Source: Bacillota bacterium
GTDB lineage: Bacteria > Sysuimicrobiota > Sysuimicrobiia > Sysuimicrobiales > Segetimicrobiaceae
Assembly (NCBI GenBank): GCA_021324975.1
Contig: JAJPIA010000085.1
Coordinates: 58,006-122,005 of the forward strand
Direction of reading: 5' to 3'
DNA length: 64,000 nt
The position numbers and the translations under genes are program-made. A model generated the notes under the pieces. It did no database searches. It was given only the letters and a program-made list of their open reading frames with translations, and was not told where the DNA came from. This document shows, piece after piece, positions 1-64,000 of this stretch. How positions within the stretch are numbered: position 1 is the first letter of the stretch; every line of letters begins with the position of its first letter.

Positions 1-618
1 GTTGCCGAGCGTTAGGTGCGCCACCGCGAGATCGTCGTCCTCCCCATGCACCGCGGCGCCGATCGCGCTCACGCGCGCCACCGACGATCGGAGCAGCGTG
101 AGGATGATATCGAGGTCGTGGATCATCAGGTCGAGAACCACGCCGACGTCCATCACACGCCGGCGGTCCCACGGCCGCACGCGGCGCACTTGCACGAACA
201 ACGGCTCGGTCACCTGGTCCCGAAGCGCCTGGACCGCCGGCTTGAATCGTTCGACGTGCCCTACCAGCAACACGACCCCGCGCCGGTGCGCGAGGTCGAC
301 GAGCTCCGCGGCCTGCTCCACGGTGGTGGTGATCGGTTTCTCCACCAGCACGTGCACGCCACGGTGCAGAAACTCTCGCGCGATCTCATAGTGCAGCGCC
401 GTCGGCACGACCAAGCTGACGGCATCTACCCGGCCGAACAACGCGCGGTAGTCGCGGTGACCCGGGATCTGATAGCGCCGCGAGAACACGCTCGTCTCGC
501 GCGGTGCGGTATCCACGACCCCCACGAGCTCGACGTCCGGCAGGTGGTGGTAGATCCGCACGTGGTGTTGTCCCCATTGCCCGAGCCCGACCACGCCGAC
601 GCGAACCCGGGCGCTCAT
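1..618 (-). CDS. Gfo/Idh/MocA-family NAD(P)-dependent oxidoreductase (C-terminus runs off the window start)
   Basis: Hand translation from ATG at 618 gives MSARVRVGVVGLGQWGQHHVRIY...RGVHVLVEKPITTTVEQAAELV. It has the N-terminal GxGxxG Rossmann motif and the EKP motif of this family, with no stop before position 1. It is missing from the ORF track because it is truncated. Confidence 0.8.
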   Translation of the reverse strand, partial: MSARVRVGVVGLGQWGQHHVRIYHHLPDVELVGVVDTAPRETSVFSRRYQIPGHRDYRALFGRVDAVSLVVPTALHYEIAREFLHRGVHVLVEKPITTTVEQAAELVDLAHRRGVVLLVGHVERFKPAVQALRDQVTEPLFVQVRRVRPWDRRRVMDVGVVLDLMIHDLDIILTLLRSSVARVSAIGAAVHGEDDDLAVAHLTLGN

Positions 619-625
619 CGACGGC

Positions 626-1747
626 TCACGAGGGATGCGGCACGAAGCTGCGAATCGCGCGGATCACCCGCTCGAGCGCCGCGTCGTCGAGGCCCGGATG
701 GACGGGGATGCTGAGGACCTCCTGCGCCGCGCGCTCCGCCTCCGGGCACCGCGCGGTCCCGTAGCCCTCGCGCACATACAGCGGCGTGCGATGGATCGGG
801 ACCGGATAGTACACGCGGCTCCCGACGCCGTGGGCGTTGAGGTGCTCGATCAGGCGGTCGCGCACGCGCGGCACCCGGATGGTGTATTGATGGTAGACGT
901 GCAGGCAGCCCGGCGGCTCGTACGGGAGCACGAGCCAGTCCAGGTCCGCGAGCGCGGCCGTGAGGCGGCGCGCGTGCTCCCGCCGGCGCGCATTCCGCGC
1001 GTCCAGATGCGCAAGCTGGATCGCGCCCAAGGCCCCGGCCATCTCGGTCATGCGGAAATTGTAGCCGAGGATCTCGTAGATGTACGGGGTCCGGCTCCCA
1101 CAGTTCACGAGCAGGCGCGCCGTGTCGGCGACCGTGCCGTCGTTGGTGACGAGCAGGCCCCCTTCCCCGGTCATCAGGTTCTTCGTGGGATACAGGCTGA
1201 AGGCGCCCGCCGTGCCAATGGTCCCGACCCGCCGCCCTCCAAAGGCGGCGCCGTGCGCCTGCGCCGCGTCCTCCAGGAGCACGAGGCCGCGGGCTTTCGC
1301 CATGGCCTCGAAGGCATCCATCTGACACGGGAGCCCGTAGAGGTGCACGAGCAGGAGGCCCTGCACATCGGGCGTTCGGTCGAGCGCCGCGGCCACGGCA
1401 TCGGGGTCAAGATTGTACGTGCGCGGGTCGATATCGACAAAGAGCGGGCGTGCGCCGCGGTGCAGCACCGCGTTGGCCGTGGCGCCGAACGAGAACGGCG
1501 TCGTGATCACCCGCGCGCCCCGGGTGATCCCGGCGGCCTCGACCGCGACCATCAACGCCGTCGTGCCGGACGACGTGGCAACCGCGTGCGCTGCCCCGAC
1601 GTACGCCGCAAAGCCCTCTTCAAACTCGCGCACCCGCCGGCCGGCGACGAGTCGTCCCGACTCAAGCACCTCGAGCACGCGGCGTTTCTCTTCATCCGTG
1701 ATCTGAGGCTGCGCGATCGGCACGGCGTACTGCGACGTCGTGTGCAT
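626..1747 (-). CDS. DegT/DnrJ/EryC1/StrS-family PLP-dependent sugar aminotransferase
   Basis: ORF 626..1927 trimmed to the internal ATG at 1747 (MHTTSQYAVPIAQPQITDEEK...). Family signatures are TSSGTTAL, DAAQAHG and FSLYPTKNLMTGEGG (PLP-lysine region). It ends 7 nt upstream of the oxidoreductase start. Confidence 0.9.
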   Translation of the reverse strand: MHTTSQYAVPIAQPQITDEEKRRVLEVLESGRLVAGRRVREFEEGFAAYVGAAHAVATSSGTTALMVAVEAAGITRGARVITTPFSFGATANAVLHRGARPLFVDIDPRTYNLDPDAVAAALDRTPDVQGLLLVHLYGLPCQMDAFEAMAKARGLVLLEDAAQAHGAAFGGRRVGTIGTAGAFSLYPTKNLMTGEGGLLVTNDGTVADTARLLVNCGSRTPYIYEILGYNFRMTEMAGALGAIQLAHLDARNARRREHARRLTAALADLDWLVLPYEPPGCLHVYHQYTIRVPRVRDRLIEHLNAHGVGSRVYYPVPIHRTPLYVREGYGTARCPEAERAAQEVLSIPVHPGLDDAALERVIRAIRSFVPHPS

Positions 1748-1892
1748 GCAACCGTCCTTCCCGCGGGCGATCCGCGGCAAGATTCTGCACGAGGACCGGT
1801 TTTCCTCTACTTCGGACGCGATTACGGTTGGCGCCCGGCCGCAATCGCGAGGCGTCGCGGCCGCGCGCGGTCTCGCGCCTCGCCGGGGCGCG

Positions 1893-2333
1893 TCACGGCC
1901 GCTCGAGCCTCCCGCGGAGGGCCGCAAGCATGCCGTCGAGGTTTTCCTTCATCTTGACGCGCAGGAGTTGGCTGAGCAGCGCGCCGATGAGCGGGATGCC
2001 GAATTCAAACTCCACGGTAATCGCGGTCCGCGTTCCGCCGTTCTCCGGCTCAAAGGACCACTCGCCTTCGTACCGCTCGAAGTCACCCTCGCGTTGCCGA
2101 AAGCGGCAGAGATGGCGGGCGTCGTCCCACGTGTCGTCCTCGGTCCAGCGAATACGGCGCCCCTCGACCGCCCCTACCCATTCCGTCCGGCTGGGCACGT
2201 CGCCGTCGCGCTCCAGGACGGTCACGCGCTCGAGGTCCGGCATGAACTGCGGGAAGTCTTCCACGCGTTTCGCCACCGCGTAGACTTGATCGAGCGGCGC
2301 TCGGATGAGCATCGACGCCTCGACGCGTGCCAT
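1893..2333 (-). CDS. SRPBCC / polyketide cyclase-dehydrase (START-like) family protein
   Basis: 146-aa ORF. MLIRAPLDQVYAVAKRVEDFPQFMP...YEGEWSFEP is a typical cyclase/dehydrase-fold pattern. Confidence 0.65.
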   Translation of the reverse strand: MARVEASMLIRAPLDQVYAVAKRVEDFPQFMPDLERVTVLERDGDVPSRTEWVGAVEGRRIRWTEDDTWDDARHLCRFRQREGDFERYEGEWSFEPENGGTRTAITVEFEFGIPLIGALLSQLLRVKMKENLDGMLAALRGRLERP

Positions 2334-2430
2334 GTGCCCCCCTTGTTATGATGCCGTCTGACGCCGGCGGCCGCAGACCATCGGGCCGCAGCGCCGCGGC
2401 CGCACCCTCACCCCGCTGCTTCCGCCGGCC

Positions 2431-3402
2431 TCACACGTGCAGTTCGATGACATCGCCGTCTTCGAGGACGTGCTCCCGCTGGACCATTTGGCCCTCGAAT
2501 GCGCGGGCCCCCCAGATGCGCGCATACTTGAGCCGCTCGACGAAGTCCTTGTGGACGGCCGCGCACGCGTCCGCCACGGTCGCGCCGCGCGGCAGGACAA
2601 ACGGAACGGATCGATCGGCGCGGCGGCCGGGGGCCTTGGTGTACACGCGGATCACGCGCAGCAACCCAAACAACTCCCGGCGCAGCGTCTCCAGTCCCGC
2701 GCCGGTCTCCGCGGAAACCGGCAGGATGTCGAAGCGCGCGCCCCACGCCTCGCGTAGGATCTCGAGGCGGACGGCCGCGCCGTCGGCGTCGAGCTTCGAC
2801 GCGACCATCAATGTCGGCACAGCGTCCTCCCCGCCGGTCCTCTCGAGACGCACCCTGGACTGCGCAGCCAGGTCCACGGTCGTGTCGATGCCGCTCAGCA
2901 GATCGTCGTCGGCCAGGTCGGCGACGAGCAGCGCCGCGTCCGCTTGGCGCACGAGGGCCAGCAACCATGGTTCCGCGCTCTCCGGCGCGATCGGCGGTAG
3001 GTCGACGAGCTGCACCTGGATGTCCTCGAACGGGACCATGCCGGGCAACGGGATCCGGGTCGAGAACGGATACGGCGCCACGACCGGCGCGGCGTGGCTC
3101 AATGCCGCCAGCAGGCGTGACTTGCCGGCGTTCGGCGGGCCGCCGAGCATGACCTGCCCGGCTCCCTCGCGCGGGACATGGTGCCAGGTCGGTCCTTTTC
3201 CCCCGGCCGTCTTGCGGCGCGCGGCCTCCGTCCGAGCCTTCGCCATCCGGCGCCGGATATCGGCGCGCATGTGTTCAGTGCCCTTGTGCTTGGGGATGAC
3301 GGCCATCATCGCCTCGAGAGCAGCCAGTTGCTCCTCGGGGTTGGTGGCTTGGCGGTACCGGCGTTCCGCCTCGAGATACTGCGGCGTCAGGTTCGCGGGC
3401 AT
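2431..3402 (-). CDS. Obg/DRG-like GTP-binding protein with C-terminal TGS domain
   Basis: 323-aa ORF with P-loop GGPPNAGKS and a C-terminal TGS-like segment (ATVADACAAVHKDFVERLKYARIWG...GDVIELHV). Confidence 0.75.
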   Translation of the reverse strand: MPANLTPQYLEAERRYRQATNPEEQLAALEAMMAVIPKHKGTEHMRADIRRRMAKARTEAARRKTAGGKGPTWHHVPREGAGQVMLGGPPNAGKSRLLAALSHAAPVVAPYPFSTRIPLPGMVPFEDIQVQLVDLPPIAPESAEPWLLALVRQADAALLVADLADDDLLSGIDTTVDLAAQSRVRLERTGGEDAVPTLMVASKLDADGAAVRLEILREAWGARFDILPVSAETGAGLETLRRELFGLLRVIRVYTKAPGRRADRSVPFVLPRGATVADACAAVHKDFVERLKYARIWGARAFEGQMVQREHVLEDGDVIELHV

Positions 3403-3560
3403 CGTCCAGGCTCAATTGTAGCAGAGGCGGTCCACGCCGCACCACGGCTACGACTTCGCCCTGGGCTGGATCAACGCGCACGGCGGTGTTCGGACAACCC
3501 CAACGCCGCGGCGGCGGTCAGCAGCAAGTACGGGGCCGCCTCGATGTTGGCAACGATAGG

Positions 3561-4526
3561 CTACGGGGCGGCCGGCCGGCCGGCCGCGAGATAGCGCGAC
3601 GGCAGCGCGTGGCCGAGCAAGGCGGCGAGCGGCCGCGAGGCTTCGCAGAGGCGGTCGAGGTCCACGCCCGTCTCGATGTCCATCCCGTCGAGCATGTACA
3701 CGAGATCCTCCGTGGCGAGGTTCCCCGAGGCGCCGGGCGCGTACGGGCATCCCCCGAGCCCGCCCGCGGCCGCATCGATCGTGGTGACGCCGCTCCACAG
3801 CGCGGTCAGGACGTTCGCGAGGGCCGTGCCTCTGGTATCGTGGAAGTGCACGGCGAGCGATCGAACCGGAACGTCCCGAACGAGCCGATCCAGCAGCGCC
3901 CACACCTCGTGCGGTGTGGCGGCGCCGATCGTGTCCCCGAGCGACACCTCGCGGCAGCCCATCTCGAGCAGGCGGCCGGCCACGCGGCGCACGGCATCCG
4001 ACCCAACGCGGCCCTCATACGGACACCACCAGGCGGTCGAGACGTAGGCACGCACGTGGGCGCCGTTCGCGGCGGCGAGGTCCACCACGCCCCGCGCGGC
4101 GCCGAGCGATTCGTCGATGCTCATATTGATGTTGCGCCGCGTAAAGGTCTCGGACGCCGCGGTGAACACCGCCACGTCCCTGAGGCCGCAGGCCATCGCT
4201 CGGACCATGCCGACCTGGTTCGGCACGAGCGCGGACAACTCGACCCCCTCCAGGGCGCCGAGGCGGCGCACCACGGCGTCCGTATCGGCCATCTGCGGCA
4301 CCCGATCCGGCCGTACGAACGCGCCGACCTCGATGGCCCGGAGCCCCGCGGCCGCGAGCCGGGAGATAAAGGCGACCTTGTCGGCGACGGTGAGCGGAGT
4401 GGATTCGTTTTGGAGGCCGTCGCGCGGGCCCACCTCGACGATCCGCACCCGTCCGGGCAGCCCGGCAAACGGCGTCGGCCGGAGCCGCGCGGGGCGCGTG
4501 GCCTCCACGACGGAGCCGACTGCCAT
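3561..4526 (-). CDS. Hydroxymethylglutaryl-CoA lyase
   Basis: ORF 3561..4967 trimmed to the ATG at 4526 (MAVGSVVE...). Motifs are VEVGPRDGLQNE, HFHDTRGTALAN and GLGGCPYAPGASGN. The start overlaps the upstream stop as TGATG. Confidence 0.9.
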   Translation of the reverse strand: MAVGSVVEATRPARLRPTPFAGLPGRVRIVEVGPRDGLQNESTPLTVADKVAFISRLAAAGLRAIEVGAFVRPDRVPQMADTDAVVRRLGALEGVELSALVPNQVGMVRAMACGLRDVAVFTAASETFTRRNINMSIDESLGAARGVVDLAAANGAHVRAYVSTAWWCPYEGRVGSDAVRRVAGRLLEMGCREVSLGDTIGAATPHEVWALLDRLVRDVPVRSLAVHFHDTRGTALANVLTALWSGVTTIDAAAGGLGGCPYAPGASGNLATEDLVYMLDGMDIETGVDLDRLCEASRPLAALLGHALPSRYLAAGRPAAP

Positions 4527-5035
4527 CAGCTCGCCCCGCCGCGCGGCACCGGCTCCAGCTGCGCGACCACCGCGTCCCCCTCGACGGGCTCCCCGACCGC
4601 GGCGCACAGCGCCCGCACCACGCCCGGAAACGGCGCGCGGACGACGTGCTCCATCTTCATCGCCTCCAGGGCCATGATCGGCTGCCCGGTCCTGACGGTC
4701 TCGCCGACCTGCACGTGGATCTTGACCACGAGGCCGGGCATCGGCGCCCGCAGGTCCCCGGACAGGGCCGACGGCGCCGTGGCGCCCGCCTCCGCGCGGG
4801 CCGTCTCCACCTCGATCGTCACGCCGTCGAGGTGCAGGTACGTGCGCCCGCCCCTGGGCGCGAAGTGCACGAGGCGGGCGCGGTCGCGGCATTCCACCAA
4901 CGCGAGGCCGGGCTCGAGGCGCGTGCAGCGGAACCGGTGGGTGCGGCCGCCGACGCGGACGACCCACGTGTCGCCCTCCCGCGAGGAGTCGCAGGCCACC
5001 GTGTCATCCCCCACCCGCAGCGTCCGCTCAGCCAT
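4526..5035 (-). CDS. Biotin carboxyl carrier (BT + BCCP) portion of the acyl-CoA carboxylase alpha subunit, encoded as a separate ORF
   Basis: 169-aa ORF with the biotinylation motif EAMKME in a lipoyl/biotinyl fold (PMPGLVVKIHVQVGETV...). It is in the same frame as the upstream biotin carboxylase ORF, separated by TGA plus 5 codons. Confidence 0.85.
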   Translation of the reverse strand: MAERTLRVGDDTVACDSSREGDTWVVRVGGRTHRFRCTRLEPGLALVECRDRARLVHFAPRGGRTYLHLDGVTIEVETARAEAGATAPSALSGDLRAPMPGLVVKIHVQVGETVRTGQPIMALEAMKMEHVVRAPFPGVVRALCAAVGEPVEGDAVVAQLEPVPRGGAS

Positions 5036-5050
5036 CCGCGCTTCGCGGCG

Positions 5051-6571
5051 TCACGCGCCGATCCGCCATGGGCCGATATGCGCCCACGGATCCCAGCCGA
5101 GCGGCGTCGCGCCGGCCGTTCCTCGATCTCGCGTCTCGTCCGCGTCCGGCTCGCCGCCGGCTTCCGCGAGCACGGCCGCCACCGCCGCCGCGAGCCCGTC
5201 CGCCTCGCCACGCCAGCCGGCGAAATACCGGCCGATGAACTGCGTCGTAGTGTCGCCGGCGCGGAACGCATCGTGCCGCACCACCGCGTGCAGGAACTCC
5301 AAGTTTGTGCGGCAGCCCAGGATGACGTACTGCGCGAGGGCCTCCCGCATCCGCGCGAGCGCATCGTCGCGGCTCTGCGCGTGCACGATCACCTTCGCCA
5401 GCAGCGGGTCGTACTCGGCCGGCACGCGCCAACCCGCGCGCAGGCCGGAGTCCACGCGCACCCCGGGGCCGCCCGGCTCCACAAGCGTCAGGATCGGCCC
5501 CGGCGTGGGCCGGAACCCTGCGGCGGGGTCCTCGGCACAGACGCGGCACTCAATCGCGTGCCCCCGGATCGGCACGGCGCGGGCCGCGCCCCGCGCCGCG
5601 CGGCCCGCCGGCAGCCGCTCCCCCGCCGCGATCCGCAGCTGCGTCGCGACGAGATCCGTCCCGGTCACGAGCTCCGTGACCGGGTGCTCGACCTGCAGCC
5701 GCGCGTTGACCTCGAGAAAGTACCAGTTGCGGTCCGCGTCCACGAGGAACTCCACGGTGCCCGCGTTCCGGTATCCGGCTTCCCGGGCAATCGCCACCGC
5801 CGCCTGCTCCAGACGCGCGCGGAGGCCGGCGGTCATGAACGGCGACGGCGCCTCCTCCACGAGCTTTTGATGCCGGCGCTGCACGCTGCACTCACGCTCG
5901 CCGAGTGCGACCACCGTGCCCGCACGGTCGGCGACGATCTGGACTTCCACATGATGGACGCCTTCGAGATGGTGTTCGAGCAACAGCGCGTCGCGATCAA
6001 AGGCCGCGCGGGCCTCGCGGCGCGCGGACGCGAGCGCGTCCCGCAGCGCCTCCGGCGCGTCCACCCGCCGCATGCCCAGGCCGCCGCCGCCCGCGGCGGC
6101 CTTGATCATCAGCGGAAAGCCGACCTGTGTCGCCGCGGCGACGAGCTCGTCGTCGGATGCGCCATCCCCGTCATAGCCGGGGACCGTGGGGACGCCGGCG
6201 CGCGCGGCAAGACGCCGCGCCTCGACCTTATCCCCGAGGCGCGCGATGACCTCGGCGGGCGGACCCACCCACACGAGGCTCGCCTCGCGTACGGCCGCCG
6301 CGAACGCCGCGGACTCGGCGAGAAAGCCGTACCCAGGATGGACCGCGTCCGCGCCGGCGCGCCGGGCGGCGTCGAGGAGGCGGTCGATGCTGAGATAGGT
6401 CTCGCGGCCCCCGGCCCCGCTGAGGGGCACGCGCACGTCCGCGAGGCGCGGGTGCAGGGCGTCCCGGTCGGGATCGGCGTAGACCGCGACCGAGCGCAGC
6501 CCCAGTTCGCGACACGCGCGGATGATGCGAACGGCGATCTCGCCGCGGTTCGCGACCAGCACGGTCTGCAT
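5051..6571 (-). CDS. Biotin carboxylase (ATP-grasp) portion of methylcrotonyl-CoA/acyl-CoA carboxylase alpha subunit
   Basis: ORF 5051..6913 trimmed to the ATG at 6571 (MQTVLVANRGEIAVRIIRACRELG...). ATP-grasp glycine loop AAAGGGGLGMR; EVNARLQVEHPVTE. Confidence 0.9.
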   Translation of the reverse strand: MQTVLVANRGEIAVRIIRACRELGLRSVAVYADPDRDALHPRLADVRVPLSGAGGRETYLSIDRLLDAARRAGADAVHPGYGFLAESAAFAAAVREASLVWVGPPAEVIARLGDKVEARRLAARAGVPTVPGYDGDGASDDELVAAATQVGFPLMIKAAAGGGGLGMRRVDAPEALRDALASARREARAAFDRDALLLEHHLEGVHHVEVQIVADRAGTVVALGERECSVQRRHQKLVEEAPSPFMTAGLRARLEQAAVAIAREAGYRNAGTVEFLVDADRNWYFLEVNARLQVEHPVTELVTGTDLVATQLRIAAGERLPAGRAARGAARAVPIRGHAIECRVCAEDPAAGFRPTPGPILTLVEPGGPGVRVDSGLRAGWRVPAEYDPLLAKVIVHAQSRDDALARMREALAQYVILGCRTNLEFLHAVVRHDAFRAGDTTTQFIGRYFAGWRGEADGLAAAVAAVLAEAGGEPDADETRDRGTAGATPLGWDPWAHIGPWRIGA

Positions 6572-6576
6572 CGGCG

Positions 6577-8184
6577 CTACATGCGGTACACGCCGGGCCG
6601 CATCTCGGCGATCGGGGCGTTGAGCGCGGCGGAGAGCGCCAGCCCCAGCACGGTGCGGGTGTCGGCAGGGTCGATGACGCCGTCGTCCCACAACCTGGCC
6701 GTGCTGTAGTAGGCGTTGCCCTCGCACTCGTACTTCGCCAGCACGGGCTCCGTGATGGCCGCCTCCTCGGCCTCGGTCAGCGTTCCACCCTCGCGCGCGC
6801 GCTGATCGCGCTTGACCGTCACGAGCACGGTGGCCGCTTGTTCCCCGCCCATCACCGAGATCCGGGCGTTCGGCCACATCCAGAGAAACCGGGGCGCGTA
6901 CGCGCGGCCACACATCGCGTAGTTGCCGGCGCCGTACGAGCTACCCATGATCACCGTGAGGCGGGGTACGCCGCACGTGGCCACGGCGTGGACCATCTTG
7001 GCGCCGGCGCGGGCGATGCCCGCCGCTTCGTACGTGCGACCGACGATGAAGCCGGTGATGTTTTGCAGGAAGACGAGCGGCACGTGCCGCTGGCCGCAGA
7101 GCTCGATGAAGTGCGCCCCCTTCTCCGCGCTCTCCACGAACAGCACACCGTTGTTCGCGAGGATGCCCACGGGGATGCCGTGGATCCGCGCAAACCCCGT
7201 GACGAGGGTCGTGCCGTACAGCGCCTTGAACTCGTGGAACCGGCTCCCGTCGACGATCCGCGCGATGACCTCGCGCGCGTCGAACTGGCGGCGCAGATCT
7301 CGGGGCAGCACGCCGTAGAGCTCGCGGGGTTGGTAGCGCGGCTCCTCCGGCTCCGCGAGGTCGACGGACGGCGTCTTGACGCGATTGAACGCGCCGGCGA
7401 TGTCGCGAACGAGGGCGATCGCGTGGGCGTCGTCCGTCGCCAGGTAATCCGTGACGCCGCTGCGGCGGCAGTGGACGTCCGCGCCGCCGAGCTCCTCCGC
7501 GCTCACGTCCTCCCCGGTCGCGGCGCGCACGAGCGGCGGGCCACCCAGAAACACCGTCCCCGTGCCCCGCACGATCACGGCTTCGTCGGACATCGCGGGC
7601 ACGTACGCCCCGCCGGCCGTACACGAGCCCATCACGGCGGCCACCTGCGGCACGCCCGCGGCCGAGAGCCGGGCCTGATTGAAGAAGATGCGGCCGAAGT
7701 GATCCCGGTCGGGAAACACCTCCGCCTGGAGCGGGAGGAACGCGCCCCCCGAATCCACCAGGTAGATGCACGGCAGCCGGTTCTTGAGCGCGATCTCCTG
7801 AGCCCGCAGGTGCTTTTTGACGGTGATGGGATAGTAGGTGCCGCCCTTGACGGTGGCGTCGTTGGCGACGATCACGCACTCGCGGCCGCGCACGCGCCCG
7901 ATCCCGGTGACCAGGCCCGCGGCCGGGGCCTCGCCGTCATACATGTCCCACGCGGCGAGCGGCGCGATCTCGAGGAACGGCGACCCCGCGTCGAGCAGCC
8001 GGTCGATGCGTTCGCGCGCCGTCCACTTGCCCTGTGCGCGCTGCCGCTCGCGGGCGCGCGGCCCGCCCCCCTCGCGGACGCGCGCCAGGCGCTCTTGGAG
8101 CGCGCGGGCGAGTCCCTCGTGATAGGCTCGGTTGTCGTTGAACTCCTGCGACCGCGTGTCGACGTGAGACTCGAGGACGCTCAT
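6577..8184 (-). CDS. Methylcrotonyl-CoA carboxylase beta subunit (carboxyltransferase)
   Basis: ORF 6577..8217 with probable start at ATG 8184 ([15 protein letters not shown]...). Carboxyltransferase hallmarks are [40 protein letters not shown] and [16 protein letters not shown]. Confidence 0.9.
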
Positions 8185-8263
8185 CACGTGGGTATTCCGT
8201 CCGCGCTCCGAGCACACCTCCGGCGCCCGCCGCCGTCACACGCGGCCCACGGCCGCGGGCGCC

Positions 8264-9160
8264 CTACGACTCCGGTGCCGCGGCCGCGGCGTACTCCAAC
8301 GCGGCGCGGATCTCGTCGCGCGCGTCGCGTCCGAGCGCCGGCACGGGCGCGATCGGGTCACCCACCTCGAACCCCTGCAGCTCGAGCCCGGCTTTGACGC
8401 ACGCCGCGAGCGCGTACCGCTGAAACACCTCGTTGAGCCGCCAGAGCCGCCGTTGCAGGCGCTCGGCCTCATCCCACCGTCCCTGCCGGGCGAGATCGTA
8501 CAGGGCGACGCAGCGCTCGGGTAGGAGGCACGCCGGCCCCGCCATCCAGCCGACCCCGCCGAGCCGGAAGACCAAGAGCGGCACGTGCGCGGACGCGCTG
8601 AACACGCGTAGGCGGTGCCCGGCGTGGTTCAGCACGGTGAGGATCTTGCCGGTCTCGCCCGACGCCTCCTTAAAGTACCGGATGGTGGGGAGTTCGCTCA
8701 GGGCCACGATCAGGTCCGGCGTCAGCTCGGCGCCGAGCAGCTTCGGGTTCGAGTACAGGACGAGCGGGCACGGCAGCTCCCGCGCGACGCTGGAGAAAAA
8801 CTCAAAGACCGCCGTCGGGGTCAGGGCAAAGTACCTTTGTAGAATCAACACGATGCCCTGCGCGCCGAGCTCCACCATGCGGCGTCCCTGCTCGATCGCG
8901 TCATGGGTGGCGTAGGCCGCCACGCCGGGCACCACGGGAACGCGCCCCCGGGCCGCCTCCACGGTGATCCGCACGATCTCCTCCCGCTGGCGGGCGGTCA
9001 GATACGGGACCTCGCCCGTGCTGCCGAGCGGGCTCAGACCGTGGACGCCATCGGCGATGAGGTGGTCGACGAGCCGCCGCAGCGTGTGCTCGCGCACCCG
9101 CCCCGAGGCGTCGACCGGAGACACGAGATACGGAAAAATGCCGTGGAATGGTTGGTCCAT
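8264..9160 (-). CDS. Dihydrodipicolinate synthase/N-acetylneuraminate lyase family class I aldolase
   Basis: 298-aa ORF with GSTGE motif (PLGSTGEVPYLT) and Schiff-base lysine context RYFKEASG. Confidence 0.85.
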   Translation of the reverse strand: MDQPFHGIFPYLVSPVDASGRVREHTLRRLVDHLIADGVHGLSPLGSTGEVPYLTARQREEIVRITVEAARGRVPVVPGVAAYATHDAIEQGRRMVELGAQGIVLILQRYFALTPTAVFEFFSSVARELPCPLVLYSNPKLLGAELTPDLIVALSELPTIRYFKEASGETGKILTVLNHAGHRLRVFSASAHVPLLVFRLGGVGWMAGPACLLPERCVALYDLARQGRWDEAERLQRRLWRLNEVFQRYALAACVKAGLELQGFEVGDPIAPVPALGRDARDEIRAALEYAAAAAPES

Positions 9161-9309
9161 ATCGCTCGGGACCTTCGTCCCGCCCGCGGCGCGATCCTAG
9201 TGTGTTGGTACGCCGGTGACGCGCGTCCCGGCGCGCGCCGGGACCGAACGATAGCGGCCGGCGGGGATCGCCCCGCCGGCCGCCGTGTCACCAAGCCCGC
9301 GGGGCGTCG

Positions 9310-9510
9310 TTACTGGCCGTTGCCGTCTCCCTGACCGTTGCCCTGCAGGTACACCGGCGATTGCAGGTCGGCGGGCGCCAGGTCGGCGCCGTTCTGCTGC
9401 ACGGTCCCGACGGTCGTCGCCTGATCGTCGGCCGATTGCGCCATGGCCGCCGCGGCCGGCCCCAGTGTGGTGACGAGCCCGAGTGCAAGGACAGCAAGAG
9501 TGCGACGCAT
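9310..9510 (-). CDS. Small secreted protein (66 aa), hypothetical
   Basis: Signal-peptide-like N-terminus MRRTLAVLALGLVTTLGPAAAAMA-QS. A strong SD (GAAGGGGGA) lies about 7 nt upstream of the ATG. The mature part is acidic and rich in Gly/Asn/Gln. Confidence 0.5.
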   Translation of the reverse strand: MRRTLAVLALGLVTTLGPAAAAMAQSADDQATTVGTVQQNGADLAPADLQSPVYLQGNGQGDGNGQ

Positions 9511-9591
9511 CAGCAGTTCCCCCTTCTTCGTTGGATGTCGTGTACATGCACGCCGGCGCCCATGTGCTCGACGCCGCGTGCTCGTGCGTCC

Positions 9592-9879
9592 TCAGGCGGC
9601 CGCCGGAGGCGGGAGTGCGATATCCGGGAGCTGCGAGCGAAGCCAGACCCGATTCGGGCCGGAGGTGCGCTCGGAGGCGAGCGCGGTGCGCGGCGCCGCC
9701 GCGCGCGGAGGCCTGTCGGCGTCGCACGCGGGCGCGCTCATGTCGGTTCCGCCGGAGTGGTCCACCGTGACGCTCAGCACCGGAGGGAGCACCCGGCAGG
9801 TATGGTGCGGCACGGCCGCGCCGCGGAGGAACAACACGCCCTGCAGGCAGCAGATCAGCAGCGTAACGTACACGGACAT
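9592..9879 (-). CDS. Possible small Cys-rich membrane protein (about 95 aa), hypothetical
   Basis: Internal ATG of ORF 9592..10059 (MSVYVTLLICCLQGVLFLRG...). It has one hydrophobic helix and very high third-position GC in this frame. The SD is weak and no family was recognised. Confidence 0.3.
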   Translation of the reverse strand: MSVYVTLLICCLQGVLFLRGAAVPHHTCRVLPPVLSVTVDHSGGTDMSAPACDADRPPRAAAPRTALASERTSGPNRVWLRSQLPDIALPPPAAA

Positions 9880-10019
9880 CGTCGTGGCGCTTACTCCGTT
9901 GCGGGGCATCATGTCGGGAGCGTGCCGGCGCGCGCATCGCATGGAGCACACCACTCCCTGTGACACCGTATCGCCCGAAACCGCACGGTCTCGTGACGAA
10001 CCGATGAAGATCGCGTAAC

Positions 10020-11447
10020 CTATGCGCGCCGCGGGGCGCCCTGGACGTGGGTCCGCCATGCCGCGGCGCGCGACCGGTCAACGAGCTGTTCCGCGGCCAA
10101 CGAGCTTCGCGCCGGCAGGGTGACCGCGGTGCCAAGCGCGTGAAGCGCCGCCTGCAACTGCGTGTCCTGTCCGCGCTCCATGTCGTTCGCCGTCAGCGAC
10201 ACGTTGAGATCGGGCGTGATTCCCGCGCCTTCGACCCGCTCGTTCTTCGGCGTGAGAATCGACTCGACGGTCACGGACATGCCGCCCTCGGGCAGCGCCA
10301 CCATGATCGAACCGCCGAGCGCGCCCGCCGTCTTGTCGCCGACGATCGTGGCGCGGCCGTAGTCTTTGAAGGCCCCGGCGAGGATCTCGGAGGCCGACGC
10401 ACTTTGCCCGTCCACGAGCACGACAAGCGGCGTGCCGGGGAGCACCGGCTCCCCCGACGTCTGCAGGAGGCTCGGCGCCTGCCCGCGCTCGTGGATCCGG
10501 GCGAGCACGGTGCCCGCGGGCAAGAACGCCCCGCCGACGCTGGCCGCCTCGGTGATCAAGCCGCCGGGGTTGTCGCGCAGGTCGAGCACCGCGGATCGGA
10601 TCGGCCCCTGCGCCTGCAACGCTTGGATGCCGGCGCGCAGTTGCCGGCCCGCCCCTTGCGAGAACTCGTAGACCTGGAGATAGGCCAGGCCGGGGGCGAT
10701 CAGGCTGGTCTGCACGGGCGGCACCTGGATCGCGGCGCGCGTCACCGACAGCTGCATCGACTGACCACCGCGCTGGACGGTCAGGGTCACCGACGAGCCC
10801 GCCGTCCCGCGGATCAACCGGCTCACGTCGGACGTCGTCTTATTGGCGAGCGACTGGCCGTCCACCGCGACCAGCCGGTCGAACCGCTTCAGCCCGGCCT
10901 GCGCGGCGGGCGAGCCGGGAAAGACGTTGGCGACGAAGATCGACTGCGCCCCGGATGAATCTTTCTGCGAGGTGATCTCGACGCCGATCCCCGTAAAGCT
11001 GGGGTTCCCCGTCACCTGACGCTGTGTCTCGCGGAATGCCTGCGGCGGCAAATAATATGTGTGGCTGTCGTGTAGCGACGCCAGCATGCCCGCGGTCGCC
11101 ACGTACGCGAGTTGCGTCCCGCCCGCCCCCGCCGGGAGCGACTGCGCCGCGCGCGAGAAGTCCGTGGCGAACTGCGAGTCCGCCTCGAACTCCGGCGTGC
11201 CCGGTGGGATGTCCGGCAGCGCGTCCGCGCTCAGCTTGGTGGCCGCGCGCATGGTGGCGATGCCCGCGTTGAGCAACTGGACGGGATCAACCTGCTCGAC
11301 GTACGCCTGCTCGAGGACCCTGAGCGCGGTGACGGTGAGCGACGCGTCCGCCGCCGAGGCCGGCGGGAGGCCGGCGACCGGCGCGAGCAGCAACGCGACG
11401 ACCACGGCCGCAAGCCACGACCGTCTGAGCATGCGCAAGGACCGCAT
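10020..11447 (-). CDS. S41-family C-terminal processing peptidase with PDZ domain
   Basis: The C-terminal 475 aa of the chimeric ORF 10020..13262, starting at ATG 11447 (MRSLRMLRRSWLAAVVVALLLAP...) with a signal/TM segment. A PDZ region (GIGVEI...VFPGSPAAQAGLKRFDRLVAVDG) and S41 catalytic regions (DLRDNPGG, SASASEILAGAFKD) are present. Confidence 0.85.
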   Translation of the reverse strand: MRSLRMLRRSWLAAVVVALLLAPVAGLPPASAADASLTVTALRVLEQAYVEQVDPVQLLNAGIATMRAATKLSADALPDIPPGTPEFEADSQFATDFSRAAQSLPAGAGGTQLAYVATAGMLASLHDSHTYYLPPQAFRETQRQVTGNPSFTGIGVEITSQKDSSGAQSIFVANVFPGSPAAQAGLKRFDRLVAVDGQSLANKTTSDVSRLIRGTAGSSVTLTVQRGGQSMQLSVTRAAIQVPPVQTSLIAPGLAYLQVYEFSQGAGRQLRAGIQALQAQGPIRSAVLDLRDNPGGLITEAASVGGAFLPAGTVLARIHERGQAPSLLQTSGEPVLPGTPLVVLVDGQSASASEILAGAFKDYGRATIVGDKTAGALGGSIMVALPEGGMSVTVESILTPKNERVEGAGITPDLNVSLTANDMERGQDTQLQAALHALGTAVTLPARSSLAAEQLVDRSRAAAWRTHVQGAPRRA

Positions 11448-11581
11448 CGGTGCAGCACCCCCAGGCGCGACCGGCGGAACCGAACGGATGGCACTCCGAA
11501 TCGGCCTACTATAATTGTGCCCGGGTTTCGGCCGGGGATGCATGAAAAACGTGTAACACCTCGCGCGGCCGCTCCGCGCGC

Positions 11582-13891
11582 TCAGCCGCCGGATAGGAGT
11601 CCCAATGCGCGCGCGATCTTCTCCGGCGTGATCGGGAGGTCGGTGATCCGAACCCCCACGGCATCCTCGATAGCGTTGGCGATCGCCGCCGCCGGCGGTC
11701 CGATCGGAGGCTCGCCGATACCGCGCGCGGCAAACGGGCCCTTGCCGTCGCCGGACTCGATGAGGATGGGCTCGACGTCGGGCACGTCGAGCGCGCTCGG
11801 AATGAGGTACGACGCGAAGCTCGTGGTTAGGTTGACGCCGCGGTCCACGACGATCTCCTCCATCAGCCCGTAGCCGAGGCCCATCACCGCGCCGCCCTGT
11901 ACCTGACCTTCCACGCTCTGCGGATTGATCGCCCGGCCGACGTCGTGGCACGCCACAAGGCGGCGCACGGAAGCGGCACCGGTGTCCACGTCGACCTCCA
12001 CCTCCACGGCGTGCGCGCCGAAGGTGTAGTCTGGAAAGACGCGTCCGCCGCCCCGTTCGAGATCTACCGGGTCGCCCGCGGGCGCGTGGTAGACGCCGAG
12101 ATGGCTGCGGGGCACGCCCAGGCGCGCGCACTCCTTGACCACGTCCCCGAGGGGGACGCTCCGGTGCGACGCTGCGACCGCCGCGCCATCGGCGAGCGTC
12201 ACCTGCTCCACCGGCGTCTCGAGTATCTGGGCCGCGACCCTGCGCACCTCGTCGCGGAGGTGAGTTGCGGCCACGAGCACGGCATTCCCCGACATGTACA
12301 GCTGCCGGGTCGCGGTGGTCGTGCCCGCGAGCGGCGTCAGCGCGCTGTCCGCGATGTGCACCGTGACCCGGTCGGGCTCCACCCCAAGGGCCTCGGCGGC
12401 GATCTGGCACAGCGACGAGGCCTGGCCCCCGCCGACGTCCGGGACGCCCGTGCGGACCGCGACGCTGCCGTCGGCTTCCAGCCCCACCCAGGCGCTCGCC
12501 CAGTCCCGGAGCCAGACGAGGCGCCCGTAGGGCTGCAGGTTGCAGGCCAAGCCCCGGCCGACGCGGTGTCTCGGGCTCGAGGGCGGCCGTGGCGGGCCGA
12601 GCGCCGCCCACGCCCGTTCGGCGGCCTCGGCGACCGCGACATGCGTGTCCAACTCCTGCCCCACGGGGAGACGGTCGCCCCGGCCGAGCGCGTTTCTCCG
12701 GCGCACCTCTACGGGATCCAGGCCGAGGCGCCGCGCGATCTGGTCGATCTGCGATTCGTAACCCAGCACCATCTGCATCGCCCCAAACCCGCGCATCGCG
12801 CTCGTCGGCGGATTGTTCGTGTAGACGGCCCGGGCATCCACGGCCACGTGCGGCACCCGATACGGTCCCGCCGCGGTGACCGTTGCATAGAGGAGCACGA
12901 GCGCGCTGAGGTACGCGTAGGCACCGGCGTCGGCCGTGAGCTCGATGCGGTGCGCCACGAGGGTGCCGTCTCGGGCCGCGCCCGTCCGGTACCGGAGCGT
13001 AAACGGATGGCGCTTGGGGCGCGCGAGCAGCGACTCCTGCCTCGACCACACCATGCGCACGGGCCGGCCGGTCCGGTACGCCAGCAGGCCGAGGAACACC
13101 TCGACGGTGACGTCCTCCTTGCCGCCGAAGCCGCCGCCCACGTACGGGCCGATCACGCGGACCTTGTTGTGGGGCAGCCCAAGCACGTCCGCGACGTCGC
13201 GGAAGTGCTCGATGACCTGGGTCGACGCGCGCACGACCACGACGCCGTCCGCGTCGATCCACGCCACGCCGGCTTCCGGCTCAAGGTACGCGTGGTCGAT
13301 GAGCCCGCAGCGGTACGTCTGCTCCACGACCACGTGCGCGCGCGCAAGCGCCTCGTCCGCATCGCCGCACCGCACGCGCCAGGTCGCGAGCAGGTTGCTC
13401 TCCTCGTGCACGCGCGGCGCCTCCGGCCGGAGCGCCTCCTCGGTGGTGAAGACCCCCGGCCGCACCTCGTAGGCGACGTCGATGAGCTCGAGGGCCCGGG
13501 CCGCGATCTCCCTTGTCTCCGCCGCGACGAGCGCGATCGCCTCGCCTTGGTACCGAACGCGGTCGTCCGCCAGCACCTGCACGCGGGCGCGCAGCGGGCC
13601 CACGATGCTCGTCTGCCCCGGCACGTCCGTCCACAGGATGTTGTGCGGGACGTCGCGCGCCGTGAGCACGGCCGCGACGCCCGGGTAGGCCGCCGCCCGG
13701 CTCGTGTCGATCCGGGTGATGCGGGCCGCCGGGTACGACGAGCGCAAGACGGCGCCTTCGAGCATGCCCGGCATCTGCCAATCCGCGGCGTAGAGCGTGC
13801 GGGCCAGGACCTTGTCGCGCGCGTCGTGGCGCGGAAGCCGCCGGCCGACGACGCGGAGGCGCTCTTGTGTTGCGGTGGGGGACTCAGCCAC
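11582..13891 (-). CDS. Xanthine dehydrogenase/aldehyde oxidase family molybdopterin-binding large subunit (CoxL-like, set 1)
   Basis: ORF 11582..14116 with probable GTG start at 13891, overlapping the 2Fe-2S subunit stop by 8 nt. Motifs are GGGFGGKED, AMRGFGAMQ and GIGEPPIGP. Confidence 0.85.
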   Translation of the reverse strand: MAESPTATQERLRVVGRRLPRHDARDKVLARTLYAADWQMPGMLEGAVLRSSYPAARITRIDTSRAAAYPGVAAVLTARDVPHNILWTDVPGQTSIVGPLRARVQVLADDRVRYQGEAIALVAAETREIAARALELIDVAYEVRPGVFTTEEALRPEAPRVHEESNLLATWRVRCGDADEALARAHVVVEQTYRCGLIDHAYLEPEAGVAWIDADGVVVVRASTQVIEHFRDVADVLGLPHNKVRVIGPYVGGGFGGKEDVTVEVFLGLLAYRTGRPVRMVWSRQESLLARPKRHPFTLRYRTGAARDGTLVAHRIELTADAGAYAYLSALVLLYATVTAAGPYRVPHVAVDARAVYTNNPPTSAMRGFGAMQMVLGYESQIDQIARRLGLDPVEVRRRNALGRGDRLPVGQELDTHVAVAEAAERAWAALGPPRPPSSPRHRVGRGLACNLQPYGRLVWLRDWASAWVGLEADGSVAVRTGVPDVGGGQASSLCQIAAEALGVEPDRVTVHIADSALTPLAGTTTATRQLYMSGNAVLVAATHLRDEVRRVAAQILETPVEQVTLADGAAVAASHRSVPLGDVVKECARLGVPRSHLGVYHAPAGDPVDLERGGGRVFPDYTFGAHAVEVEVDVDTGAASVRRLVACHDVGRAINPQSVEGQVQGGAVMGLGYGLMEEIVVDRGVNLTTSFASYLIPSALDVPDVEPILIESGDGKGPFAARGIGEPPIGPPAAAIANAIEDAVGVRITDLPITPEKIARALGLLSGG

Positions 13892-14357
13892 GGGCGGCTC
13901 CGCCCGCGCAGGCCGCGATGGCGTCGATGATCTTCGTGTAGCCGGTGCAGCGGCAGAGGTTGCCCGCGATCGCCCGGCGGATCTCCGCGCGGCTCGCCCG
14001 CGGATGGTCCCGCAGCAACGCATACGCGGCGAGCAGCATGCCGGGCGTGCAGAAGCCGCACTGCGCGGCCCCGTGTGCCACAAACGCGGACTGCAGCGGG
14101 TGCGGTGCCTGGTCATCGCCGAGGCCGCGCACCGTCAGGAGATCGCGCCCGTGCGCGCGCGCGGCGAGCACGAGGCAGCTGCTCACCGGCTCGCCGTCGA
14201 GAAGCACGGTGCACGTGCCGCACACGCCTTCCCCGCACCCTTCCTTGACTTCCACCCCCCCGCGGGCGCGGAGGACCTCGAGCAGCGTGCGGTGCGCCTC
14301 TGTCCGCACCTCGCACGGCTCTCCGTTGAGCGTGAACGCGATCCGAAGCTCGGTCAC
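13884..14357 (-). CDS. (2Fe-2S)-binding small subunit (CoxS-like, set 1)
   Basis: 157-aa ORF with CGEGVCGTCTV and QCGFCTPG...CRCTGY cluster motifs. GTGA overlap with the FAD subunit. Confidence 0.9.
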   Translation of the reverse strand: MTELRIAFTLNGEPCEVRTEAHRTLLEVLRARGGVEVKEGCGEGVCGTCTVLLDGEPVSSCLVLAARAHGRDLLTVRGLGDDQAPHPLQSAFVAHGAAQCGFCTPGMLLAAYALLRDHPRASRAEIRRAIAGNLCRCTGYTKIIDAIAACAGGAARG

Positions 14358-15229
14358 ACGACGGCCCCCCTCGCGGCCTCCGCCGCCCGTTCCAGCGCGC
14401 GGGTGGTCAGCACGGCGGCGAGGTGGCGGCGGTACTCGGCCGAGGCGTGGATGTCGCCGTCCGGCTCGATCCCGAGCGGCCGATCCGCGACGGCGCGACG
14501 GATCGCGTCCGGCCCGGACCGCTCGCCGAGCAGCGCCGCCTCCAGGCGATCGAGCCGCGCCGGCACCGGACCGACGCCCGCCAGGGCGACGCGGGCGCGT
14601 GCCACGGCACCGCCGTCGAGCTCCACCACGGCGACGGCCGCGACCACGGCGAAGTCGCCGGCGCGCCGGCTGAACTCTTCCACGGCGAAGCCGGCCCCTG
14701 GCGACGGCAGCGGCAGCCGCACGGCGGTCAGGAGCTCGTCGGGCGCGAGCGCGGTTGTGAGCATGCCCACGAAGAAGTCGCCGGCGCCCACGACGCGCTC
14801 GCCGCGCGTGCTCCGCAGCACCACCGCGCCGTCGAGCGCCCGCAGGACGGCGGGAAGCTCGGCCGCGGGATCGGCGTGCGCCACGCTGCCGCCGAGGGTC
14901 CCGAGCGTCCGCACGCGCGTGTTGCCGATGAGCGCGGCCGCCTCCTGGAGCAGCGGGCAGAGGGCGAGCGGCCCCTCGCCACGCTCCAGCGCGCGATGCC
15001 GCACGAGCGCGCCGATCTCGAGCGCGTCGGGTGTCCTCCTGACCGCGCGGAGCTCGTGCAGGCGGTCGAGGTCCACGACGAGGCGCGGCCGCGCGAGCCG
15101 CAGCGTGAGCAGCGGCACGAGGCTCTGACCGCCGGCGAGCGGGCGGGCCTCCGGGCCGCGCTCCCCGAGCAGATCCAGGGCCTCGGCGAGCGTCGCGGGC
15201 GCTTCGTAGTCGAACGGCGCGGCGGGCAC
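14354..15229 (-). CDS. FAD-binding medium subunit of molybdopterin dehydrogenase (CoxM-like, set 1)
   Basis: 291-aa ORF with LAGGQSLVPLL and TLGGSVAHADPAAELP, typical of the FAD_binding_5 / CO dehydrogenase flavoprotein fold. Confidence 0.88.
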   Translation of the reverse strand: MPAAPFDYEAPATLAEALDLLGERGPEARPLAGGQSLVPLLTLRLARPRLVVDLDRLHELRAVRRTPDALEIGALVRHRALERGEGPLALCPLLQEAAALIGNTRVRTLGTLGGSVAHADPAAELPAVLRALDGAVVLRSTRGERVVGAGDFFVGMLTTALAPDELLTAVRLPLPSPGAGFAVEEFSRRAGDFAVVAAVAVVELDGGAVARARVALAGVGPVPARLDRLEAALLGERSGPDAIRRAVADRPLGIEPDGDIHASAEYRRHLAAVLTTRALERAAEAARGAVV

Positions 15230-15354
15230 TGTGCTCTCCCTACGGCATCGGCCGGTGGCCGCGTTAGGACGTCATCGGATTACTTCGACAACGGCTGGTA
15301 CCGGGCGGGCCTGGCCCGTCTACCTTCGTCGAACATACGAGATGAGGCACCAAT

Positions 15355-16140
15355 TTAGACGTCCCACCCGCCGTCGACGACGAGATCGTGGCCCGTGATC
15401 TGCCGGCTCTCCTCGGACGCCAGAAACACGACCGCGTGCGCGACGTCCTCGTCGGTGGAAAACCGGCGCAGCGCCATCTCGCCGACGTATTCATCGAACA
15501 CGTCCTGCTCTGTCGTGCCGCGCACCCGGGCCTTTTCCGCGACGATCCCCGTCATGCGGCCGCCTTCCACGACGCCCGGGCAGATCGCGTTGACGTTGAT
15601 GTTGAACGGCCCGACTTCAAGCGCCAGCGTCCGTGTGAGCCCGCGCACGGCCCACTTCGACGCCGAGTACGGTGCGCGATACCGGTACCCCCGCAGCCCG
15701 GACGTCCCCGCGACGTTGATGATCTTGCCGGCGCGCTGCGCGATCATCACCGGCACGACGGCCCGGCAGCAGAGAAACACGCCCTTGAGGTTCACGGCCA
15801 GGACGTGATCCCATGCCGCGGGGTCGACGGCATGGAGCGGCGTTTCCACGGGGCCGGTGACGCCGGCGGCGTTGACGAGCACGTCGATCCGCCCAAACTC
15901 CGCGCGCGTGCGGTCCACCAGGTTCGCGACCTGGGTCTCCTCCGTGACGTCGGTGGGCACGGCGAGGTGCCGGCCGCCGCCCTCGAGCCCGCGCAGCTTG
16001 TCCACGAGCGCTGCCAGCGGCGCCGCGTCGCGCGCCGCCGCCACGACGTGGGCGCCTTCCTGGGCCAGGCGGGCGCAGATCGCGCCTCCCATGCCTTTGG
16101 CCGCGCCCGTCACGATCGCGACCCGGTCACGTAGCTTCAC
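15355..16140 (-). CDS. Short-chain dehydrogenase/reductase (SDR)
   Basis: ORF 15355..16884 trimmed to the GTG at 16140 (VKLRDRVAIVTGAAKGMGGAI...), preceded by GGAGCAGGAGGGAG. It has TGxxxGxG, NAAG and YSASK catalytic motifs. GTGA overlap with hyuB. Confidence 0.88.
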   Translation of the reverse strand: MKLRDRVAIVTGAAKGMGGAICARLAQEGAHVVAAARDAAPLAALVDKLRGLEGGGRHLAVPTDVTEETQVANLVDRTRAEFGRIDVLVNAAGVTGPVETPLHAVDPAAWDHVLAVNLKGVFLCCRAVVPVMIAQRAGKIINVAGTSGLRGYRYRAPYSASKWAVRGLTRTLALEVGPFNINVNAICPGVVEGGRMTGIVAEKARVRGTTEQDVFDEYVGEMALRRFSTDEDVAHAVVFLASEESRQITGHDLVVDGGWDV

Positions 16141-17807
16141 GGCCGCTCCCTCCTGCTCCACGGATCCCGCGCCGGCGGCGCCGCGGTGACGTACCCGTGC
16201 ACCGCGTCGGCTTCGGCGAGCTCGGCGGGCCGGTCCTCCGGCGGGCCGAACCCGCCGCCGCCGCAGCTCTCCACGATCACCAGCGCGCCCTCGTGGAGGT
16301 CGCGGTTCTCCTTTCCCCGCACGGCGACGCGCCGTTCTCCGTCCACGCAGACCACGCGAAACGGCGCCCCGACCTCGCCGCCAAAGACGCCCCACGGTGC
16401 GACCCGCATCCGCTCCACCATCGTCGAGAGCTCCGCGCGCGGGGCCAAGAGGCGGTAGGCGCGCCGAAGCCCCAGCCCGCCTCGGTGGCGGCCGCGGCCT
16501 CCGCTGTCGGGCACGAGCTCGCAGCATTCCACCCGCAGCGGATATTCGCGTTCGATCACCTCGATCGGGGTGTTCATGACGTTGCTCATGTGCACGCGGA
16601 TGCCGTTGAGACCGTCCCGCGCCGCGCTCGCGCCCTCGCCGCCGCCGTGCACCTCGTACAGGATGAACGGACGGCCGTCCTCGCGGGTGCCGCTCAGCAT
16701 CACGAGCCCGGACGTGGTGGGCCCGCCGGCGACGACCCGATCGGGGAGCGCCGGGGCCAGCGCCCGGAACACGGCGTCGACCACGCGCTGGGAGGTCTCG
16801 TGGTTCCCGCCGACGCGCGGCGCCTCCGCGCCGGGATCCAGGACGGACCGCGGGGGGATGTGGAGCGTAATGGGGCGATAGCACCCGGCGTTCGCCGGGA
16901 TATCCGGGCCGAGGAGCGCGCGCGCCGCGTAGAATACCGCGGACGCGGTGACGAACCGCGTGGCATTGAGCGGTCCCGGGACCTCCGGCGCCGTGCCCGT
17001 GAAGTCCGCGTGCAGGGTCCCGGCGCCGGCGCGGACGCGCACGGCGATACGCACCGGCGCCCCGCCGGTGCCGCCGTCGTCCAGCCAGTCCTCGCCCGCG
17101 TAGTCACCCGATGGCAGCTCGGCGATCGCGGCCCGCATCTGCGCCTCGGACTCGTCGAGGAACCGCGCCATGCACCCCTCGACCACCTCGGCGCCGAACC
17201 GCTCGAAAACCTCGTGCAGGCGCGCCGCCGCGACCGCGTTCGCGGCGTACTGCGCGAGCAGGTCGCCGTGCCGTTCCTCGCGCCCGCGGACATTGCTCAG
17301 TACCAGGTCCAGCATCCGCTCGTTCGGCTCGCCCCGCACGAACAACGGCACCGGGGGAATGCACAGCCCTTCCGCGTACCGGTCCCGCGCCCCGGCGACG
17401 TAACTGCCCCGCCGGGCCCCGCCGATGTCCGGCCAGTGCGCGAGGTTGACCGCGAACGCGGCCAGCCGGCCGGCGTGAAAGATCGGCGTGATCGCCTTGA
17501 CGTCGGGGAGGTGGTTGCCCCCAACCTCGGGATCGTTGGTCACGTACACGTCGCCCGGGCGGAGATCGGCCGCGGGCACGCGCTTCAGTAGCTCCTCCAC
17601 GGTGAACGCCATCACACCCAGGTGAATGGGGATGTCGCGGCCCTGCGCGATAAGGCGGCCGTGCGCGTCGGTCAGCGCGCACGAGAGGTCACCGGCTTCC
17701 TTGAGGACCGGGGAGCGTGCCGAGCGCATCAGCACGACGCGCATCTCTTCCGCGATGGACAGCACCGCGTGGCGGACGACTTCCAGCGTCACCGGATCCG
17801 GCGTCAC
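16137..17807 (-). CDS. hyuB: Hydantoinase B / oxoprolinase family protein
   Basis: ORF 16137..17963 trimmed to the GTG at 17807 (VTPDPVTLEVVRHAVLSIAEEM...), which overlaps the hyuA stop as GTGA. The N-terminus and the GGGGFGPP C-terminal region fit the family. Confidence 0.85.
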   Translation of the reverse strand: MTPDPVTLEVVRHAVLSIAEEMRVVLMRSARSPVLKEAGDLSCALTDAHGRLIAQGRDIPIHLGVMAFTVEELLKRVPAADLRPGDVYVTNDPEVGGNHLPDVKAITPIFHAGRLAAFAVNLAHWPDIGGARRGSYVAGARDRYAEGLCIPPVPLFVRGEPNERMLDLVLSNVRGREERHGDLLAQYAANAVAAARLHEVFERFGAEVVEGCMARFLDESEAQMRAAIAELPSGDYAGEDWLDDGGTGGAPVRIAVRVRAGAGTLHADFTGTAPEVPGPLNATRFVTASAVFYAARALLGPDIPANAGCYRPITLHIPPRSVLDPGAEAPRVGGNHETSQRVVDAVFRALAPALPDRVVAGGPTTSGLVMLSGTREDGRPFILYEVHGGGEGASAARDGLNGIRVHMSNVMNTPIEVIEREYPLRVECCELVPDSGGRGRHRGGLGLRRAYRLLAPRAELSTMVERMRVAPWGVFGGEVGAPFRVVCVDGERRVAVRGKENRDLHEGALVIVESCGGGGFGPPEDRPAELAEADAVHGYVTAAPPARDPWSRRERP

Positions 17808-19801
17808 GACGGCTCGATCCACAGGAGCCCCGCCTCGTCTCGCCGCGCGGTCTGCCCGGGATAGACGAGAGCCGTGCACCACGGATCCTCGAGGATCGCC
17901 GGCCCGGGGCACGCCCGGCCGCACGGCACGCCCATCCTCGGGTAGACGGGCGTGTCGATCCACCCCATCCTATGGAAGAAGACCCGGCGCGACCGCGCCG
18001 CGGCCGCCTCGGCCGCAGGCGCGAGGAGCCTCGCCTCCGGCGCGGGGACGATGGCGGCGGCCCGCACCGCGACCCCCTCCACCGGCTCGTCGGTAACGTA
18101 CTGATAACGGAGACGGTGGAGCGTCAAGAATCGGGCCCGCACGGCCGCGGCGTCGAGCCCCGGCGTGACCGGGACCTCGAGCTCGTAGTTTTGTCCGACG
18201 TAGCGCAGGTCGATCGACCGCTGGAGGACGACGCTGCCGGGCGGCGCGCCGTCGTCGAGGCACCGCGCGAGGAGGTCGGCCTCCAGCTCGCGGAGCGGCC
18301 GCTCCCAGGCCTCGGGCCCGTCCTCCCAGAGGCGCACGCGGGCGCTCTGCGCCGCGTCGTAGCGGCGGTCTGCGAGGGCGCAGCCGCAGGCGGAGAAGAC
18401 GCCCGCGTAGACCGGGACGAGCGCCCGCGGCATGCCGGCGAGCGCCGCCAGCCGGCCGGCATGGATCGGCCCGGCCCCGCCGTACGCTACCAGGGTGAGC
18501 GCGCGCGGGTCGACGCCGCGCTCGAGCGACACCATGCGGATCGCCCGGAGCATCGCCGCGCCTGCGATCTCCAGGATCCCCGCGGCCGTATCGGGCACGC
18601 TCATCCCGAACCGCGCGGCGAGTGGCTCGATCGCGCGCCGGGCGAGGTCGGGATCGAGCCGGACGTCGCCGATCGCGTGGGTCTCGCTCAGCACGCCGAG
18701 GACCACGTACGCGTCCGTCACGGTCGCACGCTCGCCGCCGCGCGCGTAGCAGGCCGGTCCCGGCTCCGCTCCGGCGCTCTCCGGACCAACCCTGAGTGCT
18801 CCCGCCCGATCGACCCAGGCGACGGATCCCCCGCCCGCGCCGATGCTCTCGACGGCCACGGACCGCAGCCGGACGGGTTGGCCGAGGACCCGGCGTTCCG
18901 TGACCGATTCCACCTGCCCGCCGCGGATCAGGCACACATCGGTCGAGGTGCCGCCCATGTCGAGCGCCACCGCGTCGCCGATGCCCGCGCCGGCGATCAC
19001 CGCCCGCGCCGCCGCCACGCCGGCCGCCGGTCCCGACATGTAGAGCGCAAGCGGACGATCTACAAGTTGACGCGCGGACGCCACGCCGCCGTTCGATTGC
19101 ATGAGCGCGAGCGGCGCCTGGACGCCGACGGCGCGGAGCCCGGCCGCGAGGTCGTGCAGATGCCGCGCCACGAGCGGCGTCACGCGCGCGTGCACGCACG
19201 TCGTGTGCGCGCGCTCGTACTCACGAAACTCGGGATTGACCGCGGACGACAGGCACACGTGGCGCACATGCGGACCGAGCAGCGCGGCGACCCGGCGTTC
19301 ATGGACGGGATTGGCGTAGGCGTGGAGGAAGCACACGGCGACGGCCTCGACCTCGGCGCGCCGCAACGCATCCGCGAGCGCCGCGACCTCGCCGTCCACG
19401 AGCGGCTGGAGGACGCGCCCCCCGGGGTCGATCCGCTCCGTGACCTCGAACCGCAGCGCCCGGGGCACCGCGGGCGCCGCGCGGCCCGGCGCGTCCAGCC
19501 GGTACAAGTGGTCGCGCTGCTGCCGCCCGATTTCCAGCACGTCGCGGAAGCCGCGCGTGGTGACGAGGGCGACCCGGGCGCCGGCACCCGCCAGGAGCGC
19601 GTTGGTCACGACCGTGGTGCCATACGTCAGCCGGGCCACGCCGGCGTCGTGTCCGACGGCCCGCAGGCCGTCGACGAGCGCGCGGGAGGGATCGCGCGAT
19701 GTCGGCCGCTTGTACACCAGCGGCGGACCGCCGGGCGCGACCACGACGAGGTCGGTGAATGTCCCGCCCGCGTCGATGCCGACGGCCGCGGGCGCCGTCA
19801 C
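17804..19801 (-). CDS. hyuA: Hydantoinase A / oxoprolinase family protein
   Basis: 665-aa ORF starting VGIDAGGTFTDLV (ASKHA/actin-like ATPase motif). DMGGTSTDV is also present. GTGA overlap with the upstream gene. Confidence 0.88.
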   Translation of the reverse strand: MTAPAAVGIDAGGTFTDLVVVAPGGPPLVYKRPTSRDPSRALVDGLRAVGHDAGVARLTYGTTVVTNALLAGAGARVALVTTRGFRDVLEIGRQQRDHLYRLDAPGRAAPAVPRALRFEVTERIDPGGRVLQPLVDGEVAALADALRRAEVEAVAVCFLHAYANPVHERRVAALLGPHVRHVCLSSAVNPEFREYERAHTTCVHARVTPLVARHLHDLAAGLRAVGVQAPLALMQSNGGVASARQLVDRPLALYMSGPAAGVAAARAVIAGAGIGDAVALDMGGTSTDVCLIRGGQVESVTERRVLGQPVRLRSVAVESIGAGGGSVAWVDRAGALRVGPESAGAEPGPACYARGGERATVTDAYVVLGVLSETHAIGDVRLDPDLARRAIEPLAARFGMSVPDTAAGILEIAGAAMLRAIRMVSLERGVDPRALTLVAYGGAGPIHAGRLAALAGMPRALVPVYAGVFSACGCALADRRYDAAQSARVRLWEDGPEAWERPLRELEADLLARCLDDGAPPGSVVLQRSIDLRYVGQNYELEVPVTPGLDAAAVRARFLTLHRLRYQYVTDEPVEGVAVRAAAIVPAPEARLLAPAAEAAAARSRRVFFHRMGWIDTPVYPRMGVPCGRACPGPAILEDPWCTALVYPGQTARRDEAGLLWIEPS

Positions 19802-20862
19802 GACCGTCCGGGATCCCCGGCGCGATCACGCCGGCGCGGCGACGCGCGCCGGGCGGGCTCGGCCTCCTCGGCGGCACGCCCGGGCACGTACCCGCGGCGC
19901 TTGTCGACGACGTTGAGCAGCGGCGCGCCCTGTCGCCACCGCGCGAAGTTGTCCCGAAAGAGCGCCGCGAGCGCCTCAAGCGACCCCACGAAGTCACCGG
20001 ACATGTGCGGCGACACGATGACCCCCGGCACGTCCCACAGCGGATGGTCCGGCGGGAGGGGTTCGCGCGCAAACACGTCGAGCGCCGCGCCGGCGATGCG
20101 CTCGGCCCGCACGGCCTCGAGCAGTGCCCCCTCGTCCACGATTGGACCGCGGCCGACGTTGATCAGCCGCGCGCTCGGCTTCATGCGCGCGAACACGTCC
20201 GCGCCGATCAGGCCGCGCGTCTCGGGCGTGAGCGGCGTGGCGATCACGAGGTAGTCCGCGTCGCCGAGCACGCTCGCGAGCTCGGCGGCCGGGACGATCG
20301 TCCCGAGATCGGGGTCCAGCGGCCGCGCCGTCCGCGCCACCCCGATGACCCGCATCCCGACCGCGTGCGCCAGCCGGCCGATCGCGCGTCCGATGCCGCC
20401 GGCGCCGACGACGACGGCGGTCCGGCGGCCCAGCATCCCGGTCTCGCGGTGCTCCCACGCGTGCCGGTGCTGGCGGACGATTGTGCCGGGCAGATCCTTT
20501 TCGAACGCCAGCATCAGGCCGAGCACGTACTCGCCGATGGCCTGGTCGAAGACGCCCCGTGAGTTCGTCACGATCACGTCGCTCTCCACGAGCTCGGGGA
20601 ATAGGACCGTGTCGACGCCCACGGCCGCGACGTGGATCCACCGGAGGTCGCGGGCGCCGGCCCAGGCCTCGCGGAGCATGGAGGTACGAAAATCCCAGAC
20701 GAACAGGACGTGCGCGTCCCGGAGCGCCGTGCGCAACGCGACGACATCCCCGGCGTACCGGATCACCGCGGTGTCGGCCACGGAGCCGAGCTCCGGTCCG
20801 CCGAGCCGGGCGTCCGCCAGCACCGCGACCACGGGTCGCGACGGCGGGGCCGCGTTCACCAC
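19798..20862 (-). CDS. D-isomer-specific 2-hydroxyacid dehydrogenase family protein (NAD-binding)
   Basis: 354-aa ORF with VVGAGGIGRAIGRLA (GxGxxG), INVGRGPIVDE and the catalytic-His region VIVSPHMSG. Confidence 0.85.
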   Translation of the reverse strand: MVNAAPPSRPVVAVLADARLGGPELGSVADTAVIRYAGDVVALRTALRDAHVLFVWDFRTSMLREAWAGARDLRWIHVAAVGVDTVLFPELVESDVIVTNSRGVFDQAIGEYVLGLMLAFEKDLPGTIVRQHRHAWEHRETGMLGRRTAVVVGAGGIGRAIGRLAHAVGMRVIGVARTARPLDPDLGTIVPAAELASVLGDADYLVIATPLTPETRGLIGADVFARMKPSARLINVGRGPIVDEGALLEAVRAERIAGAALDVFAREPLPPDHPLWDVPGVIVSPHMSGDFVGSLEALAALFRDNFARWRQGAPLLNVVDKRRGYVPGRAAEEAEPARRASPRRRDRAGDPGRS

Positions 20863-21821
20863 CGAGCGAGTCGTACGATCGCCTCGCGGATCCGCTCGGC
20901 GCTCGGCAGGTAGGCGCCCTCGAGCGGGGGCGCGTACGGTACGGGGGTGTCAGGGGCGGCGACGCGCGACACCGGCGCATCGAGCGAAGTAAAGAGATGC
21001 TCGCCGATGTAGGAGGCGATCTCGGCACCGAGGCCGCCACGGAGCCGATCCTCGTGGACCACGAGCAGGCGGCTCGTGCGCGCCACGGACTCCGCGATCG
21101 TCTCGAGGTCGAGCGGCAAGAGCGTGCGCAGGTCGATCACCTCCGCCTCGACGCCTTCCCGCGCCGCGGCCTCGGCGGCTTCCAGCGACCGGTGCGCCAT
21201 CATGCCGTAGGTCGCCACGGTGACGTCGCGGCCGGGCCGCCGCACCGCCGCGCGACCCAGGGGCACGAACGCGAGGCCGCCGTCGACCGGCCCGCGCAGC
21301 GACCGGTACAACGCCTTGTGCTCGAGAAACAGCACCGGGTTCGGGTCCGCGATCGCGGACAGCAGCAGTCCCTTGGCGTCTTCCGGCGTCGACGGCAGCA
21401 CGATCTTGAGCCCCGGCGCGTGAAAGAAGTACGCCTCCACGGACTGCGAGTGAAACGGCCCGCCGTGCGTCCCGGCCCCGCACGGCGCCCGCACGACGAG
21501 CGGCACGCATCCCCCGGCCCGGTACGCCGATGTGGCCGCGACGTTGACGAGCTGGTTGAACGCGTTGGAGATGAAGTCGGCAAACTGCATCTCCGCGACC
21601 GGGCGCAGGCCGACGAGCGCCGCGCCCACGGCCGCGCCGACGATGCCCGCTTCGCTGATCGGCGTATCGATCACGCGGCGGTCCCCAAACTCCTCGAGAA
21701 GGCCCCGGGTCAGCTTGAACGCGCCGCCGTACACGGCGACGTCCTCGCCGAGCACGATCACCGACGGATCGGCGCGCATGGCCTCGCGGAGGCCGTCCGC
21801 AATCGCCTCGAGGTACGTCAT
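20856..21821 (-). CDS. 2-oxoacid dehydrogenase E1 component beta subunit (transketolase-like)
   Basis: The C-terminal 321 aa of the chimeric ORF 20856..22865, from ATG 21821 (MTYLEAIADGLREAMRADPSVIVLGEDV...DTPISEAGIVG...). Confidence 0.88.
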   Translation of the reverse strand: MTYLEAIADGLREAMRADPSVIVLGEDVAVYGGAFKLTRGLLEEFGDRRVIDTPISEAGIVGAAVGAALVGLRPVAEMQFADFISNAFNQLVNVAATSAYRAGGCVPLVVRAPCGAGTHGGPFHSQSVEAYFFHAPGLKIVLPSTPEDAKGLLLSAIADPNPVLFLEHKALYRSLRGPVDGGLAFVPLGRAAVRRPGRDVTVATYGMMAHRSLEAAEAAAREGVEAEVIDLRTLLPLDLETIAESVARTSRLLVVHEDRLRGGLGAEIASYIGEHLFTSLDAPVSRVAAPDTPVPYAPPLEGAYLPSAERIREAIVRLARW

Positions 21822-22888
21822 CACGGCCACGGCCGTGCCTCGCAGTACACGCCGCGCTCGAGCTCGGTTGGATCCGGCGGCGGGCTGGCCTCGGCCCACG
21901 CCTGGGCCGCGTCCACCTCGGCGACGACGCCGGCCCGGAGTGCTTCCGCCTCGCCGGAATCGAGCACGCCGAACTCGCGGAGCCGTGCCTCGAAGCGTGC
22001 GACGGGATCGCGCGGGCGCCACTCGTCGAGCAGCGCCTTGGGGACGTAGGACGCGTCGTCCGCCTCGGAGTGCCCGCGGATCCGCATCGTGCAGCACTCC
22101 ACGAAGCTCGGGCCCTCGCCTCGCCGCGCGCGGTCCACCGCCGTCCGGGCGGCGCGGTAGACGGCGAGGACATCGTTCCCGTCGACCGCGCTGGCCGGCA
22201 TCCCGTACCCGGCCATGCGCTCCACGATCGGACCGCAGATTTCCTGCGCCACCGGCGTGGACAGGGCGAACTGGTTGTTCCAGCAGACGAGCGCAAGCGG
22301 GAGCCGCTGCACCGCCGCCAGGTTGACGCCTTCGTGGTACTCGCCGGTGGCAAGCGCGCCCTCGCCGAAGAACGCCATGGCCACGCGCTCTTCCCGCCGG
22401 ACCGCAAAGGCGAGCGCGGCGCCGGCCGCGACCGCCACGTTTGCGCCGATGAAATCGGTGTGGAGCAGGATGCGCGGGCCGAGCCCGCCGATGTGCAGGT
22501 TGCCTTCGCGCCCCCGTGTCGGCGATCCCGTCCGGCCGAGGAAGTTCGCGAAGTACAGCCGCACCGGCATCCCGAGCACGAGGCGCGCGCCGAGGTCCCG
22601 ATGGAGCGTCGCCGCCACGTCCATCGGCCCCAGCGCGTAGGCCGCGCCGACGGCGATGGCCTCGTGACCATAGCCGGTAAAACAGGCGCCGACGACGGCG
22701 CCCTGCCGGTACAGGTGGATGATGCGCTCCTCCGCGGTGCGCTGGAGGAGCATGTACCGGTACAGCGCGCGCAGATCCTCGGCGCCGATTCCCTCCGGCA
22801 GTTCCTGCGGAGGCGCGGCGCGACCGGGCTCCACCGTCCTGGGCGTGCCGGCTCCCGCGGGCCACGCGGGCGCGTTACCAGCCGCCAT
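21821..22888 (-). CDS. 2-oxoacid dehydrogenase E1 component alpha subunit (TPP-binding)
   Basis: ORF 21821..23041 trimmed to the ATG at 22888 (MAAGNAPAW...). TPP-binding region FFGEGALATGEYHEGVNLAAV...NNQFALS. RIRGHSEADD is typical of the E1 alpha C-terminal region. Confidence 0.85.
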   Translation of the reverse strand: MAAGNAPAWPAGAGTPRTVEPGRAAPPQELPEGIGAEDLRALYRYMLLQRTAEERIIHLYRQGAVVGACFTGYGHEAIAVGAAYALGPMDVAATLHRDLGARLVLGMPVRLYFANFLGRTGSPTRGREGNLHIGGLGPRILLHTDFIGANVAVAAGAALAFAVRREERVAMAFFGEGALATGEYHEGVNLAAVQRLPLALVCWNNQFALSTPVAQEICGPIVERMAGYGMPASAVDGNDVLAVYRAARTAVDRARRGEGPSFVECCTMRIRGHSEADDASYVPKALLDEWRPRDPVARFEARLREFGVLDSGEAEALRAGVVAEVDAAQAWAEASPPPDPTELERGVYCEARPWP

Positions 22889-23636
22889 ACGCGACCCACC
22901 CGCCGTCGACCGTGATGCAGGACCCGGTGATATAGCTGGCATCGTCTGAGGCCAGAAACGTGGCCGCGCGGGCCACCTCGTCGACGGTTCCGAACCGGCC
23001 GAGCGGCGTGCGCCGCTCGATGTCGGCATTGGAGTAGTCACCGGCCACCTGATCGCGCTCGTCCATCGCGGTCTTGATGTACGCCGGGTCGATCGATACC
23101 ACGCGGATGCCCTTGCTCGCCCACTCGGCCGCGAGCACCTTTGTCAGGCCGATCAACCCGTGCTTGCTGGCGCAGTACGCGGCGCGCTTCGGCAGGCCGA
23201 CCTCGCCGAGGATCGACGAGATGTTCAGGATCACGCCGCGCCGCTGCGCCAGCATGAGGCGGGCGGCGGCCTGCGCGCAAAGGAACGCGCCCGTCAGGTT
23301 CGTGTCGATGGTCTGCCGCCATCCATCCTCGGGCAGCGTTTCCGACGGCCCGATCATCGAGGTGCCCGCGTTGTTCACGAGGACGTCGAGGCGCCCCCAC
23401 CGTTCCTCCGCCGCGGCAGCCAACCGGTTCGCGGTCCCGCGATCGGTGACATCCCCGGCGACGGCGACCGCGTCGTGGCCGCCCTCCCGGAGGGCCCGGG
23501 CCACGCGCTCGCCCCGGTCGGGCGACCGCGAATTGACCACCACGCGCGCCCCCTCGCGCGCATAGGCCCACGCGATGGCCTCGCCGATCCCGGCGCTGGA
23601 TCCCGTGATGACCGCCACGCGGTCGCGGAGCCGCAT
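22875..23636 (-). CDS. Short-chain dehydrogenase/reductase (SDR)
   Basis: 253-aa ORF with TGSSAGIGEAI, NNAG and YCASKHG motifs. Confidence 0.88.
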   Translation of the reverse strand: MRLRDRVAVITGSSAGIGEAIAWAYAREGARVVVNSRSPDRGERVARALREGGHDAVAVAGDVTDRGTANRLAAAAEERWGRLDVLVNNAGTSMIGPSETLPEDGWRQTIDTNLTGAFLCAQAAARLMLAQRRGVILNISSILGEVGLPKRAAYCASKHGLIGLTKVLAAEWASKGIRVVSIDPAYIKTAMDERDQVAGDYSNADIERRTPLGRFGTVDEVARAATFLASDDASYITGSCITVDGGWVAYGGW

Positions 23637-23650
23637 CGCTGTCCTCCTTC

Positions 23651-24475
23651 CTACGTCCCCAGGCCGTGCAGACCGTGGTAGCCCGCGGGCGCCGGCGGCG
23701 CCCAGCCCGCGAGCAGCGGGGGCGCCGGGCGATACACCTCAACGCCGAGCGGCCGGCACGTGGTGAGCGGATCGCCGCGCGCGGGACCCCACATCGCCAC
23801 CGAGAGGTCGCCGTGGGGACACGTCGAGATGGCGCAGAGCAGGTCGATCTCGGCGAAAAATTCGAAGAAGTCGCCCCGCCTGGCCGGGCTCGCCTTGGCG
23901 AAGTAGCGCCCGTCCCTCCGCAGCCCCGTTACCATGAAGATGTTGAGAACGTCGTGGACGTCCAGCTCGGTGAGGCGGTAGGGCGCCACCGCGCGGACGA
24001 GATTGGAGTGGCAGGTCCGGTCGAACTCCTCCCCGTTGAGCATGGCGTGGACGTAGGGATCGCACCGCGTCCCGAGCAGATCGTGACAGCCGGCGCCGTC
24101 CTCGTCCACGCCGTACTGCACCGTGTCGTTCGTGATCGTGATCATGGGGCGCAGGTACGGCAGGCACGACCAGAGCCGGTGGAACGTGGTGACGTGCGTG
24201 CCCTGCAGCTGCCGTGTGCGCGCCGCCCAGAAACGCTCCCGCGGATTGTCGCGGTGCCACGCGTTGAAATCGGCGACCTGCGGCCCCTCGACCGCGACGA
24301 TACGGCACAGGTGCCCCGCCGCCACCGGCCAGGCCCGTCCGGACCGCATGGGGACGATGAACCGCTCCACGATCGTGCGCTGCTCCACCTCGCGCGCCAA
24401 CCGCCCGTAGAACTCGCGGTCGACGTCGAGCGGGGTCCCCGGACCGTGGTCGTACAGCGGAGGTGGTTCAGCCAT
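23651..24475 (-). CDS. DUF1989 (urea-carboxylase-associated family) protein
   Basis: 274-aa ORF. Its overall pattern (FIVPMRSGRAW...GHLCRIV...GPQVADFNAW...CPHGD) matches my memory of DUF1989/YcgI-like proteins. The start lies 4 nt after the livF stop. Confidence 0.65.
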   Translation of the reverse strand: MAEPPPLYDHGPGTPLDVDREFYGRLAREVEQRTIVERFIVPMRSGRAWPVAAGHLCRIVAVEGPQVADFNAWHRDNPRERFWAARTRQLQGTHVTTFHRLWSCLPYLRPMITITNDTVQYGVDEDGAGCHDLLGTRCDPYVHAMLNGEEFDRTCHSNLVRAVAPYRLTELDVHDVLNIFMVTGLRRDGRYFAKASPARRGDFFEFFAEIDLLCAISTCPHGDLSVAMWGPARGDPLTTCRPLGVEVYRPAPPLLAGWAPPAPAGYHGLHGLGT

Positions 24476-24478
24476 CGC

Positions 24479-25207
24479 TCACCCCTGCGCGCGCAGTGGC
24501 GCGCCGACCCCCAGATAGGCCTGCCGGACCCGTTCGTTCTTGGCCAGGTCCGCGCTCGGTCCCTCCAGCGCCACGCGCCCATTCTCGAGCACGTAGGCGC
24601 GCCGGGCCAGCCGTAGCGCCGCGCTGGCGTTCTGCTCGACGATCAGGACGGTGGTTCCATCGCGGTTGATCTCGGCGATCGTCTGGATGATGAGGCGCAC
24701 CAGCACCGGCGCGAGCCCCATGGACGGCTCGTCGAGGAGGAGCAGCCGCGGCCTCGTCATGAGCGCCCGGGCGATCGCCAGCATCTGCTGCTCCCCTCCC
24801 GATAGCGTGCCGGCGACCTGTGCCCGCCGCTCTCGCAGCCGGGGAAAGAGCGTGAAGACCCGGTCCAGCGCGGCCTGGGGAACACGCGGTTCGGCGTACG
24901 CCCCGAGGCGCAGGTTTTCGTCGACCGTCATGAGGGAGAAGATCCACCGCCCCTCGGGCACGTGCGTCAGTCCGAGGCGCACGATGTCGTGCGCCGGCCG
25001 CCGGTCAATCCGCGCGCCGGCAAACCACACCTCCCCGGAGCGCGGCCGCAGCAGCCCGGAGATCGTGCGCAGCGCCGTCGTCTTGCCCGCGCCGTTCGCC
25101 CCCAGGAGCGCCACGATCTCGCCGTCCGCGACGTCCAACGAGATCCCGTGGAGCGCCTCGATGCTCCCGTACGCGGTGACGAGGTTGCGGACCTCGAGCA
25201 GGTTCAT
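24479..25207 (-). CDS. livF: Branched-chain amino acid ABC transporter ATP-binding protein (LivF-type)
   Basis: 242-aa ORF with Walker A GANGAGKTT, signature LSGGEQQ and Walker B LLLLDEPS. Confidence 0.88.
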   Translation of the reverse strand: MNLLEVRNLVTAYGSIEALHGISLDVADGEIVALLGANGAGKTTALRTISGLLRPRSGEVWFAGARIDRRPAHDIVRLGLTHVPEGRWIFSLMTVDENLRLGAYAEPRVPQAALDRVFTLFPRLRERRAQVAGTLSGGEQQMLAIARALMTRPRLLLLDEPSMGLAPVLVRLIIQTIAEINRDGTTVLIVEQNASAALRLARRAYVLENGRVALEGPSADLAKNERVRQAYLGVGAPLRAQG

Positions 25208-26019
25208 GCGTCGTCGTCCCGGCCGAGGTACGCCTCGATGACCTGCGGATCTTGCTGGATGGCGGCGGGCGCTCCCTCCGCGATGCGCACCCCGTGGTTC
25301 AACACGACGATGCGGTCGCTGATCCCCATCACGACGCTCATGTCATGCTCGATGAACAGCACCGTGACCCCGGCCTCGCGGATGCGGCCGACGAGCTGGA
25401 CGAGCGCCGCCTTCTCCGCGGGGTTCATGCCGCTTGCGGGTTCGTCCAGGATGAGGAGCCGGGGAGCCGTGGCGAGCGCGCGGGCGATCTCCAGCCGCCT
25501 CTGGTCGCCGTACGCCAGCTCGCGGGCCCGGTAGTGCGCGCGCTCCGCCAGCCCGACAAACGTAAGCCAGCGGTAGGTCTCCTCACGCGCCCAGGTTTCC
25601 TCCCGCCGGTGCCGCCCCGTGTGCAGCAGCGAGTCCAGCGTGCCCGCCCGCGTCCGGCCGTGCAGGCCGATCATCACGTTCTCGTCCACATCGAGGTCGG
25701 GGAACAGCCGGATCATCTGGAACGTGCGGGCGATCCCCCGCCGCACCACGAGGTCCGGACGCATGCCGGTGACGTCCACGCCCTCGAACACGATCCGGCC
25801 GGCGGTGGGGCGAAGAAACCCCGTGATGCAATTGAACACCGTCGTCTTGCCGGCGCCGTTCGGGCCGATGATGCTCAGGATCTCCCGATGGCGCACGTCG
25901 AGCGAGACCGCGGAGACGGCGACGAGGCCGCCGAAGCGGACGGTGAGCGCGTCGACGTCGAGGATGGCCCCGTTGGACGCGGCGACGACATCCGGCGCGG
26001 GGGCGGGCGGCACCGGCAC
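25204..26019 (-). CDS. livG: Branched-chain amino acid ABC transporter ATP-binding protein (LivG-type)
   Basis: The C-terminal part of ORF 25204..27015, with Walker A GPNGAGKTT, LAYGDQRRLEIARAL and LLILDEPASG. The start is uncertain: in-frame GTG at 26019 or 26013, just after the livM stop and a GGGGG SD. Confidence 0.85.
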   Translation of the reverse strand: MPVPPAPAPDVVAASNGAILDVDALTVRFGGLVAVSAVSLDVRHREILSIIGPNGAGKTTVFNCITGFLRPTAGRIVFEGVDVTGMRPDLVVRRGIARTFQMIRLFPDLDVDENVMIGLHGRTRAGTLDSLLHTGRHRREETWAREETYRWLTFVGLAERAHYRARELAYGDQRRLEIARALATAPRLLILDEPASGMNPAEKAALVQLVGRIREAGVTVLFIEHDMSVVMGISDRIVVLNHGVRIAEGAPAAIQQDPQVIEAYLGRDDDA

Positions 26020-26027
26020 CGTGCCCC

Positions 26028-27035
26028 CTACTCCGTTGTGGCGGCCGCGTCGGCCGCGACGCCGGCGGCGGCGCTTGCCTCCGAGACGGCGACGGCCCGC
26101 CGTTCGATCTGGCCGATGCGGCTCGGCCACAGCCCCTGCGGCCGCACGAGCATCAAGATGATGAGGCCGATCCCGAACGCAAACATCCGCACCTGGTCGA
26201 AGGCGCGCAGCACTTCGGGGAGGACGACGATGACCGCGGCGGCCAGGATCACGCCGGGGAGGCTCCCCATCCCGCCCAGGATGATGACCATGAGGATCGT
26301 GACCGACTGGATGAACGTGAAACTGGACGGGTTGATCGCCGTGAGCTTCACGGCGAAGAACGACCCCGCGGCGCCCGCGAACACGGCCCCGAGCACGTAG
26401 GCCATCAGCTTGGAGTGCACCGGGTATATACCGGCCGCCTGCGCCGCCGCCTCGTCCTCCCGGATCGCGAGCCACGCCCGGCCGAGGCGCGACCGGGCCA
26501 GATTGTAGCTGCCGGCGAGGACCACGAGCACGAACGCGAGCCCGAGGAAGTAGAGTGCCTGCGGGGAGCGCAGCACGAACCCGCCGATCGTCGGATGCGC
26601 AATCCCGTACAACCCTTCCGGGCCGCCCGTGAACGTGAGGTTGGTGGCCGCGATCCGGACGATCTCCCCGAAGCCGAGCGTCACGATCGCGAGGTAGTCG
26701 CTCCTGAGGCGCAGCGTCGGCGTGCCGATCACCACGCCCGACAGCGCCGTGAAACACGCCGCCACGGGGAGCGTCCACCAGAACGCGAGGTGGGCGTCGT
26801 CCATCAGGATCCCCGTCGTGTACGCGCCGATGGCGAAGAACGCCGCGTACCCCAGGTCCAAGAGGCCGGCGTAGCCCACGACCACGTTCAGGCCGAGCCC
26901 CAGCATGATGTAGACGAGGACGAGCGTACCGACGTCGATCAGGTACGGCGTGCCGACGATCGGCAGGCCGAGGGCGACAACGATGACCGCGACGACGAGC
27001 GCGCCCCGAACCCACCGGTTGCCCAGCGCGTTCAC
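26028..27035 (-). CDS. livM: Branched-chain amino acid ABC transporter permease (LivM-type)
   Basis: The C-terminal 335 aa of ORF 26028..27983, from the GTG at 27035 (VNALGNRWVRGALVV...), which overlaps the livH stop. It is multi-pass hydrophobic with GYAGLLDLGYAAFFAIGAY. Confidence 0.85.
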   Translation of the reverse strand: MNALGNRWVRGALVVAVIVVALGLPIVGTPYLIDVGTLVLVYIMLGLGLNVVVGYAGLLDLGYAAFFAIGAYTTGILMDDAHLAFWWTLPVAACFTALSGVVIGTPTLRLRSDYLAIVTLGFGEIVRIAATNLTFTGGPEGLYGIAHPTIGGFVLRSPQALYFLGLAFVLVVLAGSYNLARSRLGRAWLAIREDEAAAQAAGIYPVHSKLMAYVLGAVFAGAAGSFFAVKLTAINPSSFTFIQSVTILMVIILGGMGSLPGVILAAAVIVVLPEVLRAFDQVRMFAFGIGLIILMLVRPQGLWPSRIGQIERRAVAVSEASAAAGVAADAAATTE

Positions 27036-27931
27036 ATCCGTTCGACGACGCGCTCGCCGAGGAGGCCGCGCGGGCGGACCACGAGGATGACGATGAGGAT
27101 GCCGAACGCGACCACGTCCTTCCACCGGCTTGAGAAGTAGCCCGCGGCCAACCCCTCCAGCACGCCGAGGAGAAACCCCCCGACGACCGCCCCGGGGATG
27201 TTGCCGATGCCGCCGAGGACGGCCGCGGTAAAGGCCTTGAGGCCGATGAGGAACCCCATCAGGAACGAGATCTGCGAGTAGTAGAGGCCCGTCAGCACGC
27301 CGGCGAACGCCGCCAGCGTCGACCCGAGGAAGAACGTTAGGGCGACCACGCGGTTGACGTCGATGCCCATCAGCCGGGCGGCGTCCTGGTTGATCGCCAG
27401 CGCGCGCATCGCCATCCCGATCTTGGTGCGGTGGACGATCAGGTACAGCGCCGCCATCAGGACGAGGCCGGAGACGAAGATGATGATCTGGAGGCCCGAC
27501 ACGGAAATGTCGCCCAGGGACATGCCGGGAGTGTCGAAGAGGTGCGGGTACACCAGAAACGACGGGCTGTAGATGAGAAACAAGCCGTACTCGAGCGTGA
27601 GCGATGCGCCGATCGCGGAGATGAGGATCGACAGCCGCGCGTGCAGCAGCGGGCGGTACGCCACCCGGTAGACGAGCATCCCGAGGAGTCCCGTGCAGCC
27701 CATGGACACCACGAGGCCGAGCAGCGTCGTCAGGATCGGGTTGTCGACGTGCAGGAGCCGCAGCAGGCCGTACGTGGACAGCCCCAAAAACGCGCCGACC
27801 GCGTAGATGTCGCCGTGCGCGAAGTTGATGAGGCGGATGATGCCGTACACCATGGTGTAGCCGAGCGCGATGAGCGCGTAAAACGACCCCACCGTGAGGC
27901 CGTTCACCAGTTGCTGCAGTGCGACGGTCAT
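27032..27931 (-). CDS. livH: Branched-chain amino acid ABC transporter permease (LivH-type)
   Basis: 299-aa ORF. MTVALQQLVNGLTVGSFYALIALGYTMVYGIIRLINFAHGD is a canonical LivH N-terminus. Confidence 0.9.
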   Translation of the reverse strand: MTVALQQLVNGLTVGSFYALIALGYTMVYGIIRLINFAHGDIYAVGAFLGLSTYGLLRLLHVDNPILTTLLGLVVSMGCTGLLGMLVYRVAYRPLLHARLSILISAIGASLTLEYGLFLIYSPSFLVYPHLFDTPGMSLGDISVSGLQIIIFVSGLVLMAALYLIVHRTKIGMAMRALAINQDAARLMGIDVNRVVALTFFLGSTLAAFAGVLTGLYYSQISFLMGFLIGLKAFTAAVLGGIGNIPGAVVGGFLLGVLEGLAAGYFSSRWKDVVAFGILIVILVVRPRGLLGERVVERM

Positions 27932-28000
27932 GCCGCGCCGGAGGCCGAACCAGGGGACGCCCCGCCCTGCGGGGCGTCCCCAAACGACGCTATGGACGCA

Positions 28001-29131
28001 TCACGAGGAAACGTTGTAGGGCGTGAACTTCCCGCCCTTGATGATGTAGGGGATGTAGAGGATCGTGGTGCGGTCGCCCTTCTTGTCGAACCCGATGCTG
28101 CCGGTCGCGCCTTTGTAGCCCTTGGTCGCCGCGATGGCCTTGATGATCGCGGCGCGGTCGGTGCTGTGCGCCCGCTGGATCGCATTGATCACGATATTGA
28201 CGGCGTCGTACTCCAACGCGGAGTACGGTCCGGGGTCCTGGTTGAAGCGCTTCTTGTACCGGTCCACAAAGGCCTTCGCCGTCCCGAGATCCTGCGGCAG
28301 GGGGGTCGACGTCACAAAGTCACCCTCGGCCGCCGCGCCGGCTTCCGTTACAAAGGTCGGGTCGTTGTTGGCGTCCCCCGCCATGAATTTCCCGGACACG
28401 CCGAGGTCCTTGAACTGTTTGGCCAGCAGGCCGCCTTCCGGATAGTAGCCGGTGAAGTACGTTACGTCGGGCTTGAGGCTCTTGACCTTGGTCAGGACGG
28501 CGGAGAAGTCTTTCTCGCCCGGGGTGATCGCGTCGAAGAACACGACCTGCACGCCGGGCTTGCCGCTGAGCGCCGCCTTCGTCGCATCCGCCAGGCCCTT
28601 GGCGTACACGGTGTTGTCGTGGATGATCGCGACGCGATGCGCCTTGAGGGTCTTCGTCATGAAGCCCGCGGCGTACGGCCCCTGCTGATCGTCGCGGCCG
28701 ATGACCCGAAAGACGTTCTCGAAGCCCTGGTCCGTCAGCTTGGGGTTGCTCGAGGCGTCGGCCACAAACGCCACGCCGCTGTCGTGGTAGACGGCGCTCG
28801 CGGGAATGGCGGCCGACGAACAGTACCCGCCGGCCACGGCGACGACACCGGCGTCGACGAGCTTGTGCGCCGCCGTCACGCTCTGCTGCGCGTCGCACGC
28901 GTCGTCGAACGTCATGATCTCGAGCTTACGCCCGAGGACGCCGCCCTTGGCGTTCCACTCCTCGATGGCCAGCGTCGCGGCCTTGGAGATGTCGTCGCCC
29001 ATCTTGGCGTTGCCGCCGGACAACGGCACCGGGACACCGATCTTGATCGTCGCGCCCTGGGCCCCCGCGCCGAGCGCGGTCAGGGGCACGAGCAGTGCGA
29101 GCACTGCCACTACGGCACACCACTTTCGCAT
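28001..29131 (-). CDS. Liv-type (periplasmic binding protein type I) ABC substrate-binding protein
   Basis: ORF 28001..29341 trimmed to the ATG at 29131 (MRKWCAVVAVLALLVPLTALGAGAQG...), preceded by GGAGGAGGG. IKIGVPVPLSGGNAKMG is typical of Leu/Ile/Val-binding protein family members. Confidence 0.85.
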   Translation of the reverse strand: MRKWCAVVAVLALLVPLTALGAGAQGATIKIGVPVPLSGGNAKMGDDISKAATLAIEEWNAKGGVLGRKLEIMTFDDACDAQQSVTAAHKLVDAGVVAVAGGYCSSAAIPASAVYHDSGVAFVADASSNPKLTDQGFENVFRVIGRDDQQGPYAAGFMTKTLKAHRVAIIHDNTVYAKGLADATKAALSGKPGVQVVFFDAITPGEKDFSAVLTKVKSLKPDVTYFTGYYPEGGLLAKQFKDLGVSGKFMAGDANNDPTFVTEAGAAAEGDFVTSTPLPQDLGTAKAFVDRYKKRFNQDPGPYSALEYDAVNIVINAIQRAHSTDRAAIIKAIAATKGYKGATGSIGFDKKGDRTTILYIPYIIKGGKFTPYNVSS

Positions 29132-29514
29132 GCTGTCCCTCCTCCCCGGATCTCGGGTGTGCAGTGTCGCGGTCGCAGACGAGCGGGTGCGTATGCCGAG
29201 CACGCTTCTCCGCACCGGAGGCAAGTCCTCCTCCGCCCGCGCCGCGCCGCCCGAATCCACTAATGCGTCATTGCATTGCTTCGGCAAGGGCTGGTGCCGG
29301 GCGGACCTATCCTCCGCTCCACGCACCCGACGCCTGACCACGCCGTGCCCTCGCTTAGTCCGCGGCGCAAGTGAAGCGATGCCACGCAGCCGTCAGCATC
29401 GCGGGCGTCGGTCGAGGCCCTCGTTGGATTGGATTTATGAGGGCCGAGACCAACGCCCGCTTCGGCCAGGCCCGCCCGACACCTCTACCCTCGTCGCACA
29501 TACGACATGGAGCA

Positions 29515-30912
29515 CTAGGTTCCCCGGCCTGCGAGCTCGGCCCGCACCGCGTGGAGCACTTCCACGCTCGCGTCGACGACCCGGTCCGCCTCGCCCCGCT
29601 CGAGCGGGGTGTTGCTGATCCCGTACGCCCACCGGTACCGGTCCTGGTCCAAGATCTCGGCGAGCGAGACGTCCGGGAGCCGATCGAACTCCTCGGCGCC
29701 GGGTAGGTAGCCGAGGTAGTCGTTACTGTACCCCAACACGAGCGTCGTCCCGAACGGGCTTCGCTCGCGGATCCGCCGGCCGCCCCCATTGAAGAGCTCG
29801 AAGGGGTTCGCCGCCACCGCGACGTCCCCCACCGCGAGGACCTGCAGCTCCGCGTTCATCGGCTCATCCGCGAGGCGCAGCATCTCCCTGTACATCGCGA
29901 CGGCCCCTTTCTGATACAAGACGGGAAAACGCTGCGCCGAGTTCATTGTGTGGAGGCCCGCCGGCCATGCCTCCGGATAGCGCGGCTCCGGGAGGCCTGC
30001 CAGTTTGGACTCCATCGCCAGGATCTCGTCACGGGTCCACGGCAGCCGTCGCCGCCGGAGGGCGATCGTGTGGCTCAGCCCCGCGACCGGGGCGTGCGGC
30101 CGGGTGCTCAAGCGCGGAAGCAGGTCGAGGACCCGCAGAGCCAGGGCCTTGCCCAGCCGATCCCGGTGCTCGTACGTCTGCGGGAGCGCCTCGGGATTGC
30201 CGAACCAGTAATTCCACGGGCCGACGTCTCCGGCGCATCCCTGCCCAAACATCGCCACGACGCCCGGATGCGCGCCGGCGATCGCAGCGCGGAACGGCGC
30301 CGGGAACTCTGCGTTCCACAAGAGGGTGTGACCGGCCATCAAAATCGGATGGCACGCGAAGGACGTCACGACGGCAATCGGCCGGCCGTCATCACCGTCA
30401 ACCCTGAGCACGGCGACGGTGTCGTCCACCGCCTGCTCGGGCAGGACCCGGTTCACCGTCAGGCCTGGTGCTCGGGTGGTCCCGCCCCCCACGCTCGCCG
30501 GGCGCCGGTGGTAGTGTGCCGCGTAGACGGTTCCCGCGAGCAGGTCGGGGAGCGCGTGCTCGTAGCCCTCGAACCCGCTCTGGTGATCGAGCGCCGCCAG
30601 GCCGGCACCGCGGGACAACCTCGGCGCGCTGTGGTTGTGCGACGCGTTGAGCAGCACCGCCTCGGGCGGGATGCCCGTGCGCGCGTGCACGCGTGCCCGC
30701 ACCGTGCGGGCAAGCGCATGCCCCGCGAACAAGAGGTCGCACGTCAGGAGCGCCACGGTCCGCCGGCCGTCGTCGAGCACGAGGGCCTGGGCGAGGAGCG
30801 GCTCGTGCCGCCCTACGGATACACCGGTACGGAGGCGCCACGCACCGTGCGGCAGTCCGTACGGCGGCGTGATGTCGGCCTCTGCCGCCCCAGCCAGCAG
30901 CGCGCTCACCAT
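29515..30912 (-). CDS. Neutral/alkaline ceramidase-like amidohydrolase family protein (paralog 1)
   Basis: ORF 29515..31050 trimmed to the ATG at 30912 (MVSALLAGAAEADITPPYGLPHGAW...). The conserved SHNHSAP block is present. It is a clear paralog of 35674..37092. Confidence 0.65.
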   Translation of the reverse strand: MVSALLAGAAEADITPPYGLPHGAWRLRTGVSVGRHEPLLAQALVLDDGRRTVALLTCDLLFAGHALARTVRARVHARTGIPPEAVLLNASHNHSAPRLSRGAGLAALDHQSGFEGYEHALPDLLAGTVYAAHYHRRPASVGGGTTRAPGLTVNRVLPEQAVDDTVAVLRVDGDDGRPIAVVTSFACHPILMAGHTLLWNAEFPAPFRAAIAGAHPGVVAMFGQGCAGDVGPWNYWFGNPEALPQTYEHRDRLGKALALRVLDLLPRLSTRPHAPVAGLSHTIALRRRRLPWTRDEILAMESKLAGLPEPRYPEAWPAGLHTMNSAQRFPVLYQKGAVAMYREMLRLADEPMNAELQVLAVGDVAVAANPFELFNGGGRRIRERSPFGTTLVLGYSNDYLGYLPGAEEFDRLPDVSLAEILDQDRYRWAYGISNTPLERGEADRVVDASVEVLHAVRAELAGRGT

Positions 30913-30931
30913 GACCGTGTCATGCTCCTCC

Positions 30932-31957
30932 TCATTCGAGCAGCTCGTCTCGCCCGCACCGTTGTCCGGTGACCACGAGGCAGTCACCCTGCCCGGTGGT
31001 GGCGATGGCCCGGATCGAGCACACCACCCCGGCGGTCTCCGCGTGGACATCCACGGGCGGTCGATCCGGCCGCTCCGGAAAGTGTAGCCGTCCCAGGGGC
31101 TCGCCGGCGCCCACCTCCTGGCCGAGGGTCACCAGCGTCTCGAACAGCCCGCTCTCGGGCGCGAGCACATAGTCGTCCGCGCTCACGGCCCGTAGGATGA
31201 CCGGCGGCGGGAGCCCGCGGGATGCGCGCGTCGCGGCCGTTCCCGCGAGCACGCCCAGATGCCGCAGGAAGTTGCGGAGGCCGTGCTCGGCCAAGCGGTG
31301 GATCGCGGCCGTGGTGTGGCCGCCCCCGCCCAGTTCTGTCCCGATGGTGATCTTGCCCTGGCGCTCGGCCTCGTCCACGAGCAGGCCGCCGCCCGCGATG
31401 TTAATGTAGATGAAGTGGTAGTCCGTGCCCCACGCGAGCATGGCGTCGACCATCGCCCCGCGCTGCGCGCGGTCTGTCACCATGTGCATCTCCGACCACG
31501 GCAGGCACATCATCGAGCGCCCGCCGCTGTGGAGATCGCAGACCGCGTCCGTGAGCGGGAACAGCACGCGTGTCACGTAATCGGCGAGCTGCTGATCCGG
31601 CGCGCCGGTCGCCGACCCCGGGAAACTGCGGTTGAGGTTCGCGCCGTCCGGCCACAGGCGCGAGTATGCGCGGGACGCGTCCGGGGACATGCACGGCAGG
31701 ATGATGAGCCGCCCCCTGACGTGCTCCGGCTCCGTCTCGCGCGCCAGGTTGAGCGCGGCAACCTGTCCCTCCGGCTCGTCCCCGTGCACGCCCGCGGTGA
31801 TGAGCACCGAGGGGCCGCGGCCGTTCTGGATGCAGACGGCGGGGACGAACAGGTTGGACCAGCCGCTCTCGTTCGTTGAGCGGGGCACCTGCAGCCGCCC
31901 TACCTGCTTGCCGGGGCGTTCGAAGTCAACGGTGCTGGTGACGGCCACGTCGCTCAT
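30932..31957 (-). CDS. Succinylglutamate desuccinylase/aspartoacylase (AstE/AspA, M14-like) family deacylase
   Basis: 341-aa ORF with zinc-ligand blocks GVHGDEPEG, LNRSFPG and CDLHSGG. Confidence 0.82.
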   Translation of the reverse strand: MSDVAVTSTVDFERPGKQVGRLQVPRSTNESGWSNLFVPAVCIQNGRGPSVLITAGVHGDEPEGQVAALNLARETEPEHVRGRLIILPCMSPDASRAYSRLWPDGANLNRSFPGSATGAPDQQLADYVTRVLFPLTDAVCDLHSGGRSMMCLPWSEMHMVTDRAQRGAMVDAMLAWGTDYHFIYINIAGGGLLVDEAERQGKITIGTELGGGGHTTAAIHRLAEHGLRNFLRHLGVLAGTAATRASRGLPPPVILRAVSADDYVLAPESGLFETLVTLGQEVGAGEPLGRLHFPERPDRPPVDVHAETAGVVCSIRAIATTGQGDCLVVTGQRCGRDELLE

Positions 31958-31963
31958 CGACGG

Positions 31964-32851
31964 CTAGACCTCGCGGAGCTGGGGGTCCAGCAGATCCCGC
32001 AGCCCGTCCCCCAGAAAGTTGAACCCCAACACGACCAGCATGATCGCGACGCCGGGGTACACCGCAAGCCAGGGCGCCAGCTCCATGTACGACCGCGACG
32101 CGTTGAGCATGCTGCCCCACGACGGCTCAGGCGGCTGGGTGCCCAGGCCGAGGAAGCTCAGCGCGGCTTCGGTCAAGATCGCGGTCGACAGATACGCCGT
32201 GGTCAGGATGAGGACCGGGGCGATCAGATTCGGCACCAGGTGGCGCGCGATGATCCGGGCGTCGGACGCGCCCAGGCTGCGGGCCGCCTCCACGTGCGGC
32301 AGGCTCATGACGCTCAGCGCGGAGCCCCGCACGACGCGGCCGAACGCCGGCGCATACACGATCCCGATCGCGATCATCGCGTTCACGCGGCTCGGCCCCA
32401 GCAGCCCGGAAATGAGGATGGCCAGCACGAGGCCGGGCACGGCAAACATGACGTCGATCGTCCGCATCACCACGGCGTCCGTGCGTCCCCTGTAGAACCC
32501 GGCGAGGATCCCGGCTGCGCCGCCCAGGACGAAGGCGATCACGACGGCGATGATGCCCACCTCGAGCGAGACCCACGCGCCGTGGAGCACGCGCGCCAGC
32601 TCGTCCCGTCCGAGCTCATCGGTCCCCATGGGGTGGGCGGCGCTCGGCGGCAACAGGCGGCGCGCGGCCTCGCTCGCATAGTCGACGCGCCACGCGACGG
32701 GTCCCAGGGCCGCGGCGACCACGGTCGCGAAGATGATCGCGGCGCCGGCGAGACCGATCGGGTTGCTGAGCGCGCGCCGGAGCGGCCGGGAGCGCCGCCG
32801 GGGCCCAACGACGGCCGCGTCGGCGCGCAGGGCGGTCGAGGTCACGCTCAC
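31964..32851 (-). CDS. Dpp/Opp-type ABC transporter permease (DppC-like)
   Basis: The C-terminal 295 aa of ORF 31964..33415, from the GTG at 32851 (GTGA overlap). It has a hydrophobic core and the EAA-loop region (VEAARSLGASDARIIARHLVPN). Confidence 0.85.
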   Translation of the reverse strand: MSVTSTALRADAAVVGPRRRSRPLRRALSNPIGLAGAAIIFATVVAAALGPVAWRVDYASEAARRLLPPSAAHPMGTDELGRDELARVLHGAWVSLEVGIIAVVIAFVLGGAAGILAGFYRGRTDAVVMRTIDVMFAVPGLVLAILISGLLGPSRVNAMIAIGIVYAPAFGRVVRGSALSVMSLPHVEAARSLGASDARIIARHLVPNLIAPVLILTTAYLSTAILTEAALSFLGLGTQPPEPSWGSMLNASRSYMELAPWLAVYPGVAIMLVVLGFNFLGDGLRDLLDPQLREV

Positions 32852-33798
32852 GCCGGCGCGATCCGCGGGTCCACGACCCCGTACAACAGGTCCACCAGCA
32901 GGTTGATGAATACGAACACCGCCGCGAGAAACATGGCCGAGATCTCGATCACCGGATAGTCGCGTCCGAAGATCCCCTGCACAAGCGTGTAGCCCATGCC
33001 CGGCAGCCCGAAGATCACCTCGACGACCGTGGCCCCGCCCATCAAGTTGCCCACTTGGAACCCGATCACGGTGATCACGGGGATCAGCGAGTTGCGGAGC
33101 GCATGGCGGAAGACGACGGAGCGCGCCGATGCTCCTTTTGCCCGGGCCGTCCGGATGTAGTCCAGGCCGAGGACCTCGAGCATGGTGCCCCGCGTCATGC
33201 GCATGACGTTCGCCATCAGATACACCGAGATCGCGACCGCGGGGATCGCCATTTGGCGCAGGTTGCCCCACAGGTCCTGCCACGGGGGGATCCAGGTCAC
33301 CGGCGGAATCCAGTGAAACACGAGCGATCCCACCAGCAGGGCGAGGGTGGCGAACCAGAAGTTCGGCACCGAGAGCCCCGCCAGCCCCGCGATGCGCGCG
33401 ATCAGGTCGGCCCACGTGTTGCGCCGCACCGCGGACAGCACGCCGAGGGGGATCCCGACGGCGGTCGCGAGGACAACGGCCAGCACGGCGAGTTCGCCGG
33501 TAATGGGAATCGCGCGGGCCATGATCCCGCTGATCGGCTCGCCGCTCGTCAACGAGGCGCCAAGGCGGCCGCTGAGGACGCCCTCGATCAACTTCACGTA
33601 CTGGACGGGCAGCGGATCGGCCAGGCCGAGCGCTCGGCGGACCGCCGCCTTCGCGCCGGCGCTCGCGCCCACGTCGCCGGTCAACATCGCGTCCACGACG
33701 TCGCCCGGCAGCAGCCGTACCAGGGCGAAGATCAAGAGGGACATCCCGAGAAGCGTTGGGATGACCAGCAGGAGACGTCCGGCGACGTAGCGGGTCAC
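32848..33798 (-). CDS. Dpp/Opp-type ABC transporter permease (DppB-like)
   Basis: ORF 32848..33900 trimmed to the GTG at 33798 (VTRYVAGRLLLVIPTLLGMSLLIFALVRLLPGD...). DYIRTARAKGASARSVVFRHALRN is present. Confidence 0.85.
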   Translation of the reverse strand: MTRYVAGRLLLVIPTLLGMSLLIFALVRLLPGDVVDAMLTGDVGASAGAKAAVRRALGLADPLPVQYVKLIEGVLSGRLGASLTSGEPISGIMARAIPITGELAVLAVVLATAVGIPLGVLSAVRRNTWADLIARIAGLAGLSVPNFWFATLALLVGSLVFHWIPPVTWIPPWQDLWGNLRQMAIPAVAISVYLMANVMRMTRGTMLEVLGLDYIRTARAKGASARSVVFRHALRNSLIPVITVIGFQVGNLMGGATVVEVIFGLPGMGYTLVQGIFGRDYPVIEISAMFLAAVFVFINLLVDLLYGVVDPRIAPA

Positions 33799-33969
33799 GG
33801 CCCGCTCCCCCGGCGAGCGCGCCACCCCGCGGCGTGCGCCATCAGCCCGCGCGCTCCCCCGTGACCGCGGTGCGGGCACCGCGGCGCCGCACCGCCGCAT
33901 CCGCGGCCGGCGTCGCCGTCACAGGGCAGATTCCCGGGTCCGGGCAGCGAGGCGCGGTGCGAACGCCGC

Positions 33970-35604
33970 TCAGGCGAGCCACGCCGCGATCAGGCCGCGC
34001 TCGGTGCCGTCGTACGCCAGGTACATGCCGTTGAGACGCCTGCGCACTACCTGGTAGTACATGGGGTTCACCAACGGCACGGCCGGCCAGTCCGTGAGCA
34101 CGATCTCCTGCAGGCGGCGGTAGATGGGGAGGCGCTTCACCGGCAATGGCTCGTGCAGCCCCTGGTAATACAGGCTCGTCAGTTCCTGGTTGTGATATCC
34201 GCGGTACCACGCCTTGTCGATCGCACCGGTAGGATCGAAGTCGCTGAAGAACCCGCTCGGGTCGCCGCGCATGCCGCGGCCGGTGGACTGCCACTCAAAC
34301 GCGCCCTCGCCGTTATTCTTGGCGAACGTCCCGATCTCGAGCGGCTGCACCGTCACGTTGATGTTGATCTGTCGCAGCTGCTCCTTGATGACCTCGGCGA
34401 TCTGCGTGTAGTCCTGAGGATGGGCGATCGACTGCAGCGTCACCGAGAACCCGCCCGCGACGCCGGCGTCGGCCATCAACTGCTTGGCCCTGGGCAGGTC
34501 GAATTTCTGGTACGTGCTCTTGAGCGCGCTGTCCGGAATCGGCCAGTCGCCGTACCCCGGCGGGATCTTGCTCGAGTACAGCGCGTCGCCGCCGTAGACT
34601 TTGTCGATGATCTCCTGACGATTGATCGCCGCGCTGACGGCCTGGCGCACCTTGGCGTTGTCCCACAGCTTGCCGTCGCCCCGGATGGTCATCTCCATCT
34701 CGCGGAACACCGCGGTCAGCCCCTTCAGCACGGCGAGCGACGGGTCGCCGCCGAGGATCCTGACCGAGTCCGTGGAGACGGTGGTGCCGTCGATCGCGCC
34801 GGAGCGCAATCCGGCCACGCGGGCCTGCTCATCCTGCAGCACCTTCATCGTGATGCCGTCGAGCCGCGGTAGATCCGGATTCCAGTACGCGGCGTTGCGG
34901 GCGAGCGTGGTGTGATCGTTCGGGACGTACTCCACGAGCTTGAACGGACCGGTCCCGTCGGCGTGGGTGCGCAGGTCCATGCGGTCGTACAGGCCCTTCG
35001 GGATGATCCACGAGTACCGGCCCCACGCCAGGTATCCGAGCACGGTGGCGTCCGGCTCGGACATGTGCAGCCGCACGGTCAGCGGATCCACAACCTCCAC
35101 GCTCGCGATCTTGGGGTAGAATCCTTGGACCACGCCCGGCGGCGGCGGCGTCTTTTGCAGATCGAGCGAGTACTTGACGTCCTCCGCGTCGAACGGCTTC
35201 CCGCTGTGGAACTTGACGCCGCGGCGCAGCTTGAAGACGTAGGTCCTGCTGTCGGGAATCTGCCACGACTCGGCCAGCGCCGGGATCACCTTGAGCGACC
35301 GGTCCCAGGCCAAGAGCGATTCATACACCAGCGACGTGATTTCGAACGCCGATCCGTTGACCCCGCCAAACGGCGCGAGCTGGGCCGGGTCCGACGTCAT
35401 GGCCCACGTCACCGTGCCTCCGCGCTTCGGCGCCGCGGCGGCGGCCTCGGCGACCGCGATGCCGCGCGCGCCACCCACGAGGCGCGCTATCGCGGCGGTG
35501 CCGCCCGCGGCCAACCCCGCGCGCACGAGTTCCCGCCGCGTTAAGGAACGGCCACGTGCCCCCGATTCCACGATCGGGTCGGTCGTGCGGTGTCGTCTCA
35601 TCAC
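33970..35604 (-). CDS. ABC transporter substrate-binding protein, family 5 (peptide/nickel/opine type), Tat signal
   Basis: 544-aa ORF with a twin-arginine leader (SLTRRELVRAGLAAGG...) and an SBP_bac_5-like body (GGTVTWAMTSDPAQLAP...WQIPDSRTYVFKLRRGVKFHSG). Confidence 0.85.
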   Translation of the reverse strand: MMRRHRTTDPIVESGARGRSLTRRELVRAGLAAGGTAAIARLVGGARGIAVAEAAAAAPKRGGTVTWAMTSDPAQLAPFGGVNGSAFEITSLVYESLLAWDRSLKVIPALAESWQIPDSRTYVFKLRRGVKFHSGKPFDAEDVKYSLDLQKTPPPPGVVQGFYPKIASVEVVDPLTVRLHMSEPDATVLGYLAWGRYSWIIPKGLYDRMDLRTHADGTGPFKLVEYVPNDHTTLARNAAYWNPDLPRLDGITMKVLQDEQARVAGLRSGAIDGTTVSTDSVRILGGDPSLAVLKGLTAVFREMEMTIRGDGKLWDNAKVRQAVSAAINRQEIIDKVYGGDALYSSKIPPGYGDWPIPDSALKSTYQKFDLPRAKQLMADAGVAGGFSVTLQSIAHPQDYTQIAEVIKEQLRQININVTVQPLEIGTFAKNNGEGAFEWQSTGRGMRGDPSGFFSDFDPTGAIDKAWYRGYHNQELTSLYYQGLHEPLPVKRLPIYRRLQEIVLTDWPAVPLVNPMYYQVVRRRLNGMYLAYDGTERGLIAAWLA

Positions 35605-35673
35605 GGCATCCCCCTCCCTCGTCTGTAGCGGCCGCGCCCGGCGTCGCCCGGTTGGGCGGCTACGATCGGGACG

Positions 35674-37092
35674 TCACGTCGCACACCCCTCGGCGGCCTG
35701 CCACATTGCCTCCAGGGCCGTCACGGTGCCTTCGATCACGCGCGCGGCGGCGTCCGGCGCGAACGGCGAGGTGTCCACCTCGTACCCGCCCCGCGGGTAC
35801 TCGCTCGCGACCGGGATATATCCGCCCCATCCCCCGACGTATCCGCCGAACCAGGTGTGCGCAAACGGTGAACGCGCCTTGATCGCGAGGCCGATCTCGA
35901 CGAAGGGCTCGCACGAGATCGCCGCCAGCACCGCGGGGCCGACCCGCAGGAGGTGCAGCGGCACCGCGTCCTCGCTTCGCCCGCCGTACGTGCGGGCCCG
36001 CGTCAGCGTCATGTTCGCGCGTTTCGTCACAAACGTCGCCGCCTCGATCTCCGCGGCCGGCGCGCCGCGGTCCACCAGCGCGCGGAGCCTCCGCCGGGCG
36101 CTCGCGAGCGCGGCTTCTGCTTCCGCCACAGGCGGCTGGGGCCGAAGAGGAAGGGGAAGCACGGTCCTCTCCGTCCGCACGACCGGTTCGGGGGCGGCGA
36201 TCGGCCGGGTCGTCCATTTGCCGAGCGGCGCACCGGACTCCCACACACGCTCGTGCACCGCGTCCACCGGCGGCACGCGAAGCGACAAGTGGACGCGCGC
36301 CGCTTCGTACCCCACGAGCGTGCCGAGGCGGCGGATGGCCTGCGCGTCGTCCGTGTAGCTGTCGACCCCGGGGCCGACGTTGCCGGTGGCGCCCTGGGCA
36401 AAGACGCACGTGGCGCCCGTGAGGCGTTCGACCGTCCGCTTCATGTGGCCCGGCCAATCCGCGGTGATGTACCGGAACGCCGGGCCCGCGGTCGTCGGGT
36501 GCATCGTGTACCCGACGACCGCCGCGAGCGGCCCGCCGTCCCGGCCGTCGATCCGGAGCACGAACACCTGCGGGTCGATCGGGCCGGCGAAGTTGACGCC
36601 TGCGACCGTGCGGCCGTCCGGCGCCGTTTCCCGACGGTTCACTGCGACGCGGCTCTCCCCGACTCCGACGCCGATCCGCGCCGGGCGAAGCGTCCCGAGC
36701 GCCATCCGCGCCGCGCCGGCGGCGAACTCCGGCAGCGAGGCGTAATACCGGCGCAGCGCGTCGGCGCCGTCGAGCCAGTCCCACCGGCTGGGCGGCGGCC
36801 CCGTGTGGTTGTGCGTCACCGCTACCCGCACCTGGTCCGGCCGCAGGCCCGCCGCGCCGCCCACGGCCGATGCGATGGCGTCCGTCTCTTCCTGCGTGAT
36901 CACCACCAGGTCGAGGTCGACGAGCGCCGCGCGCTCCGTGCCGTCGTCCAGCAGCAAGACCGTGGCCCAAAGATCGGTCTCGATCCCCTCGGGGAACACG
37001 TGGGTCTGTGCGCCCCACCCGGCGTGCGGCACGGTGAGTGGCGGCGTGATCGTGGCGCGGCCGACCCCGGCGCGAAACATCTGCGGCGTCAT
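35674..37092 (-). CDS. Neutral/alkaline ceramidase-like amidohydrolase family protein (paralog 2)
   Basis: 472-aa ORF. MTPQMFRAGVGRATITPPLTVPHAGWG and THNHTGP are collinear with paralog 1. Confidence 0.65.
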   Translation of the reverse strand: MTPQMFRAGVGRATITPPLTVPHAGWGAQTHVFPEGIETDLWATVLLLDDGTERAALVDLDLVVITQEETDAIASAVGGAAGLRPDQVRVAVTHNHTGPPPSRWDWLDGADALRRYYASLPEFAAGAARMALGTLRPARIGVGVGESRVAVNRRETAPDGRTVAGVNFAGPIDPQVFVLRIDGRDGGPLAAVVGYTMHPTTAGPAFRYITADWPGHMKRTVERLTGATCVFAQGATGNVGPGVDSYTDDAQAIRRLGTLVGYEAARVHLSLRVPPVDAVHERVWESGAPLGKWTTRPIAAPEPVVRTERTVLPLPLRPQPPVAEAEAALASARRRLRALVDRGAPAAEIEAATFVTKRANMTLTRARTYGGRSEDAVPLHLLRVGPAVLAAISCEPFVEIGLAIKARSPFAHTWFGGYVGGWGGYIPVASEYPRGGYEVDTSPFAPDAAARVIEGTVTALEAMWQAAEGCAT

Positions 37093-37108
37093 GCGGCTAC
37101 GCGACGCG

Positions 37109-38230
37109 CTACCCGTCCACGCGGTAGCGCGCCACGATCTCCTCGTTCAGGTCGACCCCGAGCCCCGGTTGCTGGGGAATGCGGGCGACCCCGTTCGTGA
37201 CCTCGACGTCCGTCCGCACCAGGTCCCGGCGCAGCGGCGAGGGCGCGACCGTGTACTCGACGAACGGCACGTCCGGGAGCGTCGCGGCGAAGTGCATCGA
37301 CGCCGCGACCAGAATGCCCGACTTCCACGCGTGCGGCACGAGCATCGCATGGGACGCCGCGGCGAGATCGGCGATGCGACGCCCCTGGGTGAAGCCGCCG
37401 GCCCGGGCCAGGTCGGGCTGAATCACGTCGACGTGTCCGATCTCGAGCAGGTCGCGGAACGCGGCCGCGAGCGTCTCCTGCTCCCCTGTCGCGATGCGGA
37501 TGCCGCGGGACGCCGCGGTCAGGCGCGCCCACCCCGAGAGGTCGTCGCTGGCCAGCGCTTCCTCCAGCCAGTACGGCGCGTACTCTTGAAAGGCGTCCAG
37601 GCGCCGCAGCGCCTCCCGGAGCGTCCACGGCGCGCCCGCGTCAACGAGGAGCGCCGCGTCGCCGATGGCGGCCCGGGCTTCCCGTACCAGCCTCACGTCG
37701 GTGGCCAGGTCTTGGCCCATGGGGCCCCAGCCGAATTTCACGGCGCGGTAGCCCTGCGCCACGTACCGCTGCGCCGTGTCCCGCATCAGGCCGAGGTCCT
37801 GTTCAAACAGCATGCTGGCGTAGACCGGAATCGTGTCGCGACGGGCCCCGCCGAGCAGCGTGTGCACGGGCAGCCCGAGCGCCTTGCCCTTGATGTCCCA
37901 CAGCGCGAGGTCCACTGCGGCAATCGCCTGGACGGCCACGCCGCCCCGCCCCATCCACAGCGTGCCCTCGCACATCTTGTCCCACAAGCGCTCGGTGTGG
38001 AGCGGGTCCTCGCCGACGAGCATCCCGGCCAGCCCGCGGGACCGCATCCACGACTCGGGCGCATCCACGAGCGCCTTGACGACGTGTGGTGAGGAGTCCG
38101 CCTCGCCGACCCCGGTGATTCCCTCGTCCGTGTGGACGCGCACGATCACGTCGTCCTGGATGCCGTCCGCGCGTGTCCAGTCCAGCTCCGGGATCCTGAG
38201 CGGAATCGCCTCGACCTTGGTGATCTTCAT
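37109..38230 (-). CDS. Enolase-superfamily enzyme (mandelate racemase/muconate lactonizing enzyme family; acid-sugar-dehydratase-like)
   Basis: 373-aa ORF with the N-terminal capping domain MKITKVEAIPLRIP..., AVDLALWDIKGKALGLPVHTLLGG, and metal-ligand spacing LLVDAG...EEAL...ATGEQ. Confidence 0.85.
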   Translation of the reverse strand: MKITKVEAIPLRIPELDWTRADGIQDDVIVRVHTDEGITGVGEADSSPHVVKALVDAPESWMRSRGLAGMLVGEDPLHTERLWDKMCEGTLWMGRGGVAVQAIAAVDLALWDIKGKALGLPVHTLLGGARRDTIPVYASMLFEQDLGLMRDTAQRYVAQGYRAVKFGWGPMGQDLATDVRLVREARAAIGDAALLVDAGAPWTLREALRRLDAFQEYAPYWLEEALASDDLSGWARLTAASRGIRIATGEQETLAAAFRDLLEIGHVDVIQPDLARAGGFTQGRRIADLAAASHAMLVPHAWKSGILVAASMHFAATLPDVPFVEYTVAPSPLRRDLVRTDVEVTNGVARIPQQPGLGVDLNEEIVARYRVDG

Positions 38231-38249
38231 GCCGCCTCCCCGGCTACGC

Positions 38250-39125
38250 TCACCCTACGACGAGCTCCAGCACGTGCTCCAACACGCGCCGCCGGAACTC
38301 GCTCAATCCCGCGATCGGGGGCCGTATCTCGTCGGACGCGATCACGCCCCGCCGGCGCAGCGCCCACTTGGTGACGGCGGGGTACTCGTCCGCGCCGATC
38401 ATGAGCTCGCTCACGAACGGCAGGAGCTTGGCGAAACGACGCGTGGAGCCCGGGAGATCCCCTTCGCGCGCGGCGTCGAACCAGGCGCGGCACTCCTGCG
38501 GAAACACCTGGGGTGCCGCCGTCACCGCGCCTTCGCACCCGCGCAGCACCTGCTGGTGCATGACCCCGTCGTCCCCCGACAGCAGGATCATGTCGGTCAC
38601 GGCCTTCGCCGCGTCGACTTTGGCCACCGCGGTGTCCGTGATCTTCACGTGCCGGATGTTGCCGCGCACGTCCCGGATCCGCAGGTAGTCGTTGACGGAC
38701 AAAACGGTCTTCGTCGTGTACGGGTTGTCGTAGACGATGATCTCCCGGTCGGTGTATCCCGAGATCTCCCGGTAGAATCCGGTAATCGTCTCCGGCGTGT
38801 GTTTGAAGTAGAAGGGAAGCGGCACGAGATACCCGGCGGCGCCCGCCGCATCCCCGGCGCGCATCAGCTCCCGGATGTTCTCCAGGCTGGTGTCGGCCAC
38901 GCCGATGACGAGCTCGAGCCGGCCGCGCATCGCGCGGCTAAAGAACTCCACCGTTTGCAGGCGCTCGGCGAGCGTCATGCTCGGCGCCTCGCCCGTGCTC
39001 CCCGCCACGACGAGCCCGTCGAGATGGGGCGCGCACCAGTCGACGAGCCGGGCGATGCTGTCGCCGTCCACTCGGCCGTCGCGAAACGGCGTGATCACCG
39101 GGGGCAAGAGTCCGCGTAGTTTCAT
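38250..39125 (-). CDS. Dihydrodipicolinate synthase family class I aldolase (second copy)
   Basis: 291-aa ORF with PVITPF..., GSTGEAPSMT and lysine context RHVKITD. Confidence 0.75.
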   Translation of the reverse strand: MKLRGLLPPVITPFRDGRVDGDSIARLVDWCAPHLDGLVVAGSTGEAPSMTLAERLQTVEFFSRAMRGRLELVIGVADTSLENIRELMRAGDAAGAAGYLVPLPFYFKHTPETITGFYREISGYTDREIIVYDNPYTTKTVLSVNDYLRIRDVRGNIRHVKITDTAVAKVDAAKAVTDMILLSGDDGVMHQQVLRGCEGAVTAAPQVFPQECRAWFDAAREGDLPGSTRRFAKLLPFVSELMIGADEYPAVTKWALRRRGVIASDEIRPPIAGLSEFRRRVLEHVLELVVG

Positions 39126-39148
39126 CGCGTCACCTCATCGATCCGCCT

Positions 39149-39910
39149 TCAGCCCAAGAACGTCCGCTCGGGGTCCAGCGTGCGCAGGATCGCGAGATCG
39201 CGCTCGCCCGGCGGCGGGAGGTGCGGCACGTCCCCGGTGGCCGGGAGCTCGAAGCCCGTGTGGTCGCGCACGTCGTCGAGCCCGACGCCCGGCTGCAGCG
39301 CGTCGAGCCGCATCCGCTCCGTGGCCGGATCGAAGCTCATGAGCGCGAGGTTGGTGACCACCTTGGTCACCCGCCCGAACAGCAGCCCGGCGCGGCGGCG
39401 GCCCCCCGGACCGTCCAGGTGCCCCGGGCTCGTGACGAAGTCGACCCGTTCCACGAACCGCCGCCGCTCGTGTGTCGTCACGATGAGGATCTCGCGGCAG
39501 TGGGAGATGATGTCGCACGCGCCCCCGCTGCCCGGGAGGCGGACGCGCGGCCGGTCGGGCGGGCCGATGAAGCTGGTGTTGACGTTGCCGTATGGGTCGA
39601 CCTGCGCGCCTCCCAGGAAGCCGTAGTCGTAGAAACCCCGCTGCGCGTACAGGAAGATCTGGGTGATCGACGGGAGCAGCATGCCCCGCCGCGCCGCACG
39701 CATCTCGTTCGTGGAGATCGGCAGGCGCCCCGGCGCCATCTCCGGCCCGATGACGCCGCCCTCCAGCACGATCGTGAGGTTCGGCGCGTGGGTCGTCTGG
39801 GCCAGGACCGACGCCAGCAGCGGGGTGCCGACGCCCGCAAAGACGATCCTGCGATCCTCGAGCAGCCGGCTGGCGCTCACCGCGAGCAGCTCGGAAACGG
39901 TGTACGTCAT
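39149..39910 (-). CDS. CoA-transferase subunit B (glutaconate/3-oxoacid CoA-transferase family)
   Basis: 253-aa ORF. FAGVGTPLLASVLAQ...GPEMAPG...GGAQVDPYGNVN is typical of family I CoA-transferase beta subunits. Confidence 0.8.
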   Translation of the reverse strand: MTYTVSELLAVSASRLLEDRRIVFAGVGTPLLASVLAQTTHAPNLTIVLEGGVIGPEMAPGRLPISTNEMRAARRGMLLPSITQIFLYAQRGFYDYGFLGGAQVDPYGNVNTSFIGPPDRPRVRLPGSGGACDIISHCREILIVTTHERRRFVERVDFVTSPGHLDGPGGRRRAGLLFGRVTKVVTNLALMSFDPATERMRLDALQPGVGLDDVRDHTGFELPATGDVPHLPPPGERDLAILRTLDPERTFLG

Positions 39911-39911
39911 G

Positions 39912-40862
39912 TCAGCGGCTGAGCTCCTGCGCTGCCCGCCGTCGTTCCAGCAGGCGGCTCAGGCCGAACCGCTCCAGGTACGCGTCGAAGGTCTCCGGCC
40001 CGTACACGTAGTCGTCCAGGTAGCGGTGCACGGCGTCCGCGCCGCCCGACGCCACGCCGCGGGCATACGCGTCGATGTGCGCGAGGTCCGCCTCGTACAG
40101 GCCGTAGCACTCGTGCGGGTACGCTCCGTACGGCGCCTCGATCACCGCGTCCACCGCGAAGAACGGAATGATGGTCCGGTCCGCATGCCGGCGCAGATCC
40201 TCCGGGTCCACGATCTCCTCCGCGCTCACGATCACGGTCGCGGCGGCCACGGCGAGGTCGGCGTCCATGTGCGGATAACCGTCGATCTGCGCGTTGCCGA
40301 ACGGGTCCGCCCGGTGCACATGCAGCAGGGCCACGTCGGGAAAGAGCGCGGGGACGAGGCACAGCCGCTCACCGGTAAACGGGCAGATCATCGTGCGGGC
40401 GCCGGCGCGCGCCAGCAGGTCGGAGCCGAGCATGGACAGCGTCGGCAGAAACGGGATGCCCATCGCCGCCGCGCGATAGCGGAGGCCGAGGGCGAGGTGA
40501 CTCCATTCGTCGAAGTGGACCCGGCCCGACTCCACAAACTCCCGCACGATCCGCGAGAGCCCCCACGGGAGCCCGATCCCGGCCCAGCTCGTCACGATGC
40601 CGCGGGCGGCGCCGGCCACCATGAACAACTCTCCTTCGTAGCACAGCAGGTTGCGCGAGAGCGTGAGGTCGCGCCGCCGCTGCCGCAGCAGCTCGCGCAG
40701 CGTCACCCACGGCGTGCGCGAGTACAGGCACCCGCCGATCGCGATGTGATCGCCGTCCCGGACGAGCTCGGCGGCCCGCTCCACCGGCATCCGCTTGTCG
40801 CGCCGCGATCGGTCCTTGGACTCGACGCGCCGGCGCGCCTCGACGAACGACGCGCCGCTCAT
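39912..40862 (-). CDS. CoA-transferase subunit A
   Basis: The C-terminal 316 aa of ORF 39912..41249, from the ATG at 40862 (ATGA overlap with the LLM gene stop). DGDHIAIGGCLYSRTP...HRADPFGNAQIDG. Confidence 0.8.
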   Translation of the reverse strand: MSGASFVEARRRVESKDRSRRDKRMPVERAAELVRDGDHIAIGGCLYSRTPWVTLRELLRQRRRDLTLSRNLLCYEGELFMVAGAARGIVTSWAGIGLPWGLSRIVREFVESGRVHFDEWSHLALGLRYRAAAMGIPFLPTLSMLGSDLLARAGARTMICPFTGERLCLVPALFPDVALLHVHRADPFGNAQIDGYPHMDADLAVAAATVIVSAEEIVDPEDLRRHADRTIIPFFAVDAVIEAPYGAYPHECYGLYEADLAHIDAYARGVASGGADAVHRYLDDYVYGPETFDAYLERFGLSRLLERRRAAQELSR

Positions 40863-41833
40863 CGCCGCGCGTCTCCGGCCGCGAGGCCGAGGCGCGGCAG
40901 CACGTCCTGCGCGACCGCCTCCAGCTGATCGGTCCGGTACTCGTGCGGGACGAGGACCACGTGCTGTACGCCCGCCTCGATGTGCGCCGCGAGCTGCTCG
41001 GCGCACTCGGCGGGCGTGCCCAGAATCGCGCTGTCCATCGTCGACTCGCTCCAGGGCGCCATGTCGAAGTACCGTCCGAGAAACTCGCGCACCCGGCGGT
41101 CCGCCTCCTCGTACGACGCCGCGACGCAGATCGGGAGCTGGCTCACGTTCCGAAGCGTCGCCGCATCTCGGCCGGCCTCGGCCGCGAGCGCGCGGATGCG
41201 CGCCCAGGTCCGGCCGAAGCTCTCCGGGGTGTAGAAGTACGTGAGCCATCCGTCGGCGTGGCGGACGAGGCGCCGCAGGACCGCTTCCACGTAGCCTCCG
41301 AGCAGGATGGGCGGGCGCGGCCGCTGCGCGGGCTTAGGCAGCATCACGGCGTGCGTCAGCACGTGGCCGTCCCAGCGGCCGCTCAGGTCGTCCTCAGTCC
41401 AGAGCCGCGTGATGATCTCCAGATCGCGCGTGACGCGCCTGCCGCGTTCCTTGAACGGGACCGCGCAGGCCTCGAACTCGCGCTCGTACCATCCCCCGGC
41501 GACGCCGAGGACGAGGCGGCCCTTGGAGATCTGGTCCAGGCTCGCGAGCACCTTGGCCAGCACGACCGGGTTACGGAGCGGGAGGACGAGGACGCCGGTG
41601 CCGAGCCGGAGACGCTCCGTCCGCACGGCGACCGCGGTCAGCGTCGACAACGCCTCGAGAAACGGAAACGGCCGCCGCGCCCCGAGCAAGATGTGATCCC
41701 AGGCCCATGCGGACGCGTACCCGAGCGCCTCCGCCCGCGACGCGTACGCCAGGATCTCGTCGATCCGCGGCTCCTCCGGGGCCTGGGTGAAGTTCTTGAG
41801 CGCCACCCCGACCTCGACGCGGGACACGGCCAT
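40859..41833 (-). CDS. LLM-class (luciferase-like) flavin/F420-dependent oxidoreductase
   Basis: The C-terminal 324 aa of ORF 40859..42424, from the ATG at 41833 with strong SD AAAGGAGGGGAGG. AEALGYASAWAWDHIL...GRLVLGVAGGW. Confidence 0.8.
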   Translation of the reverse strand: MAVSRVEVGVALKNFTQAPEEPRIDEILAYASRAEALGYASAWAWDHILLGARRPFPFLEALSTLTAVAVRTERLRLGTGVLVLPLRNPVVLAKVLASLDQISKGRLVLGVAGGWYEREFEACAVPFKERGRRVTRDLEIITRLWTEDDLSGRWDGHVLTHAVMLPKPAQRPRPPILLGGYVEAVLRRLVRHADGWLTYFYTPESFGRTWARIRALAAEAGRDAATLRNVSQLPICVAASYEEADRRVREFLGRYFDMAPWSESTMDSAILGTPAECAEQLAAHIEAGVQHVVLVPHEYRTDQLEAVAQDVLPRLGLAAGDARR

Positions 41834-41834
41834 C

Positions 41835-44162
41835 CTACCTCCCCTCCTTTGTCCCCGCGCGCCCCGCCAGGGCGCGAAACACGCGCTCCGGGGTGATCGG
41901 CAGCTCGAGTGGCCGCACGCCGGTGGCATCCGCGACCGCGGCCGCGATGGTCGCAAGCGGCGGCCCCGTCGGGGGTTCGCCGATGCCGCGCGCACCGAAC
42001 GGTCCTCGTCCCTCGCCGGATTCGAGGACGATGGCCTGGATGTCGGGAAGGTCCGGGGCCGTCGGCATGAGGTAGTTTGCGAACAGCGTCGTGAGGTTGA
42101 CGCCGGCCTCGAGCGCGATCTCCTCGCCGAGCGCCTGGCCGATGCCCATCGCGGCGCCGCCCTGAATCTGTCCGGCCACGCTCTGCGGGTTGATCGCCCG
42201 GCCCACGTCGTGGCACGCGGCATACTTGAGCAGCCGCGTCTCTCCGGTCTCGGTGTCCACCTCAACTTCCGCGGCGTGGCATCCATACGTGTAGTCCGGA
42301 AACGTCCGGCCCTGCCCGGTGTCGAGGTCCGGCGGCGCGGACCGCTCGCCCTGGAACGCCGACAGGCGGGACACGGGGACGCCGCGTCGGGAGCACTCCG
42401 CGACGACGCGGGCCAGCGACACACGGCGGTCGGGAGCCCCGGCGACGCCGACGTGGTCGTCCGCGAACTCCAGGTCCGCCTCGGCGGCTTCCAGGAGCGC
42501 CGCCGCCACGGGAGCGATCTCGGCCCGCAGCTCGCGCGCGCAGCGGAGCGCGGCGTTCCCCGACATGTAGAGCTGTCGGGTTGCGAACGTGCCGCCGGCG
42601 AGCGGGGTGAGCGCGCTGTCCCCGACGTGCACGCGGATGCGCTCGACCGACACGCCCAGCACCTCGGCCGCGATCTGCGCGAGCGACGCCGCCTGTCCGC
42701 CGCCGAGGTCGGGCACCCCCGCGCGGATCACGAGGGAGCCGTCCGCCTCCAACCCGAGCCACGCGCTCGCGCGGTCCTGAAACCATACCGTTCGCCCGTA
42801 GGGTTGCATGTTGCACGCGATGCCCCGGCCCACGCGCGCCGTCGGGCCGGAGGGCCGGCTCCGCTCGCCGAGCGCGTCCTGGGCGCGGCGGAGGAGCTCG
42901 GGCAGCGCCACGTACGTGCCCGCCGCTTCTCCGGTCGGAAGCCGGTCGCCCTTGCGCAGGAAGTTGCGCTCGCGGATGGCCGCGGGCGGCATCCCGAGCG
43001 CGTGCGCGATGAGATCCATCTGCGCTTCGTAGGCAAACGTCATCTGCATGGCCCCGAAGCCGCGCATCGCGCTCGCGGGGACGTTGTTCGTGAACACGGC
43101 CCGGGCGTCGATCCGCACGTGCGGAACCCGGTACGGGCCGCACCCCACGACGAGCGCGGCGAAGAGCACGCGCGGGCTCAAGAGAGGATACGGTCCGGCG
43201 TCGGCGAGCAGGCTGATCTCCTGGGCCAGGAGGCTCCCGTCCCGTGCCGCGCCGGTCTTGTATCGCATCACAAACGCGTGCCGCTTCGGCCGCGCCAGCA
43301 GCGATTCGTCCCGGCCCCACACCATCCGCACCGGGCGCCCCGTGGCCCACGCCAGCGCCGCCACGTACGGCTCCACGGTCATATCTTCCTTGCCGCCGAA
43401 GCCGCCGCCGAGAAACGGCGCGATGACCCGCACGCGGTTGTGCGGCAGGCCCAGGATCTCGGCGAGCGCGCGAAAGTGCTCAATGACCTGCGACGACGCT
43501 CTGACCGTGATCACGCCGTCGGCATCAACCCACGCGACGCCCGCCTCCGGCTCGAGGTAGGCGTGGTCCACGCGTTGCGTGCGATACGTGCGCTCCACGA
43601 CGGCCGCGGCGCCGCGAAAGCCTGTCTCCACGTCGCCCCGGCGCAGCTTCCAATGCACGAACACGTTGTCCCGGCCCTCGTGGACCCGCTCGGCGCCACG
43701 CCGCGCCGCGGCCTCCGCGTCATGGACGCCCGGGAGCGGCTCATACTCGACCTCGATTGCGGCGAGCGCGGCCCGCGCGCTCGCGTCAGACGCCGCCGCC
43801 ACGATCGCCACCGGCTCGCCTTGATAGCGCACCACGCCGTCCGCGAGGATGGGCGTCGTGAACCGGAGCAGCCCGGCCCCTGTGGGATCCTCCTCGACGC
43901 CGCTCCGCGGAAGGTCGCGCGCCGTGAGCACGACCGCGACGCCGGGAAGCGCACGCGCCCTGGCGACGTCGAGGCGCCGGATCCGCGCGCACGGGTAGAT
44001 TGACCTCAGGATACGCCCCACGAGCATCCCGGGCATCTGCCAGTCCGCCGCGTACTGGGTCGCGCCGCGGACCTTGTCCGCGACGTCGAAGCGCGGCAGC
44101 GCCCTGCCGACGACCCGATAGGCTGCCGGGGAGAGGCCGTCGGCCCGTGGCTCGGGGATCAC
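41835..44162 (-). CDS. Xanthine dehydrogenase/aldehyde oxidase family molybdopterin-binding large subunit (CoxL-like, set 2)
   Basis: ORF 41835..44546 trimmed to the GTG at 44162 (GTGA overlap). It has GGGFGGKED, AMRGFGAMQ and GIGEPPTGP, and aligns by eye along its length with set 1 (for example YAADWQMPGML in both). Confidence 0.85.
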   Translation of the reverse strand: MIPEPRADGLSPAAYRVVGRALPRFDVADKVRGATQYAADWQMPGMLVGRILRSIYPCARIRRLDVARARALPGVAVVLTARDLPRSGVEEDPTGAGLLRFTTPILADGVVRYQGEPVAIVAAASDASARAALAAIEVEYEPLPGVHDAEAAARRGAERVHEGRDNVFVHWKLRRGDVETGFRGAAAVVERTYRTQRVDHAYLEPEAGVAWVDADGVITVRASSQVIEHFRALAEILGLPHNRVRVIAPFLGGGFGGKEDMTVEPYVAALAWATGRPVRMVWGRDESLLARPKRHAFVMRYKTGAARDGSLLAQEISLLADAGPYPLLSPRVLFAALVVGCGPYRVPHVRIDARAVFTNNVPASAMRGFGAMQMTFAYEAQMDLIAHALGMPPAAIRERNFLRKGDRLPTGEAAGTYVALPELLRRAQDALGERSRPSGPTARVGRGIACNMQPYGRTVWFQDRASAWLGLEADGSLVIRAGVPDLGGGQAASLAQIAAEVLGVSVERIRVHVGDSALTPLAGGTFATRQLYMSGNAALRCARELRAEIAPVAAALLEAAEADLEFADDHVGVAGAPDRRVSLARVVAECSRRGVPVSRLSAFQGERSAPPDLDTGQGRTFPDYTYGCHAAEVEVDTETGETRLLKYAACHDVGRAINPQSVAGQIQGGAAMGIGQALGEEIALEAGVNLTTLFANYLMPTAPDLPDIQAIVLESGEGRGPFGARGIGEPPTGPPLATIAAAVADATGVRPLELPITPERVFRALAGRAGTKEGR

Positions 44163-44701
44163 GCCCGATCCCCTCCCTGCCGGGCGCGTACGCAGGCCTC
44201 GACCGCGTCCACGATCCTCGTGTAACCTGTGCACCGGCACAGGTTGCCGCCGAGCGCCGTCCGGATCTCGGCGCGCGTCGGATGGGGATGGTCCGCGAGC
44301 AGCGCGTAGGCGGTCAGCAGCATCCCCGGCGTGCAAAAGCCGCACTGCGCGGCCTCGTGGGCCACAAACGCCCGCTGGAGCGGATGCATGTCGCCCGCCG
44401 CCGTGCCGGGGGCTCCCGCCGCCGCGGCCAGCCCGCGGACCGTTGTGATCGTGCGCCCCTGCGCGTGCACGCCGAGCGTCAGGCAGGCGTTGATGGGGGC
44501 TCCATCCAGCAGCACCGTGCACGTCCCGCACACGCCCTCGCCGCAACCGTACTTCACCTCCGTCGCGCCGAGGGTGTCTCGGAGCACCGCGAGCAGGGTG
44601 TCATGTGGGGCGGCCCATGCGTCCACCGCGCGGCCGTTGAGGGCGAACCGCAGCGCCACCCGGTCAGGCCATTCGCGGGGTGCGCCCGCCGCCGCGCTCA
44701 C
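44159..44701 (-). CDS. (2Fe-2S)-binding small subunit (CoxS-like, set 2)
   Basis: 180-aa ORF with CGEGVCGTCTV and QCGFCTPG...CRCTGY. Confidence 0.9.
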   Translation of the reverse strand: MSAAAGAPREWPDRVALRFALNGRAVDAWAAPHDTLLAVLRDTLGATEVKYGCGEGVCGTCTVLLDGAPINACLTLGVHAQGRTITTVRGLAAAAGAPGTAAGDMHPLQRAFVAHEAAQCGFCTPGMLLTAYALLADHPHPTRAEIRTALGGNLCRCTGYTRIVDAVEACVRARQGGDRA

Positions 44702-45603
44702 GACCGCACCGCACCCGGCCCAGCGGCCCGCGACTCGCCGCCGGCCCGCGCCACGGCGGCCCCGAGCGCGCGCCGCGCCATGACACGCGCCATGGCGCGG
44801 CGGTAGTCCGCCGATGCGTGCACGTCCGACTCGGGCGCCACCTCGGCGCGGACGGCATCCGCCGCATCATCGAGCGTGCGGTCACCCGGCAGTTGCCCGA
44901 TCAGGAGGCGCTCCGCGCCCCGCATGCGCAGCGCGGACGGCCCGACGCCGCCGATGGCCACGGCGGCGTGCGTGCAGCGCCCGCCGCCGTCGAGCCCGAG
45001 CACCGCGCATGCGGAGACCGTGGCGAAATCGCCGGACCGCCGGACGAGCTCCGCCAGCCCGTATCCCATCCGCGGGCCGCGCGCCGGCAGCCGGAGGGCC
45101 GTGACAACCTCCGCCGGCCCGAGCGCGGTCTCCAGGTATCCGCGGAAAAACTCATGGACCGGGATGTCCCGGGCTCCGCCCGCGCCCCGGACCTCGACCG
45201 TCGCGCCGAGCGCCGTCGCGACCAACGGCACCTCCGCCGCCGGGTCGGCGTGAGCGAGGCTCCCGCCGACGGTGCCCCGGTGCCGCACCCGGATATTGCC
45301 GATGAGGGGCGCCGCGTCCGCGAGCACCGGGCACGCGGCCCGAAGCCGCGGATCGGTCTCCACCGCGCGATGCCGCACGAGCGCGCCCACGCGGACGGCG
45401 TCGCCGTCGGCTTCGATGCGGTCGAGGCCGGGAATTCCGTTCACGTCGACGAGCACGCCGGGACGGGCCAACCCGAGCATCATGAGCGGCAGGAGGCTCT
45501 GCCCGCCGGCGAGCACCTTGGCGTCGTCCCCGTGCTCGCGGAGCAGCGCGATCGCCTCGTCCAACGTCCGCGGCGCGACGTACCGGAACGGCGGCAGGTA
45601 CAC
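44698..45603 (-). CDS. FAD-binding medium subunit of molybdopterin dehydrogenase (CoxM-like, set 2)
   Basis: 301-aa ORF with LAGGQSLLPLM and TVGGSLAHADPAAEVP. Confidence 0.88.
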   Translation of the reverse strand: MYLPPFRYVAPRTLDEAIALLREHGDDAKVLAGGQSLLPLMMLGLARPGVLVDVNGIPGLDRIEADGDAVRVGALVRHRAVETDPRLRAACPVLADAAPLIGNIRVRHRGTVGGSLAHADPAAEVPLVATALGATVEVRGAGGARDIPVHEFFRGYLETALGPAEVVTALRLPARGPRMGYGLAELVRRSGDFATVSACAVLGLDGGGRCTHAAVAIGGVGPSALRMRGAERLLIGQLPGDRTLDDAADAVRAEVAPESDVHASADYRRAMARVMARRALGAAVARAGGESRAAGPGAVRS

Positions 45604-45621
45604 GCGCGGGCCGTCCTCGGT

Positions 45622-46410
45622 TCAGCGCGCCCGGGCGAATGCTCCGAGCGGCGCGACCTCGATGCCGGCCGCCTCGAGCATGCCGCGGAGCCGCTGCACC
45701 GCGACCTGGGACGGTCCGTGATCGCCGTGGAGACAGATCGTGTCGACCTGCACTTCCACGGTCGCCCCCTCATCGGTCTGAAGCCGGCCGTCGCGTGACG
45801 CGGCGACGGCGCGCCGGCACATCGCCTCCGGATCGGTCAGCATGGCGCCCGCGCGTCGCCGGCTCACGAGGGTCCCGTCCGCGTTGTAGCCGCGGTCCAG
45901 GAAGAACTCGCGGGCGACGGCCATCCCCGCGGTGGTCGCGTGCGCGTAGAGGCGGGAGTGCGGCGTCGCGACGACCGCGAGCTCAGGGTCGACGCGCTTG
46001 ATCGCCGCCACGATGGCCTGGGCCGTGCCGTCGTCGACCTCGGCCACGTTGTACAGCGCGCCGTGCGGCTTGACGTGTTGCAGCCGCCCGCCGAAGGCCT
46101 CCACTATCCCCTTCACCGCGGCCACCTGATAGAGGACCATGTCTTCCACGTCGCGGGGTGCGAGGTCCATCCTCCGGCGGCCGAAGCCGACGAGGTCGGG
46201 GTAGCCCGGGTGCGCGCCGATCGCGACCTTATGCTCGCGCAGCAACTCGATGGTATTGCGGATCGTCGTCGGATCGCTCGCGTGGAACCCGCACGCGATG
46301 TGCGCGGACGTCAGGTATGGAACGATGTCGCGGTCGCGGCCCATGGGCCACGGCCCCAGCGATTCGCCCATGTCGGCCGCGATGTCGACCTGCCGCCGCG
46401 CTCCTGCCAT
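45622..46410 (-). CDS. pxpA: LamB/YcsF family 5-oxoprolinase subunit A
   Basis: 262-aa ORF with VDIAADMGE, SAHIACGFHASDP, GAHPGYPD and VKPHGALYN family blocks. Confidence 0.85.
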   Translation of the reverse strand: MAGARRQVDIAADMGESLGPWPMGRDRDIVPYLTSAHIACGFHASDPTTIRNTIELLREHKVAIGAHPGYPDLVGFGRRRMDLAPRDVEDMVLYQVAAVKGIVEAFGGRLQHVKPHGALYNVAEVDDGTAQAIVAAIKRVDPELAVVATPHSRLYAHATTAGMAVAREFFLDRGYNADGTLVSRRRAGAMLTDPEAMCRRAVAASRDGRLQTDEGATVEVQVDTICLHGDHGPSQVAVQRLRGMLEAAGIEVAPLGAFARAR

Positions 46411-46428
46411 CGTGCGCGCCCCCTTCCG

Positions 46429-47469
46429 CTACTTGATGATCACGAGACGCTTCGCGGCGAGCCGCGCCGCGTCCGCCGGTCTCGGAACGTGCGAGCGCTC
46501 CGGCACGTCGAGCGTGGGCTCCGCGCCGCCAAGCTCGGTCGAGAGGTACCTGAGCCCGTTGTCGTTGATCATCGTGACGATGGTGCGCAGCTCGGGTCGC
46601 GCGCGCGCGAGCTTGACGCACGCCGCGACGTTGCAGCCGGAGGAGATTCCGCAAAAGATGCCCTCATCCCGGGCGAGACGGCGTGCCATGGCGACGGCGT
46701 CGTCCGAGGACACGGTGATGACCCCGTCGACCCATTGGAGGTCCAGCACGTCGGGGATGAAGCCGTCCCCGATGCCCTCGATGCGATGCGGCCCCCAGCC
46801 GCGGCCGGACAGGATCGCGCACTCCTCGGGCTCCACAGCACAGCTCAGCACCTCGGGCCGGCGGCCCTTGAGGTACGAGCACACGCCGGTGAGCGTCCCG
46901 CCCGTGCCCTGCGCGGCCACAAAGGCGTCGAGCCGGCCCTCGGTCTGCTCCCAGATCTCCGGGCCGGTCGTCTCGGCATGCGCCCGCGCGTTGTCGGCGT
47001 TCGAAAACTGGCCGACCTCCCAGATGCGGTCGCCGTGCTCCCTGCGCAGCTCGCGCACCTTGTCGAGCACGAGATCCACGTCGCTTTCGCCGCCGGGCGT
47101 CAGCACGAGCTCCGCGCCGTAGGCTCGGATCGTCTGCTGGCGCTCCCGGCTCATCCCCTCCGGCATGACGATGATGACGCGGTAGCCGTTGGCTGCCCCC
47201 ACCATGGCCGTCGCGATGCCGGTGTTGCCCGTCGTTCCCTCGATGATGATCATGCCCGGGCGGAGCTCGCCGCGCCGCTCCGCCTCACGGACCAGAAACG
47301 GGAGAATGCGATCCTTGACGCTGCCGCTCGGCCCGAAGTACTCGAGCTTGCCGTAGATTGTGGCGGGAAGGTCGGCGACGACGCGCCGGAGGCGCACGAG
47401 CGGGGTCAGGCCTGCGGTGTCGAGGATCGAGCCGGCGGGCCGGCGCCGGCGGTCCCAGTCGATGCCCAT
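46429..47469 (-). CDS. PLP-dependent cysteine synthase / cystathionine beta-synthase family enzyme
   Basis: 346-aa ORF with PLP-lysine context GSVKDR, TTGNTGIA, and the GTGGTLTG phosphate loop. Confidence 0.85.
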   Translation of the reverse strand: MGIDWDRRRRPAGSILDTAGLTPLVRLRRVVADLPATIYGKLEYFGPSGSVKDRILPFLVREAERRGELRPGMIIIEGTTGNTGIATAMVGAANGYRVIIVMPEGMSRERQQTIRAYGAELVLTPGGESDVDLVLDKVRELRREHGDRIWEVGQFSNADNARAHAETTGPEIWEQTEGRLDAFVAAQGTGGTLTGVCSYLKGRRPEVLSCAVEPEECAILSGRGWGPHRIEGIGDGFIPDVLDLQWVDGVITVSSDDAVAMARRLARDEGIFCGISSGCNVAACVKLARARPELRTIVTMINDNGLRYLSTELGGAEPTLDVPERSHVPRPADAARLAAKRLVIIK

Positions 47470-47555
47470 ATCCCCCTCGTTCGCTCAGGCCAGGCCAGGT
47501 CCTCCGCGAGACGAGTCGGGCCCGTCAACCCTCGTCGCACATCCGACGCGAGGCA

Positions 47556-48458
47556 TTAGTGCAGGCGGGGATCCAACGCGTCCCGCAACCCGTCCCCGAA
47601 CATGTTGAACCCCATCACGCTCAAAAAGATCGCCGCGCCGGGGATCGTCGACACCCACCATGCCTGTTCGAGGTAGGTGCGCCCTTCGGCCACCATCGCG
47701 CCCCACTCCGGCGTCGGCGGCTGAACCCCGAGCCCGAGGAAGCTCAGGCCCACGCCCGCCAGGATGGCCGTCCCGAGGCGCAGGGTCAGCAGCACCACGA
47801 CGGGGGCCAGGACGTTCGGCAGCACATGTGCCCGTACGATGTGCGTCGCGGTGCCGCCGACCGCGCGCGCCACCTCCACGTAGGTTTCCTCCTTGACCGC
47901 GAGCACGTTTCCCCGGACGAGACGGCACACGCCCGGCACCCCGGAGATGCCGATCGCCAGCATGACGTTTTGCAGCCCCGTGCCGAGGATGGCGACGATC
48001 CCGATGGCGAGCAGCAACTCGGGAAAGGCCAGCCACACGTCGATGATGCGCATGATCAGGTCGTCGATGCGACCCCCGGCATAGCCGGCGGCGACGCCCA
48101 GCGGCAGCCCGACGACACACGAGACGATCACCGCCACGGCGCCGACGACGAGCGAGATGCGCCCGCCGTAGGCCACGCGGCTCAGGACATCCCGTCCGTA
48201 TGAATCGGTTCCCAGGGGGTACGCGGCCGACGGCGGCACTAACCGGGCGCCAAAGTGCGGTTCGGCCGGATCGTAGTGCGCCACGTACGGCGCGAGGAGC
48301 GCGAGCAGCAGGAGACCCGCAATGAGCATGATCCCGAGCATCGCGCCGCGGTGCCGCGCGACGCGGCGGAGGCCGATGGCCCCGTGCGACAGCGTGCGGG
48401 CCGGACGGGCCGCCGTGCGGTCCTCAGGTGTAGCGGATTCGCGGGTCGACGAGAGCAT
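47556..48458 (-). CDS. Dpp/Opp-type ABC transporter permease (DppC-like, second system)
   Basis: 300-aa ORF that is hydrophobic with the EAA-loop region (YVEVARAVGGTATHIVRAHVLPN). It overlaps the upstream permease by 35 nt, so the true start may be internal. Confidence 0.82.
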   Translation of the reverse strand: MLSSTRESATPEDRTAARPARTLSHGAIGLRRVARHRGAMLGIMLIAGLLLLALLAPYVAHYDPAEPHFGARLVPPSAAYPLGTDSYGRDVLSRVAYGGRISLVVGAVAVIVSCVVGLPLGVAAGYAGGRIDDLIMRIIDVWLAFPELLLAIGIVAILGTGLQNVMLAIGISGVPGVCRLVRGNVLAVKEETYVEVARAVGGTATHIVRAHVLPNVLAPVVVLLTLRLGTAILAGVGLSFLGLGVQPPTPEWGAMVAEGRTYLEQAWWVSTIPGAAIFLSVMGFNMFGDGLRDALDPRLH

Positions 48459-49344
48459 ACAACAGATCGATCGCCAGGTTGACGGCGACGAAGATCGTCG
48501 CGGCGACCAGCACGATGCCCTGGATCATCGGGATGTCCCGGTTGAAGATGGCGTCGACGGCCAAGCGGCCGAGACCCGGCCAGCCGAAGACGGTCTCCAC
48601 GATCACCGCGCCGCCGAGCAACCCCGCGAACTGCAGGCCGATGATGGACAACACGGGAATGAGCGCGTTGCGGAGCCCGTGGCGGTACAGCACCCTCCAC
48701 TCACGCATCCCTTTGGCCCGCGCGGTCCGGATGAATTCCTGCCGCAGCACTTCCAGCAGGCTGCTCCGGCTGAGGCGCGCGATGATCGACGCGGCCGACG
48801 TGCCGAGGGTGACGGCGGGCAGGATGAGACTCCCGGGGGTGTCCGCGCCGGCCGCGGGCAGCCACCGCAGGTAGTACGAGAAAATCAGAATCAGCACCAG
48901 GCCGAACCAGAAGCTCGGCAGCGAGATCCCGGCGAGCGCGGCGACCATCGCGGCGTAGTCCGGCAGCCGCCGGTGCTGAATCGCGGCGATCATGCCGAGG
49001 ACCAGGCCGAGCGCGATCGCCACGAGCATGCTGGCCGCCGTGAGCTGGAGCGTGTACGGCAGCCGCAGGGCGATCTCGCCGGAGACGGGCCGGCCGGATC
49101 TGATCGACCGGCCGAAGTCTCCGTGCAGCGCCCGCCACGCAAAGACGCCGTACTGCACGACGAGCGGCCGGTCCAGGCCGAGCGTGTGGCGCAGCGCCGC
49201 GGCCTGCGCCGGAGTGCCGTAGTCCTGCAGCATGACCTGCACCGGATCCCCCGGCACCAGGTGCACCATGAGAAACACCAGGACCGACACGCTCAGCAGG
49301 ACCGGCGCGAGCTGCAGCAGCCGCTGCGCAGCGTAGCGTTGCAT
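48424..49344 (-). CDS. Dpp/Opp-type ABC transporter permease (DppB-like, second system)
   Basis: 306-aa ORF with MQRYAAQRLLQLAPVLLSVSVLVFLMVHLVPGDP and EFIRTARAKGMREWRVLYRHGLRN. Confidence 0.88.
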   Translation of the reverse strand: MQRYAAQRLLQLAPVLLSVSVLVFLMVHLVPGDPVQVMLQDYGTPAQAAALRHTLGLDRPLVVQYGVFAWRALHGDFGRSIRSGRPVSGEIALRLPYTLQLTAASMLVAIALGLVLGMIAAIQHRRLPDYAAMVAALAGISLPSFWFGLVLILIFSYYLRWLPAAGADTPGSLILPAVTLGTSAASIIARLSRSSLLEVLRQEFIRTARAKGMREWRVLYRHGLRNALIPVLSIIGLQFAGLLGGAVIVETVFGWPGLGRLAVDAIFNRDIPMIQGIVLVAATIFVAVNLAIDLLYALVDPRIRYT

Positions 49345-49353
49345 CCGGTGGCG

Positions 49354-51015
49354 TTATTTCTGAATGTACACGTCGTTCGTCAGCAGATTCCCATACTTGT
49401 CGATGTAGAGATCACGGACCCACGGCTGTGCAAACGTGATCACGTACGGGCTCGCGAGCGGGATCCACGGCGCCTGCTCGAGCAGGGTCTCCTGCAGCTG
49501 GCGGTACACCTCGAGCCGCTTCGTGGGATCGACCGTCACCCGCCCCTCGTCCAACAGCCGGTCCACCGCCGGGTTGGAGAAGTGGACGCGGTTCGTGGTG
49601 GCCATCCGGCTGCTGTGGAAGAAGTAGTACAGGATGTCCGCGTCCGGCCAACCGTAGCTGATCAGGATGGCGTCGTGCTGTCCGCTCGGCGTCCGCGCGA
49701 GGAGCGTCGCCATCTCGATCTGCTCGATGTTCATCTGCACGCCGACCTGCTTGAGCTCGTTCTGCAGGACGACGCCGATCCGGACGTTCGTCTCGAGGGG
49801 AGGGGTCCATGCGCTGAATGCGAGGGGCCGGCCGTCCTTCTGCACGACGCCGTTGGCGCCGGGTTTCCAGCCCGCTTCCGCGAGCAGCCGGCGCGCTCGA
49901 TCCGGATCGTGGTGGTACGCGTTCTTCAGCCCCTTGGCATACCCCCAGATCGTCGGGGCGAGCGGGCTATCCATCGGGACGGCCAGCTTTTCCAGCGCGT
50001 AATCGACAACCTCGTCCCGGTTGACGGCCCACCCGAGAGCCTGCCGCACCCGCACGTCGGCGAAGATCGGCTTGGTCACGTTGAGACCGAGGTAGTAGCC
50101 GCCGTCGTTCGGCGTTCGAAACACCTGGTACTTGTTGGTCTGGATGAGCCGGCCCACGGACTGCGCCGGCGCCTGCCACAGGATGTCGAGGTCGCCCCGC
50201 TCGAACGCGATCACCCGCGTCGATTCATCGGGAATGATGCGCGCTACGGCTCCGTCGACGTACGGGGCGCCGCGGTTTTTGTAGAATTTCGGGGCCCACG
50301 CGTAGTCGGCGTAGCGATCCAACACGATCCGATCTCCGGGGATCCACTGCCGGAACTTGAACGGTCCCGCGCCCACCGGATTCTGTCCGTAGTTGGGCCC
50401 GAGCTTGGCGATCGCCGCCGGCGAGAGCATTGCCAGAAAGATGATGCGTAGGGACGAAAAGATCGGCGCGTACGGCTGCTTGAACACCAACCGTGCGGTC
50501 AAGTCGTCCGGGGTCTCGACGTGGTCGATCGGACCGATCCAGCTGGCGCCGGGCGCGGCGGTCTGCGGATCGACGAGCCGGGCGATCGTCGCCTGCACCG
50601 CGTGCGACGTAAACGGCGTGCCGTCGTGAAACTTGACGCCGGGGTGGAGCTTGAAGGTGATGACCTTGCCCCCCTCGCCGATCGCCCACGAGTCCGCCAG
50701 TTCGGGCAGAAAGGCGTCCGAGCTCCGATCCGCGGACACGAGCATGTTGTACAGGAGAAAATGCGACGGGTCCCCGGACGGCGTCTTCTGCGGGTCGAGC
50801 GACGGCGGATCTTGAGGGAGGGCCAGCGTGAGCGTGCCGCCGCGCCGCGGCGGACCCTGCGCCGCCGCGACAGCCTCCGGGTTTGCGAACCCCGACAGCC
50901 AGCCCGGTGCAGCCGCCCCCGCGCCCGCGACCGCCGCCCGGGTCAGCAGGCGGCGCCGTGTAATCCTTGTGTTGCAGCCGTCCCGGTCGCCCGCCTGGCT
51001 CGTTCGTGCCCTCAT
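49354..51015 (-). CDS. ABC transporter substrate-binding protein, family 5, Tat signal (second system)
   Basis: 553-aa ORF with a twin-arginine leader (ITRRRLLTRAAVAGAGAAA), SBP_bac_5 body and SD GGGGGAGGG upstream. Confidence 0.85.
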   Translation of the reverse strand: MRARTSQAGDRDGCNTRITRRRLLTRAAVAGAGAAAPGWLSGFANPEAVAAAQGPPRRGGTLTLALPQDPPSLDPQKTPSGDPSHFLLYNMLVSADRSSDAFLPELADSWAIGEGGKVITFKLHPGVKFHDGTPFTSHAVQATIARLVDPQTAAPGASWIGPIDHVETPDDLTARLVFKQPYAPIFSSLRIIFLAMLSPAAIAKLGPNYGQNPVGAGPFKFRQWIPGDRIVLDRYADYAWAPKFYKNRGAPYVDGAVARIIPDESTRVIAFERGDLDILWQAPAQSVGRLIQTNKYQVFRTPNDGGYYLGLNVTKPIFADVRVRQALGWAVNRDEVVDYALEKLAVPMDSPLAPTIWGYAKGLKNAYHHDPDRARRLLAEAGWKPGANGVVQKDGRPLAFSAWTPPLETNVRIGVVLQNELKQVGVQMNIEQIEMATLLARTPSGQHDAILISYGWPDADILYYFFHSSRMATTNRVHFSNPAVDRLLDEGRVTVDPTKRLEVYRQLQETLLEQAPWIPLASPYVITFAQPWVRDLYIDKYGNLLTNDVYIQK

Positions 51016-51072
51016 TCCGGTCTACCCTCCCCCGTTTCCGACTAGGCGCGTCCCGCTATACGAATAAATACG

Positions 51073-51267
51073 CTACCGCTTCGGTCTGAGATCCGCGCCA
51101 AACGACCTGCGCAGCATCCGGCCCGACGGCTTCTTGATCGCCGCGAGAGCCGGATCCCAGGGGAACGGGCCTGCCGGGGTGCCGGGACGCAACTGCTGGC
51201 TTACCAGCTCGATCTTCCGGGGTTTCGCGCTCCGCGTGCTTCCGCTCTGCCGTTGGTCCCTGCGCAT
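51073..51267 (-). CDS. Small basic protein (64 aa), hypothetical
   Basis: ATG preceded by a near-perfect SD (AAGGAGG, 5-nt spacer). GC3 is high in this frame. The protein is Arg/Lys-rich (MRRDQRQSGSTRSAKPRKIELV...RRSFGADLRPKR). No family was recognised. Confidence 0.5.
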   Translation of the reverse strand: MRRDQRQSGSTRSAKPRKIELVSQQLRPGTPAGPFPWDPALAAIKKPSGRMLRRSFGADLRPKR

Positions 51268-51410
51268 CTACGCCTCCTTGGGTCTCTGTTCGGGAGATCC
51301 GCGGTCCTTGCGGAGTTTCCCGCCGCGCTCCACGCCGCTCATGCGCACAACATTCTCACAATAGCATAGCGGCCCTCTCCGGCGCTCGGGTGCGAATCAA
51401 CTCGTCTAAG

Positions 51411-51466
51411 ATCTTACCGGGGCCCGGATCGTCAACTCACCGAAAATCTTACCCCCTCAGGGGATC
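51411..51466. repeat. Imperfect direct repeat ATCTTACC-N7/8-GGATC (two copies 35 nt apart), possible operator
   Basis: ATCTTACCGGGGCCCGGATC at 51411-51430 and ATCTTACCCCCTCAGGGGATC at 51446-51466, in the roughly 395-bp non-coding gap upstream of the small basic ORF. Each copy has an internal small palindrome. Confidence 0.3.
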
Positions 51467-51549
51467 ACCGGCCGCGGCACCGCGGCAGGCACGCCCGTTC
51501 ATTCGCATTCAGGCGGCGTGGCTTGGTGGCGCGCCGAGGAGGGAGCCGG

Positions 51550-51576
51550 TGAGCCCCGTCAATCCGACGGGGCTCA
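51550..51576 (-). terminator. Perfect 11-bp GC-rich hairpin downstream of the membrane-protein gene (terminator-like, no U-tract)
   Basis: TGAGCCCCGTC-AATCC-GACGGGGCTCA, about 90 nt downstream of the stop at 51663. No T-run follows on either strand, so terminator function is uncertain. Confidence 0.3.
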
Positions 51577-51662
51577 CGGAGGAGAGGGATGCGACCGTCC
51601 GTGGGCGCGACGTCAAACGCGCCGGCAACGGCCGAGCGGCCGCGCCGGCGGGGGGCGCCCGC

Positions 51663-52301
51663 CTAGATTCGTACGGGCAAGTACCGCAGGGTGACCAGCA
51701 AGGCGAGCCCGTTGACCGGCCAGCCGGCCACGGTGTTCACCACCAAAAACTGTCCCATCGACAGGTGCGTCAGCGCGACGTACAGGCCGGCCGACCTCGC
51801 GAGAAAGAGGACTCCCCAGAGCCACGTGAGCGACCACAAGGCCGCCTGCGCGGCCGGCGCCAACGAGACGCCCTCCCCTGCCAGCATGTGCCATCCCTGC
51901 ACGATCAGCGGCCTGCAGAACGCCACCGAGCCGAGAAGCAGCACAGCCCACATCACGTTTTCCACAATGCCCGCGCCGGCATAGACGAGCGGGTTGTGCG
52001 TGAACAGCGACGCTGCGCCTTGGGCGAGCGTCAAGAGCAGTCCGTAGACGAGAAACGGGTCCAGCATCTTGCGGCGGGCCAACTCGCAGGCCTGAAGCCC
52101 GGCGGTCCACCCGGCGGCGACCATCAGCGCGGGGATCAATCCCGCGGATCGCCAGACGCAGTAGAACAGCACCTGCGGGGCCAGCACGCCCAGGGCAAAC
52201 CGCGCCGGCAGGGACCGCACCGCGATGCGCGGTGACACCAACGCGCGCAAGGTATGACCGCTCCCCTGGTATCCGGCCGGGCGGCACGCTCTCCACATCA
52301 C
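51663..52301 (-). CDS. Multi-pass membrane protein, hypothetical
   Basis: 212-aa ORF with 5-6 hydrophobic helices. SD GGGGAGG lies upstream of the GTG/ATG start pair. No family was recognised. Confidence 0.6.
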   Translation of the reverse strand: MMWRACRPAGYQGSGHTLRALVSPRIAVRSLPARFALGVLAPQVLFYCVWRSAGLIPALMVAAGWTAGLQACELARRKMLDPFLVYGLLLTLAQGAASLFTHNPLVYAGAGIVENVMWAVLLLGSVAFCRPLIVQGWHMLAGEGVSLAPAAQAALWSLTWLWGVLFLARSAGLYVALTHLSMGQFLVVNTVAGWPVNGLALLVTLRYLPVRI

Positions 52302-52511
52302 ACAACGCCTCCCCGTTGCAACTTCAACGGGTAGTCGAACGGCGGCGTCGGAAATCGACGCAGCGGCGCCTCACGTTGCGCCGTGAATGGTTAATCGGTT
52401 TGGCTGAACTGTGCGCCGTGGACTCTCCCCCAACGCGTGAATACCCTGAATGACCGATTCCAGGACCTGACGAGGGGACCGCGCCGGCGGGGCGGAGCGG
52501 CGCTGGGGATC

Positions 52512-53801
52512 TTAGGCTGACAGCGCTTCTCTAAAGAACGCGAGGACTTTCGGCCAGGAATCGGCGGCCGCGGCGGCGTTGTCTCTGGGGTTGCCGCCAA
52601 ACGCCAGCGAACGCCCGGCGAGCGGGTGCAGCGATGCCGTCACCGTGGCGGGCAGCCCGGGCTGGCCGATGATGTGACCGGCGCCGTCGTACGATAGATG
52701 CTCACAGGCGAACCGATGATGGTGCTCCGCGAGCCGCTGCATCGCAATCTCGGCAAGCACGGGCGACGGCCACATCTGATCGTCGCGCCCCGAGATCAGC
52801 AGGACCGGCCCGTTGATCCGCTCGACCGGAATCTCGGCGGCCTGGACCGCGGCCCGATCCTCGAGCGCGCGCAAGAACAACGGCGTGAGTGCGAGCGGCT
52901 CCGGCGACGTCGGCGGTTCTTGCATCCGGCTCGCATCTCGCGAGGCGATGAACGGCACCGCCTGGCCCTTGTACGTCCACGCGGGGCGGCGCCGGGTTTC
53001 CCGGAGGCCGCCTCCCGAGATGCCCGCATGAACCACCCCGCTCGGCACGTAGCCCACGACCGCCCGGAATTCCGCAAACGTCGCGCCGAGCAGCAGCGCG
53101 AGCTCGCCGCCACGAGAAGTGCCCATCACGCCGACCGGCCGTCCCGCCACAGCCGGATGAGCCTGCAGCCAGCGGATCGCGGTTTCGAAATACTCGAGCG
53201 GGATCTCCGCGAGCGCTTCGGGAAGGTGCTCGGCGCGAAAGTACGCGAGCGCGAGACCGACAAACCCGTGGGACGCCAGGAGCGCCGCGCTGCCTTCCGG
53301 CACGCCGCCGCCGGAGCCGGGAACGACGATGATGGCAGGGCGCGGCCCTGCGCCGGCCGGGCGAAAGAGGCTCGCAACGAGGCCGTTGTCGCGGACGACG
53401 GTTCGGGACACTCCCGGCCCGGCGAACCGGCGGGTGATCCCGACCGCGACCGGCCGTGTCGCATCGGATTCTGCGATGAACTCGGTCTCGAGCGGCGAGG
53501 CGTTCTGCCACCCTCCGCCGGGCTGTCCTTCCACCAACCGCATGGACCACAGGAGTCCGCGGGCGTCAGCGGCGTCGTACGTGCCGGCCGTGGGGCGCTG
53601 CGCCGCGGCGTCGATTACACCATCCCGGTCGGCCTCAAACGTCGCGTGCGATTCCCATCGGCGGCTGAGCCCGTCTCGCATCCGCGCGCGGAGCGTAACA
53701 CGCTGGCCGGGGCGCAGCCGGGAGACCACGATGCCGAGCGGCTCGTCGACCAGCGCCGCAGCGGGCGTGACGGCGAGCCGCATTCCGGTGGGGTCGGTCA
53801 C
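52512..53801 (-). CDS. Acyl-CoA thioesterase / BAAT (bile acid-CoA:amino acid N-acyltransferase) family alpha/beta hydrolase
   Basis: 429-aa ORF with an N-terminal beta-sandwich-like region, then the hydrolase domain with nucleophile elbow GTSRGG and C-terminal DDQMWPS...GAGH. The start is uncertain (GTG 53801 or ATG 53783). Confidence 0.7.
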   Translation of the reverse strand: MTDPTGMRLAVTPAAALVDEPLGIVVSRLRPGQRVTLRARMRDGLSRRWESHATFEADRDGVIDAAAQRPTAGTYDAADARGLLWSMRLVEGQPGGGWQNASPLETEFIAESDATRPVAVGITRRFAGPGVSRTVVRDNGLVASLFRPAGAGPRPAIIVVPGSGGGVPEGSAALLASHGFVGLALAYFRAEHLPEALAEIPLEYFETAIRWLQAHPAVAGRPVGVMGTSRGGELALLLGATFAEFRAVVGYVPSGVVHAGISGGGLRETRRRPAWTYKGQAVPFIASRDASRMQEPPTSPEPLALTPLFLRALEDRAAVQAAEIPVERINGPVLLISGRDDQMWPSPVLAEIAMQRLAEHHHRFACEHLSYDGAGHIIGQPGLPATVTASLHPLAGRSLAFGGNPRDNAAAAADSWPKVLAFFREALSA

Positions 53802-53834
53802 GGCTGCGAGTATACCAGGTGTGTGTAACTCGAT

Positions 53835-53992
53835 TTAGGCCCTGGCTGCGTCCTCGGAGAGCACGTGCATGAACGCCTCCACGACGGCCGGGTCGAAATG
53901 CCGCCCCCGTGTTCCGTGAGATGCTTCACGGCGCGATCCGCGGTCCACGCGCTTCGGTACGGACGGTCCGACGTAAGGGCTACTCGAGCCAC
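53835..53992 (-). pseudogene. Remnant of the C-terminal end of an HD-GYP/HD-domain protein (truncated and frameshifted)
   Basis: ORF 53798..53992 encodes ALTSDRPYRSAWTADRAVKHLTEHGG. After a shift at the G/C run near 53901-53908, the adjacent frame reads RHFDPAVVEAFMHVLSEDAARA-stop (TAA 53837..53835). Together these form a typical HD-GYP C-terminus (SxRPYR...FDP.VV.AF). A stop lies immediately upstream, so the catalytic HD part is absent. Confidence 0.6.
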
Positions 53993-54519
53993 TCACCCTG
54001 CCGCATGATGTCGCGGTCCCGGAGCTCGTTGGCCTCGCGCCACGCCTGGATCTCGCGAGGGGTGAGCCGCAGGTAAACGTAGCTTTCCATCAAACGTCTC
54101 GGGTCGAACCCGGTCGCCCGAGCGAACCCGTCCTCGAGCGCCGCATCGGCGCCCATCGCGACGACTTCCACGGCTCCCTCGATGATGACGACATCCCTGG
54201 TCGGTCCAAGCGCCACGCGCGCCCAACGGGCGCGGATGAGGTTCCGGACGGTGCGGCTTGCCTGCGGCGTCGAGAGGATCAGCGCCCGGCCGTCCCAGTA
54301 GTAGGAAAACGGGACGAGGTGTGCGCGTCCGTTCCCATCCGCGGTGGCGACCCAGAGGTCGCCTCCTCCTCGCAACTTCTCGACCACCTCTACCACCTCA
54401 TGAAGGTGGGCGGCAGCCTGTCCAATCGCAGCTCCTGCAACACGGGGTGACCCGATGGTCGCGCGCCCGTCCAGTCCCCCCAAAGAGGACTGGACGCGAT
54501 ATCCAAGACGTGACCACAC
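53980..54519 (-). CDS. Pyridoxamine 5'-phosphate oxidase (PPOX)-fold / F420- or FMN-binding family protein
   Basis: LWVATADGNGRAHLVPFSYYWDGRALILST...VALGPTRDVVIIEG fits the split-barrel PPOX family. The N-terminal 30-40 aa of the ORF look non-native, so the true start is probably internal (for example a GTG in HEVVEVV). Confidence 0.6.
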   Translation of the reverse strand: MWSRLGYRVQSSLGGLDGRATIGSPRVAGAAIGQAAAHLHEVVEVVEKLRGGGDLWVATADGNGRAHLVPFSYYWDGRALILSTPQASRTVRNLIRARWARVALGPTRDVVIIEGAVEVVAMGADAALEDGFARATGFDPRRLMESYVYLRLTPREIQAWREANELRDRDIMRQGEWLE

Positions 54520-54558
54520 ATATCCTTACGCGATGGCAGCAGACCAGCACGCTGCCCG

Positions 54559-56109
54559 CTAATGAGCCGTGAGCCGCACCCGTCGGACGTCGATCTTGCC
54601 GTCCGGCTGTAGGACCGCTCCCGTAATGCTGGTGCGTTCGCCGGCAAGCGACTCCGAGTTGTAGAGGAAGATCGACGGCGCGTCGCGCCAGATGAGATGC
54701 AGGACGTCCCCATAGTCCTTGTTTCGGGCCGCCTGGTTCGCGGTCGCGAGACCCGCGGCGAGGAGCGCATCAACTTGCGGGTCACTATAGAAGCCGATGT
54801 TGAACAATGCCGGCGGCCACGACTCGGTTGCAAAGAGCGGACGCAGTCCCCAGTCGGCATCCAGCGTCGCCGGCGCCCATCCAAACAGGCTCATCTCGGT
54901 CTGGCTCCTGTCGGACGGAGCCGCCCACAGCGCGGAGAGAATCCCCGCCTCCATCGGCTGCAGGCGCACGCTCACGCCGACGCGGGCGAGCATTTGCTGC
55001 ACGGCTTCGCCGACGCGCTGGGTTTCCGTGTCGGTGCCCTCAGCCAAGGTGGCGGCAAAGCCGTTCGGGTAGCCGGCTTCCGCCAAGAGCGCCTTGGCTT
55101 TGGCCACGTCGTACGGCCATCCATGTGCCTGAACCGGCGCGTATCCGACGATCCCCGGCGCAGCCGGTGCGTCGAGCGGCCGGCCGTATCCGCGCAGGAC
55201 CACCTGCACGATCGCGGTCTTGTCCACGGCATAGTTCAGGGCCTGGCGCACGGCCGGCTTGTCGAATGGCGCCCGGTGATTGTTGAGCGCGACGTAGAAT
55301 GCATAGTCGCTCCAGCGCTTGAGCAGCGATACGCCGGGCGCCCTCGAGACCGCATCCGCCTCCACACCGGGGACGGCAAAGGCAAACTGCGCGTCGCCGC
55401 TGAGCAGCATGGCCACACGCGACGCGTCCTCGGTGACCGGCTTGAAGACGATGCGGTCGACCTCGGGTTGGCCGCGCTGCCAGTATCCGCCGCTTCGTTC
55501 GAGCGTGATGTCCTGTCCGGGATTCCACCGGACGAACTTGAACGGGCCCGTGCCGACCGGGTTGCGCGCGATATACTGCTCGCCTTTCGCGATGGCCGCG
55601 GGGCTGATGATGCGGCTTGCGGCGTGGGAAAAGTTGTACATCATTGCGCCGAACGGCTTCGCCAGCATGAACCGGACCGTCCAGTCATCGACAGCGTCGA
55701 TCGAAGCGATGTTCTCATAGAGGTTGCGCCGGATCAGCTTGTTCGCGGGACCCCTGGCGCGGTCGAAATTGATCTTCACGGCCTGGGCGTTGAAGGGCGT
55801 GCCGTCCTGGAACGTCACCCCGCGTCGGAGATGGAATGTATACACGCGAGCGTCCGGTGACACGTCCCATGACGTCGCGAGCTCCGGAACGAACTTCAAG
55901 TCGGGCGAGATCCCGACGAGCCCGTCGTACACCTCGCGCTCGATGGAATACGTGAGGTTGTCGTTTGTGTTCTCGGGATCCAGCGAGATCGCGTCCGCGT
56001 AGAGCGCCACCGTGACCGTCCGCAACTGCTGTGCCGCGGTCGTCTGCCACGGCATGATGCCGATCATCGCCGCTAACGGCCCTGCCACGAGTAGAAGGAC
56101 AGTCCTCAC
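54559..56109 (-). CDS. ABC transporter substrate-binding protein, family 5 (orphan, no adjacent permeases or ATPases)
   Basis: ORF 54559..56136 with the preferred GTG start at 56109 (VRTVLLLVAGPLAAMIG... signal), 7 nt after SD GAGGGAGGG. SBP_bac_5 body (LATSWDVSPDARVYTFHLRRGVTFQDG). Confidence 0.82.
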   Translation of the reverse strand: MRTVLLLVAGPLAAMIGIMPWQTTAAQQLRTVTVALYADAISLDPENTNDNLTYSIEREVYDGLVGISPDLKFVPELATSWDVSPDARVYTFHLRRGVTFQDGTPFNAQAVKINFDRARGPANKLIRRNLYENIASIDAVDDWTVRFMLAKPFGAMMYNFSHAASRIISPAAIAKGEQYIARNPVGTGPFKFVRWNPGQDITLERSGGYWQRGQPEVDRIVFKPVTEDASRVAMLLSGDAQFAFAVPGVEADAVSRAPGVSLLKRWSDYAFYVALNNHRAPFDKPAVRQALNYAVDKTAIVQVVLRGYGRPLDAPAAPGIVGYAPVQAHGWPYDVAKAKALLAEAGYPNGFAATLAEGTDTETQRVGEAVQQMLARVGVSVRLQPMEAGILSALWAAPSDRSQTEMSLFGWAPATLDADWGLRPLFATESWPPALFNIGFYSDPQVDALLAAGLATANQAARNKDYGDVLHLIWRDAPSIFLYNSESLAGERTSITGAVLQPDGKIDVRRVRLTAH

Positions 56110-56224
56110 CGGCGCACCCTCCCTCGCATGGCCCAACCTCGTGCCGCACGGCCCCGTTCTGGTGGGGCGCGGGGTTTTCCTTTTACTAACGCTCTCGGCT
56201 TGAAGACATGGCGCCGATGCCGCT

Positions 56225-56680
56225 TTAACTTGATGATTCCAGTGTCTGCACCAGCTTCACCAGGGCTTGTCGCGCGTCCGGCCATCGCAGCATGCCGACC
56301 GCTTCGTCTATCGGGAACCAGCCATACTGATCGTGCTCATCGTTCAGCTGAGGGTCCCAATTGATGCCCACCCGACCGGCAAATGCGTCGACCGTCACGG
56401 ACGTCACGTCCGGCGCGTACCAGGCGCGATATTCGGGCTCATCGTCGAGCATGTAGGCATAGCGGTGTTTGAGGTCGATAAGGCGATCTCCGAGCATCAG
56501 GCCCGTTTCCTCGCGTGTCTCCCGCACGGCCGCCTGGGCGCTCGTCTCCCCCGGATGCAACGCACCCGCGACGCCATGCCAGTATGCGCCTGCTGTGGGA
56601 GCGCGGTGAAGCAGCAGGACCTCATATCGCTCATTAACGCGCCGGTAGAGAAACACCAAACATTCGTGGGGAAGTCTCAC
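56225..56680 (-). CDS. Nudix hydrolase
   Basis: ORF 56225..56743 trimmed to the GTG at 56680 (SD GAAAGGA 6 nt upstream). Nudix box GALHPGETSAQAAVRETREETGL (GX5EX7REUXEEXGU). Confidence 0.85.
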   Translation of the reverse strand: MRLPHECLVFLYRRVNERYEVLLLHRAPTAGAYWHGVAGALHPGETSAQAAVRETREETGLMLGDRLIDLKHRYAYMLDDEPEYRAWYAPDVTSVTVDAFAGRVGINWDPQLNDEHDQYGWFPIDEAVGMLRWPDARQALVKLVQTLESSS

Positions 56681-56749
56681 GGTGGTCCTTTCGTCGTAGC
56701 GACTAGAGCGCCTTCCTACGCTGGCTTCCCCGGGGCGACACATACTGCA

Positions 56750-58276
56750 CTAATCATTTACAAACGCGCAGCCGCCGCGGGCCTTGCGCCCGAATACTTT
56801 TTTGTAGAGATCCTCGCCGTACGTGGTTTGCAGCGGCTCGCCTGGGACTACCTTGAACGTCCGGGTCCCACCCGGCCGCCGCTCCGCCCTTAGAAAGAGC
56901 GCATCTTCACTCCGCCGAGCGTGGAGGCCGTGCGCGAATGCGTACAAGTGCGTGACAAAAAAGACTTTGATGCCGCGCTCGGCGAGCGCCGAGGTGATCT
57001 GCCGTGCGATCTCCGAGCCCTCCCGCTCGTTCGTCGCCGCGAAGGATTCGTTGAACAGCATGAGCGCGTTGGGGTGGATCCGGTCTGCGATGTCGCTCAT
57101 GCGGCTGAGCTCTTCGTCGAATTTGCCGCTCTTCATGGACGGGTCTTCTTCCCGCTTGTAATGCGTGAAGAGACCGGAACACACATTGGCCCGGAACGAC
57201 GCGGCGGGCACGAACATACCGCACTGCATCATCAGCTGCGCCAGGCCGACACTGCGCAGAAAGGTGGACTTGCCGCCCTGGTTGGCGCCTGTGATGATCA
57301 CCGTGGTCCGGCCGTCGGCGTCCACGTCGTTGCCCACCACCCGCGATCCCACGGTCAGGCTCAAGCACACGTCGTACAGTCCGGCAAACGCATGCCGGCG
57401 TTGGTCCGCCCGCTCGGGAACGGGGAAGCATACCGGCTCGCCCTTGCGCGTGAGGTGCTCGTGGAGGTTCAGGCAGCCGACGTAGAAGGCCAGCTCGGCC
57501 CGCAGCATGGCGAAGAAGCTGAGGACGTGGTCGGCGGACTGCCCGAGCGCGTTCGCAACCAAGGCCACGCCTCGGTCCCGCAAGTCCGACAGGGCTCTCG
57601 CGCCCGCCTCGTCGCGGGGATGCAGGCGGTAGCTGTACGCCGGCGGCTTTTGCGCGAAGATGCGCTCGACCCAGCTCTGCGTGGTGTCGTGCGGCTTTCG
57701 GAGCACGTAGTTTGCGCCTTTGAGCCCCTGCCCCAATTCCGCGCTGACCAGCATGCCCTCGCGGAAGCGAAGCCGTCGCAGATGATCCCGAAGCTTGATG
57801 AAATAGCCGTCGTCGAGCTCGCGCCTGAGCGTTGCGAACAACCGCGTAAACCCCTCCGATTGGAACTCGTTGCCGTGCTCGTCGGCGACCTGTCGGAGGC
57901 GCCTGAGCAGGCCCTCGAATGCACCCAGCAAGTCCAGCGAGCGATGCAGGATGGTCCCTGGAGATCGAAAGACGGTCCAGTACCTCAGCTTCCGCTCTTC
58001 CAAGAACGCCTCGGTTGCGAGGCTATAGAGGCTTCGGACCGCGGCGGCGTTGTGGAGGCCATCCCGCAGCACGTCCTGCCGGTATCGGATCGCGTCCACG
58101 TCCGTCAAGCTGTCCAGCACGGCCGTCTGCACGACGCCGCGCACGAACTCATCGCCTCCTGCCATAGCGCCAAAGAGCGTGGCGAGTTCGAGATCCTGTG
58201 TGAGCGCCGGCGTATTCCACGGCAGCGGAGGTTGTACATCGAAATCACGATTGCGGTGCAGGAGGAATACCTTCAC
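56750..58276 (-). CDS. MutS-related ATPase (MutS domain V only, no mismatch-binding domain), subunit B
   Basis: 508-aa ORF with MutS-type Walker A ITGANQGGKSTFLRSVGLAQLMMQCGMFVPA, followed by MSDIADRIHPNALMLFNESFAATNEREG. There is no GxFxE mismatch-recognition N-domain. GTGA overlap with the upstream paralog. Confidence 0.85.
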   Translation of the reverse strand: MKVFLLHRNRDFDVQPPLPWNTPALTQDLELATLFGAMAGGDEFVRGVVQTAVLDSLTDVDAIRYRQDVLRDGLHNAAAVRSLYSLATEAFLEERKLRYWTVFRSPGTILHRSLDLLGAFEGLLRRLRQVADEHGNEFQSEGFTRLFATLRRELDDGYFIKLRDHLRRLRFREGMLVSAELGQGLKGANYVLRKPHDTTQSWVERIFAQKPPAYSYRLHPRDEAGARALSDLRDRGVALVANALGQSADHVLSFFAMLRAELAFYVGCLNLHEHLTRKGEPVCFPVPERADQRRHAFAGLYDVCLSLTVGSRVVGNDVDADGRTTVIITGANQGGKSTFLRSVGLAQLMMQCGMFVPAASFRANVCSGLFTHYKREEDPSMKSGKFDEELSRMSDIADRIHPNALMLFNESFAATNEREGSEIARQITSALAERGIKVFFVTHLYAFAHGLHARRSEDALFLRAERRPGGTRTFKVVPGEPLQTTYGEDLYKKVFGRKARGGCAFVND

Positions 58277-59844
58277 GATCCGATCCGCCGTTTCAGTTGA
58301 TCATAGGTGACCCGGTATCTCTCGGCAATCGACAGCGCGTAGGCGAGCCCGTCGGCCGCCGTTCTCACGACCTTGTAGGTGCGGACCGCGGGGTTGTCCG
58401 GGACGACGGCACTTACCATGCTGACGGTCTGCTCGCCGAGCGACGCCAGCTCGTCGATGAACGTGACGCACACGCACAGTAGGTCCAAGCGCATGATGGC
58501 GCCCATAATGTTCCGGCTCAGGAGGATGGCGTCGTCCAACACCGTCGACGTGAAGATCTCGTTCAGGATGATGATGCTGTCCGGTGTTGCCTGGTTCAGG
58601 ATCTTACGGATCCTCGCCAGGTCGTCTTCGAGCTTGCCCCGGAGCGTGGTGATGTCTTCTTCGCGCTCAAAGTGCGTGAAGAGCGCGTCGAACAGAAAGG
58701 TTCGCGCCTCCGTCCCGGCGACCGGGCAGCCGAGGCGGGCCAAATAGTGAAGTTGTCCGAACGTGCGGGCAAGCGTGGTCTTGCCGCCCTGGTTCGGACC
58801 GGATACCACGAGGATACGCTCGGGTCCGCGAAGGTAGAAGTCGTTGCAGACCACCGGCGACTTTTCCGGAATCAGCAGCTGGGCCAGGGCGAAGTCGTAG
58901 CCGTCGCGGCACAGCACGGCCTTGCTCTTGGAAACGCGCGGATAACACACGCTCAAGCCCGCGTTCCGGAACCGCGCGACGTACTCGAGGTACGCGATGT
59001 AAAATTGGATCTCCCGGTCAAAGGTGCGGATGACGCCGTCCTGGTATTCGCGGTGCTCGGTCCGGAACTCGTCGAGGCGGCGAAACTCCTCCGGCCACAG
59101 TTGGGCGGCGAACCCGACCACGGCGGCTTCGATGTGGTTCATGTCTCGCGCGCTGGTGAAGGAGACCGCGTAGTCGGTCACCGCGCCCTGCTTGAATCGC
59201 TCGAACGCTTGGACCACGTCGGCGCTGTAGTCGGCTTCGCCTTCGTACCGGCGGACGGTGAAACTGTCGCCCCGGATCAGGATGCAGTAGCGGATCGTGG
59301 CCAACCCTTGCTTGACCGATTGGATGTCCGCGACGAGCGATTGGAAGCGGTCAGACGCCACGTAACCCCGTAGATAGTCGCGGAACGCGACGAGGCCCCT
59401 TGCTCGCAACGGGGCGCCGTCCAAATCATGGGCCAGGGCGGTGGCGGTCTCGCAATAGAGCGCCGCCGCGTCCAGAAACCAGCTGTCCCTTTGCTGCTGA
59501 TAGTAGAACTTCTCGGCCTGCGTCAGGTGCTCGCGCATGGTCCGCATACGCTGCGCGAACGCCCGCAGGCACTCCAACACCGGGACGCGTTCGAGGTCCT
59601 GAAACACGTCGTGCCGGTACTCGATGTCGTCGAGGGTATCGAGCGGAGCGTGGAAGAACGGCCTGAGATTGTACTCGTCCTTGCCGGCCGTGACCGCTTC
59701 AACGATTTGGTCGAGATTGAGATCGGGAAAGCATTCGGGTACCTCGCCCCGCTCGACGCGCCCCTCGACTCTTTGCCATAAGATGCTGCGGAACGACGCC
59801 TCGGTGGCGGCGACGTCGGCCGGATGGATGGGGTTCGTGGCCAT
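58273..59844 (-). CDS. MutS-related ATPase (MutS domain V only), subunit A
   Basis: ORF 58273..59880 trimmed to the ATG at 59844 (MATNPIHPADV...), with SD GGAGG 10 nt upstream. Walker A VSGPNQGGKTTLARTFGQLHYLARLGCPVAG; SIIILNEIFTSTVLDD. The longer TTG start would lie inside the terminator U-tract. Confidence 0.85.
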   Translation of the reverse strand: MATNPIHPADVAATEASFRSILWQRVEGRVERGEVPECFPDLNLDQIVEAVTAGKDEYNLRPFFHAPLDTLDDIEYRHDVFQDLERVPVLECLRAFAQRMRTMREHLTQAEKFYYQQQRDSWFLDAAALYCETATALAHDLDGAPLRARGLVAFRDYLRGYVASDRFQSLVADIQSVKQGLATIRYCILIRGDSFTVRRYEGEADYSADVVQAFERFKQGAVTDYAVSFTSARDMNHIEAAVVGFAAQLWPEEFRRLDEFRTEHREYQDGVIRTFDREIQFYIAYLEYVARFRNAGLSVCYPRVSKSKAVLCRDGYDFALAQLLIPEKSPVVCNDFYLRGPERILVVSGPNQGGKTTLARTFGQLHYLARLGCPVAGTEARTFLFDALFTHFEREEDITTLRGKLEDDLARIRKILNQATPDSIIILNEIFTSTVLDDAILLSRNIMGAIMRLDLLCVCVTFIDELASLGEQTVSMVSAVVPDNPAVRTYKVVRTAADGLAYALSIAERYRVTYDQLKRRIGS

Positions 59845-59873
59845 TAGCAATGAGCCTCCAACCCAGCGAGCGG

Positions 59874-59913
59874 ACAACAAAAAAGCCTCTACGGTCTCGC
59901 GATCCCGTAGAAG
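59874..59913 (-). terminator. Intrinsic terminator acting as expression platform of the minus-strand fluoride riboswitch
   Basis: Minus-strand RNA CUUCUACGG-GAUCGCGAGA-CCGUAGAGG, a 9-bp stem with one G-U pair, followed by CUUUUUUGUUGU. The 5' arm reuses the aptamer pseudoknot strand GCUUCUAC. It ends about 30 nt before the ATG at 59844. Confidence 0.85.
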
Positions 59914-59962
59914 CTATCGGTCGCCGGACACCCCGGCGACGGTTTAGGCGAGCTTCATCGCC
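59907..59962 (-). promoter_or_regulatory. Fluoride riboswitch aptamer (crcB RNA motif), minus strand
   Basis: RNA GGCGA-UGAAGC-UCGCC-UAAAC-C-GUCGCCGG-GGUGU-CCGGCGAC-CGAUA-GCUUC-UAC. It has a P1 hairpin, an AAAC linker, a P3 hairpin and a GAUA...CUAC 3' tail. The tail GCUUC pairs with loop GAAGC as a pseudoknot. This is the architecture and conserved nucleotides I recall for the crcB motif. Confidence 0.88.
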
Positions 59963-59981
59963 TCGGATCTCGTGCGCTCAC

Positions 59982-60011
59982 ATTATAGGGGCGTCGAAAA
60001 GACTCCGTCAA
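59982..60011 (-). promoter_or_regulatory. Sigma-70-type promoter for the riboswitch/MutS-like transcript
   Basis: On the minus strand: TTGACG (60011..60006), 18-nt spacer, TATAAT (59987..59982). The predicted TSS is about 12 nt upstream of aptamer P1. Confidence 0.7.
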
Positions 60012-60176
60012 TCGGCGCCGCCGGACCGCGGACGGCAGGGGTGACCGCCGTACGGCTCCTCCATGCGACGCCATCACCGCGAGGGAACAGTTACCGGACT
60101 GCATCGAATTGAGCGCCCACGCCGAACGCGCCAACGACGGTGCGCTGCGGCGGGATCAAACTCGCCCAGAGCTGCG

Positions 60177-60206
60177 TTGACAGGCTGCTTCGTTTGGAAA
60201 TACCAT
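60177..60206 (+). promoter_or_regulatory. Sigma-70-type promoter for the plus-strand riboswitch/MFS transcript
   Basis: TTGACA (60177..60182), 18-nt spacer, TACCAT (60201..60206). The predicted TSS is a few nt upstream of the plus-strand aptamer. Confidence 0.55.
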
Positions 60207-60217
60207 GAACGCATCAC

Positions 60218-60266
60218 GGTGATGAGGCTCACCGAAACTGCCGGGCGACCGGCTGATAGCCTCTAC
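60218..60266 (+). promoter_or_regulatory. Fluoride riboswitch aptamer (crcB RNA motif), plus strand
   Basis: RNA GGUGA-UGAGGC-UCACC-GAAAC-U-GCCGG-GCGA-CCGGC-UGAUA-GCCUC-UAC. It has the same architecture as the minus-strand copy, with pseudoknot GAGGC/GCCUC and a GNRA-capped P3. The GAUGAGGC...AAACUGCC...GCUGAU.GCCUCUAC string closely matches the well-studied Thermotoga aptamer as I remember it. Confidence 0.88.
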
Positions 60267-60296
60267 CCGGTACGGGCGGGGGCTTCTGCATGTGTG
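60259..60296 (+). terminator. Candidate terminator/expression platform of the plus-strand riboswitch
   Basis: GCCUCUACCCG-GUA-CGGGCGGGGGC, an 11-position stem with one A.C mismatch and two G-U pairs, followed by UUCUGCAUGUGU. The 5' arm again contains the pseudoknot strand. The U-tract is weak. Confidence 0.45.
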
Positions 60297-60486
60297 GCGG
60301 CCTCTCCCCTCGTGCTTCCTCCGATTACGCGCCGACTTGCGATTCACGGATACGCGCGCCGCGTATGCCGCGGGCGCGCCGACCAAGAGAACGTGCCGCC
60401 GTGACGAAGGATCCGTGTATCGCGTTTCTCACGGAGTCGCAGATGTTTACGAGCAATGCCACGAACTCAGGGGGACATTCCCTATC

Positions 60487-61740
60487 ATGGCGGTTCCCGT
60501 AGCCCGGCCGGCAGGCCGGGAAGCGGCCCGCGCCGCGGCGCTCCGGTTCGTGGTGCTGCTGGGCGTCGTGAGCATGTTCTCCGACATGACGCACGAGGGC
60601 GCCCGCGGCATCACGGGGCCGTTTCTGGGCATGCTCGGGGCGAGCGCGCTGATCGTGGCGACCGTCGCGGGCGTCGGGGAGTTCTTGGGGTATGCGCTGC
60701 GCTTTCTGTTCGGTTCCCTGGCCGACCGGACCGGCATGTATTGGCCGATTACCTTGGTTGGATATACGATTCAAATGCTGGCCGTTCCGGCGCTCGCGCT
60801 GGTGGGGCATTGGCCGGCCGCGGCGCTGTTGATCGTGACGGAACGCTCCGGGCGGGCCATGCGAAATCCGCCGCGGGATGCAATGCTCGCACACGCCACT
60901 TGCGGGCTCGGCGCGGGCTGGGTCTTTGGCCTGCGCGAAGCGCTGGACGCGGCCGGCGCGATGATCGGCCCCCTGATCGTGGCGGCAACCGTTTACGTGC
61001 GAGGGGGGTATCGGTTGGGCTTCGCGGTCCTGATCGTCCCCGCGTTGCTCACCCTCATCGTACTCCTGAGCGCCTGGCGGCAGTATCCCCGACCGCACGA
61101 CCTCGGCGCCCCAGAGCGCATCCCGCAGGCCGCGGGTATCCCGCGTGTGTTTTGGATCTACCTGGGGGGCATGGCGCTCGTCGCGGCAGCCTATGTCGAC
61201 TACCCGCTCGCGGCGTATCACTTCGCCAGGAGCGGCGCGGTGCCACCCGCCTGGATCCCGATCTTGTATGCGGTAGCCATGGCAGCCGAAGCGGCCGGGG
61301 CGCTCGCGCTCGGGCGTCTCTTCGACCGCATCGGCCTCGCCACCGTGGTGTGGGCGACGGCGGCCACCGCGTTCTTCGGGCCGTTCATCTTCCTCGGCAA
61401 CACCGTGCTCGTTGTTCTCGGAATGGTCCTGTGGGGACTGGGCATAGCGGCGCAAGAGTCCGTTGTCAAAGCCGCCGTTACCGGCATGGTCGGCGCCGAG
61501 CGGCGAGCGTCTGCCTACGGTCTCTTCGACGCCGGCTTTGGCACGGCATGGATGCTCGGGAGCGTCGCGCTCGGGGTACTCTACAACCTGTCCGTGTACG
61601 CGCTGGTCGCCTTCACGGTGCTGCTGCAGCTCGCCGCGCTCCCTGTCTTCGCGGCGACCAGGCGGGCCATGCCAACGGAGCCTGTCCAAGGGCGGAGCCG
61701 CGGCAACTTCCCTGGGAACCGCGGTGACGGCACACGCTAA
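60487..61740 (+). CDS. Major facilitator superfamily (MFS) transporter
   Basis: ORF 60292..61740 trimmed to the ATG at 60487 (MAVPVARPAGREAARAAALRFVVLLGVVSMFSDMTHEG...), with AGGGGGA upstream. It has about 12 hydrophobic segments with a central loop. It is the only plus-strand gene in the window. Confidence 0.8.
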   Translation: MAVPVARPAGREAARAAALRFVVLLGVVSMFSDMTHEGARGITGPFLGMLGASALIVATVAGVGEFLGYALRFLFGSLADRTGMYWPITLVGYTIQMLAVPALALVGHWPAAALLIVTERSGRAMRNPPRDAMLAHATCGLGAGWVFGLREALDAAGAMIGPLIVAATVYVRGGYRLGFAVLIVPALLTLIVLLSAWRQYPRPHDLGAPERIPQAAGIPRVFWIYLGGMALVAAAYVDYPLAAYHFARSGAVPPAWIPILYAVAMAAEAAGALALGRLFDRIGLATVVWATAATAFFGPFIFLGNTVLVVLGMVLWGLGIAAQESVVKAAVTGMVGAERRASAYGLFDAGFGTAWMLGSVALGVLYNLSVYALVAFTVLLQLAALPVFAATRRAMPTEPVQGRSRGNFPGNRGDGTR

Positions 61741-62147
61741 GCGTGGCGAGGGTTAGGACGTCCACCTCGGGCGCGCGGTCGCTCCGACGCGGCGTCGGGT
61801 AGGATCGCGGCTCGCACCCGCTCCAACGCGTCCTGGACTGCGGCCACGTCGCGTGGCGACGGTGCTTCCAATCCGTACCGCACATGACTGTACAGGTCCG
61901 TGAGCGTCTCGATGGCAACCGAAGCGGCCGGTCGATACGAGCTTACCATGTGCGCTAACTCGGCGGGCGTCTGGCTCTTGGGGCGGCGTGCTCCCAACGT
62001 GTCTGCGAGACCGAGGAACTCGGCGTACGCCCGCCGGACGATGGCGGCCGTACCAGCCCCGAAATCTTGGCCGATACCCGTGGTGTCCCGCGCGCGTCGG
62101 CGGAAGAGATCGTGCCAAGACGCACGGAGATCCGTCCAGGACCACAC
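61737..62147 (-). CDS. DUF4129 domain protein (C-terminal module normally fused to a membrane N-terminus)
   Basis: 136-aa ORF (GTG start). The pattern RRAYAEFLGLADTLGARRPKSQTPAELAHMV...LTDLYSHVRYG matches DUF4129 as I recall it. It is in frame with the upstream membrane ORF across a single TAG. Confidence 0.6.
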   Translation of the reverse strand: MWSWTDLRASWHDLFRRRARDTTGIGQDFGAGTAAIVRRAYAEFLGLADTLGARRPKSQTPAELAHMVSSYRPAASVAIETLTDLYSHVRYGLEAPSPRDVAAVQDALERVRAAILPDAASERPRARGGRPNPRHA

Positions 62148-62150
62148 CGA

Positions 62151-63299
62151 CTAGCGCACGATGTCGGCGGGGTGGCGCCGGCCCACCCGCTCATACCGAA
62201 ATACAGACCGGGCAATCAGCAGCAATACGACTGCCAGCAAGGCCAGCGCCGCCCCCCACCGTAGCGCTGCGGCCGCTTCGGGCGGTAATCCAGCCGTGTG
62301 CCCCTGAGACAATTGTTGCAGCCACGCCGCGGGCGACGGCGAGGGCATCGGCTGCACGGCGTGGGGATGCAGCATACGGCGGATCGCCCAGACAATTCCC
62401 GAGAGAACGAACCCGATCGGCACGGCGATCACATAGAGGAGCGCAAGCAGCACCGCATCCAATGCCGGCGCCACGGCGCGAAAGACAGCCGCGACATCGA
62501 GCCGCAATACGGCGCCTGCGAGCGTGGCGACGACCAGTACGGCGGCCGCGGCCCCTACCACCAGCGCGTACCAGTCCGCCGTCACCGCGGCGTTTTGCTG
62601 TGACGCGCGAGTCTGACGGTGCACGGACTGCAACCGCGCAATCGGTAGCGCGATCAGGCTGACGAGGAAGAACCCAAGCAGATACGGAAAACCGGCCGCC
62701 GCCGCGGCGGTGAGCGGAGGAACCGTGTGCCCGGCCGCCATCACGGCAGCGAACACGCCAAACGCCGCGAGCCCGAGCGTGAAGATGGTCTCGACGTCGT
62801 AGTATTCGAGCGTCGTGCGGCCGATCACGAGCGCACGGCGCCACACCAGCATCGCGAAGACCCACGCCGGCAGCTCCGGGCGTGCCCCGGCCAGGATCGA
62901 GACCAGCCACTCGCGGGCCGGGCCGTGCAGGAGGCGCCAGGCCGGATCAGCGCGGTATTGCCAGACGACGGCCAATGCCCCGGCCGCGGCGCCTCCCACG
63001 ACCAGCGCGACGCGGGCTGGCGCGATGCGCGCCCCGGCAGGGCGCGATAGGCCCGCTCGGCCCACGATTTGCCCGCCGGCAAGCAACACGCAGACGGTCA
63101 CCGGAGCGAGCAGGCTCGACGGGGCGCCGAGCCAGATCGTGCCCGCGAGGATGGCGTACGGGACAATCCACGCAGCGTCCATCGCCGCCACGAGCAACGG
63201 CAGGGTCCATCCCGGCGAGTCGGGCGCGCCGCTCCCCGCCGCAGCCGACCGGGACCTGTTCTCGGAAGGGTCCTCTCGCGTCCGCAGCACCGATCGCAT
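62151..63299 (-). CDS. Multi-pass membrane protein (N-terminal module of a DUF4129-type protein in a MoxR/DUF58 operon)
   Basis: 382-aa ORF with numerous hydrophobic helices. It starts 8 nt after the DUF58 stop and ends at a TAG that is in frame with the DUF4129 ORF. Confidence 0.7.
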   Translation of the reverse strand: MRSVLRTREDPSENRSRSAAAGSGAPDSPGWTLPLLVAAMDAAWIVPYAILAGTIWLGAPSSLLAPVTVCVLLAGGQIVGRAGLSRPAGARIAPARVALVVGGAAAGALAVVWQYRADPAWRLLHGPAREWLVSILAGARPELPAWVFAMLVWRRALVIGRTTLEYYDVETIFTLGLAAFGVFAAVMAAGHTVPPLTAAAAAGFPYLLGFFLVSLIALPIARLQSVHRQTRASQQNAAVTADWYALVVGAAAAVLVVATLAGAVLRLDVAAVFRAVAPALDAVLLALLYVIAVPIGFVLSGIVWAIRRMLHPHAVQPMPSPSPAAWLQQLSQGHTAGLPPEAAAALRWGAALALLAVVLLLIARSVFRYERVGRRHPADIVR

Positions 63300-63306
63300 C
63301 TCGGGC

Positions 63307-64000
63307 CTACGCCAGCGCTACGCGGCGCACGTCACGCCACGCGTCCTCGCCGCGCACCTCGAATACCGGGAGGTCATCGGCGGTGACCGTCCGGGCGTCC
63401 GAGCCAATCACTACGAGACCCGCGGACCTTCCCGTGCGTCTGGCCGCTCGCAGGGCTTCGACGGCTTCCGGTTCCGGCACGGCCGTGATCGCGAGCACGC
63501 TCGTCCCCCAGGGGAGGGCCGGCATCTCCGCCGCGAGCAGTTCCTCCAGCGGCGTCGTCGCCACCGGGGCCACCGTAGCGAGCGCTTCGAGCACGGTCTG
63601 CAGCTGCTGCGGATGGTCGCTCGGGGGAACGGCAATCGTCGCCATGCCCGCGCCACGGAAGCGGGGACCGTTGACGTAGAGGCCAACCGGAAGTTTCTGC
63701 TCCGCACTCCATGCGGCGACCGACGCGGCCACGATGATCGCCACCTCGACGAGCAGCGGATCGTACCCCGCCCACCAGGCGTGCCCCCGCAGCGTGTGCA
63801 TGTCCAGAAAGAGCGCAAGGCGCGGGTGGGTCGTCGGCTCGAAGATCTTGACGTGCAGCCGCCGAAGTCGGGCGGACGCCTTCCAGTGGATACGCCGGAG
63901 CGAGTCGCCGGCCTCATAGGGGCGCACGCCGGCAAGATGCGCGGGGTCCTCCCAAAGCGTGCGCGGCGCGATGAGATCTCCGAACGGGCCCTGCGCGTCC
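63307..64000 (-). CDS. DUF58 (vWA-like) protein, N-terminus beyond the window end
   Basis: The frame of ORF 63307..63927 stays open to position 64000 (DAQGPFGDLIAPRTLWEDPAHLAGVRPYEAGDSLRRIHWKASAR...). The R.Y..GD..R.I.WK block is the DUF58 hallmark. Confidence 0.8.
   Translation of the reverse strand, partial: DAQGPFGDLIAPRTLWEDPAHLAGVRPYEAGDSLRRIHWKASARLRRLHVKIFEPTTHPRLALFLDMHTLRGHAWWAGYDPLLVEVAIIVAASVAAWSAEQKLPVGLYVNGPRFRGAGMATIAVPPSDHPQQLQTVLEALATVAPVATTPLEELLAAEMPALPWGTSVLAITAVPEPEAVEALRAARRTGRSAGLVVIGSDARTVTADDLPVFEVRGEDAWRDVRRVALA

Follow-up and report, generated by a model that had tools for sequence, protein, structure and literature searches.

A conserved MFS transporter family recurs beside fluoride riboswitches and is a likely component of the fluoride stress response

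Introduction

Fluoride defence is at present ascribed to the bacterial exporters Fluc/CrcB and CLC-F, to FEX, the eukaryotic relative of Fluc, and to a set of poorly understood genes linked to fluoride riboswitches. An earlier note on a 64,000-nucleotide stretch of contig JAJPIA010000085.1 (the window, meaning the whole stretch of DNA that we analysed) placed a crcB-type aptamer in front of a gene encoding an MFS transporter. This arrangement raises the question of whether the aptamer is genuine and controls the gene, and what an MFS carrier might contribute under fluoride stress.

An aptamer, a promoter and a competing hairpin

The plus strand of the window carries the following features.

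60177..60206, plus strand: sigma-70-like promoter (−35 TTGACA at 60177-82, 18-nt spacer, −10 TACCAT at 60201-06)
60209..60272, plus strand: fluoride riboswitch aptamer, RF01734 (cmscan, Rfam gathering thresholds)
60258..60297, plus strand: terminator-like hairpin with weak U-containing tail, UUCUGCAUGUGUGG (stem 60258-69/60273-84)
60298..60469, plus strand: long untranslated leader, lineage-specific, including a palindrome at 60350-60366
60470..60475, plus strand: Shine-Dalgarno-like GGGGGA, 11 nt before the ATG, read from the sequence
60487..61740, plus strand: MFS transporter gene (417 aa, 12 TM helices), ATG start, monocistronic

The aptamer match scores 40.6 bits, above the cut-off of 34, with an E of 8.7e-08 and over its full length (1-64), which bears out the earlier identification, except that the element is an ordinary member of RF01734 and not a divergent one. 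The core quoted at the time, GGUGAUGAGGCUCACC...GGCUGAUAGCCUCUAC, is located at 60218-60266. Its helices are P1 (60218-21/60230-33), P2 (60240-43/60250-53) and a pseudoknot (60224-29/60258-63), and the window copy can form all 13 of their pairs. When 30 aptamers taken from MFS loci were aligned, 98.4% of cells proved to be paired, compensatory changes occurred in 11 of the 13 pairs, and 0 of 500 shuffles equalled the observed covariation of P1, P2 and pseudoknot; the alignment was fitted to a model of our own and is thus biased towards the structure.

The promoter and the sequestering hairpin that had been described are likewise present. The promoter matches at 10 of 12 positions, and two promoter-like sites were observed in 59000-62200, compared with 0.4 expected from shuffles; the transcript would start a few nucleotides 5′ of P1. 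The hairpin (60258-60269/60273-60284, −20.8 kcal/mol) shares the 3′ strand of the pseudoknot, its stem taking in 60258-63. Its energy alone is ordinary for sequence of 70% G+C and not above that of shuffles (z −0.59). The U-tract is also poor, whereas a partner riboswitch in the same genome (see below) has a textbook terminator, and because of this weak tract we only infer that the hairpin acts as a terminator. Judged by its sequence, the element is a genuine fluoride aptamer of the crcB type, preceded by a promoter and overlapped by a terminator-like hairpin. It lies in the 5′ leader of the MFS gene, with an expression platform that overlaps the 3′ end of the aptamer, and the gene is a plausible target.

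The leader of the MFS gene

The gene is indeed the next on the plus strand and encodes 12 TM helices, as had been claimed, although the gap from aptamer end to ATG is 214 nt and not 220 nt. A longer frame starting at GTG 60292, which would shorten this spacer, was rejected, since alignments of homologues begin at residues 1-17 of the 417-aa protein and third-position G+C, 0.83 in the gene, falls to 0.68 ahead of the ATG. The spacer itself has no coding signal (third-position G+C of 0.57-0.68 in all frames, compared with 0.83 in genes), no second promoter-like site was found in it, and blastn detected no homology to it in the other loci fetched, except for an identical leader in locus L082. Pairwise alignment with the leader of L083, a relative 79% identical, gave no convincing similarity either. 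The palindrome (ATACGCG-CGC-CGCGTAT) is no more stable than shuffles (z −0.98), which is chance level, and the whole leader does not fold better than shuffles. The second regulatory layer that this 7-bp hairpin had been thought to add is therefore not borne out.

The encoded protein

Pfam places the protein in MFS_1 (PF07690; 60.9 bits, gathering score 33.4), and its AlphaFold2 model has 12 long helices (pLDDT 87.4, pTM 0.85). No named subfamily in NCBIfam or Pfam fits: beyond MFS_1 there are just weak ATG22 and weak Tet/MdtH matches. In NCBIfam, the sole match of the window protein is to the generic ‘mfs’ model (19.7 bits, cut-off 100), while 19 family members give weak Tet(K/L/A), MdtH, SV2 and ‘H+ antiporter’ matches far below the cut-offs; there is no ArsJ or organophosphate-transporter match. 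In Pfam, the CRCB and Voltage_CLC domains are both absent from the protein. Foldseek matches of the model are all MFS proteins with about 15% identity, the best by TM-score being the carboxylate exchanger OxlT (15%), and the substrate therefore cannot be inferred from solved structures; a sequence search for relatives of solved structure returned nothing below E 0.09.

We compared the protein with the DHA reference motifs A (G-x3-D-R/K-x-G-R-R/K, TM2-TM3) and C (G-x8-G-x3-G-P-x2-G-G, TM5). Motif A reads G76-SLA-D80-R81-T-G83 (GSLADRTG, 76-83), and antiporter motif C reads G148-x8-G157-x3-G161-P162 (GLREALDAAGAMIGP at 148-162). The key G, D, R and GP residues of these motifs are invariant in 19 homologues, and the trailing R-R and G-G positions are lost. 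Many acidic and basic residues in the helices are invariant; the charged residues of the cavity are mostly acidic, which would be unexpected for transport of a bare anion. Because of the key residues of motif A and antiporter motif C and of the weak Tet(K/L)/MdtH-type H+ antiporter relatives, the protein is probably a proton-coupled exporter resembling drug:H+ antiporters.

A fluoride island

On the opposite strand, a second riboswitch and its operon diverge from the MFS gene.

59982..60011, minus strand: promoter of the divergent partner, TTGACG-18-TATAAT (11/12 matches)
59901..59971, minus strand: partner fluoride aptamer (RF01734, 38.6 bits, cut-off 34)
59878..59915, minus strand: canonical intrinsic terminator of the partner riboswitch, AGCUUCUACGG...CCGUAGAGGCU then U6
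56225..59880, minus strand: operon behind the partner riboswitch (two MutS domain-V paralogues and a NUDIX hydrolase)
58273-59880 by first start (59844 by the gene caller), minus strand: MutS domain-V paralogue 1
56750-58276, minus strand: MutS domain-V paralogue 2
56225-56743, minus strand: NUDIX hydrolase

At least four fluoride aptamers lie within about 6 kb of this genome, and the region is therefore a fluoride island. A CrcB profile built from matches in related loci (E<=1) found no CrcB in the window or in the 10 kb past its right end (about 74 kb), and no CLC was found in the window, a weaker check than that for CrcB because its query was an N-terminal fragment. Locus L081 likewise contains no CrcB-like ORF.

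Recurrence of the family beside fluoride aptamers

Searches recovered 2894 homologues and, at E<=1e-30, 1294 representatives of clusters; at 50% identity the family falls into about 1300 clusters, and it is often plasmid-borne. We took a census of 80 genomes from many phyla, including two archaea, with a homologue of 45-68% identity; between Chlamydiota, Chloroflexota and archaea, identity is 45-55%. At least one RF01734 aptamer occurs within 4 kb in 32 of the 80 loci (46 aptamers in 615 kb), which answers positively the earlier question of whether homologues elsewhere carry crcB motifs. (A first screen by regular expression had caught 12 of these 32 Rfam-positive loci, and was replaced by Rfam scans and a covariance model of our own, R1.) In 50 loci the neighbours include genes known from fluoride regulons, among them enolase, MutS-like pairs, Na+/H+ exchangers and CrcB, and the other 30 show no fluoride marker. 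The neighbours counted most often were enolase (17 loci), Usp/CBS (17), dynamin GTPase (16) and MutS pairs (16), followed by Na+/H+ exchanger (9) and CrcB (about 7).

Riboswitch-free loci showed no consistent alternative context among their neighbours, which include P450, GNAT, methyltransferase, DtxR-like repressor, Proton_antipo_M, porin and aminotransferase genes. Some homologues lie in arsenic or metal contexts (an ars cluster in L088, arsC in Aquicella). Of five neighbour clusters that had no assignment, four (unk343, unk448, unk277 and unk186) were discarded as shadow ORFs antisense to enolase, Na_H_Exchanger and MutS. The fifth, a 176-aa ORF present in eight loci, overlaps no known gene and looks real, and has no Pfam match.

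The MFS gene is the first gene behind an aptamer above the Rfam cut-off in the window, L061 (an Asgard archaeon), L062 and L037 (Dyella), and behind one just under it in L083 (32.7 bits). Weaker variants, below the Rfam cut-off and detected only by our own covariance model, precede it in L004 (Streptomyces), L009, L015, L019, L040, L063, L064, L080 and L087; the Rfam cut-off misses a set of fluoride aptamers that have an extra hairpin. Elsewhere the gene lies inside riboswitch-headed operons (L005, L026, L033, L052, L068, L069, L077 and others). The hairpin layout of the window recurs in L083, its closest relative, with a perfect 14-bp stem (z −3.68), and with canonical U-tracts in L009, L019, L040, L062, L063, L080 and L087. 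Aptamer and terminator stand directly 5′ of the MFS gene in several lineages. Plasmids of cultured strains carry the family too: crcB-DUF190-MFS in Aquicella, eno/DUF190-MFS in Mycobacterium branderi, and crcB, CLC, MFS and a MutS pair with four aptamers in Burkholderia cenocepacia.

By these sequence comparisons, the family is discrete, highly conserved and recurrent beside fluoride aptamers and regulon genes across bacterial phyla and archaea. Since its neighbours are fluoride switches and defence genes in many bacteria and some archaea, it is likely to be an unrecognised part of the fluoride stress response. The guarded suggestion of the earlier note that the MFS protein serves in fluoride defence thereby gains strong comparative support, as homologues stand behind or beside aptamers in many phyla.

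Proposed function and alternatives

The absence of crcB and CLC genes nearby, to which attention had been drawn, is true of the window but does not extend to the homologues. These share islands or operons with crcB (L005, L030, L054, L062, L077, L080, L087 and the Aquicella plasmid), occur together with CLC (L017, L037), or accompany both (the Burkholderia plasmid). Because such sharing is frequent, the MFS protein looks like an accessory to the canonical exporters rather than a simple replacement for them.

Our best explanation, held with moderate confidence as a whole, is that a fluoride ON switch drives the MFS gene and that the product is a proton-coupled accessory exporter beside CrcB/CLC-F. 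RNA polymerase would start from the TTGACA/TACCAT promoter. In the absence of fluoride, the 3′ strand of the pseudoknot (60258-63) would pair downstream to form the 60258-60284 hairpin, and transcription would end before the gene, either there or at a later point in the long untranslated leader. Binding of fluoride and Mg2+ would let the pseudoknot keep this strand, so that the hairpin would be blocked and the polymerase would read through to the MFS gene. The transporter would then spend the proton gradient on exporting something harmful under fluoride stress, alongside CrcB/CLC-F and not in their place. The substrate is the least certain step; our best guess is fluoride, either as F-/HF or in a cationic complex with a metal, for example MgF+. 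The latter option is modelled on Tet(L)/Tet(K), in which cations of a metal chelate leave the cell as H+ enters. The frequent co-occurrence with CrcB and CLC argues against a simple role in fluoride export, and the 30 loci that lack a fluoride marker and the arsenic or metal contexts of some homologues also weigh against our explanation. It is a tentative further idea, and on balance an unlikely one, that the family forms a third class of fluoride exporter in bacteria and archaea, proton-coupled, moving F-/HF or MgF+-type species and complementing Fluc/CLC-F.

The most serious alternative, though we think it improbable, is that the protein does not move fluoride but is a monovalent cation/proton antiporter, which would keep pH and ion levels steady while HF acidifies the cell. 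(Na+/H+ antiporters in fluoride regulons are commonly given this same role.) Among its named relatives, the nearest are Tet(L)/Tet(K) and transporters of MdtH type, some of which carry out Na+(K+)/H+ antiport, and the many invariant acidic residues in its helices would suit such a function, but the similarity to these models is far under the cut-offs and nothing ties the family to sodium or potassium. Na+/H+ antiporters are, moreover, described as the second most common class associated with the fluoride riboswitch (PMC11139923). The MFS gene often shares one operon with Na_H_Exchanger (L005, L026, L033, L044, L052 and L068), which speaks for this alternative, yet a second antiporter would be redundant where the operon already has a dedicated Na+/H+ exchanger.

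More doubtful still is the proposal that the protein exports an organic metabolite built up when fluoride blocks enolase or other phosphoryl-transfer enzymes. Such a metabolite might be a glycolytic intermediate or a toxic product derived from one, with GAPDH-ArsJ and SetA-type sugar efflux as analogues. Enolase is the joint most frequent neighbour (17/80 loci), its gene sometimes directly precedes the MFS gene in the same riboswitch-headed operon (L069 and L073, for example), and eno lies beside DUF190-MFS in M. branderi. The best TM-score match is a carboxylate exchanger, OxlT, but at 15% identity this probably reflects the occluded conformation of the model. Furthermore, the 45-55% identity between Chlamydiota, Chloroflexota and archaea is unusually high for effluxers of metabolites or drugs and more typical of inorganic-ion carriers, and NCBIfam gives no ArsJ or organophosphate-transporter match.

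That the aptamer is uncoupled from the MFS gene here, as an orphan leader or small RNA ending at or after the hairpin while a separate promoter hidden in the 214-nt leader could serve the gene, would fit the length of the spacer (40-110 nt in most other lineages), its lack of conservation and the weak U-tail, but we consider it very improbable, given that the spacer yielded no further promoter-like site, that the plus strand offers the aptamer no other gene to control, and that L083 keeps the order of aptamer, hairpin, long leader and MFS gene with a 383-nt spacer, which suggests that the arrangement is maintained.

Relation to the literature and significance

A full-text search, which excluded the gene list of Baker 2012, found no literature tying this MFS family to the fluoride riboswitch or to fluoride resistance. 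The 2010 motif paper and reviews name mutS, K+/Cl- transport, FHL, Na+/H+ antiporters, PPase, HAD, enolase and chorismate mutase, and MFS is absent from the genes so named; there was no match in 200 of the 438 files of the supplement to the 2010 paper. With about 1300 clusters, 45-55% identity across distant phyla and archaea, frequent carriage on plasmids and recurrence in fluoride islands, the family offers a well-defined and readily tested candidate for a part of fluoride defence that is still missing. It could be a new means of ridding the cell of fluoride or metal-fluoride, or reveal secondary damage that is exported under fluoride stress. This would be relevant to fluoride toxicity, to oral and environmental microbiology, and to the engineering of organofluorine-degrading microbes, whose growth is limited by the fluoride that they release.

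Comparison with known systems

The window element resembles the crcB/Fluc riboswitch (RF01734) in aptamer class, in its proposed ON logic with a terminator competing for the pseudoknot, and in its 5′ leader position. It differs in that an MFS carrier is controlled instead of the dual-topology Fluc channel, whose CRCB domain (about 120-130 aa, four TM helices) the MFS protein lacks. If the protein moves fluoride, CLC-F is functionally the nearest precedent, being a secondary-active transporter switched on by fluoride, as the MFS protein, probably proton-coupled, would be; however, CLC-F belongs to another superfamily, and the MFS protein has no Voltage_CLC domain to which the CLC-F signature sequences could be applied. 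The Na+/H+ antiporters of CPA1/NhaP type, presumed to act in pH and ion homeostasis, are also non-canonical transporters found repeatedly behind fluoride aptamers, often in the same operon as the MFS gene, but they have another fold and family, and the MFS gene is usually additional and not alternative to them.

The DHA-type transporters (Tet(K)/Tet(L), Tet(A), MdtH, MdfA, NorA) share 12 TM helices, the key residues of motifs A and C, weak profile matches and structural similarity with the MFS protein, although the named models are far below their cut-offs, solved structures are about 15% identical to it in sequence, and the surroundings of its gene point to ion stress and not to drug resistance. 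In the GAPDH-ArsJ system, an MFS exporter is likewise coupled genetically to a glycolytic enzyme in defence against a toxic anion; here, however, no ArsJ model matches and the partner enzyme is enolase, which is not known to form a covalent adduct with fluoride. Finally, although BenE-I of Pseudomonas putida belongs to the BenE family and not to the MFS, and is controlled by a Cro/cI-type repressor instead of a riboswitch, it can raise fluoride tolerance and thus provides a precedent for a transporter that is neither Fluc nor CLC-F in this role (PMC13104614).

Back-to-back fluoride riboswitches

When all 64 kb of the window were scanned with Rfam at curated thresholds, exactly two matches were obtained, both to the fluoride aptamer RF01734 (cut-off 34 bits). 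As the aptamers lie on opposite strands, each behind its own sigma-70-like promoter, they form back-to-back switches. These two promoters are the only such matches in 59000-62200, where 0.4 are expected from shuffles.

Fluoride riboswitch pair in the window
60177-60206, plus strand: promoter TTGACA-18-TACCAT, preceding the plus-strand aptamer
60209-60272, plus strand: RF01734 aptamer, 40.6 bits
60011-59982, minus strand: promoter TTGACG-18-TATAAT, preceding the minus-strand aptamer
59971-59901, minus strand: RF01734 aptamer, 38.6 bits

The minus-strand switch stands at the head of two MutS domain-V paralogues and a NUDIX hydrolase gene (56225-59971 in all), and has a textbook terminator, in which an 11-bp stem re-uses AGCUUCUAC and is followed by U6. 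An association of the crcB motif with MutS-like genes has long been known (PMC2864571).

On the plus strand, the earlier note's proposal of a real fluoride aptamer is borne out by the covariance match, and all of its coordinates and sequences proved correct. The 3′ strand of the pseudoknot (60258-63) alternatively pairs into a hairpin (60258-69/60273-84, -20.8 kcal/mol), directly 3′ of which is the tail UUCUGCAUGUGUGG. The energy of this hairpin is unremarkable by itself (z -0.59) in a sequence of 70% G+C; its significance comes from its position and its relatives. The layout is the standard one of an ON switch, and would permit fluoride-dependent anti-termination in this genome.

The leader of the transporter gene

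The next plus-strand gene encodes a 417-aa protein of the major facilitator superfamily (MFS), with its ATG at 60487, a Shine-Dalgarno-like GGGGGA ahead of it, and 214 nt between aptamer and ATG. A second assembly of this organism has the identical spacer. None of the spacer's frames looks coding (G+C at third positions is 0.57-0.68, versus 0.83 in the genes for MFS and MutS), and no similarity to the spacer was found in other fetched loci. A 7-bp palindrome at 60350-60366, previously suggested to add a second regulatory layer, is present, but is no more stable than shuffles (z -0.98), as is the whole leader (z +0.55), so this suggestion finds no support. The scan of 59000-62200 found no further promoter-like site inside the spacer. 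In the closest relative (L083), whose MFS protein is 79% identical, the spacer is also long (383 nt) and follows an aptamer (32.7 bits, slightly under the Rfam cut-off) and a terminator-like hairpin with a perfect 14-bp stem (z -3.68); alignment of the two leaders gave no convincing similarity. We therefore take the spacer to be a lineage-specific long leader, within which Rho-dependent termination is conceivable.

The transporter family recurs at fluoride riboswitches

A word-indexed search found 2894 homologues of the window's MFS protein at E<=1e-5. The best 120 of these are 55-79% identical and include proteins from Streptomyces, Micromonospora, Ktedonobacterales and Limnocylindrales. A full profile search points to a discrete family, with 1294 cluster representatives at E<=1e-30. 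For comparison, we assembled 80 genomic loci with an MFS homologue (45-68% identical; 4 kb of flank on each side; 615 kb in total) from Chloroflexota, Actinomycetota, several proteobacterial classes, Nitrospirota, Acidobacteriota, Bacillota, Chlamydiota, cyanobacteria, Legionella and two archaea (Freyarchaeota and Methanobacteriota).

At Rfam gathering thresholds, these loci contain 46 fluoride aptamers, distributed over 32 of the 80, or ~75 per Mb. The usual load is one to a few per genome, and the remainder of the 64-kb window has no further Rfam match to this aptamer. In 30 aptamers taken from the MFS loci, 98.4% of the cells in P1, P2 and the pseudoknot are paired, with compensatory changes at 11 of 13 pairs, values that none of 500 shuffles reached. 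Our own covariance model, trained on 34 of the 46 aptamers, detected weaker candidates in 10 additional loci. Thus, crcB motifs do accompany MFS homologues elsewhere, and the family turns up repeatedly in the neighbourhood of fluoride riboswitches.

Four MFS genes have an Rfam-grade aptamer directly on their 5′ side: those of the window, an Asgard archaeon (L061), a proteobacterial metagenome-assembled genome (MAG; L062) and Dyella (L037). Weaker variants, detected by our own model only or by Rfam under its cut-off, occupy this position in a Streptomyces locus (L004) and in eight others (L009, L015, L019, L040, L063, L064, L080 and L087). Many have an additional hairpin, placed between P1 and the AAC linker. 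The following seven, though under the Rfam gathering cut-off, retain pseudoknot complementarity.

Variant aptamers with an extra hairpin or longer linker between P1 and AAC/P2 (coordinates of each locus)
L009: 3808-3886
L015: 3821-3900
L019: 3824-3902
L040: 3869-3944
L063: 282-356
L080: 3821-3900
L087: 4861-4942

The terminator check took in all of these except L015; the other six, and L062 as well, have a canonical terminator, which ends in a U-tract and re-uses the pseudoknot strand. Counts based on Rfam are thus too low for this subclass.

In at least 12 further loci, the MFS gene is a downstream member of an operon headed by an Rfam-grade aptamer, with gene orders such as Na+/H+ exchanger, Usp/CBS, MFS; enolase, MFS; crcB, DUF190/CBS, MFS; MutS pair, MFS; and dynamin GTPase, MFS. 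In L033, tandem aptamers (2146-2212 and 2275-2340, 62 nt between them) precede an operon of a 426-aa gene without Pfam match, a Usp/CBS gene and the MFS gene. The Candidatus Freyarchaeota contig L061 has strong aptamers at 1454-1514 and 2963-3039 (59.8 and 45.2 bits), one ahead of the MFS homologue and the other ahead of a prenyltransferase-like gene.

Neighbouring genes

We clustered the ORFs of all 80 loci and searched representatives against Pfam.

Neighbour classes (loci out of 80)
Enolase: 17
Usp/CBS proteins: 17
Dynamin-family GTPases: 16
MutS_V pairs: 16
Na_H_Exchanger: 9
CrcB: about 7

Pyrophosphatase, CLC and dihydroxy-acid dehydratase were also seen. At least one fluoride-regulon marker or aptamer occurs in 50 of the 80 loci, and none in 30. 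Most of the neighbour classes are among those given for the fluoride regulon in reviews (PMC11139923).

Aptamers adjoining MFS genes often have a dynamin-family GTPase gene (about 570-585 aa) as their direct target, and in six loci (L005, L032, L047, L052, L068 and L074) it is the first gene behind the aptamer; this association is absent from the reviews examined. A possible connection is that metal fluorides act as mimics of the gamma-phosphate in GTPases. On Rhizobium plasmids (L094), a NUDIX gene is directly ahead of the MFS gene.

The 330,649-bp contig of the window itself carries a second back-to-back pair 5 kb to the right, past the window end (locus L081 of the same genome; equivalent to about 65553-65858).

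Aptamers in L081
15067-15142, minus strand: Rfam 32.7 bits, slightly under the cut-off
15307-15372, plus strand: 35.4 bits

The former heads a MoxR AAA-DUF58-DUF4129 operon that extends into the window (61737-64000), convergent on the MFS gene, and the latter an NADHdh/Proton_antipo_M/Complex1_30+49kDa/Oxidored_q6 operon (formate-hydrogenlyase or Mbh-like). L087 likewise has MoxR-DUF58 modules 3′ of its MFS gene, and in L028 a DUF58 gene lies behind an aptamer. The DUF4129 gene contains an in-frame TAG at 62151-62153 on the minus strand (…HPADIVR*SVWSW…), across which the public gene call has a single 520-aa product (61737-63299); gene length is equal in the second assembly. The TAG could reflect read-through, a pseudogene or a gene-calling quirk.

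Plasmids and other settings

Annotated plasmids of cultured strains show the same neighbourhood pattern even without a riboswitch. In Mycobacterium branderi, eno adjoins DUF190-MFS; the Aquicella lusitana plasmid described below, with its crcB gene, is another case. A Rubrobacter plasmid has an aptamer (22.1 bits with our own model only; under the Rfam cut-off), three ORFs annotated only as hypothetical, and then the MFS gene. A conjugative plasmid of a Burkholderia cenocepacia blood isolate (NZ_CP073671.1, 83965-97084) has a compact fluoride island, in which four Rfam-grade aptamers control crcB, a histidine-phosphatase region, CLC and a MutS-like pair; the MFS homologue among these genes is apparently split (two tblastn pieces; truncated annotated CDS).

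MFS homologues also occur outside fluoride contexts (L088 2031-6260, L093 4222-6548 and L051 1364-3041). Examples are an ArsR-methyltransferase-ArsP-MFS arrangement in a MAG, and a plasmid of Aquicella lusitana with crcB-DUF190-MFS-arsC in one tight operon. In a Parachlamydiales MAG, a DtxR/MntR-like repressor gene is directly upstream of the MFS homologue. Such non-fluoride settings hint at a broader role in toxic-ion stress.

Predicted role of the transporter

The only Pfam match of the window's MFS protein is MFS_1, and none of the NCBIfam equivalogs matches it; family members have weak profile matches to Tet(K/L/A), MdtH and 'H+ antiporter' models. The predicted structure has 12 helices (pLDDT 87.4). 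Among solved structures there is no sequence-detectable relative, and Foldseek gave generic MFS matches of about 15% identity, with OxlT at the top (TM-score 0.78), then VMAT, VAChT, SV2A, MCT, NorA and MdfA. The key residues of motif A (G76-x3-D80-R81-x-G83) and of antiporter motif C (G148-x8-G157-x3-G161-P162), together with an unusual charged set (D33, E37, R40, E65, R72, E119, R120, E151, D154, D238 and E324) are invariant in 19 diverse homologues. Motif C is a mark of proton antiporters, that is, of exporters, and the protein would thus perform proton-coupled export. The 45-55% identity across domains of life would fit inorganic-ion carriers better than drug pumps, and horizontal transfer, as seen in plasmid carriage, could contribute to this high identity.

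The earlier note, with neither crcB nor CLC-F in the window, suggested that the protein could export fluoride or a fluoride adduct, or else a metabolite building up under fluoride stress. Recurrence of the family at fluoride switches supports a role in fluoride defence, but CrcB or CLC is a frequent companion, at times within one operon, so the MFS protein does not simply fill in for them where they are lacking. The Burkholderia island, having both crcB and CLC, indicates that exporter redundancy is tolerated. We tentatively suggest that the substrate might be fluoride in some form, possibly as a cationic metal-fluoride species, to which an acidic cavity and relatives of the Tet(L) kind point. 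Live alternatives are that the protein exchanges cations for protons in the service of pH homeostasis, or that it exports a metabolite connected with the block of enolase. The fluoride hypothesis is specific and cheap to test.

Relation to known fluoride-responsive genes

In the literature searched, we found no MFS family tied to fluoride riboswitches or fluoride resistance, and the reviews of the fluoride regulon that we examined list none; the gene-association table of Baker et al. 2012 may list it. The riboswitch itself is unexceptional within its well-known class, and the interest lies in the gene family it controls: the apparent novelty is the class of effector gene behind a known switch.
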